Shown piece after piece: positions 1-64,000 of a DNA stretch of 64,000 nt (positions within the stretch are counted from its first letter, which is position 1; each line of letters opens with the position of its first letter). A program made the translations under genes and the position numbers. A model generated the notes under the pieces. The model was not told the origin of the DNA. It did no database searches and worked only from the letters and a program-made list of their open reading frames with translations. Origin of the DNA: Alphaproteobacteria bacterium (GTDB taxonomy: Bacteria; Pseudomonadota; Alphaproteobacteria; GCA-2731375); NCBI GenBank assembly GCA_965225945.1, contig CBDDBZ010000039.1:256001-320000 (forward strand), written 5' to 3'.

Positions 1-777
1 CTTCTTGTGCCCCAGTAGAACCTGGATCACGCGGATGTCGACGCCCTGTTCGAGGAGATGGGTGGCGAAGCAGTGGCGCAGCGTGTGAAGCGAGATCCGC
101 TTCTCGATCCCCGCCCCCGCCTTGGCGCCATCGAGGGCGCGACGGAGCTGGCGGGTGGTCAACGGGTTGACCGGGTTCTGGCCTGGAAACAGCCAACCGC
201 CGGGCAGCATCACGCCGCGGGCGCGGCCAAGCAACCACCAGACCCTGAGCTGCTCGACGGCGCGATCCGAGAGCATGGCGTAGCGATCTCGGCGGCCCTT
301 ACCTTGCTCGATGCGAAGCGTCTTGCGGTTGCTGTCGATGTCCGGGACCTTGAGATGGACCACCTCCGAAGCGCGCAGGCCGGCGCCATAGGCCAGCGAA
401 AAGGCCGCCTTGTATTTGGGACCGGGGGCGGCATCGAGAAGCCGCGCCATTTCCTCGACGCTCAGGATCACCGGCAGCTTGCGCGGCATTGCCACCGTCG
501 TCATGCCGATCTCGGCGTCGCCTCGGCCGAGCGTGACGCCGAAGAAGAACCGCAATGCCGAGACCGCCGCGTTCATCGTCGTCGCCGATGCGCCTGCTTT
601 GCGCATATGCACTTGATAGCGCCTGAGATCCTCCGCCTCCGCCCGATCCGGAGAGCGTGCGAGAAAGTCGGAAAAGCCGGCCACCGCACTGATGTAGCCG
701 CGCTGCGTGTTGGCACTGAAGCCGCGAAGCACCATGTCGTCGTGTATCGCACCCGGTTCCTTGGACACAAGTTTGTC

Positions 778-1689
778 TCATGCGGCGGGCCTGAGTGACA
801 TCGCGGTGTGCCACGCCTGACGAGCTTGAGCGGGGCTCAGGTAGCCGTTCTTCTCCACGATCCACTGGGCATTGTACTGTTCGACGAACCCGCGGACGGC
901 GTTCCGCAGCTCCGCGATGTTGCGGTAGATGCGGCCATGGATGATCTGTTCCTTGAGCGTGCGATTGAACCTCTCGGCGACGCCGTTGGTCTGGGGCTGT
1001 TCGACGAAGGCGTAGGACGGCTGGATGCCCCAGAACTTGATCTGGTTGGTGAAGTGGTCCGACAGATACTGGGAGCCGTGATCCATCCGCAAGGCCAGCC
1101 CCCGCGCCGCACCGGCGGAGGTCGAGGCATACAGCCTCGCAAGCCCCATGGAGATCGGCTGAAGGGCGGCGAAGCGGTCGCCTCGCTTGCACACATGCCA
1201 GCCGACGCACTCGGCGTTCCAATGCTCGATGGCGGTGAATATCCAGCCCCAGCCGTCGTCCACCGTGAACACCCGAACGCCGTCCGTGCCCCACATGAGG
1301 TTGGGGGCATGGGTGATGATCTCACCGACATGGGGATTTCCGCCACGGCGGCGGCAGCGATGGGGCGAGAGCAGGTTGTTCTCGCGCATCACCCGGAGCA
1401 CCCGCTTGCGGGAAACACGGATGCCACGACAGACCCGAAGCCGAGCCCAGACCTTGCGGTGTCCCTCGCCCTCCCAGGGGGATGCCTCCAGGTCGGCCTC
1501 GATGGCCACCAGCAGAGCCTCGTCCGAGATCGAGGGCTTCGGTCCCCGGCGCTTTGCTGGTGGGCGCTCAGCGGTGGCCTGCTGCCGGGATTTCATGGCG
1601 TAGAACGAGGAACGGGCAAAACCCCAGGCCGCACAGACCCGCTGGAGGCCGTAGGCCAAACCCGTGCCGGGAGAGGTGGCGGCACTCAT
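778..1689 (-). CDS. IS3-family transposase OrfB (DDE/rve)
   Basis: WGTDG...MDHGSQY...QTNGVAERFNRTLKE DDE motifs. Confidence 0.92.
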   Translation of the reverse strand: MSAATSPGTGLAYGLQRVCAAWGFARSSFYAMKSRQQATAERPPAKRRGPKPSISDEALLVAIEADLEASPWEGEGHRKVWARLRVCRGIRVSRKRVLRVMRENNLLSPHRCRRRGGNPHVGEIITHAPNLMWGTDGVRVFTVDDGWGWIFTAIEHWNAECVGWHVCKRGDRFAALQPISMGLARLYASTSAGAARGLALRMDHGSQYLSDHFTNQIKFWGIQPSYAFVEQPQTNGVAERFNRTLKEQIIHGRIYRNIAELRNAVRGFVEQYNAQWIVEKNGYLSPAQARQAWHTAMSLRPAA

Positions 1690-2117
1690 CGCCGCGACCT
1701 CCGCCGCCCCAAAGGGCCGGACGTCTCCGTCTTGGCCTCCAGCAGTTCCACCTGCATGATCAACTCCCCGATCCGCTTCATGGCGATGTCCAGTTCCGCC
1801 TTTACCGGATCGCCCTTGCGTTCCTTGAGCGAGGCATCGATCCCGGCGATCGCCTTCTCACGCCACTGCTCGAGCCGGAAAATCTCCACGCCCAACTGCC
1901 GCGACAAAAGTTCCACCGGCTCGCCACGCAAAAGCCGCAGGGCAACCTCACGCTTGCGCGTCACCGTCCACCGCTGGCCAAGTCCCAGCGGGCCTGCCGG
2001 CGAAACCTGGCCCGGGGAAAACGTGGACGAGCCAAGCTCGCCCTCGTTTACCACAGGCCCATCAACAGCAACTTTGTTCTCAAAATTGTCGGTCATGTTC
2101 CGGTCCTCCTTGGACAC
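1686..2117 (-). CDS. IS3-family OrfA (HTH)
   Basis: RKREVALRLLRGEPVELLSRQLGV HTH plus coiled coil; ATGA overlap with orfB. Confidence 0.85.
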   Translation of the reverse strand: MSKEDRNMTDNFENKVAVDGPVVNEGELGSSTFSPGQVSPAGPLGLGQRWTVTRKREVALRLLRGEPVELLSRQLGVEIFRLEQWREKAIAGIDASLKERKGDPVKAELDIAMKRIGELIMQVELLEAKTETSGPLGRRRSRR

Positions 2118-2321
2118 TTCGATTAAACCAATTCTGTGTCCAAGGAAATCGGGTCCGACTCAGCACCATGTCGTCGATCATGCGCTGGCGCAGCGGGCTG
2201 ATGGTCTTGTCACTATCGGTCATGGGTCTGCTCCCGTGTTGCGTGAGCTTCGGAACTCCAAACCTCAACACAGGATCGACCCATCCGTTACGCCACCGAC
2301 CTCACCGCCCGGCACCACGAA

Positions 2322-2615
2322 CTACCGCTGAAAGCGGTTTCGTTCTATGTCCTCGTAGCAGACGACGAAGGCCATTTCGCCCCGCATGTGGACCCGAGGC
2401 GCGCGGCAGACGATCGGCGGGGAATTGGCGTTGGAAAGGATCGCCCGCCAGCTTTCCAGTACCGCTTCGCGACCTTCCAGCGGCTGCCAGCCCGGATGAA
2501 TGCAGGCGACCGGCGCTTGGGCCGCCCAGACCTCCTCCATCGCCGCCATCTCGCGATCGGCGAAGGCGCGATAAAAGGCCTCGTTGGCGAAGAGGACGGC
2601 CTCGCGCTCGCTCAC
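2322..2615 (-). pseudogene. SnoaL/NTF2-like protein, C-terminally truncated
   Basis: FANEAFYRAFADREMAAMEEVWA...CIHPGWQPLEGREAVLESW; similarity stops near 2345 at the element boundary. Confidence 0.75.
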
Positions 2616-2690
2616 GGCGGGAATTTTCCTCCTCGTCGGTTCCGCGATCCCGGACGGCGACGCGGCGGTCGGGATTGACGCCCATGGGCC

Positions 2691-3653
2691 TCAGCCGAGC
2701 CCAACCCGCCCGATCTCCAGAAATTTGGCGCGGCGATGCTCGCGCAGCCGTTCCGCCGACCAGCCGTCGTATTCGGCCAACGCGTTTCCGATGGCGCGGC
2801 CGACCGCGTCGATCGTCCGTGCCGGATCGCGGTGCGCGCCGCCCACCGGCTCCGAAATCACCCGGTCGACGACCTTCAGGCCCATGAGGTCGGCGGCGGT
2901 CAGCTTCAGGGCGTCGGCCGCCTCCTGGGCCTTGTCGCCCGAGCGCCAGAGGATGGAGGCGCAGCCTTCCGGCATGATCACGGAATAGATCGCGTGCTCC
3001 AGCATGACGACGCTGTTGCCGGCCGCCAGCGCCACCGCGCCGCCCGACCCGCCCTCGCCGACGATGCAGGCGACGATCGGCACGCCCGCCGCCAAACAGG
3101 CCTCGGTCGAGCCCGCGATCGCCGCGGCCTGGCCGCGCTCCTCGGCGCTGACGCCGGGATAGGCACCGGGCGTGTCGACGAGCGTTATCACCGGCAGGCC
3201 GTAGCGATCGGCGAGGTGGATCAGCCGGATCGCCTTGCGGTAGCCCTCGGGCCGGGCCATGCCGAAGTTGTGGCGAACCCGCCCTTCCGTGTCGCACCCC
3301 TTCTCCTGGCCCAACACCATCACCGCGCGACCCCGAAAGCGGCCCATGCCGCCGAGCAACGCCTTGTCGTCGGCGTAGGCGCGATCGCCGGCCAAGGGCG
3401 TGAAGTCTTCGATCAAATCGGCGACATAATCGGTGAAATGCGGGCGCTGCGGGTGGCGGGCGACCTGAGTCTTCTGCCAGGGCGAAAGCTCGGCGTAGGT
3501 CCGATCCAGGAGCAACTCCGCCTTCACCCGGAGACGCGCCACCTCCTCCTCGATGTCGACCCGGCCCTCGTCGCCGCCGTCGAGCTTGCCTAACTGGTGG
3601 ATCTTGTCCTCGAGCTCGGCGATGGGCCGTTCGAATTCGAGATAGGACCGCAT
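2691..3653 (-). CDS. accA: Acetyl-CoA carboxylase carboxyltransferase alpha subunit
   Basis: MRSYLEFERPI...ARHPQRPH...NFGMARPEGYRKA...GEGGSGGA. Confidence 0.96.
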   Translation of the reverse strand: MRSYLEFERPIAELEDKIHQLGKLDGGDEGRVDIEEEVARLRVKAELLLDRTYAELSPWQKTQVARHPQRPHFTDYVADLIEDFTPLAGDRAYADDKALLGGMGRFRGRAVMVLGQEKGCDTEGRVRHNFGMARPEGYRKAIRLIHLADRYGLPVITLVDTPGAYPGVSAEERGQAAAIAGSTEACLAAGVPIVACIVGEGGSGGAVALAAGNSVVMLEHAIYSVIMPEGCASILWRSGDKAQEAADALKLTAADLMGLKVVDRVISEPVGGAHRDPARTIDAVGRAIGNALAEYDGWSAERLREHRRAKFLEIGRVGLG

Positions 3654-3744
3654 TGCGCCTTCCCTGGAGGAGCTGCCAGCGCGGGCAACGTGGCGCCCTG
3701 GCGGTTGCTTGTCAACGCGGCGCCCTATCGCGCGGGCGCGCCAT

Positions 3745-3796
3745 GAGCATGATCCGACCATAGGAAAGCGTTTCCATAGGGTCGGATCATGCTCTA
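3745..3796. repeat. Short intergenic palindrome (GAGCATGATCCGACC...GGTCGGATCATGCTC)
   Basis: 15-bp perfect inverted arms; resembles alphaproteobacterial TAGAGC...GCTCTA palindromic repeats. Confidence 0.75.
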
Positions 3797-3852
3797 ATCG
3801 ACGCCGACCCGAAGCGCCCTCCGGCGCGAATTGGGGAGCAGGAGAACCGATC

Positions 3853-4716
3853 ATGCATTGGAGCGCCCGACGCCGAGCCTTTCGCGCCGTCCTCGCGGGC
3901 GAGGCTTGTGTCCATCCGGGCTCGGTTTACGACGCCATCTCGGCCCGAATCGCCGAGGATCTGGGCTTCGAGATCGGCATGTTCGCCGGCTCCATCGCCT
4001 CGATGAGCGTGCTGGGCGCGCCGGATCTGATCGTCTTGACGCTCACTGAATTCGCCGGGCAGGCCTATCGCATCAACCGGGCCGGCAACTTGCCGCTGCT
4101 GGTCGACGCCGATCACGGCTACGGCAACGCCCTCAACGTAAAGCGCACGGTGGAGGAGCTGGAGACGGCGGGCGTCGCCGCGCTTTCGATCGAGGACACC
4201 GTGCTGCCCAAGAGCTTCGGCGTCGCCGAGACCCGGCTGATCGACATCGCCGAAGGGGTCGGCAAAATGAAGGCGGCGCTTCTGGGCCGGCAGGATGTGG
4301 ACCTGGTGATCGCCGGGCGCACCAGCGCGCCCGCCGTCAGCGGGATCGAGGACGCGATTGCGCGGGCCAAGGCCTACGAGGCGGCGGGCGTCGATGCGAT
4401 CTTCCTGGTGGGCGTGAAGACCCGGGCGGAGCTGGAGGCCGTGGCGAGCGCGATCTCGCTGCCGCTGATCCTGGGCGGTGGCGGGCCGGAATTGGCCGAT
4501 ATCGACTATCTGGGGGCCCAACGGGTCCGGGTCGCGCTGCAGGGCCATCAGCCCTTCATGGCCGCCGTGCAGGCGACCCATGCGACGCTGAAGGCGCTGC
4601 GGGAGGGCACCCGGCCCCGGGACCTTCCCGGCATCGCCGACAAGGCGCTGATGCGCCGGGTGACCCGGGGCGCGGATTACGACCGCTGGAGCGACGAATT
4701 CCTGGGCGGCGCGTGA
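3853..4716 (+). CDS. Isocitrate lyase/PEP mutase family protein (oxaloacetate decarboxylase-like)
   Basis: VDADHGYGNALNVKRTV, SIEDT, AGRTSA. Confidence 0.88.
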   Translation: MHWSARRRAFRAVLAGEACVHPGSVYDAISARIAEDLGFEIGMFAGSIASMSVLGAPDLIVLTLTEFAGQAYRINRAGNLPLLVDADHGYGNALNVKRTVEELETAGVAALSIEDTVLPKSFGVAETRLIDIAEGVGKMKAALLGRQDVDLVIAGRTSAPAVSGIEDAIARAKAYEAAGVDAIFLVGVKTRAELEAVASAISLPLILGGGGPELADIDYLGAQRVRVALQGHQPFMAAVQATHATLKALREGTRPRDLPGIADKALMRRVTRGADYDRWSDEFLGGA

Positions 4717-4787
4717 GGGAGCGCCCGAGGGGAATCGATATGGTGGATCTCGCCGAACTGGGCGCGCCCGCGCGCGGCGACCACGGC

Positions 4788-6035
4788 ATGCGCCTCGATG
4801 CGGAGGAGCAAGCGATGCTCGCCGGCGAGGCGGGCCCCGCGCGGCGCTTAGCGATGCGCCAGATCGTCACCGTCGGCGCCTTTTTCGATGCGGCCGACTG
4901 CGTCGAGGTGAGCCAGGTTCACCTGATGGCCGACGCGGAAAGCCTCGGCGAGGCCGGCGTCGCCGCGTTGGAGGCGATCGCAGCACTCCCCGCGCCCGAG
5001 CGTCGGGTCCGCGTGCCGACGCTGACCGACCCCCGGGGGATCGAATTTCGCCACCACGTTTGGCTCGGCCAGAGCGCCGAGCAGGTCGCGCTGGAGCGCC
5101 GCGCCATCGCCGCAATCGAGGCCATGGGCATCCTGCTCACCAACACCTGCATCAACTATCAAACCGTGCTGCCGCCGGTGCTGGGCGAGCATCTGGCCTA
5201 TGGCGACACCGGCTCCGCGATTTACGCCAACAGCGTGCTCGGCGCCCGCAGCAATTTCGAGGGCGGTCCCTCGGCGCTCGCGGCGGCGCTCGCCGGGCGG
5301 GTGCCGCGATATGGCCTCCACCTCGACCGCCATCGCCGGGGCACGACGCTCTACGAGGTCGACTCGCCGCCCGGCGATCTGGCCGAGTGGGGTGGCTTGG
5401 GCGCCATCATCGGCGAGGAGATGGCGAGCTACTGGGAGGTGCCGGTGATCCTCGGCATCGAGCGCGCGCCGAGCTCGGACCAGCTGAAGCAGTTTGGCGC
5501 GGCGCTCGCGAGCTACGGCTCGACGCCGTTCTTCCACATGGTCGCCGTGACGCCCGAGGCGCTCACGTTGGCGGCGGCCTTCGACGGCGCGCCGCCGGCG
5601 CCGCGCCGCGTGGGGTTGGCCGATCTCGAGGCCTTCCGCGCCCGCTACCGGCCGCCCGACGATCGTCTCGACGTCGTCGTCTTCGCGGCACCGCAATTAT
5701 CGCTATTCGAGCTGCGCGACCTCGCCGAGCTGCTGGACGGCCGGCGGGTGGATTCCACGGTCGATCTCCTAGCGGCGACCTCGCCCGAGGTGAAGGCCGG
5801 CGCCGACCGTCTCGGACTCACCGCCCAAATCGAGGCGGCGGGCGGCCGCGTCTTGGAAGGGGTCTGCTTCTACCAGATGTATGCCCGCGAAATCGGCGAG
5901 GCGCGGGGTTGGCGGCGCCTGCTGACGAACTCCGCCAAGCTCGCCAACATCATCCAGGGTTATGGCTACACGCCCGGAATCGCGAGCATGGAGATCTGCG
6001 TCGAGAGCGCGTGCCGGGGGCGCTTCGTCGGATGA
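4788..6035 (+). CDS. Aconitase X catalytic subunit (DUF521); start uncertain
   Basis: TNTCINYQ, YANSVLGARSNFEGGPSALAAAL, TNSAK. Confidence 0.88.
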   Translation: MRLDAEEQAMLAGEAGPARRLAMRQIVTVGAFFDAADCVEVSQVHLMADAESLGEAGVAALEAIAALPAPERRVRVPTLTDPRGIEFRHHVWLGQSAEQVALERRAIAAIEAMGILLTNTCINYQTVLPPVLGEHLAYGDTGSAIYANSVLGARSNFEGGPSALAAALAGRVPRYGLHLDRHRRGTTLYEVDSPPGDLAEWGGLGAIIGEEMASYWEVPVILGIERAPSSDQLKQFGAALASYGSTPFFHMVAVTPEALTLAAAFDGAPPAPRRVGLADLEAFRARYRPPDDRLDVVVFAAPQLSLFELRDLAELLDGRRVDSTVDLLAATSPEVKAGADRLGLTAQIEAAGGRVLEGVCFYQMYAREIGEARGWRRLLTNSAKLANIIQGYGYTPGIASMEICVESACRGRFVG

Positions 6036-6463
6036 GCGCCGAGGGTTTCCAGCCGATCGTAATGCAAGGCCATGTCGGCATCGGCCCGGCGGTGGAGGGC
6101 ACGGCGCTGGTCGCCGCCGATAATTTTTCCGCCCGCTACGACCTCGACCGCCGGGCGGGCACCTTCTCGCGGCCGACGCACGCGCTCTTTGGCCAGTCCT
6201 ATCTCGATTCGGTCCTGGTACTGAACGGCGCCAAGGGGGGTGTCGCCACGGCCTGGATGCTGCACGAAATGGCGGCCAGGGGCATGGCGCCCCGGGGTCT
6301 GGTATTGAACGCGGCCAACCCGATCATGGCGCAGGGCGCCGCCTTCGCGAACCTGCCCTTCATCGACCGCTTCGCGCTCGACGTCACCGCCGAGGTGCGA
6401 ACCGGCGACCGCGTCCGCCTCGATCCCGCGCGAGGAACCTTGACAATCCTCGCGCGCGGGTGA
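6032..6463 (+). CDS. Aconitase X swivel subunit (DUF126)
   Basis: VEGTALVAADNFSARYDLD...GAKGG; ATGA overlap with the DUF521 gene. Confidence 0.85.
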   Translation: MSAEGFQPIVMQGHVGIGPAVEGTALVAADNFSARYDLDRRAGTFSRPTHALFGQSYLDSVLVLNGAKGGVATAWMLHEMAARGMAPRGLVLNAANPIMAQGAAFANLPFIDRFALDVTAEVRTGDRVRLDPARGTLTILARG

Positions 6464-6647
6464 GGATTGTCGGAGAGGTGCCGGAAAACGGACGTGGCGC
6501 GGCACAAATCAGCTACCTGTCGAAGGAAACGGGGGATGAGAGCGCCAAGGAAATGGTAAACTGTCCCCCACTTCCGCAGAGCTTTATTCGGACGATTGGG
6601 AGCACCCTAAATGTAGGGGGTGTGGCTGAAAACCGGAGAGGCACGCC

Positions 6648-6884
6648 TCAAGATTCGGATGCGCCGTCCCCACTGTCACCATTTACGCGGCGGGCCGCCA
6701 GTATCGATCTGTAGATGCGGTCGATCCGCTCGTCGGCAACGATTTCAACGGAACCGGTATAGCAGAGATTGTCCATTAACATGCGCACCAAGCCGCGGCG
6801 ATTTTCCACCGTCTCGTCATCCATCAACATGGTTTCGGTAGATGGCGTGGTATCGCTTGGAGAGTTTCCTGGCGTCGGGTGCAT
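6648..6884 (-). CDS. Small hypothetical protein (78 aa)
   Basis: ATG preceded by GAGGAAA RBS-like sequence; plausible composition (MHPTPG...NRRGLVRMLMDNLCYTG...); no recognised family. Confidence 0.4.
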   Translation of the reverse strand: MHPTPGNSPSDTTPSTETMLMDDETVENRRGLVRMLMDNLCYTGSVEIVADERIDRIYRSILAARRVNGDSGDGASES

Positions 6885-7073
6885 TTTCCGTTTCCTCGGG
6901 CGGCTGCCCGCTTGCCTTGTAGTGCCTTGTAAATGGTTGGTCCGCACCAACCAGCAAGTGATCGCCGACACATGCCGCGACGACCGCCCCTGGCAAGACG
7001 CCGACCCCGGCGGTGGTTTACGTCGTCGATCAGAAATCCGCGGAAAACTGCCATTTATGGGTGTTCGAAACCC

Positions 7074-7108
7074 CCGGTCGAAAGGCTCGGAGTTTCGACC
7101 GGTTTTTT
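7074..7108 (+). terminator. Rho-independent terminator-like hairpin
   Basis: CCGGTCGAAA...TTTCGACCGG followed by TTTTTT. Confidence 0.55.
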
Positions 7109-7224
7109 GCTGCACCGCACGCAGTCGCCCAGGCACGTCCGAGCCCCATTTGATCAATCCTCCCGGAAGCTATCGAAGCGATCCGGCGCAAGAAACTCCG
7201 ACGATCCTCGCGCACGCCTGACGC

Positions 7225-8169
7225 CTACGCTGGGCTGGTGATGCGGTCGATCTCCGCCATCTCCTCGCCCGTGAGCGTCCAGCCGATGGCCTCGACGTTG
7301 GCGGTGATCTGTTCCGCCCGGGTGGCGCCGGCGATCACGCTCGAGGTCTCCGGCCGGGCGAGGAGCCAGGCGAAGGCGAGCTCCAGCAGCGAGTGGCCAC
7401 GCGCCTCGGCGAAGCCGGTCAAGGCCTCGACGATGGCCCAGTTCCGATCCGTCAGGTAGATCCGGTTGGCGAAGCTCGGCGTGTCGGTGAGGCGCGCGCC
7501 CTCGGGCATCGCGTCACGCGCGTATTTGCCGGTCAAGAGCCCGCTGGCCAGCGGGAAGAACGGCAACAAGCCCAGGCCATGGCGCGCCATCGCCGGCAGC
7601 AGTTCCGCCTCGATCGCGCGGTTCAGCAGATTGTATTCGTCCTGGCAGCAGACGAATTCGGAGATTCCGTCCCTCACCGACGTCCAGTGGGCCTCCATCA
7701 CCTGCCAGCCGGGCAGGTTCGAGCAGCCGACATAGCGCACCTTGCCCTGGCGGACGAGATCCTCCAGCGCCCGGAGCGTCTCCTCGACCGGCGTCAGCGA
7801 ATCGGGCATATGCAGCTGGTAGAGATCGATCCAGTCGGTCTGGAGCCGCCGCAGGCTGTCCTCGAGCGCGGTCATGATCCAGCGCCGCGAGCCACCCTGG
7901 TGATGGCCGTCATCGGCCATGGCCAGGCCGAACTTGCTGGCCAGCACGATCTCCTTGCGCCCCTCGCCCAGGATCTGGCCGAGTTGCGTCTCCGAGCCGC
8001 CGTGTCCGCCGTAGATGTCGGCGGTATCAAAGAGCGTGATGCCGCTGTCGAGGGCCTGGTGGACGACGGCGCGGGTGGCTTCCAGGTCCAGCTTGGCGCC
8101 GAAGTTGTTGCAGCCGAGCCCGACCAGCGAGACCCGAAGGCCCGAGGGTCCGAGATTGCGATATTCCAT
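7225..8169 (-). CDS. Aldo/keto reductase
   Basis: GLGCNNFG, FDTADIYG, IDLYQLH, PLASGLLTGKY. Confidence 0.93.
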   Translation of the reverse strand: MEYRNLGPSGLRVSLVGLGCNNFGAKLDLEATRAVVHQALDSGITLFDTADIYGGHGGSETQLGQILGEGRKEIVLASKFGLAMADDGHHQGGSRRWIMTALEDSLRRLQTDWIDLYQLHMPDSLTPVEETLRALEDLVRQGKVRYVGCSNLPGWQVMEAHWTSVRDGISEFVCCQDEYNLLNRAIEAELLPAMARHGLGLLPFFPLASGLLTGKYARDAMPEGARLTDTPSFANRIYLTDRNWAIVEALTGFAEARGHSLLELAFAWLLARPETSSVIAGATRAEQITANVEAIGWTLTGEEMAEIDRITSPA

Positions 8170-8176
8170 GGTGTTG

Positions 8177-8959
8177 CTATGTCCCGGTGAAGTTGGCGAC
8201 GCGCTTCTCCAGGAAGGCGGAGATGCCCTCGCGCCGATCGTCGGTGGTGTAAATGGTGGCGGCCAGCATCGCCTCGAACTCCAGCGCCGAAGTGAGATCC
8301 ATCTGCATGCCGCGATGCACCGCGCGCTTGGCGAAGGCGAGGCTGAGCGGGGCCCGCGTGGCGTAGAGCTCGGCCAGCTCCAGCGCCGAGGTGAGCGCGC
8401 CGCCGGTCTCGACCAGGCGGTTGATCAGGCCGATCCGGTGCGCCTCCGCCGCGGCAATCGGCTCCGCCGCGAACAGCAGCTCCAAGGCCTTGGAATGGCC
8501 CACCAGGCGCGGCAGGCGCTGGGTGCCGCCGGCGCCGGCGACGGTGCCGATGCGGGCGCTGGTGATGGCGAAACTCGCACCCTTGCCGGCAACGCGGAGA
8601 TCGCAGGCCAGCGCGAACTCCAAGCCCCCGGTCAGGCAGAAGCCCTCGATCGCGGCGATCGCCGGAATCGCCATCACCTCGACCGCGTTCGAGAGCCGGT
8701 GCCAGCGATTGAAATACGCGACCGCACTCCGGGCGCCATCGATGGCGAGTGCATCGTTCAGGTCGGCGCCGGCGGAGAAATAATCCGGGCCGCCGGTGAA
8801 GATCACGGCGCGGACCGCATCCTCGGCCGTGGCCGCGGCAATCGCGCCGTGCAGCGCCTCCATGGTGGCGAGGCTGATCGCGTTGCGAACCTTCGGCCGC
8901 GCCAGGGTGACGACGAGCGCCGCCCCCTCGCGCCGGGTCTCGATCACCGCCTCGCTCAT
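8177..8959 (-). CDS. Enoyl-CoA hydratase/isomerase family
   Basis: FSAGADL, GGLEFALACDLR, GGTQRLPRLVG. Confidence 0.92.
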   Translation of the reverse strand: MSEAVIETRREGAALVVTLARPKVRNAISLATMEALHGAIAAATAEDAVRAVIFTGGPDYFSAGADLNDALAIDGARSAVAYFNRWHRLSNAVEVMAIPAIAAIEGFCLTGGLEFALACDLRVAGKGASFAITSARIGTVAGAGGTQRLPRLVGHSKALELLFAAEPIAAAEAHRIGLINRLVETGGALTSALELAELYATRAPLSLAFAKRAVHRGMQMDLTSALEFEAMLAATIYTTDDRREGISAFLEKRVANFTGT

Positions 8960-8996
8960 GCCCTCGCTCCTCCCTGTTTTGACGCCGCATTCACCG

Positions 8997-9221
8997 TCAG
9001 ACGCGCCGGTCTGTCAATCGAGCGCTATCGAAACGCCGTGGGAACAGTTCATTCTGGGATAGGCCAATGCGACCGCCGAGATAGGATTTTCCAACTAGCA
9101 GAGTGATTCCCTCGTCGATCGCCAGCATGGCCTTTTGCGCCGCGATCGGGTTGTCGTCGATCAGGAAGTCATAAAGCCGGTCGATGTCCCGAAGCGCTTC
9201 CGGCAGGAAGACCAGCTTCAC
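8997..9221 (-). pseudogene. RelE/ParE-type toxin, C-terminus apparently degenerate
   Basis: VKLVFLPEALRDIDRLYDFLIDDNPIAA; only 74 aa; GTGA overlap with the antitoxin. Confidence 0.65.
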
Positions 9222-9505
9222 CGAGGCTCGGCCTTCCAAGCGGCTTCACCGACCAGTTTGCGCACCCTTCTCCGGACGCTCTCAAAGGCAATGGACGGCC
9301 CGCCGGCCAGGTAGCGTTGCCATCGCTCCTCGTCCTCGGCCCCTTCGTCGACCCGTCGCTCCTGCTCGTCGGCGTGGGCGCGCAGAACGGTGTCGGCGAG
9401 AGCGCGAACCGACACCCCGGCACGAGCGGCAAGCACCGTCAGGCGTGCCCACAAGTCGGGGTCCAGGGTGAGAGGCGAGCTCCTATCGGTATCGGTCATG
9501 GTCAT
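9218..9505 (-). CDS. RHH/CopG-type antitoxin
   Basis: LTLDPDLWARLTVLAARAG...; directly upstream of the ParE-like toxin. Confidence 0.7.
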   Translation of the reverse strand: MTMTDTDRSSPLTLDPDLWARLTVLAARAGVSVRALADTVLRAHADEQERRVDEGAEDEERWQRYLAGGPSIAFESVRRRVRKLVGEAAWKAEPR

Positions 9506-9705
9506 ATGCTCCTGCCCCTGAGCGTAGCGATATAGGGACGTTTTTCCAAGAATCCCTTGTTCCGTGTCGAAAGTCGCTTGGAACGTTCGCTTCCCGGAAG
9601 GTCCCTGAGTTCCGCCATGTACGGAAGTCGAGTGATCTCCCCCCGGCTTGCCTGGCGGGAACGGAATCCCGATTATGCGCCGCGCCTGGCACGGGGAGGG
9701 GAGCG

Positions 9706-10491
9706 GTGGACTACGGGATCGACGGCGATGTCGCGGTGATGATCGGCGCCGCGCGGGGGATCGGTTACGCGGCGGCGGCGTTGCTGGCGGGCGAGGGCGC
9801 GCGCATTGCCATCGCCGATATCGACGGCCAGGCGGCCGAGGCGGCGGCGACGCGGCTCGCGGACACCGGCGCCGAGGCGATCGGGGTCGGTTGCGACATT
9901 ACCTCCACCGAGTCCATCTGCGCCTTGCTGGCCCGCACCGAGGAAGCCTTGGGCCCGCCCGACATCCTGGTCAACGCCGCCGCGGTGCTGGACGACAAGA
10001 CCTTCCTCGATTCAGGCCCCGAGGACTGGGCCCGAATGCTCGACGTCTGTCTCACCGGGCCGATGAACGCGATCCATGCCGTGCTGCCGGGCATGACCAA
10101 ACGCGGCCATGGCCGGATCGTCTGCCTCGCCTCCGATGCCGCGCGGATCGGCCAAGCCCGGCTTTCCTATTACGCCGCCGCCAAGGCCGGCGTTATCGCG
10201 CTGGTGAAGTCGGTGGCGCAGGAGGTGGGGCGAAGCGGCGTCACCCTCAATATCGTCTCGCCGGGCGCCACCAACACGGAACTGCGCCGGGAACGCGAGG
10301 CCGGCTTGCGCGCGAGCATGGGGGAGGAACGCTATGGCCGCCGCGAGCGGGCGGTGCTGCGGATGTATCCGACCGGGCGCCTCGGCGAGCCCGACGACGT
10401 CGCCGGCGCCATCGCCTATCTCGCGAGCCGCCGGGCCGGCTGGGTCACCGGCCAGGTGATGAGCGTGAACGGCGGCTTCGTGATGCCCTGA
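9706..10491 (+). CDS. Short-chain dehydrogenase/reductase
   Basis: GAARGIG, YAAAKAG, VTGQVMSVNGG. Confidence 0.93.
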   Translation: MDYGIDGDVAVMIGAARGIGYAAAALLAGEGARIAIADIDGQAAEAAATRLADTGAEAIGVGCDITSTESICALLARTEEALGPPDILVNAAAVLDDKTFLDSGPEDWARMLDVCLTGPMNAIHAVLPGMTKRGHGRIVCLASDAARIGQARLSYYAAAKAGVIALVKSVAQEVGRSGVTLNIVSPGATNTELRREREAGLRASMGEERYGRRERAVLRMYPTGRLGEPDDVAGAIAYLASRRAGWVTGQVMSVNGGFVMP

Positions 10492-10551
10492 AGGACCGAG
10501 CGAAACGTCGCCATTTATGGCGACTGGTATATGAGGGTCAAAATTCTTCGC

Positions 10552-11712
10552 CTAATCGTCCGCGATGGTCGCGGCGGCGATCGCCTCCAATTCGCCACGC
10601 CGTGCCGCTATCAGCCCGGCCAGCGCGAGCTGCCCCTCGGCCCTGAGCAGGTTATGAGCCCGCCGGCTGGGCGCGACCGCCGGGTCCCAGGCGAAGTAGC
10701 GATCCTCGACCACGTCGGTCAAAAAGCGCGCCGCGAGTTCGAGCGCGATGCGCCCGAAGCCGGCGACCAGGCACTCCCGCTCCTCGGCGGTGACGGTCCG
10801 GCTCCAAGCCAGATAGCCCTGGACGCTGGCGCGAAAGATTTCGACGTCGAGGCGGGGATGCGCCGTGTCCTCGCCTTGCGGGTTGCACCAGGAGCGGAGC
10901 GCGTCGCCGAACTCCGCGTCGAGGCCGTGGAGTCCCAGGGTGTCGAAATCGATCAGCCCCACCGCGCGGCCGTCCGCCGGGTCGAACAGCACGTTGGAGA
11001 TCTTGAGGTCGCCGTGCCCGGGCCGCGCCGGTGGCGGCGCGGGCGTCGCCTCGCGCCAGAGCCGCCATTGCTCCAGCACCGTCTCGCCGAGACGGGCCGG
11101 ATCCTCACCCGCCTGGGTTTGGCTTCCGCCGCTCCGCTCCAGCGCCGCCTCCAGCGCCCGCATGCGCCCCGCTGTGTCGTGGAAGTGGCTTTCCGGGAGG
11201 GCCCGGCCCGCCGCCGCGTCGTAGAGCGCGTCGTGGAACCGGGCGAGCAGGCCGGCGGCGCGCTGGGCGTGTCCCGGGCTCGGCACCCGGTGCCAGTTGG
11301 CGCCATCGATCCAGGCGAGGAGCCGCCAGCGGCGTCCCGCCAGGCCGGGGACGGAGAGGCGGCCGTCGTCCGTCGGCTGGAGGCGGGGCGCGGCGAGTCC
11401 GGCTTCGACCAGCGTGCCTGAGACGGCGAGGATATGGCGGTTGACGTCGTCGCCGAATTGAGCCGCCACCTCCTGCAAGGCGAAGCGGGCCGGCCGGCCG
11501 ATCGCCCAGGTTCGATTGACCAGGCCGTCGGCGATCGGTGTCACGGGGCTGTCGGGGGCGAGCTGGGCAGCGAAGTGACGCAGCGCCTCTCGCGGCTCGC
11601 TTGGCCTCGGGTCCGCAAGGCGACGGTCTCGCACCTGCCCCGAGGGCGGATTTTCGGACGGTGAACCGTGCTGGCGCCGCGATCGCCGCGGCTGGCGAAG
11701 CCTGTCTTCCAT
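10552..11712 (-). CDS. Aminoglycoside phosphotransferase-family kinase; start uncertain
   Basis: HGDLKISNVLF, LIDFDT; GGAGG RBS before the ATG at 11712. Confidence 0.85.
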   Translation of the reverse strand: MEDRLRQPRRSRRQHGSPSENPPSGQVRDRRLADPRPSEPREALRHFAAQLAPDSPVTPIADGLVNRTWAIGRPARFALQEVAAQFGDDVNRHILAVSGTLVEAGLAAPRLQPTDDGRLSVPGLAGRRWRLLAWIDGANWHRVPSPGHAQRAAGLLARFHDALYDAAAGRALPESHFHDTAGRMRALEAALERSGGSQTQAGEDPARLGETVLEQWRLWREATPAPPPARPGHGDLKISNVLFDPADGRAVGLIDFDTLGLHGLDAEFGDALRSWCNPQGEDTAHPRLDVEIFRASVQGYLAWSRTVTAEERECLVAGFGRIALELAARFLTDVVEDRYFAWDPAVAPSRRAHNLLRAEGQLALAGLIAARRGELEAIAAATIADD

Positions 11713-11925
11713 CGCCGCCTCCCGCTCTCCGCCGAAGCGCGACGATAGCCTATTCGCCGGCAAGCGCGAACCGTCCTCGGCAGCGGCGGCCGGGCCGGGT
11801 GGGCACCTCGGCTCGCCTCACCAGGAGTCCCGACGAGCTCCCACGGGAGCGAATTTTCGCCCGAGTCTTCAGACCGTCTGGATTGTCTCGACACGGGGTT
11901 GCGCCGATTCCCGCGATCTGGCAAC

Positions 11926-11972
11926 TTACAACAAATTGCGTGGTGATTTGCCGGCAGCACAATATCTGGCGG
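11926..11972 (+). promoter_or_regulatory. Tandem NrdR-box-like sites
   Basis: TTACAACAAATTGCGT (11926) and GCACAATATCTGGCGG (11957), 31 bp apart, resembling acaCwAtATaTwGtg. Confidence 0.5.
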
Positions 11973-12058
11973 CATCGCGGCGGTTGCGGCGGTGCCGTCA
12001 CGTGGCGTCCGGGCCGGGTTCATCGTCGCGGACGCGCCGGGGAGGCGTCGGGGAAGAG

Positions 12059-12556
12059 ATGCATTCCAACCCGTTGATCGACAGCGCCGAGAACCCCCTC
12101 GACGTGGTCGAGGAAATCGTCACCGCGCATGAATGGCAGTTCGAGCGCCAGAACAACGACGAGCTGTCGGTCTGCATCGGTGGCGCCTGGTGCGACTATC
12201 ACCTGGGCTTCACCCACAATCCCCGCTATGGCGGACTGCAGATCGCCTGCGCCTATGACGTGCGCGTGCCGACGGGCAAGCGCGGCGAGGTCTGCTTGCT
12301 GCTGGCGATGGTGAACGAGCGCCTCTGGCTCGGGCATTTCGACCTCTGGTCGGAGGAGAGCATCCCGATGTTCCGCCACGTCCTGCTGACGGTGGGCGAG
12401 CCGAACGCCACCGCCGACCAAGTCGAGCGGATGATCGAGATCGCGATTTCGGAGTGCGAGCGCTATTATCCCGCCTTCCAGTTCGTGCTCTGGGGCGGCA
12501 AGAGCGCGGAGGAGGCGGTGGCCGCCGCGATGTTCGAAACCATGGGCGAGGCGTGA
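12059..12556 (+). CDS. YbjN-domain protein
   Basis: NPLDVVEEI...WCDYH...VNERLWLGHFDLW...CERYYPAFQFVLW; conserved position upstream of proC. Confidence 0.88.
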   Translation: MHSNPLIDSAENPLDVVEEIVTAHEWQFERQNNDELSVCIGGAWCDYHLGFTHNPRYGGLQIACAYDVRVPTGKRGEVCLLLAMVNERLWLGHFDLWSEESIPMFRHVLLTVGEPNATADQVERMIEIAISECERYYPAFQFVLWGGKSAEEAVAAAMFETMGEA

Positions 12557-12560
12557 GGCG

Positions 12561-13370
12561 ATGACCAAGCTGCTCCTCGTCGGCTGCGGCAAGATGGGTG
12601 GCGCGCTGCTGAGCGGCTGGCTGGCCGAGGGCATCGGGCCCGGGGACGTGGTGGTGGTGGAGCCGGCGGCGGATCCCGGCCGCCTCGCGGCGCTGCCGGG
12701 CGTGGCCATGGTCGAGGGGCCGGACGCCATTGCGGCCGATTTCGCGCCCGACGTCGTGATCTTCGCGGTGAAGCCGCAGGTCATGGCCGACGCGGTGCCG
12801 CATTACGCCCGCTATCGCAATCCGGCGACGCTCTTTCTCTCGATCGCGGCGGGCACCCGAATCGCCTTCTTCGAGGCGTGCTTGGGAGCCGACGCGGCGA
12901 TCGTGCGGGTGATGCCCAACACGCCCGCGGCCATCGGCCGGGGGATGAGCGTGTTGACCGCCAACGCCAACGTGGGCGCCGGCCAGCGCGAGGTCGCCGG
13001 GCGCTTGCTGGCGGCGGTGGGGGAGACCGCCTGGCTCGACGACGAGGGGCTGATGGACGCGGTGACGGCGGTCAGCGGCAGCGGTCCCGCCTACGTCTTC
13101 CTGCTGATCGAGTGCCTGGCCGAGGCCGGCCGGGCGGTGGGCCTGCCGGGCGATCTCTCGGCCAAGCTCGCCTTGGAGACGGTGGCGGGCTCCGGCGAAT
13201 TGGCCCGCCGGGCGGGCGACGACCCGGCGCAACTCCGCATCGACGTCACCAGCCCGGGCGGCACCACGGCGGCGGCGCTGGAGCTATTGATGGGTGCGGG
13301 CGGCCTCGAGGACCTGCTCGCCCGCGCGGTCGAGGCCGCGACCCGGCGCGGCCGCGAACTCGGCGGCTGA
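12561..13370 (+). CDS. proC: Pyrroline-5-carboxylate reductase
   Basis: GCGKMG, RVMPNTP, SGSGPAY, VTSPGGTT. Confidence 0.96.
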   Translation: MTKLLLVGCGKMGGALLSGWLAEGIGPGDVVVVEPAADPGRLAALPGVAMVEGPDAIAADFAPDVVIFAVKPQVMADAVPHYARYRNPATLFLSIAAGTRIAFFEACLGADAAIVRVMPNTPAAIGRGMSVLTANANVGAGQREVAGRLLAAVGETAWLDDEGLMDAVTAVSGSGPAYVFLLIECLAEAGRAVGLPGDLSAKLALETVAGSGELARRAGDDPAQLRIDVTSPGGTTAAALELLMGAGGLEDLLARAVEAATRRGRELGG

Positions 13371-13397
13371 ATCGCTTCCCTTCACCGTCCGGCGGCG

Positions 13398-14399
13398 CTA
13401 TGCGCCTTCCTCGCGGAAAGGGCGGGCCAGCAGGCGCTCGATTTCGGCGCCGAGGCCGGCGCCATGATTGCAGATCTGGTCGACGGCGGCGGTGATCGGC
13501 AGCTCCAGACCCATCTCGCCCGCCAGCGCCGCGAGCGCGGCGGCCGTTGCCACCCCCTCGGTCACCGCGCGCCGGGCGCCCAACACCTCGTCGATTCGCC
13601 GGCCCTCGCCCAGTGCGATGCCGAGCGACATGTTGCGCGATTTCTCGCTGCCGCAGGTGAGCGCCAAGTCGCCGAGCCCGGAGAGCCCCATCAGCGTCTC
13701 CACTCGGGCGCCCCGGGCCCGGCCGAGCCGCATGATCTCCGCCAGGCCCCGGGTCATCAGCGCCGCCCAGGCGTTCTGGCCCAGGCCCTGGCCCCGCACG
13801 ATCCCGCAGGCGATGGCGACGACGTTCTTGACCGCGCCGCCGATCTCCGCGCCCGCGACGTCGTCGGTCAGATAGGGCCGGAAGTGGGGTAGGCCGACGG
13901 CGTCGCGGATCTCTCGAGCCCGCTCCGGGTCGGTGCAAGCCAGCGTCACCGCGGCGGGCAGGCCACGGGCCAGCTCGTCGGCGAAGGTCGGACCGGAGAG
14001 GATCGCGATGGTCCGGCCCGGCAACGCGGCCGCCGCCACCTCGCTCATCGGCCGACCGCTACGGCGCTCGATTCCCTTGGCGCAGACCAGTACCGCCGCC
14101 TGGATGGCGATATGGGGCGAGAGCTGCCTCGCGACCGCCCCGCTCGCCTGGGCCGGCGTCGCGAGCAGCACCAGGCGGCGATCCGCCAGCACCGCCGGAT
14201 CGGCGCTCGCCCGCAGGCGTGAATCGAGCTCGATGCCGGGAAGATAGGCTTCGTTTCGCCGCCGCTCGCTCACCGCCGCTGCGATTTTCTCGTCGCGGGC
14301 CCAGAGCACCACGTCGCGGCCCGCCGCCGCCAGCAGCGTGGCGAGCGCGGTGCCGAAGGCGCCGGCGCCGACGACGCCGATGGTATCGAATTCCGCCAT
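13398..14399 (-). CDS. gpsA: NAD(P)H-dependent glycerol-3-phosphate dehydrogenase
   Basis: GAGAFGTALA, SGPTFA, GGAVKNVVAIA, GLGDLALTC, SRN. Confidence 0.95.
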   Translation of the reverse strand: MAEFDTIGVVGAGAFGTALATLLAAAGRDVVLWARDEKIAAAVSERRRNEAYLPGIELDSRLRASADPAVLADRRLVLLATPAQASGAVARQLSPHIAIQAAVLVCAKGIERRSGRPMSEVAAAALPGRTIAILSGPTFADELARGLPAAVTLACTDPERAREIRDAVGLPHFRPYLTDDVAGAEIGGAVKNVVAIACGIVRGQGLGQNAWAALMTRGLAEIMRLGRARGARVETLMGLSGLGDLALTCGSEKSRNMSLGIALGEGRRIDEVLGARRAVTEGVATAAALAALAGEMGLELPITAAVDQICNHGAGLGAEIERLLARPFREEGA

Positions 14400-14431
14400 G
14401 GTCGGGTTATAGCATTCCCGGCGCCACGGCC

Positions 14432-14839
14432 TCAGAGCAGGTCGCGCAGCATCGCCACCAGGGTCACGTCGGCCGGCGGCATGTCCAACTCCGCCATGCG
14501 GAGCGGCCGGACCCAACGGGTCTCCTGGCCCTCGCGCGGGCTGGGTCGGCCCTCCCAACGGCGGCAGACGTAGAGCGCCAGCAGCAGGTGAAAATCGTCG
14601 TAGGCATGGGAGGCGAAGGTCAGCGGCGCCAGGCACGCCTCGGTCACGTCTAGGGCCAGCTCCTCCCTCAGCTCGCGGATCAGGCACTCCTCCGGCGTCT
14701 CCCCGGGCTCGACCTTGCCGCCCGGAAATTCCCACAGCCCGGCCATGGCCTTGCCCGCCGGCCGGCACTGCATCAGCACCCGGCCGTCGACGTCGACTAG
14801 CGCCACGGCGGCGACCAGCACCAGAGGCCGGTCGGCCAT
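14432..14839 (-). CDS. mutT: NUDIX hydrolase (8-oxo-dGTP diphosphatase)
   Basis: Nudix box WEFPGGKVEPGETPEECLIRELREE; follows argJ. Confidence 0.88.
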   Translation of the reverse strand: MADRPLVLVAAVALVDVDGRVLMQCRPAGKAMAGLWEFPGGKVEPGETPEECLIRELREELALDVTEACLAPLTFASHAYDDFHLLLALYVCRRWEGRPSPREGQETRWVRPLRMAELDMPPADVTLVAMLRDLL

Positions 14840-16077
14840 CAGGAGCGGTAGTCGGCGTTGATGGAGATGTAGCCGTGGGTCAAATCGCAAGCCCACACGG
14901 TAGCCCGCCCCCGGCCGACGCCGACGTCGACCTCGATCTCGATTTCCTGGCCCTTCATGTGCGCCACCACCTGGGCCTCGCGGTAGTCGGGATGGACGTG
15001 GCCTCGCGCCGCCACCAGCACGCCGCCGATGCGGATGGCCAAGCGGTCGCGGTCCGCCTTTTCGCCCGACTTGCCGACGGCCATGACGATCCGGCCCCAG
15101 TTGGCGTCCTCGCCCGCGATCGCGGTCTTGACCAGGGGCGAATTGCCGATCGCGAGGCCGATGCGCCGCGCGGCGGCGGGCGACGCGGCGCCGGCGACGC
15201 GGATCTCGATCAGCTTGCTCGCGCCCTCGCCGTCGCGTACCACCTGGCGGGCGAGATCGCCCATCACCGCTTCCAGCGCGGCCTTGAAATCGCCGAGCCG
15301 GCGCTCGGAGGGCTTGGCGACGGCCTTACCGGCGCGCGCCCGGCCGGTCGCGAACAGCAGCACCATATCGCTGGTCGAGGTATCGCCGTCGACGGTGATC
15401 GAGTTGAAGGTCCGCCGGTTGATCGGTCCGAGCACGCCCTGAAGCACGTCCGCCGGCAGGCCTGCGTCGGTGAAGACGAAGGCGAGCATCGTCGCCATGT
15501 CGGGGGCGATCATGCCGCTGCCCTTGGCGATGCCGACGATGGCCACCTCCTCGCCGTCGATGCGCGCGGTCGCGCCCGCCGCCTTGGCGAAGGTGTCGGT
15601 GGTGCGAATCGCGTCCGCCGCCTCGGGCCAGGCGTCGGCCTTCAGGCGAGCGGCGAGACGGGGCAGCGCCGCGACCACGGCGGCGGGCTCCAGCCGTTCG
15701 CCGATGACGCCGGTGGAGGCGATCATCACCTGGGTCCTCGGGCAGCCGAGGGTATCAGCCACGCCGCGGGCCGCCTGGCGCACCGCCTCGGCGCCCGCGC
15801 GGCCGGTGAAGACGTTGGCGTTGCCGGCGTTGACCAGCAGCGCCCGGGCCCGGCCCCGGGGCAGCTGCTTGCGGCACCACTCGACCGGCGCGCCCGCCAT
15901 CTTGTTGCGCGTCAACACACCGGCCAGCGTGGTGCCCGGTGCCAGGCGCGCCAGCATGATATCGGGCCGCCCCCGGTAGCGCAGATTGGCGGCGAGCGTC
16001 GCCAACTCGACGCCGGCGACCTGCGGCAGCGCGGGAAAGCCTTGCGGCGCGAGCGGCGAGACGGGGATGTCGGGCAT
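14839..16077 (-). CDS. argJ: Bifunctional ornithine acetyltransferase
   Basis: AKGSGMIAPDMATML, DGDTSTSD, DGEGASK, INADYRS. Confidence 0.96.
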   Translation of the reverse strand: MPDIPVSPLAPQGFPALPQVAGVELATLAANLRYRGRPDIMLARLAPGTTLAGVLTRNKMAGAPVEWCRKQLPRGRARALLVNAGNANVFTGRAGAEAVRQAARGVADTLGCPRTQVMIASTGVIGERLEPAAVVAALPRLAARLKADAWPEAADAIRTTDTFAKAAGATARIDGEEVAIVGIAKGSGMIAPDMATMLAFVFTDAGLPADVLQGVLGPINRRTFNSITVDGDTSTSDMVLLFATGRARAGKAVAKPSERRLGDFKAALEAVMGDLARQVVRDGEGASKLIEIRVAGAASPAAARRIGLAIGNSPLVKTAIAGEDANWGRIVMAVGKSGEKADRDRLAIRIGGVLVAARGHVHPDYREAQVVAHMKGQEIEIEVDVGVGRGRATVWACDLTHGYISINADYRS

Positions 16078-16124
16078 CGGCGCCCTCCCTGGTTTCGGCG
16101 ATGCTGCTCTACCTTCTTGAATAA

Positions 16125-16189
16125 TAGAGCCATTTTCTCCAAACGGATCGAACCGCACCGGTTCGATCCGTTTGGAAAAAATGGCTCCA
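16125..16189. repeat. Palindromic intergenic element (GAGCCATTTT..CCAAACGGATCGAACC / GGTTCGATCCGTTTGG..AAAATGGCTC)
   Basis: Near-perfect arms of about 28 bp. Confidence 0.75.
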
Positions 16190-16196
16190 TCGGGCC

Positions 16197-16790
16197 TCAG
16201 CGCACCAGGTCGGGAAGGTGCTGGCGGATGCTCTGTTCCATCTCCCGGTCGAAGGCCTCGAGCAGCCTACGGGTGAAGGCATAATAGGCGTCATCGCGCT
16301 GATTGAGGCTGAGATCCTCCAGCATGGTACGCCGGCCGGTGACGGTGGCGAGGGCGAAACCGGCGCTGGTGAGGCCTTCGTCGCCGACGATGATTCGCGC
16401 CTGGATGTCGGCGGTCAGCTCGTGCGCTTCTTCCCGCGTAAACAGGCCCTGCAACGTGGTCTTGGTCCGCAGCCGCCTGGTGGTGACGCTCGCCTTCTCG
16501 ATCACCAGGCGGGCGATACCGGTTGGGCCCGTCGCCCGCAGACGATCGCGTGCCCAGGACTGGATCGCCTCCGTCGGCGTCACCGGAAACTCGTGCTCGA
16601 CGTTGGGCCGGGCGAGCGGCGGTTCGTAGTCGTCCACGACGATGATCTCGCGAACGTCGAGGTCGATCGGTGTCTTGTGGGTGAAGCGGATCTCCGGGTA
16701 GGCCGGCGCAGGCGGCGGCGAAACGCAGGCCACGAGCAGCGCGGCAGCGATAGTGACCAAGGTGGTGATTCCGATCGAACGCGCGCGCAT
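16197..16790 (-). CDS. Hypothetical lipoprotein
   Basis: Signal peptide with lipobox LVAC. Confidence 0.8.
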   Translation of the reverse strand: MRARSIGITTLVTIAAALLVACVSPPPAPAYPEIRFTHKTPIDLDVREIIVVDDYEPPLARPNVEHEFPVTPTEAIQSWARDRLRATGPTGIARLVIEKASVTTRRLRTKTTLQGLFTREEAHELTADIQARIIVGDEGLTSAGFALATVTGRRTMLEDLSLNQRDDAYYAFTRRLLEAFDREMEQSIRQHLPDLVR

Positions 16791-16875
16791 ATCGAGTCAT
16801 CCTCTGGCAAGGGACTAGCCCGCCATGGATAGCGGCGGGTGCGGGCAAATTCAACCTCGGCGCGGGAGACGGGGC

Positions 16876-17502
16876 GTGGTGCGTCGAATTGACTATCTGG
16901 TGGACGGGCCGGGCAAAGCGCGACTCACGCTGGCCTTGGCGCACGGTGCCGGCGCCGGCATGGACAGCCCCTTCATGGTTCATTTCGCCGAGCGAATCGC
17001 GGCGGCCGCCGAGGTCCGCGTCGCCCGCTTCGAATTCCCCTACATGGCGCGGCGCCGGGCCGAGGGCGGGCGCCGGCCGCCGGATCGCCAGCCGGTGCTG
17101 CTCGACGCCTGGCGCCGGGTGGCGGCGGAGCTGGGCGCGGCGAACCTCGTGGTCGGCGGCAAATCCATGGGCGGGCGGATGGCGAGCCTGATCGCCGACG
17201 AGACCGGGGCCCGGGGCCTGGTCTGCCTCGGCTATCCTTTTCATGCCCCGGGAAAGGCCGATAAACCCAGGACCGCGCATCTCGCGAGCCTCGCCGCGCC
17301 GAGCCTGATCGTGCAGGGAACGCGCGATCCGATGGGCTCAAAAGTAACGGTCGCGAGCTACCAGCTTTCACCGGCGATCCGGCTGCACTGGCTCGCCGAC
17401 GGCAACCACGATCTGGTGCCGCGCAAGGCCTCGGGCCGGACCCGGGACGAGAACTGGCGAGACGCCGTTCAAGCGATTGCGGAATTCCTCCAAACGCTCT
17501 GA
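16876..17502 (+). CDS. Alpha/beta hydrolase (KANL3/Tex30-like)
   Basis: AHGAGAGMD, GGKSMGGR, GYPFH, QGTRDP. Confidence 0.9.
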   Translation: MVRRIDYLVDGPGKARLTLALAHGAGAGMDSPFMVHFAERIAAAAEVRVARFEFPYMARRRAEGGRRPPDRQPVLLDAWRRVAAELGAANLVVGGKSMGGRMASLIADETGARGLVCLGYPFHAPGKADKPRTAHLASLAAPSLIVQGTRDPMGSKVTVASYQLSPAIRLHWLADGNHDLVPRKASGRTRDENWRDAVQAIAEFLQTL

Positions 17503-17580
17503 AGCCGGGACGGGGCTTGCCAAGACCGGCACCGATCTAGGAAGCTGCGCGAGCGGAGGAGCGAGGAGGGAGACGGGGTC

Positions 17581-19902
17581 ATGACCATGGCGGACGGACG
17601 AGAGCGGCGGCACCATCTCGCGCAGTGGGGTGGCTTCGAGGCGGTGGTGGAGGACGGCCGCTTCGTCGCGGTCGAGCCCTTCGCCAAGGACCCCGCGCCT
17701 TCGCCGATGCTCCAGGCGATGCCCGAAGCGGTCTATCACCGGAACCGGATCGACCGCCCCCATGTGCGCCGAGGCTATCTCGAAAACGGCCCCGATTCGC
17801 GCCAGGCGCGCGGGGCGGAGGCCTATGTCCCGGTCTCCTGGGAGCACGCGCTCGACCTGGTGGCGGGGGAACTCCGCCGCGTCCGCCAGGCGCACGGCAA
17901 CGAGGCGATCTTCGCCGGCTCCTACGGCTGGGCCAGCGCCGGACAGCTGCATCACGCCAAGAGCGTGCTGCAACGCTTCATGGCTTTCCACGGTGGCTAT
18001 GTCGGCCAGATCGGCTCCTACAGCGTCGCCGCCGCGCTCGCCATCGTGCCGCGCGTCGTGGGTTCGGCCGCGCCCTGCGCCGGGCCGGTGACGTCGTGGG
18101 ACAGCATCATCGCCGAAACCCGCCTGTTCGTCGCCTTCGGCGGCCTGCCGCTGCGCAACGATCAGGTCGACCGCGGGGGCGTCGGCGAGCACCGGTTGGG
18201 CGGCTATCTCGCCCGGGCGCGGGCGGCCGGCTGCCGCTTCGTCAACATCTCTCCGGTCCGCTCCGACATGGCGGGCGACGTCGGGCCAGAGTGGCTGGCG
18301 CCGCGACCCAACACCGATACCGCGTTGATGCTGGGCCTGGCCCATACGCTCGCGGCCGAGGGGCTGCACGACCGAGCCTTCCTGGCGAGCCACTGCCACG
18401 GCTATCCGCGTTTTCAGGCCTATCTCCTGGGCGAGAGCGATGGGGTGGCGAAGAACGCCGAGTGGGCCGCCGCCATCGCCGGGCTCGAGCCTGAGACGAT
18501 CCGCGAGCTCGCTCGGGCCATGGCGGCGACGCGGACCATGGTGACGGCGAGCTGGTCGCTGCAGCGGGGCGATCACGGCGAGCAGCCGTTCTGGATGCTG
18601 ATCACGCTGGCGGCGATGCTGGGCCAGATCGGACTTCCCGGCGGCGGCTTCGGGCTCGGCTACGGCTCGCTCGCCGGCATGGGCGCCGCGCGCCGGCCGG
18701 TGAGCGCGCCCAGCTTGCCGAAGCCGGCGAACCCGGTGAAGACGTCGATCCCGGTCGCGCGCATCGCCGACATGCTGCTGAACCCGGGCGCTGCCTACGA
18801 CTTCGACGGCCGCCGGCTCGCCTATCCGGACATCCGCCTGGTCTATTGGTGCGGCGGCAATCCGTTCCACCACCATCAGGACTTGAACCGACTGATCGAG
18901 GCCTGGCGCCGGCCCGAGACCATCGTCGTGCACGAACCTTGGTGGACCGCGACCGCGCGCCACGCCGACATCGTCCTGCCCTCGACCACGACGCTCGAAC
19001 GCAACGACGTCGGTGGCGGCGACCGCGACCGCTTCGTCTTCGCCATGGAACGGGCGATCGATCCGGTGGGCCAGGCGCGGAACGATTTCGACATCTTCAC
19101 CGCGCTCGCCGAGCGGCTGGGCTTCGCCGAGAGCTATACCGAAGGACGCGACGAGATGGGCTGGATCGAGCACATCTACGACGTCGCCCGCCAGCAGGCC
19201 GCCGCCAGCGACGTCGAATGGCCGGATTTCGAGACCTTCTGGCGCGAGGGTCACGTCGAGAGCCCGCCGTTGGACGCGCCCCATGTCATGTTCGCCGAAT
19301 TTCGCGCCGATCCCGAGGCCCATGCGCTGGGGACGCCGACGGGAAAGATCGAGATCCACTCGCCGACGATCGAGAGCTTCGGCTACGACGATTGCCCGGG
19401 GCTGCCGACCTGGATGGCGCCGGTCGAGTGGCTGGGGGCGCCGGAGGCGGCGCGCCATCCGCTGCACATGCTGTCGAGCCAGCCGGGGCCCAGGCTGCAC
19501 AGCCAGCTCGACCAATGCGCCGTCAGCCGGGGCGCCAAGGTGGCGGAGCGGGAACCGATCCTGATGCACGCCCGCGACGCCGAGGCGCGTGGCATCGGGG
19601 AGGGCGATGTCGTGCGTGTGTTCAACGATCGCGGCCAGGTGCTGGCGGGCGCGGTGGTGACGGAGGGCATTCGACCCGGCGTCGTCCAGCTCGCCACCGG
19701 CGCCTGGTACGATCCCACGACGCCGGGCGAGATCGGCACCCTCGACAAGCACGGCAACGCCAACGTGTTGACCCTCGACAAGGGCACCTCGCGCCTCGCC
19801 CAGGGGCCGAGCGCTCACTCGGCGCTGGTCGAGGTCGAGCGCCTGGTCGGCGCGGCCCCGCCCATCACCGCTTTCGACCCGCCGACGGTGGCGGCCGAGT
19901 AA
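17581..19902 (+). CDS. Molybdopterin oxidoreductase, BisC/TorA (DMSO reductase) family, no Tat signal seen
   Basis: GSYGWASAG, WSLQRGDHGEQ, GGNPFHHHQD, RLHSQLD. Confidence 0.92.
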   Translation: MTMADGRERRHHLAQWGGFEAVVEDGRFVAVEPFAKDPAPSPMLQAMPEAVYHRNRIDRPHVRRGYLENGPDSRQARGAEAYVPVSWEHALDLVAGELRRVRQAHGNEAIFAGSYGWASAGQLHHAKSVLQRFMAFHGGYVGQIGSYSVAAALAIVPRVVGSAAPCAGPVTSWDSIIAETRLFVAFGGLPLRNDQVDRGGVGEHRLGGYLARARAAGCRFVNISPVRSDMAGDVGPEWLAPRPNTDTALMLGLAHTLAAEGLHDRAFLASHCHGYPRFQAYLLGESDGVAKNAEWAAAIAGLEPETIRELARAMAATRTMVTASWSLQRGDHGEQPFWMLITLAAMLGQIGLPGGGFGLGYGSLAGMGAARRPVSAPSLPKPANPVKTSIPVARIADMLLNPGAAYDFDGRRLAYPDIRLVYWCGGNPFHHHQDLNRLIEAWRRPETIVVHEPWWTATARHADIVLPSTTTLERNDVGGGDRDRFVFAMERAIDPVGQARNDFDIFTALAERLGFAESYTEGRDEMGWIEHIYDVARQQAAASDVEWPDFETFWREGHVESPPLDAPHVMFAEFRADPEAHALGTPTGKIEIHSPTIESFGYDDCPGLPTWMAPVEWLGAPEAARHPLHMLSSQPGPRLHSQLDQCAVSRGAKVAEREPILMHARDAEARGIGEGDVVRVFNDRGQVLAGAVVTEGIRPGVVQLATGAWYDPTTPGEIGTLDKHGNANVLTLDKGTSRLAQGPSAHSALVEVERLVGAAPPITAFDPPTVAAE

Positions 19903-19958
19903 TACCAACCGCCATTATTGGCGACTCCCGGGCCAGAGTCTTCGACGATCGCCGCTCG

Positions 19959-20130
19959 CCGGGCCATGCCACGCGCCGCTCTTTGTCGATGGCCGCTCGC
20001 CCGGCGCGCCGGGCCTTCCGCTCCCCCGCCCAACCACCCAGGAGCAGGAGGCCCGGCGCGCCACCTGGCCCGGCCGGATCGCTCGGGTGGTTGGGCGGGG
20101 GAGCGGGAGGCCCGGGCCATGCCACGCGCC
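19959..20130. repeat. Hairpin of about 29 bp (20011-20113) bracketed by 19-bp direct repeats
   Basis: CCGGGCCATGCCACGCGCC at 19959 and 20112; inverted arms GGGCCTTCCGCTCCCCCGCCCAACCACCC. Confidence 0.7.
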
Positions 20131-20201
20131 AGCGTGGCGACAAAGAATCGCGGGTGGTTTAGCCGTGCCGGACGATGCCCTGGCGCGGCCGTCGAGCCGC
20201 C

Positions 20202-20675
20202 TCAAACAAATTTGATCTTGATCAGTTCGTAGAGCTTGTGGCCACCGGGCGTGGTCACCTCGACTTCGTCGCCGACCTCCTTGCCGATCAGCGCGCGGGC
20301 CAAGGGCGAGGCGATGGAGAGGCGCTTCTGCTTCACGTCGCTCTCGTCCTCGCCGACGATCTGGAAATGCATCTCGGCCTCGGTGTCGTCGTCGATCAGG
20401 GTGACGGTGGCGCCGAACTTGACGGTACTGCCCGAGAGCTTGGAGGCATCGATCACCTGGGCCCGGGAGACCTTGTCCTCGAGCTCCGCGACCCGCGTCT
20501 CGACGAAGGCCTGGCGTTCCTTGGCGGCATGATATTCCGCGTTCTCCGAGAGATCGCCGTGGGCCCGTGCCTCCTCCAGCGCACGCGATATCGCCGGACG
20601 CTCCTCCGTCTTCAGGCGCTTCAGCTCCTCCTCGAGCTGTGCGAAACCTTGGGCGGTCATGGGAAATTTGCTCAT
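20202..20675 (-). CDS. greA: Transcription elongation factor GreA
   Basis: [29 protein letters not shown]. Confidence 0.97.
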
Positions 20676-20720
20676 CCGCGGCCTGCTCGCTGATCGCCGC
20701 CGCCCCGGCGGCGACAGCCT

Positions 20721-23957
<3,237 letters not shown>

Positions 23958-24053
23958 CCGGCGCGAGCTCCACTCAGGCTACGATGGGGCGGCCGAGGGC
24001 CGCGCCCGGCTGGTACTCCCCAGGGCGCCGCGATGCAACGGGCGAGGCTGTGC

Positions 24054-24449
24054 TCAGCCGCTCGGCGTGAAGAGCGGGACCGCCTGGCCGTCCTCGGCCG
24101 GCTTGAAGGTCACCTTGACCGCCTGGTCGATGTGCACCGAATCGGGGTCGCAGTCGACGATGTTGGTCATCATCGTCACCCCTTCGTCGAGGGTGACGTA
24201 GGCCATCACGAAGGGCGTCTCGGCGCGGCGCATCACCGAATAGCTGTAGACCTTGCCGGTACCCTTGGCCTCGTACCACTCGGTGGCGCTGCTCTGGCAG
24301 TGCGGGCAATGGACGCGGGGGTAGAAATGCGTCCTGGAGCACGCGGTGCAACGCTTCAACAGCAGCTTGCCTTCGTTGGCGCCGTCCCAATAGGCCCTCG
24401 TCTCCTCGTTGACCACCGGTGCGGAATAGGTTCTGGACGAGGCGTTCAT
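24054..24449 (-). CDS. DUF35 Zn-ribbon/OB-fold protein
   Basis: CTAC...YPRVHCPHC; overlaps the thiolase stop. Confidence 0.9.
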   Translation of the reverse strand: MNASSRTYSAPVVNEETRAYWDGANEGKLLLKRCTACSRTHFYPRVHCPHCQSSATEWYEAKGTGKVYSYSVMRRAETPFVMAYVTLDEGVTMMTNIVDCDPDSVHIDQAVKVTFKPAEDGQAVPLFTPSG

Positions 24450-25621
24450 GCGTCGCTCCTTCCGAGAATGACGGTGGCGCTGCCCATGCGCGTCGCGATC
24501 GAGCCGCCGGTGCCGTGCGCCAGCGCCAGGGCGCAGTCCTTCACCTGGACCGCCGGATGGGCCTCGCCCCGGACCTGGCGGACCGCTTCCAGCACTTTGG
24601 TGAGGCCGCCGCGATTGCCCGGGTGGTTGTTGCAGAGGCCGCCACCGTCGGTGTTGAAGGGCAGCTTGCCCTGCCCCGAGATCAGGTTGCCGTCGGCGAC
24701 GAACTTGCCACCCTCGCCCCGGGCGCAGAAGCCCAGATCCTCGATCGTCAGCACCACGGTGATGGTGAAGGAATCATAGATCGAGGCGTAGTCGATGTCG
24801 CCGGGCGCGACGCCGGCCTCGGCGAAGGCGCGGGGACCGGAATAGGCGCCGCCGGTGAACGTCAGATCGACGGCGCCGGCATTGAGATGCTTCACCGCCT
24901 CGCCGTGGCCGAGGATCTTGACCGCCCGCTCGCCGAGCGATTTGGCGACCTCCGGGCTCACCACCACGATCGCGCCGCCGCCATCGGAGATCACGCAGCA
25001 GTCCAAACGGTGCAGCGGGTCGGCGATCATCGGCGAATTGACCACGTCCTCCACCGTCACCACCTTGCGCAGCATGGCATGCTCGTTGTGCTGGGCGTGG
25101 TGCGAGGCGGCGACCTTGACCCAGGCGAGCTGCTCGGAGGTGGTGGCGAACTCGTGCATGTGGCGCATCGCCGCCATGGCGTACATGTTGACGACGGTGG
25201 GTCCGTAAACCGATTCGAAGCCGATCTCGGGGGCGGTCGCCGGATAGACCCGGGGCGCGGTGCCGGTCGCCACGCCCTCGGCCCGGGGCCGCCCGGCCAG
25301 CGTGATCAGCGCGACGTTGCACTTGCCCAGCGCGATCGCCTCCAGCGCGTGACCGACATGGATCACGTAGGAGGAGCCGCCGGTGTCGGTCGAATCGACG
25401 TGTTTCACGTCGAGGCCCAGGTATTCGACCATCGAGAGCGGACCCAGGCCGGGCGCATCGCCGGCGCAGAAATAGGCATCGACGTCGGCCATGGCGAGGC
25501 CGGCATCGGCCAGCGCGCCGAGCGCCGACTCGGCGTGGATTTGTGCGAGCGTGATACCCTCGGCGTGGCGGACGGGGTGTTCGTGGATGCCGGCAATGTA
25601 TGCCTTGCCTCGCAAGCTCAT
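24446..25621 (-). CDS. Thiolase-domain protein (SCP2-type)
   Basis: DCCVISDGGGA, IYDSFT, NTDGGGL. Confidence 0.9.
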   Translation of the reverse strand: MSLRGKAYIAGIHEHPVRHAEGITLAQIHAESALGALADAGLAMADVDAYFCAGDAPGLGPLSMVEYLGLDVKHVDSTDTGGSSYVIHVGHALEAIALGKCNVALITLAGRPRAEGVATGTAPRVYPATAPEIGFESVYGPTVVNMYAMAAMRHMHEFATTSEQLAWVKVAASHHAQHNEHAMLRKVVTVEDVVNSPMIADPLHRLDCCVISDGGGAIVVVSPEVAKSLGERAVKILGHGEAVKHLNAGAVDLTFTGGAYSGPRAFAEAGVAPGDIDYASIYDSFTITVVLTIEDLGFCARGEGGKFVADGNLISGQGKLPFNTDGGGLCNNHPGNRGGLTKVLEAVRQVRGEAHPAVQVKDCALALAHGTGGSIATRMGSATVILGRSDA

Positions 25622-25794
25622 GCGGTCTTGCTCCTTCGCCCTCTGTTCGGTGATCCCCTTGGAGGGAGCTCATGGTGTCGCCGGGCGGGCGGCCGCATGG
25701 CCGGGCGGCGACGTCCGCAAGCTACCCCAGCTCGGCGTGCCGGGGAAACAAGAAATAGACTTGAGCCCCCGCCACCAGCGCACGGAGTCTCGCT

Positions 25795-26637
25795 ATGCGC
25801 CTCGCCCTCTCCGTCCGCGTCGCCGAGGCGCCCCGGGCCAAGGACCGCTTCACCGTGGCGTTCGAGGATCTCGCGCGCCGCGCCGCCGAGGCCGGCTTCG
25901 AGGGCCTGTCGATCCGCCCCTCGGTGGTCGCGATCGCCTCGCCCGAGGCGCGCATCGAGGAAGTGCGCCGGGTGCTGGAGCGCCACGGCCTGGCCGCCTC
26001 CATGGTGACCGGTGAATTGTCGCTCGCGCTCAACGACGCGGGCGCGAGCGCGGCCGTTCGCAATATCGAGCCGCACCTCGATCTGGCGGCGAAGCTGGGG
26101 ACGGCGCGGGTTCGGGTGATGCTGCACGAGGCGGCGGACATTCCCCACGCGCGGCGCGCGGCGGAGGCGGCCCGCGCGCGCGGCCTGACGCTCTGCCACC
26201 AGACCCACTGGGGCAGCCTCTGCGAGACGGTGGAGACCAGCCTGGAGACGCTGACCAGCGTCGATTCGGCGGGCTTCGCGCTGACTTTCGAGCCGGCCAA
26301 CCTGCTGGCGGGCGAGGGCGATGCCGGCATCGACGCGCTGCCCCGCCTGGCACCGTATCTCGGCAACGTCTACTACCAGAACCTCGCCCTCGATCCCGCC
26401 TCGAGCACGCACTTTCCGACCCGGGCGCGGGGTCCGGTCGGCGTCCGCTTCCTGCCGCTGGGCGATCCGGCCGGCATCGATCCCGCGCCGCTGGTCCGGG
26501 CGTTGCGGGCGATCGAGTATCGAGGCTGGCTCACGGTGCACCAGCCGCTGTTGGCGGGAGAGGCGGTCGAGACCGTGATCGAGACCGCCGGCCGCCTGTT
26601 CCGCCGCTTGCTCCAACGGACCCAGCGGACTGCTTAA
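25795..26637 (+). CDS. Sugar phosphate isomerase/epimerase (xylose isomerase-like TIM barrel)
   Basis: AAEAGFEGL, FEPANL, YRGWLTV. Confidence 0.75.
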   Translation: MRLALSVRVAEAPRAKDRFTVAFEDLARRAAEAGFEGLSIRPSVVAIASPEARIEEVRRVLERHGLAASMVTGELSLALNDAGASAAVRNIEPHLDLAAKLGTARVRVMLHEAADIPHARRAAEAARARGLTLCHQTHWGSLCETVETSLETLTSVDSAGFALTFEPANLLAGEGDAGIDALPRLAPYLGNVYYQNLALDPASSTHFPTRARGPVGVRFLPLGDPAGIDPAPLVRALRAIEYRGWLTVHQPLLAGEAVETVIETAGRLFRRLLQRTQRTA

Positions 26638-26803
26638 GCATGATCCGCTCACCCGGAATCGCCCGGCCGAGCCTTCGTTACAGGTCGCGCGGGTCTCGTC
26701 GGCGCGGACGAGCGGAGCGAAGCACCGCAATTCAGGCGTCGATGCCGAGTCCGTCGTCACGGCGCGGGGCGCCACCCTGAGGATAAGGGACAGCGGCCGG
26801 GAG

Positions 26804-26851
26804 GAGCGTGTGGTTCATATCACCGATGGATTAGGTGATCCAAACGCCCTA
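26804..26851. repeat. Degenerate palindrome GAGCGTGTGGTTCA...TGATCCAAACGCCC
   Basis: Imperfect inverted arms, similar in style to the palindromes at 3745 and 16125. Confidence 0.45.
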
Positions 26852-26886
26852 AACTTGGCAAGGTCTCCGCTTTAGCCGAGGCAAGA

Positions 26887-27598
26887 ATGGCGCACAATGT
26901 CGGCGAATGGCTTCTACAGCTGGGTCTTGGCAATTACGCCGACGCGTTCACTGAGAACGATGTCGAGTTCGAAGAGTTGTCGGAGCTGAGCGACGATGAT
27001 CTAAGTCAGCTCGGCCTATCGCTTGGCCATCGACGCAAGTTCTTGAAGGCAGTAGCCGAACTAACCGCTGGTGCTGCTCAGCCTGAGACACCGACGGACA
27101 TAGCCGAAGCATCGCCAGCATCGACAAAGCGCGCAGAAGCCGAGCGCCGGCAGCTAACCGTGATGTTCTGCGATCTTGTCGGTTCGACCGAGCTTTCAAC
27201 CCGACTCGACCCGGAAGACCTGCGCGAGATCATGCGGCGCTATCAGGATGCGGTGGCGGGCGCGGTGACGCGCTACGGCGGCCATGTGGCGAAGTATTTG
27301 GGCGACGGTATGCTGGCTTACTTCGGTTGGCCGCAGGCTCATGAGGATCAGGCGGAACGGGCGGTACGCGCGGGCCTGGACGCGGTTGAGGCCGTGAGTG
27401 ATGTTCAAGTTGCCGATAAGCGCGCGTTGGAGGCACGTATCGGCATTGCCACCGGGCAGGTCGTTGTCGGCGACCTTGTCGGTGAAAGCGACCGCGATCG
27501 GGAAGCGGTGAGCGGCGAAACCCCCAACCTCGCGGCACGCCTTCAGGGTGTTGCTGAACCGGGACAAGTCGTGATTGGCAAGGCCACGCACCGCCTAG
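26887..27598 (+). pseudogene. SAM + class III adenylate/guanylate cyclase, truncated at an IS
   Basis: SAM domain (WLLQLGLGNY...LGHRRK), AERRQLTVMFCDLVGST, GETPNLAARLQ; interrupted at CTAG. Confidence 0.88.
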
Positions 27599-29211
27599 CA
27601 GCCTGTCGGACTTGAGCCGAGGGGTGTGATCTGATTCGATGGCATCGGTTGATTCGCCCGCGATTGATGGAGGCCGTGATGAGCAACTTCCGAGCGGTGG
27701 ACCGCGAGACGGGGTTTCTGCTGCCGCCGTCGGTGGATGAATGGCTTCCCGAGCGGCATCTGGCGCGCTTCGTGGTCGAGGTGATCGAGCAGTTGGACCT
27801 CTCGGCGTTCGTGAAGGCCTATCGCGGCTCGGGCTCGGCGTCCTATCACCCGAGCGTGCTGCTGGGGCTTCTGGTCTACGGCTACGCCACGGGAGTGTTT
27901 TCGAGCCGCAAGCTGGAGCGCGCGAGCTATGATTCGGTGGCCTTCCGCTTCATCGCCGCCAACGACCATCCCGACCACGACACCATCGCCAGCTTCCGGC
28001 GGCGCTTTCTCGTTTCGATCGAAGGGCTGTTCGTCGAGGTGCTGCTGCTGGCTCGGGAAACCGGGCTGCTGAAGCTGGGCACGGTGGCGCTGGACGGCAC
28101 CAAGGTGCATGCCAACGCGAGCCGCCACAGTGCCTTGTCGTGGAAACACGCCTGCGAGATCGAAGCCCGGTTGAAGGCCGAGGTGGTGGAACTGATGAGG
28201 CTGGCGGAGGCGGCCGATGCGGCGGATGTGCCGGACGGGATGTCGGTACCGGAAGAACTGGCCCGGCGCGAGGATCGTCTGGCCCGCATCGCCGAGGCCA
28301 AGGCGGCGATCGAGGCGCGGGCGCGCGAACGCCATGAGCGGGAGCGGGCCGAGTACGAGGCGAAGCTCTAGGCGCGCGCGGAGAAGGCCGAGAAGACGGG
28401 CCGCAAGCCGGGCGGCCGTCCGCCCAAGCCGCCGGTGGCCGGGCCCGGGCCGAAGGACCAAGTCAATCTGACGGACGCGGACTCGCGCATCATGCCGGTG
28501 GCCGGCGGTGGCTTCGAACAGTCTTACAACGCCCAGGCCACGGTGGCGGTCGACAGCCTGCTGGTGGTCACCAACGATGTGGTCCAGGCCCCCAACGACA
28601 AGCAACACATCGAGCCGGCGCTGGAAGCGCTCGAGCGGCTCTCCGAGGCGCTGGGCGCGCCCGAGACCCTGCTGGCGGACAGCGGCTACTTCAGCGAGGC
28701 CAACGTGAAGGCCTGCGCCGAGGCCGGGATCGCGCCGCTGATCGCGCCCGCTCGGGAGCACCATCATCTCTCCTGGAAGGACCGCTTCGCCGGAGCACCG
28801 CCGCCCCCGGAGAACCCGACGCCGCTGGAAGCGATGCGCCATCGACTGGCCTCGCCCGAGGGCCGGCAACTCTACGCCCTGCGCAAGCAAACGCCGGAAC
28901 CGGTGTTCGGCATCATCAAATCGGTGATGGGCTTCCGCCAGTTCTCGCTACGCGGCCTGGACAAGGTCAGGGGCGAATGGAACTTGGTGACCCTGGCTTG
29001 GAACATCAAAAGAATGTTCACCCTGCAATACGCGTGAGCAAGCGGCCCAACTCCGTGTCCTCGCGAAAGGGCCTAAAGTGTATGCTCGCCTCGCGATACA
29101 CGCGAGCAAGCGGCCGGACGCCATGTCCTCACGAAAGATGCCCGAACCCATGACCTCTCCACATCCCGATCCGTCCACACCCCTTCTCGCGGACCTCAGT
29201 CCGACAGGCTG
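27599..29211 (+). mobile_element. IS1182-like insertion sequence
   Basis: IRs CAGCCTGTCGGACT / AGTCCGACAGGCTG; CTAG on both flanks (27595-27598, 29212-29215). Confidence 0.9.
27679..29037 (+). pseudogene. IS1182-family transposase with in-frame TAG at 28369-28371
   Basis: LPPSVDEWLPERHLARF, ALDGTKVHANAS, NLTDADSRIM, ADSGY, EPVFGIIK; both halves are in the same frame. Confidence 0.88.
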
Positions 29212-29320
29212 CTAGTCCGAGATTTTCCAGACGACTCCCGCCAAACACCGGAAGCGCTTGCGTGCCGGTTTTGCTCGACCCGTTCGTTCCGATTGCGTAA
29301 CGAACGGGGTGAGCCGGCCG

Positions 29321-30817
29321 TTACCGCGAGGCTCGCCGCGCCCTCTCCGTGTCGCCGCGCCGGAGCGCGCGTCCCGGCCGCGCGCCGGTCGCCGCGCCGT
29401 GACGCCACGCGGTCTCGCCGTTGACAATCACTTCGCCGATCCCCGCCGCCGCCAGCTTCGGCTCGTCGAAGGTCGCGCGATCGGCGATCGTCGCGGGATC
29501 GAACAGCACCAGATCGGCATAATGGCCGACGCGGAGCAGGCCGCGTTTCCGCAAGCCGAATTCGCCCGCCGGCAAGCCGGTCATCCGCCGCACCGCCTCG
29601 GCGAGCGACAGCACGCCCTCGTCGCGCGCATAATGCCCCAGCACCCGGGGAAAGGTGCCCCAGAGGCGGGGATGGGGATGGCTATCCGAGGGCAGCCCGT
29701 CGGAGCCGATCATGCTCGCCTCGAAGGCCATGATCCGGCGGACGTCGGCCTCGTCCATCATGAAGTAGGCGGCGCCGGCCGGCTGTAGCAGCTCCATCGC
29801 CTCCGCCGTTCCGACCCCGAGTTCTGCCGCCACCTCGTCGAGGTCGCGGCCCGCGGCCTCGGGTCGGGCCTTGCTCCAGGTGATCAGCGTGCGGGCCGCG
29901 AGCCCGGCCAATTCCGGCAACAGCACGGAAGAGCCGGCGATATAGGGATAGAGATCCAGCCCCAAGCGCTGCTCGCCGCGCAATCGCGCGATCAGCGCCA
30001 GGGTCTCGACGCTGCGCCCGTGGTTGGCGGCACCGGTGCATTTGTGGTGCGAGATGATGACCTGAATATCGGCGTGCCGCGCGATGGCCGCGGCCTCCTC
30101 GATCGCTTCCAGCACATGGTCGCCCTCGTCGCGGATGTGGGCGGTGTAGATCCCGTCGCCCTCCGTCAGCATCTCGGCGATCGCCGCCACCTCCTCGGTC
30201 CGCGCGGCCCGGGCCGGCGGATAAAACAGGCCGCTCGACATGCCGATGGCGCCGGCCTCCATCGCCTCGGCCATCAGCGTGCGCATGGTCTCGATCTCAG
30301 CCTCGGTCGCGGGGCGGTCGAGCCGATCCATGGCGTCGTGGCGCAGCACGGAATGGCCGACCAGCGCCACCGCGTTGGTCGCCGCCGGCGCGGCGTCGAG
30401 GGCGGTGAAATAGTCTCCCAGGCTCGGGAAACAGTATTCCTCGCGATCTGCCAGCAGTTCGAACGGCGGCGGCGGCAGGCCCGGCCGGGTCAGCGGCGCG
30501 AGCGAGATACCGCAGTTGCCGACGACGACGGTGGTGACGCCCTGGCTGGTCTTGGCCGGCATCTCGGGCGTCGCCAGCAGCGCGCGGTCGTCATGGGTGT
30601 GAACGTCGATGAAGCCCGGCGCCAGCGCCAGCCCGACGCCTGCGATCTCGCGGGCCGCCCGGGTCGCGCCCAAGTCGCCGAGGCCGGTGATTCGATCGCC
30701 GGAGACCGCGAGATCGCCGAGCCGGGGCGCCCCACCGCTGCCGTCCAGGAGCAAGGCGCCCCGGACGACCAGATCGGCGTGTGACGGCACACCGTCGGCC
30801 GTACCCGCCTCAGGCAT
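29321..30817 (-). CDS. N-acyl-D-amino-acid deacylase (D-aminoacylase)
   Basis: APGFIDVHTHDD, GNCG, HPRLWGTFPRVLG. Confidence 0.92.
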   Translation of the reverse strand: MPEAGTADGVPSHADLVVRGALLLDGSGGAPRLGDLAVSGDRITGLGDLGATRAAREIAGVGLALAPGFIDVHTHDDRALLATPEMPAKTSQGVTTVVVGNCGISLAPLTRPGLPPPPFELLADREEYCFPSLGDYFTALDAAPAATNAVALVGHSVLRHDAMDRLDRPATEAEIETMRTLMAEAMEAGAIGMSSGLFYPPARAARTEEVAAIAEMLTEGDGIYTAHIRDEGDHVLEAIEEAAAIARHADIQVIISHHKCTGAANHGRSVETLALIARLRGEQRLGLDLYPYIAGSSVLLPELAGLAARTLITWSKARPEAAGRDLDEVAAELGVGTAEAMELLQPAGAAYFMMDEADVRRIMAFEASMIGSDGLPSDSHPHPRLWGTFPRVLGHYARDEGVLSLAEAVRRMTGLPAGEFGLRKRGLLRVGHYADLVLFDPATIADRATFDEPKLAAAGIGEVIVNGETAWRHGAATGARPGRALRRGDTERARRASR

Positions 30818-31598
30818 TCTGCAGCGCCCGCATCTCGGCCGCCCGCTCGCTCGCCGCCGCCATCATCAACGGCAGATCGTTGCCGGCGAGCAGCAGGCGG
30901 ACACCCATCTCGACATAGCGCCGCATCAACGGCGGGTCGTAGACGCCGCCCATGCCGGCCCACTTGCCGTTGGCCGCGCAGGCCGCGATCACCCGCTCGT
31001 AGGCCTCGACCACGCGTGGATCGCCGACCTGGCCCGGAATCCCCATCTCCATGCAGAGGTCGTTGGTGCCGATCAGCAGGGCGTCGATGCCCTCGATGGC
31101 GGCGATCGCCTCGACGTTCAGAATTGCCGTCGGGGTTTCCAGCATCACGATCAGCAGCGTCGTGTCGTTGATCAATTTCGTGGTCTCGCTCATCGCCAAG
31201 CGCTCGAAGTCGATCTGCGCCAGGCTGCTGGTCACCGAGCGGTGGCCGATCGGGGGATAGCGGCAGTTCTCGACCATCTGGGCCGCGACCTCGGGCGTGT
31301 CGACATGCGGCACCACGACGCCCAAGGCGCCGCCGTCGAGCACGCGGGTGGCGTGAAAGTGCTGGAAGCCGGGCACCCGAACGATGGCCGTGATGCCGGC
31401 GTCCTGGGCCGCGACGCTGATCTGCGCCGCCATGTCGATCGACATGGTGTTGTGCTCCATATCGATGAAGATCCAGTCGTAGCCGCACTGGCGCATGATC
31501 TTGGCGATGTCCACGGTCCGGGCCTGGCGCAGCCCGACGCCGATGGCGAGCTCGCCGGCCTCCAGGCGATCGCGCGCGGGATTCGAAATCTTGCTCAT
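30810..31598 (-). CDS. HpcH/HpaI aldolase family
   Basis: WIFIDMEH, VMLETP, LIGTNDL. Confidence 0.9.
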   Translation of the reverse strand: MSKISNPARDRLEAGELAIGVGLRQARTVDIAKIMRQCGYDWIFIDMEHNTMSIDMAAQISVAAQDAGITAIVRVPGFQHFHATRVLDGGALGVVVPHVDTPEVAAQMVENCRYPPIGHRSVTSSLAQIDFERLAMSETTKLINDTTLLIVMLETPTAILNVEAIAAIEGIDALLIGTNDLCMEMGIPGQVGDPRVVEAYERVIAACAANGKWAGMGGVYDPPLMRRYVEMGVRLLLAGNDLPLMMAAASERAAEMRALQNA

Positions 31599-31803
31599 GG
31601 TTGTCCGTCCCTCCCCCGACCGGATGGCGCCGGCCGTCCGAAGGCGAGCATATAGCATTCGCGCCGACGGGCGACTCCGGCGAGCGCGGGGGCGAAATTT
31701 ACCTGAACGGCGGATGAACGGGGGCCTCAGATTGGGTTCAGGCGGCGGCGGGCATAGTCCCGCCATCGCTTACGACAAACGACGTCCGGGGAAGGAAATC
31801 ACC

Positions 31804-32331
31804 ATGACGTACCATGTTATCCAGAACGAAACGAAGACCGCGACGCAGCGTGCCGGGGGCCGGGCGGCGGCGCTGCTGGCAACAGCGCTCGCCGCCTTGA
31901 TGCTGGCCGGCTGCGTCACCGAGGGCGGCCCCAAGCAGGGCATCGGAACCATCCTGGGGGCCGCCGGCGGTGGCCTGTTGGGTGCCCAGTTCGGCAGCGA
32001 CCGGGGCCGCCTCGCCGCCACCGCCGCCGGCGTCTTTCTCGGCTCCATGCTCGGCAATTCGGTCGGCCGTTCGCTCGACCGGGCCGATCGCCGCGCGGTC
32101 GCCCGGGCGGAGGACCAGGCCCACCGGGCACCGGTCAACGAGACGATCTCTTGGCGCAACCCCGAAAGCGGCAATTACGGCACGGTGACGCCGGTGCGCG
32201 AAGGGGTCTCGAACTCCGGGCGGCAGTGCCGCGAATACTACCACACCGTGGTCGTCGGCGGTCGCCAGGAAGAGGCCTATGGCACCGCTTGCCTGCAGCC
32301 CGACGGGAGCTGGCAGATCGTCAACGGCTGA
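31804..32331 (+). CDS. 17-kDa surface antigen-like glycine-zipper lipoprotein
   Basis: Lipobox LAGC, glycine zipper, WRNPESGNYG, CREY...AYGTAC..PDGSW. Confidence 0.9.
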   Translation: MTYHVIQNETKTATQRAGGRAAALLATALAALMLAGCVTEGGPKQGIGTILGAAGGGLLGAQFGSDRGRLAATAAGVFLGSMLGNSVGRSLDRADRRAVARAEDQAHRAPVNETISWRNPESGNYGTVTPVREGVSNSGRQCREYYHTVVVGGRQEEAYGTACLQPDGSWQIVNG

Positions 32332-32655
32332 CGCGATACGGCTGACGCGACCTTGGCGGGGTCCACGAGATGACGCTCCCCGGCGTCAGGACCCGTCGGC
32401 GGAAGGCTTTCCGGCGGAGGTTCATCCTAGCCTCCACGCGAACCGCCCCGGAAAACCCCCGCCGACGGGTCCCCTATCCGGGGACGCGGCGAATGGATAC
32501 CTGCCGCAGGTCGGCCGCGCGGGCCGGTTTGCGCGCCGGCGGCCTCGCCTCGGTCTTGTCGCGATCGCTCGATCGGCGGAAGATGGCGCCATGTGGCCCA
32601 GCGGAGCACGCACTCGGCCTCGATCGAGTGCCCGAGACAACGAGGGATCGGCGCG

Positions 32656-33489
32656 GTGAGCACGGCCGACGGGTTCGCGGTGCCGGACCTGCTCTGGAGC
32701 GTCGAGGCGCTCGCCGCCCGGCTCGGCACGCCGGGGCTCTGCGTGCTGGATGTCCGGGCGAGCGCGCTGTTTGCCGCCGGACACGTGCCGGGTGCGCTCT
32801 CCTTCGATCTCTACGCCATCAACTGCTTCGACACCGATCCCGCCCCGCTCGCCGCGTTTGTGCGGATGTACGCCTATCTCCTGGGCCAGCGCGGGGTCGG
32901 TTTCGCCGACGAGATCGTGATCACGGGTGAGATCACGGGCATGTGCGCGGCCCGCGGCTTCTGGTTGCTGGAGCTGTTCGACCATGCCCGCGTGCATGTG
33001 CTGGACGGTGGCGTCAAGGCCTGGCGCGCCGCCGGCCGGCCGGTCAGCCTCGAGGCCGAAGTGCCGCCGGCAGCACCCTTCCGGCCCGGCTGGCGCCCGG
33101 AACGCCTGGCGACCCGCCATGACGTTCAGGCGGCGATGGAGGATGCCGGGGCGTTGATCCTCGACACCCGCTCACGCGGGGAATGGCTGGGAACTGACCG
33201 CCGCGCCGCCCGGGGTGGCGCCGTGCCGGGTGCGGTGCACCAGGATTGGGAAGCGCACCTCACGGCCGACGGCGGGATGCGCCCCGCCGGTGAATTGCGC
33301 GCGCTGTTCCAGGAGCTAGGCGCGACGCCGGAGCGCGAGATCATCGCCTACTGCAACACCGGCTATCGCTCGGCGCATGCCTATCTGGCGCTCCGCCTCT
33401 TGGGCTATCCCCGGGTCCGCAATTATCTGGGCTCGTGGCAGGAATGGGCCGAGCGGCCGGAACTGCCCGTCGTCGTCCCCGACGAATAG
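32656..33489 (+). CDS. Sulfurtransferase (tandem rhodanese)
   Basis: GHVPGA, LDGG, YCNTGYRSA, YLGSWQEW. Confidence 0.9.
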   Translation: MSTADGFAVPDLLWSVEALAARLGTPGLCVLDVRASALFAAGHVPGALSFDLYAINCFDTDPAPLAAFVRMYAYLLGQRGVGFADEIVITGEITGMCAARGFWLLELFDHARVHVLDGGVKAWRAAGRPVSLEAEVPPAAPFRPGWRPERLATRHDVQAAMEDAGALILDTRSRGEWLGTDRRAARGGAVPGAVHQDWEAHLTADGGMRPAGELRALFQELGATPEREIIAYCNTGYRSAHAYLALRLLGYPRVRNYLGSWQEWAERPELPVVVPDE

Positions 33490-33564
33490 CTCCGTACCCG
33501 ACACGCCCTAAGCACCTTCGGACCATACCCGCTCCGGCCGTGCTGCGCCAACGGCGCCCGAATT

Positions 33565-34407
33565 TTAGGCGGCCGGCGGCTCGGTCGAAAGCCACCAGCC
33601 CTCGCCGGCGAACCAGCAACTCTCGTCGGGCGCGCCGCCGCCGGCCCTGAGCGATCGGACCGCGCGCCAATCCCCCGCCTCGAAGGCCGCCGCCAGACCT
33701 TGGGCAAGGTCGTCCCTCTGGGCGCCGAGACAGGGGATGAAAGCCGCCCTCGAAATGAAGCGGGCGGCGAAATCGACGCCTTTCCCGGTTCGGCTCACCA
33801 GCAGCATGGCGCCGTATTCCCATCCCGGTGTCAGCAGAAAGATCAGGCGGCCGCCCGGCGCCAGGGCTTCGCGCCAGGCCTCGAGGGGCTCCGAGGCACC
33901 AGCGTTGACGTAGATCACGTCGCTTTCGGGGAGCGGCGCCTCGCTGCCCGAGCGCCGCGAGACCGCCACGTTCGGATAAGTGGCCAAATTCGCCTCCGTC
34001 CGCGCCGCCAGGTCCGGCGAGATCTCCAGCGCCTCGACACGGCCCCCGGCGCCGACGAGACGGGCCAACAACGCCGTGTAATAGCCGGCGCCACAGCCGA
34101 CATGCAGCACCCTCTCAGCCAGCGCGGGTGCCGCGGCGTTCAGGCATCGGGCAGGCAGGCTCGGTTGGCCGTTGTTGATCCCGCGCGCCGCGTCGAGGGC
34201 GATGACGATATCCTGGTAGAGATGGGCCGGATCGTCGCTCGGCGTTTCGATGTAGCCGCCCGGGACATGGACCCGCCACGGCCCCGGCGGGAGGAAATCC
34301 TCGCGGGCGACGGTCTGGAAGGCCTCGACGATGCGCGCGTCCTCGACACCCGCGCTCGCCGTGACGTAGCGCGCATAGAATTGACGGAACTCCGCAACCG
34401 AGCTCAT
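33565..34407 (-). CDS. Protein-L-isoaspartate O-methyltransferase family
   Basis: INNGQPS, VLHVGCGAGYYTA, DVIYVNAG. Confidence 0.85.
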   Translation of the reverse strand: MSSVAEFRQFYARYVTASAGVEDARIVEAFQTVAREDFLPPGPWRVHVPGGYIETPSDDPAHLYQDIVIALDAARGINNGQPSLPARCLNAAAPALAERVLHVGCGAGYYTALLARLVGAGGRVEALEISPDLAARTEANLATYPNVAVSRRSGSEAPLPESDVIYVNAGASEPLEAWREALAPGGRLIFLLTPGWEYGAMLLVSRTGKGVDFAARFISRAAFIPCLGAQRDDLAQGLAAAFEAGDWRAVRSLRAGGGAPDESCWFAGEGWWLSTEPPAA

Positions 34408-34421
34408 GGCACCGCCGTTGT

Positions 34422-35015
34422 CTAATGCGGGGCTTGGTGGAGGGCGGTGACGATCTCGGCGAATTCGTCGGCGAGCTGGCCGGGGCGGAGCGCCAGGAAG
34501 CACTCGGCGAGCTGGGCGTAATACCACAGCGTCGAGGCGCGCGGCTGGCTGAAGCGGTCCCAGATCCCGGGCCCGACCTCGGGATTGCGCGAATCACGCA
34601 GGATCGCCCGCGCGTTGTGCACCTTGTCGGCGAGGCTGACCAGCAGGGTTTCCTGGTCCATCTCCGCCAGATGCGCGATATAGGCCTCCTTGCGCTGCCG
34701 CCATGGCGCCTTCGCCTCGCCGCTCTCCGCCAAGCTGTCGGAACAGGCGGCGACGATCTCGGCGACCCGGGGGCCGAAGCGCTCTCCAATATCGGCGAGC
34801 CGCGCCCGCCCGCCCTGGTCCTCGGCGGCGTCGTGCAGCAGGGCGCCGATTGCCACGTCCTCGCCGCCGCCGTATTCCAAGACCGTCGCGGCGACGATCA
34901 TCAGATGGGCCACATAGGGGATGGTGGTGCCCTTGCGGGCCTGGCTGGCGTGCGCCTGGGTGGCGTAGACGAGGGCGCGCTCGAAGCGGTCGGTCAGGGC
35001 GATGGGCTCGGTCAT
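34422..35015 (-). CDS. HD-domain hydrolase (stand-alone SpoT/Mesh1-like)
   Basis: HASQARKG..PYVAH, LLHDAAED, ADKVHN. Confidence 0.87.
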   Translation of the reverse strand: MTEPIALTDRFERALVYATQAHASQARKGTTIPYVAHLMIVAATVLEYGGGEDVAIGALLHDAAEDQGGRARLADIGERFGPRVAEIVAACSDSLAESGEAKAPWRQRKEAYIAHLAEMDQETLLVSLADKVHNARAILRDSRNPEVGPGIWDRFSQPRASTLWYYAQLAECFLALRPGQLADEFAEIVTALHQAPH

Positions 35016-35099
35016 GTGTTCCTGTTTACCATGCGCTTTCGTGAACGCCCAAGAGGTGGCCACGGGCGCGGGGGCGGTCGAGACTTACCTCGGTCGCTA

Positions 35100-36038
35100 T
35101 CAGTCTTCCAGGTGAGCCAGGTATTGGCCGACGAAGTCGTGCTCGACGACGCGCGCGAAGGCCTCCTGCAAGGCTCTGGTGATCGGGCCGGGCACCGTCG
35201 GCTCCAACGGCGCGCGGCCCTGGATCGATTTGATCGGGCAGAGGCAGAGGCTGGTCGAGGAGATGAAGGCCTCGTCCGCCGTCGCCGCGTCGAACAGCGA
35301 AAGATCGCTCTCGCGGGCCGGAATGGCGAGCTCGCGACACAGCTCCAGCACCACGTCGCGGCTGATCCCCGCCAGCACGTAAGCGCCATTCGGCGTCATG
35401 ACCTCGCCGTCGCGCACCAGGAACAGGTTGGAGCCGCTCCCTTCGGTCAGGAAGCCCCGGGTGTCGAGCAAGACCGGCCAGGCGCCCGGCGTGGCATCAC
35501 GGACCTCGTTGGCGGCGACGATCAGGTTCAGGTAGTTGTGGGTCTTGGCGTTGGGCGAGAGCGCTTCGGGCGGTGTCCGCCGGGTCGGCGGGATCACCAC
35601 CTCGATGCCGTCGCGGAACAGCGCCGCCCGCGCCGCCAAGGGCAGCGGCACGCAGAGCACGATCACCGTCGGTCCCGCCTTGCCGCCCGGCCCGTCGGGC
35701 AGATTCGAGCCTCGGGTGATCCGCTGGAAAATCCAGTAGTCCTCGTTCTCGCCCAGAAGGGGGCGGTTGCGGGCGACGATATCCTCCGAGATCGCCGTCA
35801 ACTCCGCCTTCGAGAGGCCGGGATCGATATCGACGTAGCGGAGCGAGCGGTAGAGCCGGTCGATATGGGCCGCCAGCCGAAAGGTCTTGCCGGCGAAGGT
35901 CCGCGCGGTGTCGAACACCGCGTCGCCGAAGACGAAGCCCCGATCGTTGACATGGACCCGGGCCTCGGCCTCCGCGACGATCTCGCCGTCGAGATAGACC
36001 ACCCGTTGGTTGGCACCCGCCGTGGCCGTGTCGGTCAT
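35100..36038 (-). CDS. Class IV aminotransferase (IlvE/DAT-like)
   Basis: DRGFVFGDAVF, AKTHNYL, EGSGSNLF, LAGISR. Confidence 0.9.
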   Translation of the reverse strand: MTDTATAGANQRVVYLDGEIVAEAEARVHVNDRGFVFGDAVFDTARTFAGKTFRLAAHIDRLYRSLRYVDIDPGLSKAELTAISEDIVARNRPLLGENEDYWIFQRITRGSNLPDGPGGKAGPTVIVLCVPLPLAARAALFRDGIEVVIPPTRRTPPEALSPNAKTHNYLNLIVAANEVRDATPGAWPVLLDTRGFLTEGSGSNLFLVRDGEVMTPNGAYVLAGISRDVVLELCRELAIPARESDLSLFDAATADEAFISSTSLCLCPIKSIQGRAPLEPTVPGPITRALQEAFARVVEHDFVGQYLAHLED

Positions 36039-36280
36039 CGCTTCGCTACCTCCCGCCTCGCCTCGTTGAGCCGCCATGATGACGCCCGAGAGGCCGACAT
36101 GGCAACGACGGTATGAAATTCGGGCGAGGCCGTGTCGCGAGGATCGAGGCGGCGAGCCGGCATGATCCGCTGCTACGCAATCGCCCGGCCAGCCACTCGA
36201 TGGAAACCCTTTGGCAACCCTTACGGCGCTATAACCATGTCTTCATAGGCCAAGATTTACCCGGTGGACAGGGAAATGCC

Positions 36281-37042
36281 ATGCCCGACATGCGCGAAGT
36301 GAGCTTCGAAGCGGGCGAGACGATCTTCCGCGAGGGCGAACAGGCGGAATCGGTCTACCTGCTGCGCTCCGGCGAGGTCGAGGTCGTGCGCCAGAGCGAG
36401 CGCGACGAAGTCCGTATCGCGGTGATCGGCGAGGGCGAGCTGTTCGGCGAGATCGCGGTCATTCGGGGCCAGACGCGCTCGACCACGCTCCGAGCGCTGG
36501 GCCCGGCGAGCGCGCTCGAAATCCCCCGCGCCGATTTCCTCAAGGCCTTTCCCGACGACAATCCGCTCACCCTGAAAATTCTGCGCACGCTCTGTGGGCG
36601 CCTGCTCGACACGAATGACATGATGATGGATCTGCGAAGCCAGAAGGGCATCGCCGAGGACGACCTGCGACGCATCCGCCTGTTGCCCGATTCCGACGAG
36701 GTCGCGGCCCAGATCGGGCGTGACGGGCTGATCGTCGGCGAATTTCCCTTCGAGGTCGGTTGCCATGATCTCCCCGGCCTAAAACCGAGCCAGAGCGCTC
36801 AAGGCCTCACGCTCCGTCACACCGCTAGCCATCATCTCGAGACACGACAATTCGTGCTGGAGTTCCATCGCGGTCGCCTGCACCTCCGCGACCTCGCCAG
36901 CCGCCTCGGCACCTTGGTCAACGATACCCGGGTGGCCCACTTCGAGGACTCCACCTCGATCCCCCTGGAATTCGGCGAAAGCCGGATACGGACCGGTGGC
37001 ACCGACTCGCCCTATCGCTTCCGGCTCCTGGTCGAGGGTTGA
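36281..37042 (+). CDS. Cyclic-nucleotide-binding + FHA-like domain protein
   Basis: GETIFREGE...FGEIA...RSTT (cNMP); LRDLASRLGTLVN (FHA-like). Confidence 0.8.
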   Translation: MPDMREVSFEAGETIFREGEQAESVYLLRSGEVEVVRQSERDEVRIAVIGEGELFGEIAVIRGQTRSTTLRALGPASALEIPRADFLKAFPDDNPLTLKILRTLCGRLLDTNDMMMDLRSQKGIAEDDLRRIRLLPDSDEVAAQIGRDGLIVGEFPFEVGCHDLPGLKPSQSAQGLTLRHTASHHLETRQFVLEFHRGRLHLRDLASRLGTLVNDTRVAHFEDSTSIPLEFGESRIRTGGTDSPYRFRLLVEG

Positions 37043-37084
37043 TCGGAAGCTCCTCTGGTTCCGGCGGGATTTCGACGATCGGTC

Positions 37085-37534
37085 TCAGAACGGACGCACC
37101 ACGACCATTACCACGATGACGATCACCAATACGCTCGGCACTTCGTTGGCAATCCGGTAAAAGCGCGCGGAGCGTCGATTGCGATCGGCGGCGAAATCCT
37201 TGCCCCAGCGGGCATAAAAGCCGTGCAGCGTGCTCAGTGCCACGACGGCGACGAGCTTCACATGGATCCAGCCGTCGCTCCACTCGATCAGCCCCGGTGT
37301 CGCCAACAGCAGCCCGCCCAGGATCCAGGCGATGATCATCGCCGGAGTGATGATCGCCCGGAGCAGGCGCCGCTCCATCAGTTTCAGGGTTTCGGACAAT
37401 TCGGAGCCGGCTGTCGCGTCGGCGTGATAGACGTAGAGCCGGGGCAGATAGAACATGCCGGCCATCCAGGCGAGCACGGCGATGACGTGCAGCGCCTTGA
37501 TCCAGGGACCAAACTCCGACAGCAGCGCGCTCAT
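37085..37534 (-). CDS. hemJ: Protoporphyrinogen oxidase HemJ
   Basis: KALHVIAVLAWMAGMFYLPRLYVYH, NEVP. Confidence 0.94.
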   Translation of the reverse strand: MSALLSEFGPWIKALHVIAVLAWMAGMFYLPRLYVYHADATAGSELSETLKLMERRLLRAIITPAMIIAWILGGLLLATPGLIEWSDGWIHVKLVAVVALSTLHGFYARWGKDFAADRNRRSARFYRIANEVPSVLVIVIVVMVVVRPF

Positions 37535-38574
37535 GGCTCCGTATCCGCCATGGCGCAAGCGGCGAACGCGCTCGGGCAAAGCCGCGCGCCCTCCGCGCCG
37601 GCGGGTCGGCCGCTGGTCCGCACCAGGGCCATCCGGACGAGACGAGCCAAGCCCTCGATGAAGCGGGGATGGGTGGCGAGCGCCGGCACCCGGCGATAGA
37701 GGGGCACTTCCACCGCCGCCGCCAGGTCGGCATATTCCACATCGAGTTCCACCAAGGTCTCGGAATGCTCCGAGACGAAGGCGATCGGCACCACCACCAG
37801 GCTGCGGCCCTCGGCACCCGCGCGCGTGATCTCGTCCTCGGTCGAGGGTCCGATCCAGCTCAGGGGCCCGATCCGGCTCTGATAGCAGACCCGCCAATCG
37901 AGTTCGGGGACAGCGAGCCGGCGGGCCACCGCGTCGGCCGTCTGCTCGACCTGCCACTGGTAGGGATCGCCCGAGGCGACGACCTTCTCCGGCAAACCGT
38001 GGGCGGAAAACAGCAGCCGTGTGGGGCCGCCCTCCAGGCTCTCGGCGAGGATCGGCCCGATCAGCTCGGCCTGCGCCGCCACCAGGGCCTCCAGCACCGG
38101 ATAGCAGCAGACCACATGCATCGGGACCTCGAGTCCCAGGGCGCGGGCCGCCCGACGCCAGGCTAGCAGCGAAGATGCGGTCGTGGTGGTGGAGAATTGT
38201 GGATAGAGCGGTAGCAGAACGACCCGATGGGGCCGCCATTCGGCGAGCCCCCGGGCCGCCTCCTCGCTCATCGGATGCCAATACCGCATGGCCACCTCGA
38301 CCCGAACCTCGCCCAAGTCCGCCAGCGCCTCGGCCAAGGCCTCGGCCTGTGCCTCGGTCCCCGCCAAAAGCGGCGAGGCACCGCCCAACTGGGCATAAAT
38401 CTTGCGCGCGACCGGCGCCCGGCGGTGGGAGAAGAATTGCGCCAGCAGCCAGCGGAGTGGCCCCGGAACGCGCAATATGGCCGGATCCGAGAACAGATTG
38501 CGCAGGAACGGCCGGACCGCGTCCAGGCTGTCGGGACCGCCGAGATTGAGCAACACGACCGCCGTCCGCGCCAT
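37531..38574 (-). CDS. hemH: Ferrochelatase
   Basis: NLGGPD, LYPQFS, FSAHGLP, FVSEHSETLVELD. Confidence 0.96.
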   Translation of the reverse strand: MARTAVVLLNLGGPDSLDAVRPFLRNLFSDPAILRVPGPLRWLLAQFFSHRRAPVARKIYAQLGGASPLLAGTEAQAEALAEALADLGEVRVEVAMRYWHPMSEEAARGLAEWRPHRVVLLPLYPQFSTTTTASSLLAWRRAARALGLEVPMHVVCCYPVLEALVAAQAELIGPILAESLEGGPTRLLFSAHGLPEKVVASGDPYQWQVEQTADAVARRLAVPELDWRVCYQSRIGPLSWIGPSTEDEITRAGAEGRSLVVVPIAFVSEHSETLVELDVEYADLAAAVEVPLYRRVPALATHPRFIEGLARLVRMALVRTSGRPAGAEGARLCPSAFAACAMADTEP

Positions 38575-38582
38575 GACGCCTC

Positions 38583-39653
38583 TCACGCCTCCAACGTTTC
38601 GTCGCGCAACATCTCCGACAGCGCCTCGACATGCGCCGGCGGCGTCTCCGGCACGATACCGTGGCCGAGATTGAAGATATGCGGGCCACCGCTCAGCCGA
38701 CGGCGGAGTGCCCGAGCCTCGGCCAGCATCGCTTCGCCCCCGACGACCAGCAATTGAGGATCGAGATTACCTTGTAGACAGACGCCGTCGGCCAGTGCGT
38801 TGCGCGCCCAGGCGGCCGGCGTGCCCGTATCGAGGCCCAGCGCGTCGACTTCGGTTCCTCGCACATAGTCCGCCAACCGGGGCCCGGCGCCGCGGGGAAA
38901 GCCAATAATTGGGACCTCGAGTTCCCGCGCCCGGAGGCCGGCGACGATCCGCGCCGTCGGCCGGATCACCCAGCGGTCAAATTCCGCCGCCGCCAAGGAA
39001 CCGGCCCAGGTATCGAAGAGCTGCACCGCCTCGGCACCGGCCCGCACCTGGCCGGCCAGATAATCGATCGTCGCCCGGACCAAGAGATCCATCAGCGCCT
39101 CGAATCCCGCCGGATCGCCATAAGCCCAGCGCTTGGCATGGCGCTGGTCGGGACTGCCGCCACCCTCGACCATATAGGTGGCGACGGTCCAGGGCGCCCC
39201 GGCAAAGCCGATCAGCGCCACCTCCCCCGGCAGCGCGCCGGCTACCCGCGCCACCGTCTCGTAGACCGGCGCGAGCCGGGCCTCAACCCGGCACGCGTCC
39301 AGGCCGGCGAGGCCAGCCGCGTCGCGGATCGGCGCCAGCACCGGGCCGTTCCCTTCCCGATAGTCGAGCGATTGGCCGAGCGCATGGGGGATCAACAGGA
39401 TATCGGCGAACAGGATCGCGCCATCCATGCCATAGCGCCGGATCGGCTGCAGTGTCGCCTCCGCCGCCAGCTCCGGCGTCAGGCAGAGCTCGAGAAAGCC
39501 ACCGGCCCGGGCCCGGAGCGCACGATACTCGGGCAGATAGCGCCCAGCCTGGCGCATGAACCAGAACGGCGGCCGCGCCAGACGTTCACCGGCGAGCGCG
39601 CGGCACAGCGGTTTCGCCTTGCTCGATACTGCCCGTGTCCTGGAAACGCTCAC
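38583..39653 (-). CDS. hemE: Uroporphyrinogen decarboxylase
   Basis: WFMRQAGRYLPEY, GFAGAPWT, IFNLGHGI. Confidence 0.96.
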   Translation of the reverse strand: MSVSRTRAVSSKAKPLCRALAGERLARPPFWFMRQAGRYLPEYRALRARAGGFLELCLTPELAAEATLQPIRRYGMDGAILFADILLIPHALGQSLDYREGNGPVLAPIRDAAGLAGLDACRVEARLAPVYETVARVAGALPGEVALIGFAGAPWTVATYMVEGGGSPDQRHAKRWAYGDPAGFEALMDLLVRATIDYLAGQVRAGAEAVQLFDTWAGSLAAAEFDRWVIRPTARIVAGLRARELEVPIIGFPRGAGPRLADYVRGTEVDALGLDTGTPAAWARNALADGVCLQGNLDPQLLVVGGEAMLAEARALRRRLSGGPHIFNLGHGIVPETPPAHVEALSEMLRDETLEA

Positions 39654-40065
39654 CCCGTGCCCTCGCCAGCGTTTTATCCCAACTTCCAATAAATCATTAT
39701 ATTTTAAAAGGGAAATTGTGGTTCGTTGTTGGTGGAGGGAATGTCGGGGATTGCCATGATCTTCGCCGTTTAATCCCCTGGGCGAGGAAGTCGGCGGTGC
39801 GGTCGGGGGATGCTCTCCCGGCTTCGGGATCGATCGCGGAGCGGGGTGGTGCGACAGGCATTGCGGCGGGGCGCGGCTGTGGACGGATGGGGGAAGCAAT
39901 CCGTCTTGGGCCGGCAGTGCCCGGTTTTTGAGCCCACGCGGTCTCCGCCAGTTCCAGGGGGACGCAATGGTGGAGCGACGTGGCACAGGTCGCACGAATC
40001 CGGTTGCATGTCGTGTTCGCCCGACATATCCCCAGACAACGACATGATATCCCCATGAATGCATA
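39654..40065. other. Candidate chromosomal replication origin (oriC)
   Basis: Divergent hemE/DUF299 intergenic position; AT-rich tract 39672-39720 with IHF-like AATCATTATATTT; DnaA-box-like TGTGGACGG (39878) and ATATCCCCA (40026, 40047). Confidence 0.65.
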
Positions 40066-40899
40066 ATGACGGCGGCGGGACGACATTTGAGCAAATTTCA
40101 TCTTCATTTGGTGTCCGATGCGACCGGCGAGACCCTCGGCGCCGTGGCCAAGGCGGCGCTAGTCCAGTTCGAGAGCTCCGAGCCGGTCGAGCATCTCTGG
40201 ACCATGATCCGCACCCGCTCGCAGGTCGCCCGGGTGGTCGAGGGAGTGTGCGAAAACCCTGGCCTGGTGCTCTTCACCATGGTCGACCATCAGCTTCGCG
40301 AGATGCTGGTCGAGCAGTGCCGCAAGCACCGCATCGTCTCCGTCTCCGTGCTGGATCCGGTGATGCACGCGCTCGCGACCTACCTCGGCGCCGAGGCGGA
40401 GGAGCGGCCGGGCCGCCAGCACGTGATGGATGCGGAATATTTCCATCGCATCGACGCCATGCACTTTTGCCTCGCCCACGATGACGGCCACGGCGTCGAC
40501 CGCCTGCGCGAGGCGGAGGTGGTCCTGGTCGGCGTCTCGCGCACCTCGAAGACGCCGACCTGCATCTATCTCGGCAATCGCGGGATCAAGGCGGCCAACG
40601 TGCCGGTGGTGCCGGGGCTGCCTTTCCCCGAGTTGCTGGGCGCGCTCGAGCGCCCGCTGGTGGTCGGCCTGACCGTGAGCGCCGAGCGGCTGGTGCAGAT
40701 CCGCCGCCACCGGCTGTTGTCGTTGAACGAGACCTCGGCCACCGAGTATGCCGACATCGCCGCCGTGAAGCAGGAGTTGGTGTATGCCCGCCGGCTCTTC
40801 ACCTTGCACGGGTGGCCGGTTATCGACGTTACGCGGCGTTCGATCGAGGAGACGGCAGCGGCGGTGCTGAACGTGCTGTCACGCCGCCGGGCGGGGTGA
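40066..40899 (+). CDS. Pyruvate,water dikinase regulatory kinase/pyrophosphorylase (DUF299)
   Basis: HLVSDATGET, HDDG, GVSRTSKTPT, SIEETA. Confidence 0.94.
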   Translation: MTAAGRHLSKFHLHLVSDATGETLGAVAKAALVQFESSEPVEHLWTMIRTRSQVARVVEGVCENPGLVLFTMVDHQLREMLVEQCRKHRIVSVSVLDPVMHALATYLGAEAEERPGRQHVMDAEYFHRIDAMHFCLAHDDGHGVDRLREAEVVLVGVSRTSKTPTCIYLGNRGIKAANVPVVPGLPFPELLGALERPLVVGLTVSAERLVQIRRHRLLSLNETSATEYADIAAVKQELVYARRLFTLHGWPVIDVTRRSIEETAAAVLNVLSRRRAG

Positions 40900-41033
40900 G
40901 GCGGGATCGAGGTCGCTTGAGGTGTAGGTCGCTCGAGGTTGCCACGGCCGTCGCCATGCGCCACTCTGTGGGCCGAGCCGCCGGCACGGGCGGGCGGAGA
41001 CGAGAATCAGGGATCGACTTGGGAGGATTGACC

Positions 41034-42356
41034 ATGACGTCGGAGATCAAGCGGTACGGCAAGTGGGCCGTCTCCGCCGCGTCGGCGGTGGCACTTCTGA
41101 TCGGCGCCGGCATGGCGTCGGCACAGGAGAAGGTAATCATGGCCGTGCCCGCCTTTCTCACCGGCGCCGGCGCGCCGGCCTTCGGCGTTCCGGCGAAGAA
41201 CGGGGCCGAGCTCATCATTCGGGGCATCAACAACGGCGAGTTGCCGGCGCCCTATGACATCAAGGGGTTGGCGGGACGCCAGATCCAGGCGATCTTCTAC
41301 GACGAGTCCGGCGGCGGCACCAAGCAGGTCACGGAGCTGCGCAACAAGGTGCAGAAGGAGAACGTCGACATCGTCGTCGGCTACATCTCGTCCGGCACCT
41401 GCGCGGCGGTTACCCGCGTTGCCGAGGAGCTCAAGGTGCTGACGATCCAGACGGTGTGCGGTACGCCGCGCATCTTTGAGGAGCTCGACAAAAATCCGAA
41501 GTACGTGTTCCGCTCCATGAACCACGCGACCGGGAGCAACGTTTCGGCGGCACACTATGTCGCCCGAACCCTCGGCAAAGAGATCAAGGGCTTCGTCGGC
41601 CTCAATCAGAACTATGCCTGGGGACAGGATTCCTGGCGTGATTTCGAGCTGGCGATGAAGACCTTGGCGCCCGATATCGCGGCCTCCGGCAAGCAGCAGT
41701 TCCCGAAGATTTTTGCCGGCCAGTACGGCGCCGAGATCTCGGCCCTCCTGCGCGCCAAGCAGGAGCTGGTGCATTCGAGCTTCTGGGGCGGCGACCTGGA
41801 AGCGTTGATCGCGCAAGGATCGGCGCGCGGGCTCTTCAAGAAGAAGAAGTTCGTGCTCACGGTCGGCGAGACGGTGGCCTATCGCCTGGGCAAGAGGTTT
41901 CCCCAAGGCCTGATGGTCGGGACCCGTGGCCCCTATGGCATGTATGTGGTCGACGACCCCGCGCCGCTCAACCAATGGTTCCAGAAGGAATACCGCAAGG
42001 CTTATGGCGAGCCGCCCTCACAGCCCAGCTATCAGTATGCGCAAGGTGTCCTCGCCGCCAAATACGCTTACGACAAAGCGGCCAAGGGCGCGGGCGGGTT
42101 CCCCTCGACCGACCAGGTCATCACCGCGCTCGAGGGCGCGACCTTCCCGACTTTGGTCGGCACCGTCACGATGGCGCTGAGCAAGGGCCATCAGGCCGTC
42201 ACCGACGATCGTTGGGGGATCACCGTTTGGGACGACGCGCGCAATGAGATGGTGGTCAAGGACGTGGTGGTGTTCCAGGCGAGCTGCATCATGCCGCCAG
42301 ACGGCGTCGATTCCATCCCCTGGCTGGAAGGCGGCATGAAGGGCGCCAAGTGTTAG
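41034..42356 (+). CDS. Branched-chain-amino-acid-type ABC substrate-binding protein
   Basis: Signal peptide; NQNYAWGQDSW; heads the liv-type operon. Confidence 0.88.
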   Translation: MTSEIKRYGKWAVSAASAVALLIGAGMASAQEKVIMAVPAFLTGAGAPAFGVPAKNGAELIIRGINNGELPAPYDIKGLAGRQIQAIFYDESGGGTKQVTELRNKVQKENVDIVVGYISSGTCAAVTRVAEELKVLTIQTVCGTPRIFEELDKNPKYVFRSMNHATGSNVSAAHYVARTLGKEIKGFVGLNQNYAWGQDSWRDFELAMKTLAPDIAASGKQQFPKIFAGQYGAEISALLRAKQELVHSSFWGGDLEALIAQGSARGLFKKKKFVLTVGETVAYRLGKRFPQGLMVGTRGPYGMYVVDDPAPLNQWFQKEYRKAYGEPPSQPSYQYAQGVLAAKYAYDKAAKGAGGFPSTDQVITALEGATFPTLVGTVTMALSKGHQAVTDDRWGITVWDDARNEMVVKDVVVFQASCIMPPDGVDSIPWLEGGMKGAKC

Positions 42357-42459
42357 CAGTCGTCGGCCGGACCCGCGGTGGCTCGCTGCCGCCGCGGGTC
42401 CGGCGTCGTCGACCGCAGCCCCTAATGCCGTAACACCCGACCTCCGGCGAGGGCCGCGC

Positions 42460-43362
42460 GTGGACCTGCAACTGCTCACGATCATCCTCGTCGATGGCTT
42501 CGTCTATTCCTCCTACCTCTTCATGGTGGCGGTCGGGCTCACGGTCATCTTCGGCGTGCAGAAGGTCTTGAACCTGACGCACGGCTCGTTCTTCGCCTTC
42601 GGCGCTTATCTGGCCGCGAGCCTCATCGGCGTCTACTACGCCACCGATTTGCCGGAATTTGGCGGTTTCTTGGTCATCTTCCTGTCCGCCGCCGTGCTCG
42701 GCGTCTTCTTCGGCCTGTTGATCGAGCGCGGCCTGCTGAAATATCTCTACCATCGCGACGAGCACATCATCATCCTTGCGACCTTCGCCGCCTTTCTGGC
42801 GCTGGAGGACGTCATCATCCTGATCTGGGGCATGGATCCCTATTTCGCCTACCAGCCGATGGCGCTGCTGGGCTCCAGCGAGATCGCCGAGTTGACCTTC
42901 GACAACTACAACCTCTCGATGGTCGCGCTCTCGATGATCGTCGCCTTCGTCTTGTGGTTCGGCCTCAACAAGACGCGGTGGGGCAAGCTCCTGCTCGCCG
43001 TCATCCACGACCGCGAGATCAGCCAGGCGATGGGCATCGACGTCACCCGGGTCTTTCTCGCCACCTTCATGATCGGGGCTTTTCTGGGGGCACTCGGCGG
43101 TGCCTATGTGGCCCCCACGATTTCGGTGCTGCCGGGGATCGGGGTCGAGGTCATCGTGCTCGCCTTCGCCGTCGTCGTGATCGGCGGCATGGGCAGCATT
43201 CCGGGCGCGCTGATCGGCGCGATCGTCGTCGGCATCTCGCGCGCCGCCGCAGTGCATCTGCTGCCCGAGGTGGAGTTGTTCGTGATCTACGCGATCATGG
43301 CCTTGGTGTTGATCGTCCGGCCCGAGGGCCTGTTCGCCCCGCCCAAGGCCAGGAAGATATGA
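42460..43362 (+). CDS. LivH-type ABC permease
   Basis: GLTVIFG..NLTHG, VVVIGGMGS. Confidence 0.9.
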   Translation: MDLQLLTIILVDGFVYSSYLFMVAVGLTVIFGVQKVLNLTHGSFFAFGAYLAASLIGVYYATDLPEFGGFLVIFLSAAVLGVFFGLLIERGLLKYLYHRDEHIIILATFAAFLALEDVIILIWGMDPYFAYQPMALLGSSEIAELTFDNYNLSMVALSMIVAFVLWFGLNKTRWGKLLLAVIHDREISQAMGIDVTRVFLATFMIGAFLGALGGAYVAPTISVLPGIGVEVIVLAFAVVVIGGMGSIPGALIGAIVVGISRAAAVHLLPEVELFVIYAIMALVLIVRPEGLFAPPKARKI

Positions 43363-43405
43363 TTGCAATTGACATGAATCTCGAGCGCCCGCTGGGCCGT
43401 TTGCC

Positions 43406-44386
43406 ATGACGGGCTTTTTCGACAAGACCTTCTGGGGCCTGACGGCGGGGTTGATCGTCCTGCTCGTGCTCGACTTCGTGCTGGCGGAGTGGCTGCGGTT
43501 CATCGGCTTGCAGTCGCTGGCGCGCGGCGCGGTGGCGCTCGGCCTGCTGATCCTGTGGCGCGCCGGGCTGATCAGCTTCGGGCACGCGCTGTTCTTCGGC
43601 TGGGGCGCCTATGGCGTCGCTTTGCTGCAGAAGCTCGGGATCACCGACGCCTTGGTGTTGATCGCCGTCGGCACGCTCGCCGCGGGCCTGTTGGCCTTCG
43701 TGCTCGGCTTTCTGCTCCGGCGCTACCGGGCGATCTTTTTCGCCCTGCTGAATCTGGCCTTCTCGATGATTTTCTATGGCGTGCTCGCCAAGCTCGAGGT
43801 CCTGGGCTCGACCGACGGCATCGGCGTCAGGCCACCGAGCTATTTCGGCGTGACGCCGGAGGGAGAGAACGGACATATCGCCCTCTTTTTCCTGGTCGTC
43901 GTCCTGGTCTATCTCATGGCGCTCGCCGTGCATCGCTATCTCGCCTCGACGCTCGGCGCGATGACGATCGCGGTCAGGGAAAACGAAATCCGCATGGAAT
44001 ATCTCGGCTACTCCGCCGAACGGGCGATCCACGTCAAATACGTGATCTCCGGTCTCCTCGCCGGCTTCGGCGGCGCGGTCATGGGCTTGGCGGTCGGCCA
44101 TGTCGACCCGGATTCGATGGTCTACTGGCCGGTCTCCGGCGACTTCGTCTTCATCACCATCCTCTCCGGCACCGGGAACGTCGCGGCGACCTTCATCGGC
44201 GCGCTCGCCTTCGAGCTCATTCGAACCTACGCCTTCGAATACGCGCCGCAGATCTGGCAGCTTCTGATGGGCGGCACGCTTCTCGTCATCGTCATGTTTC
44301 TGCCCGACGGCCTGTGGTCGTTGACCGACAAGTACCGAACCTTGCGCGCTCGGCGTGTCCGGGCCGGCGAAGGCGCGGCGGAGTAG
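43406..44386 (+). CDS. LivM-type ABC permease
   Basis: SFGHALFFGWGAY, RENE. Confidence 0.9.
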   Translation: MTGFFDKTFWGLTAGLIVLLVLDFVLAEWLRFIGLQSLARGAVALGLLILWRAGLISFGHALFFGWGAYGVALLQKLGITDALVLIAVGTLAAGLLAFVLGFLLRRYRAIFFALLNLAFSMIFYGVLAKLEVLGSTDGIGVRPPSYFGVTPEGENGHIALFFLVVVLVYLMALAVHRYLASTLGAMTIAVRENEIRMEYLGYSAERAIHVKYVISGLLAGFGGAVMGLAVGHVDPDSMVYWPVSGDFVFITILSGTGNVAATFIGALAFELIRTYAFEYAPQIWQLLMGGTLLVIVMFLPDGLWSLTDKYRTLRARRVRAGEGAAE

Positions 44387-44393
44387 TCGCGCG

Positions 44394-45182
44394 GTGGCGC
44401 CGGTTCTCGAAGTCCACGATCTGGAGAAGTCCTTCGGTGGCGTCGTCGCCGCACGTGGAATCGACGTCGTCGTCGAGGAAGGCGAGACCATCGGCATCAT
44501 CGGCGCCAACGGCGCGGGCAAGACCACCTTCGTCAACATGGTGACGGGATATCTGCCGCCGAGCGGTGGCCGTATCGAGTTCATGGGCCGGAGCATCCTG
44601 GGCCTGTCGCCCCGGCGCATTACCTTGCTCGGCCTGTGCCGGTCCTTCCAGGTGCCGCAGGTCTTCGGCTCGGAAACCGTTTTCGAGAACGTCATGATCG
44701 CGCTGGCCATCGCCGAGGCCCGTGGCCTCGGACTGCTGGCGCCGATGTTCGACCCGGCCCGGGCCGCGCGGGCCGAGGCGCATATGACGCGCTATCAGAT
44801 CGCGGACTATCGCGACGTCGAGGCCGATGCCCTGCCGCAAGGCACCCGCAAGCTGCTGGACATCGCCATGGCGACCGTGCGCCAGCCGAAGCTGGTCATG
44901 CTGGACGAGCCGACGAGCGGGATCAGCGTCGAGGAAAAGTTCGCCCTGATGGACATCATCATGGCGGCATTGCGCCAGGAACGAACGACGGTCTTGTTTA
45001 TCGAGCACGACATGGAAATCGTCGAGCGCTATGTCAGCCGCGTGCTCGCCTTCTATCAGGGCGAGATCATCTGCGACGCGCCGCCGGCCGAGGCGCTGGT
45101 CGACCCCAGGGTCAGGGAATTCGTGGTCGGCCAGGAACATCACCGCGTTACCCACCTGGCCGAGGGCGCCGAGGATGCTTGA
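44394..45182 (+). CDS. LivG-type ABC ATPase
   Basis: GANGAGKTT, LDEP. Confidence 0.9.
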   Translation: MAPVLEVHDLEKSFGGVVAARGIDVVVEEGETIGIIGANGAGKTTFVNMVTGYLPPSGGRIEFMGRSILGLSPRRITLLGLCRSFQVPQVFGSETVFENVMIALAIAEARGLGLLAPMFDPARAARAEAHMTRYQIADYRDVEADALPQGTRKLLDIAMATVRQPKLVMLDEPTSGISVEEKFALMDIIMAALRQERTTVLFIEHDMEIVERYVSRVLAFYQGEIICDAPPAEALVDPRVREFVVGQEHHRVTHLAEGAEDA

Positions 45183-45822
45183 GGTCTCCGGCCTCGACGT
45201 CGATATCGGCCCGGTACCGATCCTGCGCGGCGTCACCCTGGAAGTTCCGAGCGCGAGCATGCGTGGCCTGATCGGGCGCAACGGCGCCGGCAAGACCACC
45301 CTCATGCGGAGCCTGATGGGCGCGCTCGAGCCGCGCGCGGGCAGTGCCAGGTTCGGGGGAGTCGAGATTCTCGAGCTCGCCGGCAACCGCCGCGCGCACC
45401 TGGGTATCGGCTACATGCCGGAAGATCGGCGGCTCATTCCCAATCTGACGGCGGAAGAGAATATTCTCTTGCCGGTTTGGGCGATCGGCGTTACCGACTA
45501 TCGCCGCCGCCTCGAGTGGATCTACGAGCTGATCCACGAAGCGGCCGCGTTCCGCGACCGGCCCGCCGCCGCGCTTTCCGGCGGTCAGCAGAAGATGGTC
45601 GCGCTGGCCCGCGCCCTTCTGGTCGGCACCAAACTGCTGCTGCTGGACGAGCCGATGGAGGGGATCGCGCCGGTACTGGTGGGACGAATCGCCGATATCC
45701 TGGCCGAGCTGAAACGGGAAGGCGAAGCCGTCCTCGTGACCGAATCCAACGACAGCCATATCGCCGACTTGCTCGACGGAAGCTATGTCATCGAGCGCGG
45801 CAGCGTCGTCAGACGAGACTAG
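45175..45822 (+). CDS. LivF-type ABC ATPase
   Basis: GRNGAGKTT, LSGGQQ, LLDEP. Confidence 0.9.
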   Translation: MLEVSGLDVDIGPVPILRGVTLEVPSASMRGLIGRNGAGKTTLMRSLMGALEPRAGSARFGGVEILELAGNRRAHLGIGYMPEDRRLIPNLTAEENILLPVWAIGVTDYRRRLEWIYELIHEAAAFRDRPAAALSGGQQKMVALARALLVGTKLLLLDEPMEGIAPVLVGRIADILAELKREGEAVLVTESNDSHIADLLDGSYVIERGSVVRRD

Positions 45823-46052
45823 CTGTTGTCCGACCCGGCCGGCCTAGGCGATGAACGTGATGGCGGGGACGGCCCGCCTTGCCCGCTCCGCCAACGTTGC
45901 TTGCTCGCCAATAACGAGGGTTTCTCGACCGAACGCTGTAACGCGCTTTGGAGTAGACTGCTAGCCTGTTATCGTCGTGATGGGTTCGATGACGGCCGCC
46001 GAGGTACGATGGTCGGAGACGCTCGCATGGTACAGAGCTCGGTTCGGATACG

Positions 46053-47105
46053 ATGAGCGATTATGACGAAAAGGTAGGCGGCATGAGTTTCGCTGATCTC
46101 ATCGCACCATTCGACGTTGATACCTTCCACAACACGGTGCGAGGGCGCCGGTGGCTGCATGTTCCAGGTGCGTCGGAAAAGACGAGTTCGATCTTTAACT
46201 GGGATCATTTGAACACGATCCTGAACATGGATGTTTGGACAGCCGGCACGGTGACCATCATGCTCGACGGTCAGCGTGCGCCGCCGATGTCCTATTGTAA
46301 CCGGACGGTCAATCGAAACAAACTGTCGGTAATGCAACCCGATCCAGGCAAGATCATCGACTTGATGCGCCATGGAGCGTCGATGGTCCTCGACGACATC
46401 GCGTCACTGGTGCCCTCGGTTGGCGCAGTGGCCGAGATCCTGAAGCGGACGTTCCACGCCAAGGCCGCGGCGAACGTATATTTTTCCCAAAAACGGCATC
46501 GCGCCTTCCAAGCGCACTACGACCGTCACGATGTCTTCTCCCTACAAATCCACGGCGAGAAGATCTGGCGCGTCTATCGGGGTCGGGCTGACAATCCGAT
46601 CGAGCACGATCGCTTCCTCAACATTCCGCAGGCCGAATATGACGGTCTCAAGGGAGCGATCGATCAGGAAGTCAGGATGGCGCCAGGTGATCTACTCTAC
46701 CTGCCGCGCGGTCTTTGCCACGATGCGCTCGCGGTCAGCGACCTCTCGTTGCATTTGACCTTCAGCTGCGCCTTGCCGATGGGTTTACACCTGATCGAGG
46801 ACATGATGGAGCGGTTGATCGGAGAATCGCTGTTCCGAGACGACCTACCCCGCATCGACGGGCGCGACGGCGAAGCCGCGCTCGCGGCCCGCATCGACGC
46901 GCTGATGACCCGTCTGGTCGAGATCTACGGTGGCGAAAACGGCTTGAAGCTGGCTGGCTCGATCATTCGGGGATTCGGCGACGACGCGTCCGCCGAGTTC
47001 GCCTTACCGAGTGTGAGGCCGATGGCATCAAAGCGCTCGGAACCGACCGGCGAGAGAGTGTCCGCTTTTACCGGTCACCGACTTGGTAGAATTGGGGACA
47101 GTTGA
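46053..47105 (+). CDS. JmjC/Cupin_4 2OG-Fe(II) hydroxylase (RoxA/YcfD-like fold)
   Basis: ANVYFS...HYDRHDVFSLQIHGEKIW...PGDLLYLPRGLCHDA...SLHLT. Confidence 0.88.
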   Translation: MSDYDEKVGGMSFADLIAPFDVDTFHNTVRGRRWLHVPGASEKTSSIFNWDHLNTILNMDVWTAGTVTIMLDGQRAPPMSYCNRTVNRNKLSVMQPDPGKIIDLMRHGASMVLDDIASLVPSVGAVAEILKRTFHAKAAANVYFSQKRHRAFQAHYDRHDVFSLQIHGEKIWRVYRGRADNPIEHDRFLNIPQAEYDGLKGAIDQEVRMAPGDLLYLPRGLCHDALAVSDLSLHLTFSCALPMGLHLIEDMMERLIGESLFRDDLPRIDGRDGEAALAARIDALMTRLVEIYGGENGLKLAGSIIRGFGDDASAEFALPSVRPMASKRSEPTGERVSAFTGHRLGRIGDS

Positions 47106-47380
47106 GGCAGTCGCAAAATGCTTGAGTGATCGTAGCTTAGTTTTTGGCCTTTGTCGATTTGACTCGTCTTCGGGGTTTTCGTGTTGATCGGGCCGCGATG
47201 AGACCGGCTTCGCTGAAATTTAGCCGTGGAAGAATAATTTCCCGCGATGAACGGGATTCGGGGCCTTCAGGACGGCCGGGTCTACCTATCGAACAAGCGC
47301 ATTACTCATGAGATGGTGATTGGCCGAGGCGCGGGGGTCGGGCCGACCCGGCTGCGCCATCCGCTCCTCCTTCCACGGAT

Positions 47381-48217
47381 TCACCTCTCCAAGGGCAGGT
47401 AGCCGAATCGCTCCATTGCGACGCGGTTGACCTCGACGATGTGCTCGACCTGTTCCACGCTCAGCACTTCCCGCCAGCCGTCGCGCCGGCCCTGGCGGAA
47501 GAAGGAGGGGTTGCGCGGGCTGCGCTCGCGAAAGCCGTCGCGTTCTTCTTGGCCCTTGAGTTCCTCGAAGGAGGCGAAGCGGATGGCCCGGGCCAGTTGT
47601 TCCCGATTCGGACGCAGGCCCAGGAAGCGGGCGATCTTGCCGAAACTCTTCTCCGGCGCGTCCAAGAGATCCTCGTAGCGCGCGACATGGATGGTGAGGC
47701 CCGGCGCTTGGACCCAGCTGAAGACATGGCTCTGCCAGGTGCTGAGGATCTGAAAGACAGTGCGCTCCGCCGTCACCGTGTGGTTGTCGTGGTGACAGAT
47801 TGCCGCCACTGCCTCTTCCATGGAGAGACCCAGATGGCGGGAATAGGAGACCACGACATCGAGCGGATTGCGCATCAGGTAGATCGCGCCCGCCGTCACC
47901 TCCGGCGTGATCGTGGAGACGCCGTCATAGGCGATGAGGGCGTTGTGGGTCTTCACAAACGTGGTGTCGGGGCGCAATTCGGCGAGATAACGATGCACCC
48001 GGGGCCGGAGCGCGTGTAGCACCGCGTCGCCCATCTCAACCAGCGGCCGCTGGGCCACCTCCTCGAAATAGCCGGCGCGGAGGTCGCTCGCGGTGAAGTC
48101 CGACAACTGATTGATCGGGAACGGCGTCTCCGCTCCGGTCAGCATGTTCGCCAGGAAGGCGCGGAGCCAGGTATTGCCGGATTTCGGATAGGAGGCGAGC
48201 CAGAGTATGGCGCCCAT
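47381..48217 (-). CDS. PAPS-dependent sulfotransferase (copy 3)
   Basis: LASYPKSGNTW, VKTH, RNPLDVVVS, RYEDL, FFRQG. Confidence 0.92.
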   Translation of the reverse strand: MGAILWLASYPKSGNTWLRAFLANMLTGAETPFPINQLSDFTASDLRAGYFEEVAQRPLVEMGDAVLHALRPRVHRYLAELRPDTTFVKTHNALIAYDGVSTITPEVTAGAIYLMRNPLDVVVSYSRHLGLSMEEAVAAICHHDNHTVTAERTVFQILSTWQSHVFSWVQAPGLTIHVARYEDLLDAPEKSFGKIARFLGLRPNREQLARAIRFASFEELKGQEERDGFRERSPRNPSFFRQGRRDGWREVLSVEQVEHIVEVNRVAMERFGYLPLER

Positions 48218-48881
48218 TATCGAGACCTCACGCGAGATAGCCGAAGCGGATCATCATCGCCTCGTTGACGGCGATGAGCGTGGCCACCTGTGCAGGCGAC
48301 AATACTTTCTTCCATCCCCCGGCGCGACCCTGGCGGAAGAACTGGACCGTGGTCGGGCCGCGTTCGACGAAGCCGTGCCGCCGTTCCTGTTCCTGCAATC
48401 GATCGAAGGCGGAGAATTGGATGGCGCGCTCGAGCTCGCGGCGCGCTGGCTCGCGGCCGAGATAGCGCGCGATGGCGCGCTGTCGGTGGCGATGAAAAAC
48501 CGCGCTTAGATGGTGATTTCAGCGACATCGGGCATCGTGGCGCTGTAGCTGCGTGGTTTGCAGGCGGGAGTTGGCTCGGCGCAGCGGTGGGTAAGTAGCC
48601 CGCCGCAGCGACCGCCAAGAGTCTGGCGGCGGCGGGCTGCTTATCCACCGCGGGCGGGCGTCTCGATTCCTGTTTTGGCTGGCTGGCGGCGGCGGTTCCG
48701 CGGACCTGACAAGGGGAGCCGCGGGAGTACACTCGGGCCGCTGAGAACGATGCGGCGCCGGCCCCGTTTGCTTGCTGGCAACGACCGGCACCGCACCCCC
48801 CGAGCCATGCAAGGCACGACCCATATGCGCAGTATCGTGCGGGTTTGGGCGTGGGTCCACCCCGTTCTCATCGGCTGCGCG

Positions 48882-49322
48882 ATGAAGAACACCGCCCGCC
48901 TGTTCAACTGCGCCTCGTGCCATCAACAGGTGGTTCTCTGCCGGCACTGCGACCACGGCAACATCTACTGTTCACGGAGCTGCAGCGATCGGGTGCGCCG
49001 GCGATCGCAGCGCCATGCCGGGCAGCGCTACCAGAACAGCCGGCGGGGCCGTCACAAGCATGCTGAGCGCCAGCGGCGCTATCGCGAACGCCGGCGGCGC
49101 CGGACGCCGGTGAATCGGCGCCGCGGGCAGGAAGTGACGCATCACCCTTTGACCGCCGCGCGGCGGCGTCCTGTTGTGGCGCGGACGCCGGCAGGGCGTC
49201 CCGGAACACGGCCCTTCGGGCACGAGCGGCCCGCCAGGGTCTTCCGCTGCGATCGCTGCGGCCGGTTCTGCGGGCAGGCGGTCTATCCGGGGCTGCGCCC
49301 GACGGGAAAGGGGGTGAGATGA
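48882..49322 (+). CDS. Cys-rich, Arg-rich small protein (putative Zn-binding), coupled to istA
   Basis: CASC...[15 protein letters not shown]...CDRCGRFC; ATGA overlap with istA. Confidence 0.75.
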
Positions 49323-50824
49323 CCATCGACAAGGAGACCCGCGCGGAGATCCTGCGCCTGTATCACGTCGAGAAGTGGACGGTCGGCACGATCACACGCC
49401 AGCTCGGCGTGCATCGCTACACCGTCGAGCGCCTCCTCACCGCGGCCGGCGAGCCCCGGGACGCGAGGTCGCCCAGGCCGTCGATGATCGATCCATACGT
49501 GCCGTTCATCGCCGAGACGCTGGCATCCTGGCCGACGCTGCCCGCCAGCCGGCTCTACCAGATGGTGCGCGAACGCGGCTATCCGGGCGGCGGCGACCAC
49601 TTCCGTCATCTGCTCAGCCACTTCAGGCCCAGGCCCGTGGCCGAGGCCTATCTGCGCCTCAAGACCCTTCCCGGCGAGCAGGCCCAGGTCGACTGGGGAC
49701 ACTTCGGCAAGGTGACGATCGGCCGCGCGGAGCGCCGCCTGATGGGCTTCGTGATGGTTCTCAGCTACTCGCGGCGGATCTTCCTGCGCTTCTACCTCGA
49801 CGCCGGGATGAGCAACTTCCTGCGCGGCCATGTCGAAGCCTTCGAGGCGTGGCAGGGCGTGCCCCGCGAGCTCTGGTACGACAACCTGAAGAGCGTCGTG
49901 CTGGAGCGCCGCGGCGCCGCCATCCGGTTCAATCCCCGGATCCTCGACCTCGCCGGCCACTACCACTTCCTGCCCAAGCCCGTCGCGGTCGCGCGCGGCA
50001 ACGAGAAGGGGCGCGTGGAGCGGGCGATTCGCTATGTCCGGACCAGCTTCTTCGCCGCCCGCCGGTGGCGCGATATCGACGATCTCAACGCCCAGGCCCT
50101 GGCCTGGTGCCACGGCATCGCCGCCGACCGCCCCTGGCCCGAAGACCGCTCGATCACCGTGCGCGAGGCCTTCGAGCGGGAACGCGGCTCTCTCATCGCG
50201 CTGCCCGGCGATCCCTTCCCCGACCACGACCGGGTCGAGGTCGCCATCGGCAAGACCCCCTACGCCCGCTTCGATCTCAACGATTACAGCGTGCCGCACA
50301 CCCATGTGCGGCGCACCCTCGTCGTGGTCGCGACGCTCGACGAGGTGCGCATCCTCGACGGTGTGGACGTCATCGCCAGCCATCCGCGCAGCTTCGACAA
50401 GGCGGCCCGCATCGAGAACCCCGAGCACATCGCCGAGCTGGTCAGGCGCAAGAGCCATGCCCGCCGCCTTCGCGGCCAGGACCGGCTGGTCCAGGCCGCG
50501 CCCAACAGCGAGCGCCTGCTCGCCGAGGCCGCCCAGCGCGGCGGCTATATAGGCGCCACCGTCGCCGCCCTGTTGCGCCTCCTCGACGCCTACGGCGCCG
50601 CCGAGCTCGAGGCGGCCATCGACGAGGCCCTGAAGCGGGACGTTCCCCATCCCAACGCCGTGCGCCTGAGCCTGACCCGGCGGCGCGAGCTGCGGCACCA
50701 ACCCCCGCCCATCCCCGTCGAACTGCCCGGCGATCCGAGAGTGCGCGACATCACTGTCCGCGATCACGACCTCGTCGGATACGACGGGCTGGCCGGCGAA
50801 CCCGAGGAGGACAGCGAGCAATGA
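49319..50824 (+). CDS. istA: IS21 transposase
   Basis: [23 protein letters not shown]. Confidence 0.94.
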
Positions 50825-51609
50825 ACGATACCCTCATGGGCCGTGCCCGGGCGCTCGGCCTGCACGGCCTCGCCGCCCACTGGGGCGAGGTCGCCGGGCA
50901 TGACTGGCCCGCTGCGCTGGTCGCCTGGGAAGAGGAGGAACGGCGAAGCCGCAGCCTCAAGCGCCGCCTCGGCGACGCCCGCCTCGGACAGTTCAAGCCG
51001 CTCGCCGACTTCGACTGGGCATGGCCGCGCCGCTGCGACCGCATGGCCGTCGAGGATCTCATGAGCCTCGAGTTCCTCAACGAGGCCGCCAACGTCGTCC
51101 TGGTCGGCCCAAACGGCGTCGGCAAGTCGACCATCGCCGCCAATATCGCCCACCGCGCCGTCCTCGAGGGCCACACCGTGCGCTTCGCCACCGCGGCCAG
51201 CATGCTCGGCGAGCTCGCCGCCCTCGACAGCGACACCCTGCTTCAGCGCAGGCTGCGCTTCTACGCCCGCCAACACCTGCTGGTGATCGACGAGGTCGGA
51301 TACCTGTCCTACAGCAACCGCCATGCCGATCTGCTGTTCAACATCGTCTCCAGCCGCAGCCAGCAGAACTCCACCATAATCACCACCAACCGGCCCTTCG
51401 CCGAGTGGGGTGAGGCCTTCCCCAACGCCGCCTGCCTCGTCGCCCTGGTCGACCGCCTCGTCCACAACGCCGAGATCATCGCCATCGACGGCGAGTCCTG
51501 GCGCCGCAAGGAGGCCGAGGAACGCCAGAAGCAGCGCAGCGCCGAGCGCCGCCGGCGGCGAGCCGGCAAGGCCGGCGTGCAGGACCGCGGGGAACCGCCG
51601 CCGGCGTAG
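50821..51609 (+). CDS. istB: IS21 helper AAA+ ATPase
   Basis: [26 protein letters not shown]. Confidence 0.94.
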
Positions 51610-51611
51610 CC

Positions 51612-52761
51612 ATGGATGGTCCCCGCCTCTGGGACCGGCGGGTGCGGGCCGAGGCCCTGCGAGGCTATCCCCTCGAAGACGTCGTCCGCCGCCTCGGCTA
51701 CCGCCGCGATCCCACCGATGCCGCGCGCTGGAGGCGTCCCGGATCCGTCATCAGCATCAACGGCTTTATGTTCTACGAACATCTGCGCGGCGAGGGCGGG
51801 GGCGGAGCGATTGAATCGGAATGGTGGTCTACCCGCACTACCAACTCCTGCCCCGGAATTGTGAAGGATCTGTTCGGGGCGGAAAGCCTCGCGCGGAGGG
51901 GCGGGAACAGCGCCGAGTCCGTCCAGGCGTCGTCGATGTGATCCGCGAACTCGGCGCCGGTCAAGCACATGGACGAACCGGCTTGCGGACCGACCTGCAA
52001 CGCCCATCACCTGCGCGAGTTGCAAGCCCTGATCGAGATCGAGAAGGAGGGCTGGGCACAAGATGGTAATCCATGCCTGCCGGTGCACCGTGCCCGAGGC
52101 CCTCGGCTTCTTCTCGGAACTGCCGTGCCGTGACCGGTTCCCGGCCGATCGCCACCCGAAGCCGCCGTGCCCGGACCGCCACTGGCCCGCCATCCAGAGC
52201 TACCTCGTCGAGCAGCGCGGCCTCGCGGATGTGCTCGTCGCCCTGTGCCGCGACCTCGGCTTGCTCTACGCCGACCGCCACGGCAACGCCGTGTTCGTCC
52301 GCCGAAACGCGGCCGGCGAGGCTCTCGGCGCCGAGATCGTCCCTGCCGCGGCGCCACGCCGCCTCGCGCCGACCGGCGCCGCCGCGCGCGGCGGCTTCTG
52401 GATGTCGTGGGAACCCGACTGGCCGAACTCCGTCATCCTCGCCAAGAACGCAATCGACGCCCTGTCGGTCCTCTCCCTCCACCTCGTCCCGGCCGGGCGC
52501 AAGGGATGCGCCGTGGTCTCAACCGGCGGCGCCACCGCAAGCCTCCCCGAATGGATCGAGGCCTGGAACCCCGGCCGGATCTTCTGCGCCTACGACGCCA
52601 CCCGCCAGGGCGATGACGCCGCGGCACGGCTCATCCGAAACGACAGCAGGGTCGTCCGCCTGCGCCCTGCCCTCGACGGCCTGGACTGGAACGACATGCT
52701 CATGCGCGCGACCGCGCCGGCGAACCGCTCCAGATCGATGACCGGCCCCTCGACTGAATAG
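51612..52761 (+). pseudogene. DUF3991/toprim primase-like passenger gene, interrupted by about 250 bp of foreign sequence
   Basis: ...FYEHLRGEGGGGAI | VIHA...YLVEQRGL...NAIDALS...STGG...CAYDA...DWND. Confidence 0.65.
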
Positions 52762-53463
52762 CCACAGCGCGAAACAAAATCAGCCAAGCCCAAAAGCATC
52801 CCGTCAGCCAACCGCCACCGACCGCTCAAAAAGAGCACCATATAAGCGCACCCTGGAACCACCGCTAACACGCGCCGAAGGTCGGCCTCGGTTTGGCCAG
52901 CATGTCCTCGTAGCGAACCACATGGGCGTTCAGACCGGAGGCATCGACCCAACTCGCGACATGCTGGCTCCAGCTACCCAATTGCGAGAACACGTTGCGC
53001 CCCAACGTCGGCAACCGATAGTCCTCGCGGCAGAGCGCCGCCACAGCGTCGTCCAGCGATAGGGCGAAATGATCGGCGAACGAAACCGCGACGTCGCGGG
53101 GGTCGCGTAGCACATAGATGGCGCCCGCCGTTAGCTCGGGCGTGATGGTCGCGATCTCGTCGAGACGGACGACGGCATTGTGGGTCTTGACGAAGACGGG
53201 CTCGCGGTCGAGGCCGGCGAGGAAGCGATGAACGTGGGGCCGCAGGCGATGCAGGCGCGCTTCGTCGAGCTGTTCGATGTCGGTGCCCGAGGCCCGCTCG
53301 AACAGTCCGGCGCGGGAATCGCTGTAGCCGAATTCCCTGAGCATGTTGATGTCGACGGGCTGGTCGGCGGCGCCGCGGAGATTGGCCAGAAAGGCGCGCA
53401 GCCAGGTATTGCCGGACTTGGGATAGGACGCGAGCCAGATGATCCCCGACACGGCCGTGAGAC

Positions 53464-54291
53464 CTAAGGCAGATAGCCGAACTCGGCCATGACCTCGCCG
53501 TGGGCCCGGACCATGCGGTCGATCTGCGCCGATGTGAGCGCCTCGCGCCACTGTCCGGCCCGGCCCTCGCGGAAAAAGGCCTCGGCGCTACGGCTCTTCT
53601 CGGCGAAGCCGTGGCGCTTCTCCTGGCGGCGCATTTCGGCGAAGGAGGCGTTGCGGACGGCGCGGCGTAGGCGGCCGCGCGGCACCTTCAGGTCGAGGAA
53701 GTCTGTGATTCCCCCGAACCCGTCGAGCGGGCTCGCCAACAGATCTTCGTAGCGCACGACATGGCGATTGAGCCCCGACGCCCGGGTCCAGCCGCGCACA
53801 TGGCCGCTCCAATCGCCGAGATACTGGAACACCGCGGCGGCTGAGGTGGTGACGTGATTCTCGGGCGAGGCCATGGCTGAGATCGCCGAATCGAGGTCGA
53901 GGCCGTAGTGATCGCCATAAGAGAGGACGATGTCGAGCGGGTTGCGGACGAGGTAGATCGCGCCCTCCGTCACCTCCGGCGTAATGGTGGCGATGTCGTC
54001 GCGCGTGGCGATGGCGTTGTGCGTCTTGACCATCGCGGTCTCCGCCCGAAGGCTGGCGAGCAGACGGTGGACCTGGGGCCGTAGCGAATGGATTTCAGCG
54101 TCGGAGATCGCGCCGACCGGCTTGCCGGCGACCCGTTCATAGAGGTCGCTCGACATCTCGCCCAGGAAGTAGCGCCCGAGGTCGTTGATGTCGTACGCCG
54201 ACTTGGCGTCCGAGAACAGGTTGGCGAGAAAGATGCGGAGCCAGGTGTTGCCCGACTTCGGATACGAGGCAAGCCAGAGAATGCCCGCCAT
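53464..54291 (-). CDS. PAPS-dependent sulfotransferase (copy 1)
   Basis: LASYPKSGNTW, VKTH, RNPLDIVLS, RYEDL, FFREG. Confidence 0.92.
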   Translation of the reverse strand: MAGILWLASYPKSGNTWLRIFLANLFSDAKSAYDINDLGRYFLGEMSSDLYERVAGKPVGAISDAEIHSLRPQVHRLLASLRAETAMVKTHNAIATRDDIATITPEVTEGAIYLVRNPLDIVLSYGDHYGLDLDSAISAMASPENHVTTSAAAVFQYLGDWSGHVRGWTRASGLNRHVVRYEDLLASPLDGFGGITDFLDLKVPRGRLRRAVRNASFAEMRRQEKRHGFAEKSRSAEAFFREGRAGQWREALTSAQIDRMVRAHGEVMAEFGYLP

Positions 54292-54366
54292 GTCCACTCC
54301 CGACGGCAAGGCGTCGCGCGTCCGAATTTCGTATCGATGACGTGAACATCCCGAGACTCGGAGCCG

Positions 54367-54398
54367 AAAAAAGAAGGAGCGGCCTAAGCCGCTCCTTC
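54367..54398 (-). terminator. Rho-independent terminator of the porin gene
   Basis: GAAGGAGCGGC-loop-GCCGCTCCTTC followed by a T-run on the minus strand. Confidence 0.8.
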
Positions 54399-54420
54399 CC
54401 GTTCTAGACTTACGTCTCGA

Positions 54421-55565
54421 TCAGAACGACACCTTGATGCCGCCGACGACGTAGAAGCCGTCGTCGTTGGAGCCGGGACCGCCAAGCTCGTCATCCAGGT
54501 TGGCGTACGCGATCGAGCCCTTCAGGGCGACGCCCGGGCCCAGCTTGTACTGAGCGCCGAGGTGGATCGTATCCACTTCGTCTTTGCTGGTATCGGCGAT
54601 GAGGTCGTCACGCTCGCCATGCTTCCAGATGATGCTCACGCCCCACGGACCCGTCTCGTAGGCGAGGCCGACCGCGTAACCGGTGTTGTCCGCACTGACC
54701 GTGCCGTCCTTGCGATCGATCGAATCCAGCGCGGTGCCATAGTAGCCGCCCAGGCTGAAGCCGCCGACGCCCAACAGGGCGCCGAAGATGAGCGTTTCCG
54801 GATCGCTGCCGGTGTTGCCGGACGGCTTCTCGCCGTGGGCGTAGCCGCCGGAGACCTTCACGCTCACCTGGTCGAACTTGGTAATGTAGTTGGCGCCGAG
54901 CGAGAGGACGTTGCTGATCTTCGTATCGTTGTCGATGGCGTTGCTGTCCTGATCGCCACAGGCCGGCGTGTAGGAGAGGCCGAACTGGAAGCCGGTGAAA
55001 CGGGGCGTGTAGTAGGTCAGCCGCTTGTCGTCGTTACAACTGTTGTCGACCTCGATATTGGCCGAACCCAGGGGGCGCGGAACTGATCGAAGTGACTGTT
55101 GCCGCCACCCGCCGCGAAGATGGTGTAGTTGATCCACTGGCTGTCGTCGCCCGACATCGTCGTGATGCCGAAGTCCTTCGGTCCGTAACCCATCGCGTAC
55201 TGCGCCGAGTTCTCCGAACCCATCAGGAACTGACCCCAACCGCCGGTCAGCCTGATGTACGATTCGTCGATCTGGTCGCCGCCGGTGTTGCCCTCAAGCT
55301 CGACGTGGTACTGGACCTTCAAGCCGTTGTCCAAGGTGGCACGCGCGTTGAAGAACACCTCGGCGTCGCTCTTGTGGTCGAAGTCGCTCAAGGCCACGCC
55401 ACCGGCGACACCGGGCGTGGTGTCGTCGTTGTCGACGGACCTGAAACCGAACCACTGTTCCATGTAGCCGTTCAACGATGCCTCAAGCCCCGCGGCAGCC
55501 GCGGGACCGGACATCAGGACACCCGCGGCCACGAGGGCCGAGGTGCCGAGTAGAAGCCTTTTCAT
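54421..55565 (-). pseudogene. Outer-membrane porin (Porin_4 type) with -1 frameshift in a G5 run at 55071-55075
   Basis: Signal MKRLLLGTSAL, LDNGL...VELEG...QIDE, YYTPRF.GFQFGLSY, C-terminal KVSF; adding one base restores the frame. Confidence 0.88.
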
Positions 55566-55951
55566 CCGGTTTCCCCTCTGAGAGATGTGTTACCCGTCCA
55601 AACAATTCCGCCAGCCTGGGCGCCACGGGGGGCACAACCGGCAAGCGCTGCCATAAGGCCGTCTAGCGCCCTCGGGGTCAAGCGCGCGGTCCCCGCGCCG
55701 GGAGCTATAGTCCCCCACTGTGGCGTGCTTGTCACACATCGGGAGAGCGACCGGTACGGATGACTCGAAAGTACCCGTGCCGGTGGCCCACCGAAGCCTC
55801 CAACGGCCGTGGGTCTTGCGGTGTAGGTGCGCGGTTGGTATGCCTTACCGACGCGGCGGCGGGGAAGCAGGCGGCCGCAAATTTCACGGGGTCGAATCTC
55901 GCCGCGCGATGCCTGGACAGGGTGAGGCCGGAAATGACGAGGGCGGGAAAG

Positions 55952-56524
55952 ATGAGACGATGGCACGCGGGCGCGCGCATCGCCGTGTGCCTCCTCGGCG
56001 TGATGGGGCTCGCCGCGTGCGAGGGGGCGGATGTCAAGAGTCAGTATCCTCGGCCCGTGCCGGGCGGGACCACGGACCCCTCGCCCGAGGCGCCCCAGGA
56101 TTCGATCTTCGGCACCGGCGGCTTCGGTTCCACCATCTTCGGTACCGGCAGCCGCGAGGAGGCGGCCGCGCGGGCGGCACGCGGCGCCACCGGCGGCGGC
56201 ATCGGCGTCAATGGCTATCTCTGGCGGGCTTCGCTCGACACCATGTCGTTCATGCCGCTCGCCTCGGCTGATCCCTTCGGTGGCGTCATCATCACCGATT
56301 GGTACAGTCCGCCGGAAAGCCCCGACGAGCGGTTCAAGGCGACGGTCTATATTCTGGAGCGTCAACTACGCGCCGACGGTATCCGGGTCGCGGTGTTCCG
56401 GCAAACCCGGGCGGGCGGGCGCGACTGGCGGGATGCACGTCTGAACGCGCGGACGGCGACGGAGTTGGAGGACGCCATCCTGACCCGGGCGCGGCAGCTT
56501 CGGATCAGCTCGCTCGGCGAATAA
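55952..56524 (+). CDS. DUF3576 lipoprotein
   Basis: VNGYLWRASLDTMSFMPLASADPFGGVIITDWY; LAAC lipobox; upstream of leuS. Confidence 0.9.
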   Translation: MRRWHAGARIAVCLLGVMGLAACEGADVKSQYPRPVPGGTTDPSPEAPQDSIFGTGGFGSTIFGTGSREEAAARAARGATGGGIGVNGYLWRASLDTMSFMPLASADPFGGVIITDWYSPPESPDERFKATVYILERQLRADGIRVAVFRQTRAGGRDWRDARLNARTATELEDAILTRARQLRISSLGE

Positions 56525-56607
56525 CGAATCCGCGCCCGCGCGCCGGCTTGACCGGTGGAAGTGGTGCAACCATTATCGATTCTCGATGTCTCTGATTGGA
56601 ATCCGGC

Positions 56608-57778
56608 ATGAGTTCTCATGCTGCCGTGCCCTCCCTCCCGGTTTTCGAGGTGGGCGATCGGATGCCCGATTTCGTATTGCCCGACGTTAGTGGCGCGCCC
56701 GTCGGTTACTATCTTTCCGCGATCGGCAATCTTTCCGCGATCGGCAAGCCTCTGGTCTTTCCGCGATCGGCAAGCCTCTGGTCTTTCCGCGATCGGCAAG
56801 CCTCTGGTCCTGGTAATTTGCGCCCATCCGAATGGAGAGGTGCTGCGACCGTTCGCGGAGCGCGCCGAGGCCTTGGCGGTCGCGACGGTGATTTTCGTCA
56901 CCTCGCTACCCCCTCTGGAGAATGCCGCGCTCGCCCAGGAGCTGCGATTGCCCTTCGCGCTGTTGTCCGATGTTTCCGGTGAGGTCGTCACCGCCTTGCT
57001 GAACGATGGGCGAGGGGCTAAGTCGATGCCGCGAGTCGCCACCTTCACATCCGATCCCAATCAGCGGATACGACGGGTCGATCGCGGTCGCCACGCGGCG
57101 CGTCAGGTCGAGAAGGCGCTCGGTTGCCTGAAGCGGATGCTGCCACCGCCCGATCCGGTGCCGGTCTCCCGACCGGCACCGCTGCTCTACGTCCCGGGCG
57201 TACTCGACGCGGCAGGATGTCGGGACTTGATCGGGATCTGGCATCGCGAAGGCAACGTCGATACGGGCACCATCAATGTCTTCAACGACCGCGTCGAGAC
57301 CAAGGATCACGGGACCAAGGTCCGCCGCGACCACTACGTTCGTGACCGGCGGGTCTTGGCCGACCTCTCCCTGCTCATGGATCGGCGCATCGTGCCCGAG
57401 GTCTCGAAGGCTTTCTGCTTTCGGGTCAGCCGCGTCGAGGAGTTCAAGATCGGTCGTTACACGGGCGAGGAGGGCGGCTTCTTCCGCCCCCACAAGGACA
57501 ATCTCTCGGAAACCACGGCGCATCGCCGTTTCGCCATGTCGCTCCTGCTCAACGATCCCGACGCGTATGAAGGCGGCGAGCTTCGGTTCATGGAGTACGG
57601 CCCGGAACTCTACAAGCCCGGGGCCGGTGACGCGGTGGTCTTCAGTTGTTCCTTGTTGCACGAAGTGTTGCCGGTGACCCGGGGCAAGCGGTTCGTTCTG
57701 TTGTGCTTCATGTTCGGTGACGCGGAGGCGCAAGCCTTGGAGGCGCGGCGTCGCCGCGACGCCGCGACCGCGCGGTGA
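56608..57778 (+). pseudogene. AhpC/TSA-fold + 2OG-Fe(II) oxygenase fusion, frameshifted by tandem duplication
   Basis: VGDRMPDFVLPD (redoxin start); FRPHKDN...YEGGEL...[13 protein letters not shown] (HxD..H..R). Confidence 0.85.
56712..56807 (+). repeat. Tandem repeat: one 18-bp partial plus three 26-bp units TCTTTCCGCGATCGGCAAGCCTCTGG
   Basis: Exact copies at 56730, 56756 and 56782; partial copy at 56712. Confidence 0.95.
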
Positions 57779-57893
57779 AGGCCGGCGTGCTTGCGCCCCA
57801 GGGCCGATCCCCCCATATTCGCGCCCGCCGATAATGGAGCCCGGCGAACGGTGCGCGGGCTGCCGCGAGACCTCGTCCAGACCAGGCGCAACC

Positions 57894-60482
57894 ATGAACG
57901 ACACGATTCCTACCTCCCGCTACAGCGCCCGCGCGATCGAGGCCAAATGGCAGGCGATCTGGGACCAGCGTGGCTGCTTCGTCGCCCAGGAGACGCCGGG
58001 GCGGGAGAAATACTACGTTCTGGAAATGTTCCCCTATCCCAGTGGGCGGATCCACATGGGCCACGTGCGCAACTATGCCATGGGCGATCTGGTGGCGCGC
58101 TACAAGCGGGCGCGGGGCTTCAACGTGCTGCATCCGATGGGCTGGGACGCCTTCGGCCTGCCGGCGGAGAACGCGGCGCTGGAGAACAAGGTCCATCCCG
58201 CCGCGTGGACGGCCGAGAACATCGACCACATGCGGGCGCAGTTGCAGTCGATGGGCCTGTCGCTCGACTGGTCCCGCGAATTCGCCACCTGCGATCCCGA
58301 GTATTACCGCCACGAGCAGAAGATGTTCCTCGACTTTCTGGCGGCGGGCCTGGTCGAGCGCAAAGAATCCTGGGTCAACTGGGACCCGGTCGAGCACACG
58401 GTGCTGGCCAATGAGCAGGTGATCGACGGGATGGGCTGGCGCTCCGGCGTGGCCGTCGAGCGGCGCAAGCTTTTCCAGTGGTTCTTCCGAATCACCGCGA
58501 TGGGCGAGGAGCTGCTCTCGGGCCTCGACGGGCTGGAGCGCTGGCCGGACAAGGTCAGGCTGATGCAGCGCAATTGGATCGGCCGCTCGGACGGCGCGCG
58601 CCTGCGCTTCGGGGGCGTCGATGGCGACGCCGAGATCGAGGTCTTCACCACCCGCCACGACACCATCTTCGGCGCCACCTTCATCGCCCTTTCACCCCAC
58701 CATCCGCTGAGCGCCAGGCTGGCCGGCGACGATTCCGGCTTGGCCGAGTTCATCGCCAGCTGCCGGCGGAGCGGGACCAGCGAGGCGGCGCTGGAAACGG
58801 CGGAAAAGCGCGGCTATCGCTCTGCCATCGAGGTCGCCCATCCGTTTTTGGACGGCGTCCGGCTGCCGGTCTACGTCGCCAATTTCGTGCTGATGGAATA
58901 TGGCACCGGCGCCATCTTCGGCTGTCCGGGACACGATCAGCGCGATCTGGAATTCGCCCGCCAGTATGACCTGGCGGTGATCCCCGTGGTGGCGCCGGCG
59001 GAGGCCGATCCGGCCACCTTCCAGATCGGCGAGGTGGCCTATCTCGGCCCCGGGCGGATGATCAACTCGGGCTTCCTCGACGGCCTCGAGGTGGAGGCGG
59101 CGAAGGCCGAGGTCGCGCGCCGGGCCGAGGCCGGCGGCTTCGGCGAGGCGTGGATCACCTATCGCCTGCGCGACTGGGGGGTCTCGCGCCAGCGCTACTG
59201 GGGCTGCCCGATCCCGGTGATCCATTGCGCGGGGTGCGGCATCGTCGGCGTGCCCGAGGCGGAGCTGCCGGTGAGGCTGCCGGAGGACGTCGAGTTCGAC
59301 CAACCGGGCAATCCGCTGGACCGCCATCCGACGTGGGCCGACGTCGCCTGCCCGAAATGTGGTGCCGTCGCCCGGCGCGAGACCGACACCTTCGATACCT
59401 TCATCGATTCCTCGTGGTATTTCGCCCGCTTCTGCAGCCCCCGCGACGCCAACCCGGTGGCACGCGACGCGGTCGACTACTGGATGCCGGTCGACCAGTA
59501 CATCGGCGGGGTCGAGCATGCGATCCTGCATCTGCTCTATTCCCGCTTCTACACCCGGGCGATGCGGCGTTGCGGCTATGTGGCGGTGGACGAGCCGTTC
59601 GACGGGATGTTCACCCAGGGCATGGTCTGCCACGCCACCTACCGGGACCCCGAGGGCAACCTGCTGCTGCCCGACGAGGTGACGCGCGACGGCGAGGATT
59701 GGCGCCATCGCGAGACCGGCGCGCCGGTCCGGGTCGGGCGCTCCGAGAAGATGAGCAAGCGCCTCAAGAACGTGATCGACCCGGCCGAGATCATCGAGCG
59801 CTATGGCGCCGACACCGCGCGCTGGTTCATGCTGTCGGATAGCCCGCCGGACCGCGACCTGGAATGGACGGACGCCGGGGTCGAGGGGGCGTGGCGCTTC
59901 ACTCAGCGGCTCTGGCGGCTGGTGCTGGGGGTGCTTGCGCGCCTGCCGGCGAACGGCACCCCGGCGCCCGCGGGCTTCTCGGGCGAGGCGGAGGCGTTGC
60001 GTCGCGCCGCCCACAAGACGGTTCTCGCGATGACCGACGACATCGAACGCTTCCGCTTCAATGTCGCGGTCGCCCGGGTGCACGAGCTGGCGAACCAGAT
60101 CGCCACCTTCGAGGCCAGCGAGGCCCGGACGCCGGGCGACGCGTGGGCGCTGCGCGAGGCCCTGGAGACATTGGTGGTGCTGGCCGGGCCGATGATCCCG
60201 CACCTGATGGAGGAGCTCTGGTCCCGCCTCGGCCACGACACTCTGCTGGTCGAGACGGCCTGGCCCGTGGCCGATCCGGCGCTGCTGAGGGATGATACGG
60301 TGACCATCGCGATCCAGGTCAATGGCAAGCTCCGGGGCCGCCTGGAGGTCGCGCGGGACTGCGAGGAGGCGGCCCTGCGGATACGCGCCTTGGCCGAGGC
60401 CGGCGTCGCCCGCGCCATCGGCGAGCGGGAGATTCGCCGCGTCGTCGTGGTGCCCAATCGCATCGTCAACGTGGTGGTGTAG
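57894..60482 (+). CDS. leuS: Leucine--tRNA ligase
   Basis: [25 protein letters not shown]. Confidence 0.98.
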
Positions 60483-60751
60483 GTCGCGGTGAAACAGCCC
60501 CTCGCTTCGCCCGGGGTCCGTCCCCACAGGCTCGAAACGGCGGATTTCGCGGCCCCGGGGCGGTTTGGGGCGGCCCGGCGTCGCCTCTTCATTTCGTTGT
60601 CGAAACAATCAGCAAAATCGGCCCGCCCTGCCGCTCCAAAGGCGGTTTTGGCCAATTCGACCCGGGAAAATGGAGTCCGAGGCGAAGCCGAGGGACGTTT
60701 TCACTTATCGACGGTGTGGCGCGGCGTGATCGCGCTCGGGGCATTGCCGTC

Positions 60752-61783
60752 TTGCGGCTGACAGGGCGACAGGTCGAGGCCTTTCTTCGCCGCCCCGACC
60801 CGGCCGTGCACGCGGTCCTGATCCATGGCCCCGACGGCGGTCGGGTGCGCGAGGTGGGGCGGCATCTCTTGCAACAGATGGCGGCGAATCCGGACGACCC
60901 CTTCGCCGTGAGCAATTTGACGCTAGCCGACGTCACGGCGGATCCGGCTCGCCTGCTTGACGAGACCACGGCGTTGGTGCTGGGCGGCGGGCGCCGTGTC
61001 GTGCGGCTGCGCGAGGCCGCCTCGGCGCTGGCCGATGCGGCCTCGGCGGTGCTCGAACTCGAGGATCCGGGCGCCTTCGTGATCCTGGAGGCCGGCGACC
61101 TCGGGCCTCGCGACAAGCTCCGTAAGCTCTTCGAGGCGGCTGGCGCCGGGGCCGCGATCCCCTGCTACCCCGACGAGGGCGCGGACCTGGAGGCGGTCAT
61201 TCGCCACGGCCTGGAAGAGGCGGGCCACGCCATCGAGCCGGCGGCGCTCGCCTATGTCGCGGCCCAGCTCGGGGGCGATCGGGCACAGACCCGCTCCGAG
61301 ATCGAGAAACTGGTGCTCTACAAGGGGGACGAGACGGGCGCCATCACGCTCGACGACGTGGCCGCGGCGGTGGGCGACGGCGCACCGATGCTGGTCGACG
61401 ACATCGTGCTCGCGGTGGCGAGCGGCGAGCAGGGCCGTCTCGACCGCGCGCTGGAGCGGGCCTTCCAGGCGGGCCAGACGCCGGTGGGCGTGCTCCGCGC
61501 CGTGGCCCGCCACCTGACCCGGCTGCACCTGGCCGCGAGCCTGATCGCCGCCGGCCAGTCAGCGGACCAGGTGGTGGCGAGCCTGCGCCCGCCGCTGTTC
61601 TACAAGCACAAACCGATTTTCCTGGGCCAGCTCCGCCAATGGTCGCGGAGCGGCCTGGCCCGGGCTCTGGAGCTGCTGATGACGGCCGAGCTCGACTGTA
61701 AGTCGAGCGGCATGCCGGACGTGGTGCTCTCGGCCCGCGCCCTCATGCGCATCGCCCAGGCCGCAGGGCGGCGGGACGGCTGA
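60752..61783 (+). CDS. holA: DNA polymerase III delta subunit
   Basis: LIHGPDGGRVRE, EIEKLVLY, RPPLFYK; follows leuS. Confidence 0.92.
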   Translation: MRLTGRQVEAFLRRPDPAVHAVLIHGPDGGRVREVGRHLLQQMAANPDDPFAVSNLTLADVTADPARLLDETTALVLGGGRRVVRLREAASALADAASAVLELEDPGAFVILEAGDLGPRDKLRKLFEAAGAGAAIPCYPDEGADLEAVIRHGLEEAGHAIEPAALAYVAAQLGGDRAQTRSEIEKLVLYKGDETGAITLDDVAAAVGDGAPMLVDDIVLAVASGEQGRLDRALERAFQAGQTPVGVLRAVARHLTRLHLAASLIAAGQSADQVVASLRPPLFYKHKPIFLGQLRQWSRSGLARALELLMTAELDCKSSGMPDVVLSARALMRIAQAAGRRDG

Positions 61784-61965
61784 CACCAAATGCCGTCATG
61801 ACGCCAAATCCGTCGTTTCCGGCAGCCGCGAAAACCCGGTGTAAAATCGGTAAGCCTATGAACGGAGCCATCGGCCGCACGAGTCGTCGGGCCGGGCGAG
61901 GCGTGGCGACCCAGGGAAGGGAGAGGATAAGGGGACGCTTTAATTAACTTCATGAGGTTAGGTAA

Positions 61966-62990
61966 GGCTCAATTCGTGAATTGTATGCGTCACCTTGTTA
62001 CGGCGGCGGCGAGGCAGGCTCGGTCATTGGCGCCGGGGGCGAGGCCGACGAGGTGGAACCAGCTCAGGTAGTTGTCCAGATAGCGGGTGGCGATGCCGTG
62101 GCGGGGACGCAGGAAGTCCTTCAACCGGCTGTGGCGGCTGTTCACCGTCTGCACATGCAGATCGCCCCGAACCCGTTCCCCCATCGAGCGGTTGAGTGCT
62201 TCGTGGCTCACCCCGAGCGCGGCGGCGCACGGTGGGTAGCTCGCGCCGCCGTCGGAGACCAGCAGGGCGTCCTTCGCGACCACCGGGTCGAGGGCAGCCG
62301 TGAGCGCCGCCGCATCGACCCTGGGCAGCACCGCGCTGACCGTCGTTCCGCTCCGGTCCGCCGCCATGAGAACCGGTACCTGCTCGCGCGAGAGGCCGCG
62401 CTTCTTCGCCTTGCCGCCCCGCCGCCGTGCCTTGCGCCCCAGCCCGCGCGCGCCCTTCCGGCTCTCCAGGACGTAGGTCTCGTCCGCTTCCACGATCCCC
62501 TTGAGCACCTCCGAATCGCTCCGCGCCGCCGCCAGAAACCGGTGACGCCAGCGGAACGCCGTGCTCACCGCCACGTCGCAGCGCGCCGCCGACGCCTTCA
62601 CCGTCTCCCCCTTCGCCAGCGACGCCCCGAACGACAGCCAGCGTTCCTTGTGGTGCAAGCCCGACAGCGGCGTACCGCTCAGTGCGTTGAAGGTCCTGCC
62701 GCAGCCCTTGCACTGGTAGCGCCGCAGACCCCGCGCCATACCGCGCGAAACCGCCCCTTCGCTCGCGCAGTGCGGACAGCGCCGGGCCTCGTCCACACCA
62801 AGCTCGATCGCGGCCTTCGATGCCTCGCCCTCGCTCCGGCCCGACAGCACCGCGAGCGCCTCGCGCCGCTGCGCGCGCGTCAGCCCGCGCGCCGCCGAAA
62901 GCCACACCTGGAAACCCTTGCCGTCCATAACCCAACCTCCTGACGTTCCAGGCACTCTATCACTAATGCATACAATTCACGAATTGAGCC
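61966..62990 (-). mobile_element. IS1595-family insertion sequence
   Basis: Perfect 23-bp IRs GGCTCAATTCGTGAATTGTATGC; 8-bp TSD TTAGGTAA. Confidence 0.95.
61990..62928 (-). CDS. IS1595 transposase
   Basis: CPHC...CKGC Zn ribbon, IVEADETY, VSDG, HVQTVNSRHSRLK, YLDNYL. Confidence 0.93.
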   Translation of the reverse strand: MDGKGFQVWLSAARGLTRAQRREALAVLSGRSEGEASKAAIELGVDEARRCPHCASEGAVSRGMARGLRRYQCKGCGRTFNALSGTPLSGLHHKERWLSFGASLAKGETVKASAARCDVAVSTAFRWRHRFLAAARSDSEVLKGIVEADETYVLESRKGARGLGRKARRRGGKAKKRGLSREQVPVLMAADRSGTTVSAVLPRVDAAALTAALDPVVAKDALLVSDGGASYPPCAAALGVSHEALNRSMGERVRGDLHVQTVNSRHSRLKDFLRPRHGIATRYLDNYLSWFHLVGLAPGANDRACLAAAVTR

Positions 62991-63845
62991 TTAGGTAAAG
63001 CGTCCCCTTATCCTCGTTTTCCTCGGGGTGGTTTGGCCGGGCGAGGCGTGGCGAGCCAGGGCCGCGCGCCCGGCACTTTGAAGCTTTGGCGCGGCCGCGA
63101 GAGAGTAAACCGGGGCCGCGATGCGCGGGTCGTGGCGCCACTCGGAGGGGAAGAAGGCTCGCGTGTCCGGGGGTGTTTTCGCTTCGCGACGTTGGTCGTA
63201 TTTCCGCCCTCGATGGCAGGCTCGATGATCCGGCGGGCGCCGCCGCACGTAAAGGCTGGCCCTACGGGCCACCGCTACGCGGCTCCGGCCTTGACTGGCG
63301 GCGTCGCTCACCTTTCCTGCTCCGCCATGCCGACAATGGCGTGGAGCGGGGGTAAGGAAAGGATATGCGATAGCGGTTATCCGGCGGGATCGAGGTCGAG
63401 GGAACACGATGGCCTCCTCTCCCCCTTACTTCTCATGGCGGAGCGTGGGAGCGGGGGGACGGGGGCTGTCAAGGTCGAAGCCGCGTAGCGGGGAGCCGAA
63501 GGCTCAGCCTTTACAGCCCCCGGCACCTCGCTCACCATCGAAGGCGGGAAGGGCTGGTGCCATTAACCTGTCGATCCGATGATTCGACTCCTCGCCGGCA
63601 GCTCGCACCGCCGTCAATCGCGAGGTGCTGCGCCGTGGCGATCCAGGCGGCTTCGAAGCCGCCCGGATACGTCGACATCTTTCGCGTGGCTCTGGATCGC
63701 CACGCTTCGCTTGCGATGACGTCCGTTGTGGCGGACAGGTAAGTTCATAAGCTCGCCGGTATGAAACGGAGCCCTCCAAGCCGACCACGATCCCGCCCCA
63801 CCCGTTTAGTTAGAGAGCAATGCAATCAATTACAATTAACGGGCG

Positions 63846-64000
63846 ATGATGAAGGTATTGATCGTGGGGGCCGGGCCGGCGGGTTTGACCACGGCGGTCG
63901 AACTGGCTCGCCGGGGCATAGTCGGCGACGTTATCGACTTACGGGAAAGCGAATCCGGCTTATCCCGGGCGGTCGGTATCATGCCCGCAAGCCTCGAGAT
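63846..64000 (+). CDS. FAD-dependent monooxygenase (5' part only)
   Basis: MMKVLIVGAGPAGLTTAVELARRG...SRAVGI. Confidence 0.85.
   Translation, partial: MMKVLIVGAGPAGLTTAVELARRGIVGDVIDLRESESGLSRAVGIMPASLE

Follow-up and report, generated by a model that had tools for sequence, protein, structure and literature searches.

The window, that is, the whole 64,000-nucleotide stretch of DNA analysed, contains the following genes and features between positions 46053 and 57778; leuS comes after the last of them.

46053..47105, plus strand: JmjC_2 (ROX-type) Fe(II)/2OG oxygenase, 350 aa, apparently intact (Pfam JmjC_2, 81.2 bits vs a cutoff of 22)
47240..47256, minus strand: terminator-like hairpin 3' of ST_C (consensus scan), where the ST operon probably ends
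47381..48217, minus strand: ST_C, PAPS-type sulfotransferase (ST), 278 aa, intact (Pfam Sulfotransfer_1, 86.6 bits)
48234..48473, minus strand: C-terminal part of ST_B, 80 codons (tblastn; ST_C residues 195–274 align with 53.8% identity)
~48481..52870, no strand assigned: IS21-family element, 4.39 kb, inserted in ST_B (NF033546, 249 bits; IstB_IS21, 180.6 bits)
48558–49322, inside the element: Cys/Arg-rich ORF
49319–50824, inside the element: istA
~50821–51609, inside the element: istB
52063–52761, inside the element: DUF3991/Toprim ORF (Pfam)
~52871..53452, minus strand: N-terminal part of ST_B, ~194 codons (Sulfotransfer_1 profile positions 4–170; tblastn; ST-HMM positions 2–194)
53464..54291, minus strand: ST_A, PAPS-type sulfotransferase, 275 aa, intact (Pfam, 80.9 bits)
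54367..54399, minus strand: intrinsic terminator of the porin, with a 12-bp GC-rich stem, 4-nt loop, and U6 tail (RNA fold z-score −2.8)
54421..55565, minus strand: Porin_4 gene with signal peptide and C-terminal Phe, frameshifted (Pfam Porin_4; N-part 56.3 bits, C-part 100.8 bits)
55760..56524, plus strand: DUF3576 lipoprotein (Pfam, 150.9 bits), with a probable start near 55934–55952
56608..57778, plus strand: AhpC/TSA-like + 2OG-FeII_Oxy_3 oxygenase (YbiX-like), frameshifted, ORF 56618–57778 (Pfam, 57.9 bits)

Every gene named in the earlier note was found in its place by Pfam, and the terminator assigned there to the porin (~54399–54367) proved to be real. Overlooked in the same note, three genes are broken, namely, the porin by a frameshift, ST_B by the IS element, and the redoxin–2OG oxygenase by another frameshift. 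The copy in this genome is thus partly decayed, and ST_A, ST_C, and the JmjC gene are the only ones that look functional. The porin is split over two frames, with its N-part covering porin-HMM positions 9–157 and its C-part positions 159–376, as expected if a C5 run (55068–55072) had lost a single base; this 1-nt frameshift may be genuine or may stem from faulty sequencing. The insertion severs the C-terminal 80 codons of ST_B from the remainder of the gene. The IS21 reported earlier is indeed present and can now be described as a single 4.39-kb element (ends uncertain by ~2 nt) with two ORFs beyond istA and istB; it has imperfect terminal inverted repeats, whose motif is confined to 48502 and 52836, and a 4–5-bp GC-rich flanking repeat, and only its istAB core resembles plasmid IS21 elements (73–76% identity). 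In the redoxin–2OG gene, the native frame, starting with the ATG at 56608 and matching the N-terminus of the family, is lost within perfect 18-nt and 26-nt tandem repeats (56711–56809), the frameshift arising from expansion of the 26-nt repeat. The 386-aa ORF represents the other frame, which rejoins the true one past the repeats, and the 13 aa that set a near-identical public protein apart fall precisely in the repeat zone.

ST_A, ST_B, and ST_C are minus-strand Sulfotransfer_1 paralogs with pairwise identities of 50–53%. Because the homologs are 275–283 aa long, the true start of ST_A is M7, and ST_C retains all columns that are invariant in a 97-sequence ST alignment. The STs have a 5'-PSB loop from residue 9 and no signal peptide, and their best PDB sequence matches were Teg12 (E 5.8e-27), Teg14 (8.4e-27), and StaL (1.2e-16). 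The AF2 model of ST_A (pLDDT 92), a single, compact 275-aa domain, gave the ternary complex of Teg12 as its top Foldseek match (TM 0.70), and after these glycopeptide sulfotransferases the matches, by sequence and by Foldseek, are cytosolic SULTs. The STs carry PAPS-type motifs and are cytoplasmic enzymes of the Teg12/StaL/SULT type. In the ST tree, clades S1 and S2 each have 100% support in Rhodobacterales; such old paralogs kept in a fixed order suggest distinct roles.

Since many SULTs acting on phenols and steroids are among the nearest solved relatives, a small acceptor is equally compatible with the fold. The cytoplasmic STs might sulfate small hydroxyl or phenolic compounds, whether an osmolyte, a signal, a xenobiotic, or phenolics from plants or algae, the porin serving as the outer-membrane route for the substrate in or the sulfated product out, and the paralog arrays having overlapping substrate ranges like animal SULT isoforms. 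About 46 of the 50 PDB matches listed are small-molecule or sterol SULTs, the structural matches are alike, and the compact single domain suits this explanation, as do the ST copy number of 1 to 5, the mostly separate transcription units of porin and ST, and an adjoining CysN/C fusion that would provide for a high sulfation flux. However, the top three PDB sequences and the distant relatives act on or adjoin peptides, TPR-fused STs and a ROX-type JmjC protein are unusual partners for such a pathway, and among the surveyed loci the module has no recurring inner-membrane importer or exporter. We regard small-molecule sulfoconjugation as possible, though on balance somewhat unlikely.

The neighbourhood survey covered 76 related loci, obtained from the best 80 of more than 599 matched stretches (1.22 Mb fetched). 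The earlier note would have been refuted had the enzymes proved unlinked to porins or to each other in related genomes; the porin–ST linkage was recurrent, in favour of its core claim. According to the porin HMM, Porin_4 adjoins the ST(s) in 52 of the 76 loci, which span at least 14 named genera or families and several kinds of genomic context. The nearest pair was co-oriented with the porin first in 44 loci and the ST first in 5, the other 3 having another orientation, and the median gap was 135 nt. Indeed, all 70 porin-matching ORFs in the 1.22 Mb lay within 3.6 kb of an ST, with none elsewhere in the flanks. The gene ratio was far from constant, the extremes being L031, with a single ST and four porins, and L020, with five STs and a single porin. 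A strong terminator was detected by the hairpin and T-run scan between porin and ST at 28–32 of 47 porin-to-ST junctions, so that co-transcription is not the rule.

Such linkage might be nothing more than synteny passed down within a stable region close to the origin. Indeed, 35 of the 52 porin-positive loci share one parAB-holA-lptE-leuS-DUF3576 block, so that the independent events are far fewer than 52, and the terminator parting porin and ST is in keeping with the absence of a functional link. Against this, the pair is kept where both flanks differ, in 17 loci outside the leuS-DUF3576/yggS synteny block (e.g., Roseovarius and Pelagivirga), and also in reversed order (L034, L039, L042, L051, and L069) or as a mirrored duplicate (L043), and the adjacency persists at a leucyl-tRNA synthetase identity of only 61–65% across loci. 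Moreover, in five gammaproteobacterial loci a TonB-dependent receptor leads the operon in place of the porin, followed by TPR-STs and an ST, and with a 2OG oxygenase in all except L074; their ST clade is nested inside the alphaproteobacterial ST tree. This operon is a parallel system, again led by an outer-membrane barrel. Mere synteny is thus highly doubtful as an explanation, and the porin–ST module, kept across many alphaproteobacteria, is real. DUF3576, beside leuS in 37 of the 76 loci, belongs to conserved synteny with leuS and lies outside the module.

The module takes the form of a gene for a Sec-exported Porin_4, ending in a strong intrinsic terminator and followed, after ~50–100 nt, by 1–5 tandem genes for cytoplasmic STs, and the window holds a copy of it with the porin, its terminator, and then the STs. 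Elsewhere, it extends to TPR-Sulfotransfer_3 proteins, a CysN/C fusion, and hydroxylases of the Fe(II)/2OG class, either ROX-type JmjC or YbiX-like. The TPR-sulfotransferase partners, overlooked in the earlier note, are the more frequent, with TPR-Sulfotransfer_3 or TPR-only proteins in 22 of the 76 loci; the CysN/C fusion (PAPS supply) lies beside an ST in 5. The hydroxylases are sporadic accessories, not core parts. The JmjC–ST linkage proposed earlier does recur, in 5 of the 76 loci, where the JmjC gene is wedged between porin and ST, directly upstream of the latter with a 3–16 nt gap. In the window, the JmjC gene is convergent with the ST operon and has a GC3 of 0.72, below its neighbours. 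Its nearest PDB entries are NO66, MINA53, YxbC, and YcfD; H155, D157, K170, H223, and H234 are invariant across 19 aligned homologs, and the subfamily is small (259 matches at E ≤ 1e-5) and confined to module-carrying taxa. Linkage of the redoxin–2OG oxygenase, also proposed earlier, recurs in only 3 of the 76 loci in three differing arrangements, and its membership of the module is doubtful. The family is large (at least 1116 members in many phyla), and H292 and D294 are invariant in the homolog alignment; the AhpC-TSA match of the local ORF is weak (E 0.011, 16.1 bits vs a cutoff of 26), a cutoff that its homologs attain.

Among the surveyed loci, no inner-membrane transporter and no scaffold-biosynthesis gene recurs in the module, which leaves the barrel protein as the sole conserved candidate substrate. 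Nor does a glycosyltransferase or lipid A gene recur there, which argues against an envelope glycolipid as the target of sulfation and optional hydroxylation. Such a target might be lipid A, the LPS core, or some other lipid of the outer membrane, where the close packing of LPS with porins would account for the link to the porin. LpxO and KdoO are examples of Fe/2OG hydroxylases that modify LPS, rhizobia have LPS sulfotransferases, and lptE adjoins the module in the conserved block, all in accord with such a target; yet Roseovarius-type loci lose the lptE adjacency with the porin–ST pair intact, and no carbohydrate or lipid STs are among the nearest relatives of the module STs. A glycolipid acceptor is therefore quite improbable. 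A polypeptide encoded elsewhere, such as a peptide that is secreted or a further protein of the envelope or the ribosome, is an unlikely substrate, too, if slightly less so, the porin adjacency then reflecting co-regulation or a shared envelope function. Five informative alphaproteobacterial loci have an ST without a porin in the fetched flanks (L023, L032, L037, L055, and L057), the solved JmjC relatives hydroxylate ribosomal proteins, and distant ST relatives tailor lasso-type peptides, as would be expected in that case; on the other hand, there was no conserved small ORF within 2.5 kb of the modules, the recurring ones all being shadows of leuS, DUF3576, and yggS, and no RiPP maturation genes were present beside the porin-linked STs.

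Our best guess among these readings, with a probability of roughly 0.35, is that the STs act on the precursor of the neighbouring porin. By analogy, the TPR-Sulfotransfer_3 and TPR-only partners, together with the JmjC kinship to ribosomal-protein hydroxylases, point to a protein substrate. The module enzymes would act in the cytoplasm on a polypeptide, most likely the precursor of the adjacent porin; a hydroxylase, where present, would install a hydroxyl on it, and the STs would use PAPS to O-sulfate the new hydroxyl or a Tyr, Ser, or Thr, the paralogs serving different sites. The modified chain would leave via Sec and fold into the outer membrane, and the folded porin would gain fixed negative charge at the surface or within the pore. 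The porin alignment shows generic Porin_4 motifs and no special acceptor motif, which counts against this reading, as do the fold's fit to small acceptors, the terminator at most junctions, the uneven ST:porin ratios, and the five loci with an ST but no porin in the fetched flanks. We know of no sulfated bacterial porin, and the literature searched gave no report of one and no description of a porin–ST module; the retention of this pairing across many alphaproteobacteria hints at an undescribed envelope-related sulfation system.

Teg12, Teg13, Teg14, and StaL resemble the module STs most closely, as best PDB matches by sequence and fold and in a nearly identical N-terminal PSB loop, and the tandem Teg paralogs sulfate different hydroxyls of one peptide scaffold. 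They belong, however, to NRPS glycopeptide clusters of actinomycetes or eDNA, whereas here the constant partner is a porin, without scaffold-biosynthesis genes. In the available part of PMC4892823, RaxST is said to sulfate tyrosines of RaxX and of the outer-membrane protein Omp1X (Omp1X/Ax21), a claimed substrate of the kind proposed here. Likened by description, the RaxST–RaxX system of Xanthomonas also has a cytoplasmic PAPS-dependent ST acting on a ribosomally made, exported, and adjacently encoded polypeptide, but its precursor is a small peptide with an exporter of its own, whereas here we found neither a small ORF nor an exporter. Same-family STs, 33–34% identical, occur in lasso-peptide clusters of the related alphaproteobacteria Thalassobaculum sp. 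OXR-137 (plasmid) and Tistrella mobilis (pTM1), and a table in the available part of PMC10040529 includes a lasso cluster that has an aspartyl beta-hydroxylase besides its STs, pairing a hydroxylase with STs on a peptide; their genes for PqqD, cyclase, B2 protease, and ABC exporter are absent from the porin-linked modules. As for the JmjC protein, YcfD/RoxA, NO66, MINA53, and Bacillus subtilis YxbC are the closest solved relatives, with the HxD...H iron ligands conserved, but in 5 loci the gene lies between porin and ST and not near ribosomal genes.

In the Escherichia coli fiu-ybiX and Pseudomonas aeruginosa piuA-piuC pairs, the gene of an outer-membrane barrel adjoins that of a PKHD-type 2OG-FeII_Oxy_3 hydroxylase of unknown substrate. 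The window oxygenase matches the YbiX models weakly, missing the equivalog cutoffs widely (32–48 bits vs 143–399), and adds a redoxin-like domain, and those pairs lack a sulfotransferase. In Aah/AIDA-I and TibC/TibA, the gene of a heptosyltransferase adjoins that of its outer-membrane target, which is modified in the cytoplasm before Sec export. Although these concern glycosylation of autotransporter adhesins and are experimentally demonstrated, they follow the same logic of adjacency as that proposed for the porin and its STs.

The three tandem minus-strand sulfotransferases (STs) of the window, ST_A, ST_B, and ST_C, lie behind a Porin_4 gene and belong, together with it, to a conserved module that moves as one unit and varies in copy number; the copy in the window is partly decayed. 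As the substrate of the STs, we favor the porin precursor, with a probability of roughly one in three. Pfam and NCBIfam scans of the ORFs in the window (G+C, 67.7%) gave the following gene order:

40.8–45.8 kb, liv-type ABC transporter operon
46053–47105, plus strand, JmjC_2 oxygenase
47381–48217, minus strand, ST_C
48234–48473, minus strand, last 80 codons of ST_B
about 48481–52870, 4.39-kb insertion between the ST_B halves
about 52871–53452, minus strand, first ~194 codons of ST_B
53464–54291, minus strand, ST_A
54421–55565, minus strand, Porin_4 gene
55760–56524, plus strand, DUF3576 gene
56608/56618–57778, plus strand, 2OG-FeII_Oxy_3 oxygenase
after the oxygenase gene, leuS and then lptE/holA-like ORFs
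61990–62955, just past holA, IS1595-family (ISXO2-like) transposase gene

All the genes named in the earlier note, which had proposed a hydroxylate-then-sulfate system around the porin, were confirmed, with three corrections, namely the lesions in the porin, ST_B, and oxygenase genes that were lacking in that first description; the interpretation given there found support in part. The IS1595-family transposase gene is a second mobile element less than 15 kb from the module. Around the JmjC gene (45500–47500), the G+C content is 0.59–0.61, versus 0.65–0.71 in the surroundings, and the GC3 of the gene itself is 0.72, versus 0.8–0.9 in its neighbors; these low values suggest that the JmjC-bearing end of the cluster is a later acquisition than the DNA around it. 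An Rfam search of 45.5–58.5 kb of the window (E ≤ 0.1) gave no match, and in seven related loci it gave two tRNAs only and no riboswitch clue.

ST_B is split by a single mobile element of 4.39 kb, the ends of which align as imperfect inverted repeats and are ambiguous by about 2 nt. A 14-nt end motif has two matches in the window, solely at the element ends (0.05 expected), a GCGC(G) repeat flanks the element, and the TGT...ACA terminal repeats and short target duplication of the IS21 family were found. Moreover, istA scored 249.1 bits with NF033546 (cutoff, 160) and istB 180.6 bits with IstB_IS21, the istAB core sharing 73–76% DNA identity with annotated IS21 elements. A usual IS21 element measures about 2–2.7 kb and carries istAB alone, whereas this one is larger and contains two passenger ORFs inside the inverted repeats, one Cys/Arg-rich with no family match (48558–49322) and the other of the DUF3991/Toprim type (52063–52761). 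When the whole element was compared with plasmids by megablast, the istAB core was the sole match, the passenger ORFs finding none.

The porin gene, which encodes a signal peptide (start, MKRLLLGTSALVAAG) and a C-terminal Phe (end, IKVSF), is distributed over two frames, and its two parts gave Porin_4 scores of 56.3 and 100.8 bits. Aligned to an HMM built from 50 related porins, the N-part ORF corresponds to positions 9–157 and the C-part ORF to 159–376, the frame switching at a C5 run (55068–55072). Deletion of a single C would produce such a switch. As the gene carries no further damage, the lesion would be either a mutation of very recent date, fitting slipped-strand deletion of one C, or a homopolymer sequencing error.

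In the oxygenase gene, the frame is interrupted at 56711–56809 by two perfect repeats, detected with Tandem Repeats Finder in the 5′ coding region (18 nt × 2.1 copies, 56711–56747; 26 nt × 3.1 copies, 56730–56809). The frame from ATG 56608 matches the consensus GDxxPxFxLPDxxG...AxGxPxVL of the redoxin-2OG family alignment (A6) and is then out of frame past the repeats; the 386-aa ORF from 56618 lies in a different frame and rejoins the true one downstream of them. This ORF scores 16.1 bits against AhpC/TSA (cutoff, 26; profile positions 43–123), whereas its homologs reach the cutoff, and the missing N-terminal strand of its redoxin domain is encoded in the other frame, starting at 56608. The repeat number varies, as a nearly identical public protein (P0241) is shorter by 13 residues precisely at the repeat zone, and because 26 is not divisible by 3, gaining or losing copies toggles the reading frame. 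The repeats may amount to a switch resembling phase variation or may be an artefact of the assembly.

The tandem STs behind the porin score above the Sulfotransfer_1 cutoff of 22 (ST_C, 86.6 bits; ST_A, 80.9; N-part of ST_B, 55.0), and their pairwise identity of 50–53% marks them as old paralogs. Their genes abut (ST_A stop, 53464; ST_B alignment from 53452; ST_B end about 14 nt before the ST_C start), and a terminator-like hairpin (47256–47240) lies 3′ of ST_C. In an alignment of 97 family members (A3) including ST_A and ST_C, the PKSGxTW loop, which we take to be the 5′-phosphosulfate-binding motif, has invariant S9, P11, S13, G14, N15, T16, and W17, with K12 conserved in at least 90%; K89, H91, R116, D120, S124, F240, F241, and G244 are likewise invariant, and the FFRxGxxGxW motif is invariant or nearly so. 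Presumably, as assigned by homology, these positions include the catalytic His and the 3′-phosphate-binding residues (Arg/Ser, FFRxGxxGxW). ST_A and ST_C carry all the family-invariant columns, and the N-part of ST_B also keeps the phosphosulfate-binding loop. This loop begins at residue 9 of ST_A, in which no signal peptide was found; periplasmic STs were rejected, as the enzymes lack a signal peptide.

The AF2 model of ST_A (pLDDT, 92.0; pTM, 0.90) gave 110 Foldseek matches in the PDB at E ≤ 0.001, the best being the Teg12 ternary complex (TM, 0.70), followed by SULT1/SULT2, and a 20-sequence ST profile searched against the PDB retrieved Teg12 (E = 5.8e-27), Teg14, and StaL, then cytosolic SULTs. 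The STs bear the full set of PAPS-type motifs of the peptide and phenol class and have a SULT fold, and PAPS-dependent transfer is predicted from their sequences; the family is large, with 6762 proteins at E ≤ 1e-5 among 8000 candidates scored. The fold fits small molecules equally well, which counts against the porin precursor as the acceptor, and sulfoconjugation of a small molecule, for which the porin would serve as a conduit, is possible though doubtful. Transporter genes, scaffold-biosynthesis genes, and small ORFs are all missing from the module, which is one reason for favoring the porin precursor.

Relatives with 33–34% identity to the STs occur in lasso-peptide clusters on plasmids of Thalassobaculum sp. 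OXR-137 (locus L077) and Tistrella mobilis (pTM1; locus L078). Both clusters comprise PqqD, an Asn-synthase-like cyclase, a B2 protease, an ABC transporter, and a nucleotidyltransferase; in pTM1, a second ST, an HPr-kinase-like gene, and a TPR protein are present as well. A table in PMC10040529 lists a lasso cluster that combines sulfotransferases with an aspartyl β-hydroxylase. The module itself was rejected as a lasso or NRPS cluster, such genes being absent: neither among its recurrent neighbors nor in 32.6–63.5 kb of the window did we find NRPS, lasso, or other RiPP genes. Conserved small ORFs (25–90 aa, within 2.5 kb of the modules) formed recurring clusters that were all shadow frames of leuS, DUF3576, or yggS and yielded no candidate precursor peptide. 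Nearest and distant ST relatives alike handle peptides, which favors the porin precursor; with the small ORFs reduced to shadow frames, a different polypeptide as the substrate is unlikely.

The neighborhood survey suggested in the earlier note was carried out by scanning GTDB species representatives with an ST alignment (A1), which yielded 76 loci (flanks up to 10 kb) from the best 80 of at least 599 matched stretches; the best identity to ST_A in this sample is 49%, the closest relatives (74–91% identical) lying outside it. Searched by tblastn with the window proteins, these loci of the best 80 contained the porin in 49, DUF3576 in 37, leuS in 36, JmjC in 5, and the redoxin-2OG oxygenase in 4 (one a 61-aa fragment). 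By HMM calls, from which porins and STs were counted, a porin is present in 52 of the 76, and the nearest porin–ST pair is co-oriented with the porin upstream in 44 of these 52, co-oriented with the ST upstream in 5, and otherwise oriented in 3. The postulated porin–ST linkage therefore recurs in related genomes, at least within the best 80. In the 1.22 Mb fetched for this sample, 70 ORFs gave a porin hit, and each of them is found no more than 3.6 kb from an ST. The usual context is parAB, holA-lptE-leuS-DUF3576 (minus), porin-ST(n) (plus), and yggS-ykuD, but 17 porin-positive loci of the best 80 lack it, both flanks differing in Roseovarius and Pelagivirga; the gene order is reversed in five, and one (L043) is a mirrored ST-Por/Por-ST duplicate. 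Among cultured strains, Thalassobaculum fulvum KCTC 42651 (porin-JmjC-ST-TPR-ST), Parvibaculum indicum DSM 25305, Roseovarius pacificus DSM 29589, and Pelagivirga sediminicola BH-SD19 have an intact module. Full-length ST copies number one in 48 of the 76 loci, two in 20, three in 5, four in 2, and five in 1. In a tree of 118 rows, the first and last STs of Rhodobacterales-type arrays form two separate clades (100% support each), indicating that these paralogs are old and have kept their order. Contigs binned as Anaerolineae (L001) and Candidatus Sulfotelmatobacter (L045) also carry the module, L001 in a typical alphaproteobacterial leuS-DUF3576 context and L045 without it over the stretch fetched; these two contigs probably come from alphaproteobacteria and were mis-binned.

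Among the 24 porin-less loci of the best 80, 10 form a gammaproteobacterial clade, 9 are uninformative, their flank being shorter than 1.5 kb on one side or both, and 5 are informative alphaproteobacterial exceptions (L023, L032, L037, L055, and L057). These five loci with an ST and no porin speak against the porin precursor, as do the widely varying ST/porin copy ratios and the inflation of the linkage counts by shared ancestry. So does the terminator between porin and ST. At 47 junctions with the porin upstream (46 in 45 loci and that of the window), the median gap is 135 nt, and a hairpin with a T-run follows the porin stop at 32, of which 28 fold at −18 kcal/mol or below; as a rule, then, the porin forms a separate transcription unit and the STs come directly behind it. 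In the window, the terminator ascribed to the porin is clear by RNA folding, while a consensus terminator scan missed it. That porin and ST share no functional link is the least likely of the readings considered. A special acceptor motif was sought in the porin alignments, where generic Porin_4 motifs only were seen, and this too weighs against the porin precursor. Complex prediction for the ST–porin pair of one locus (L040; alignments A3 and A4) scored 0.00, a value that speaks neither for nor against binding.

TPR-Sulfotransfer_3 proteins (540–690 aa, no signal peptide) or large TPR-only proteins matched by tblastn in 22 of the 76 loci from the best 80 (17 alphaproteobacterial and 5 gammaproteobacterial), and a Pfam check of nine alphaproteobacterial ORFs gave TPR plus Sulfotransfer_3 in five and TPR only in four. 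A TPR-only gene of about 375 aa lies on the minus strand between DUF3576 and porin/ST in six loci (L005, L039, L040, L042, L049, and L051). A CysN/C fusion (sulfate adenylyltransferase subunit 1 plus APS kinase) adjoins the ST in five loci of the best 80. The proposed linkage of JmjC to the module does recur but is sparse (5 of the 76 loci of the best 80): the gene stands between porin and ST in L027, L037, L047, L048, and L054, ending 3–16 nt before the ST start, and the five linked STs fall in one clade, which implies a single event, or possibly two with the window included. For the redoxin-2OG oxygenase the linkage proved weak; its position is that of the window in L032, directly upstream of the porin in L049, and beside yggS in L057.

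The window JmjC_2 (81.2 bits; cutoff, 22) keeps all the columns invariant in its family alignment, including H155, D157, H223, and H234, invariant in 19 sequences. Its solved relatives are NO66, MINA53, YcfD (ribosomal protein L16 arginine hydroxylase), and YxbC; solely the names of these relatives might point to ribosomal-protein hydroxylation, whereas its gene context is porin and ST, with no ribosomal genes. The subfamily is small (259 hits), with Pelagibius, Denitrobaculum, Kiloniellaceae, Rhodovibrionaceae, and Geminicoccaceae as named sources. The 2OG-FeII_Oxy_3 domain of the other oxygenase (57.9 bits; cutoff, 27) has invariant H292 and D294 and H348 and R358 conserved in at least 90%. 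Its family of at least 1116 members from many phyla usually combines AhpC-TSA with 2OG-FeII_Oxy_3, and no conserved Cys was found in the redoxin domain of the family alignment; the window protein stayed below the NCBIfam equivalog cutoffs for YbiX (PKHD-type hydroxylase; 32.4–48 bits versus 143–399). Contig sizes are shared by ST and JmjC homolog hits (522,412 nt) and by two STs and a redoxin-2OG homolog (4,840 nt), which are leads and not evidence. The TPR fusions and the ROX-type hydroxylase point to a protein substrate and thereby favor the porin precursor; an envelope glycolipid in its place is quite unlikely.

An outer-membrane (OM) barrel gene also heads the gammaproteobacterial cluster. 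The gammaproteobacterial ST clade (10 loci) nests within the alphaproteobacterial tree, and 5 of the 10 loci show a tight same-strand operon of a TonB-dependent receptor, TPR-STs, ST, and TPR-ST; all of these five but L074 also encode a 2OG-FeII_Oxy_3 oxygenase of 196 aa. In these Lysobacterales-type loci (L058, L060, L065, L071, and L074; e.g., L060:2-10857), a DUF4097 gene and an ECF sigma factor gene lie downstream on the opposite strand. The window lacks any homolog of the TPR-STs, of this receptor, or of its 2OG oxygenase. The parallel operon, starting with an OM barrel, likewise favors the porin precursor. More tentatively, dedicated enzymes encoded next to OM β-barrel genes may hydroxylate and O-sulfate the barrel proteins in the cytoplasm, ahead of Sec export; the targets would be general porins in many Alphaproteobacteria and, in some Lysobacterales, a TonB-dependent receptor. 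The enzymes would be the SULT-like STs, TPR-sulfotransferases, and Fe/2OG hydroxylases; the modification could alter pore charge or mask phage or predator receptors, and the frameshift-prone C-run of the porin and the 26-nt repeat of the oxygenase might serve as on/off switches.

Porins, which rank among the most abundant proteins of the bacterial surface, provide major routes for nutrients as well as antibiotics and commonly serve as phage receptors. If true, OM-barrel hydroxylation and sulfation would add a new class to the modifications of bacterial surface proteins; more broadly, a conserved porin–ST partnership would point either to a new OM-protein modification or to a new sulfated metabolite, the latter made by many marine and soil alphaproteobacteria. 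The module also offers an initial genomic entry point to three large families, the ~275-aa SULT-like STs, the TPR-Sulfotransfer_3 proteins, and the YbiX-like oxygenases beside OM barrel genes.

Our literature searches found no description of a porin-linked or TonB-receptor-linked sulfotransferase module. The closest enzymes, Teg12, Teg14, and StaL, are glycopeptide-antibiotic sulfotransferases. As pairs of genes, fiu-ybiX and piuA-piuC offer analogies to the module, as do Aah/AIDA-I and TibC/TibA. Closest in logic is the RaxST-RaxX system, whose sulfotransferase RaxST, according to the abstract of PMC4892823, sulfates the outer-membrane protein Omp1X.
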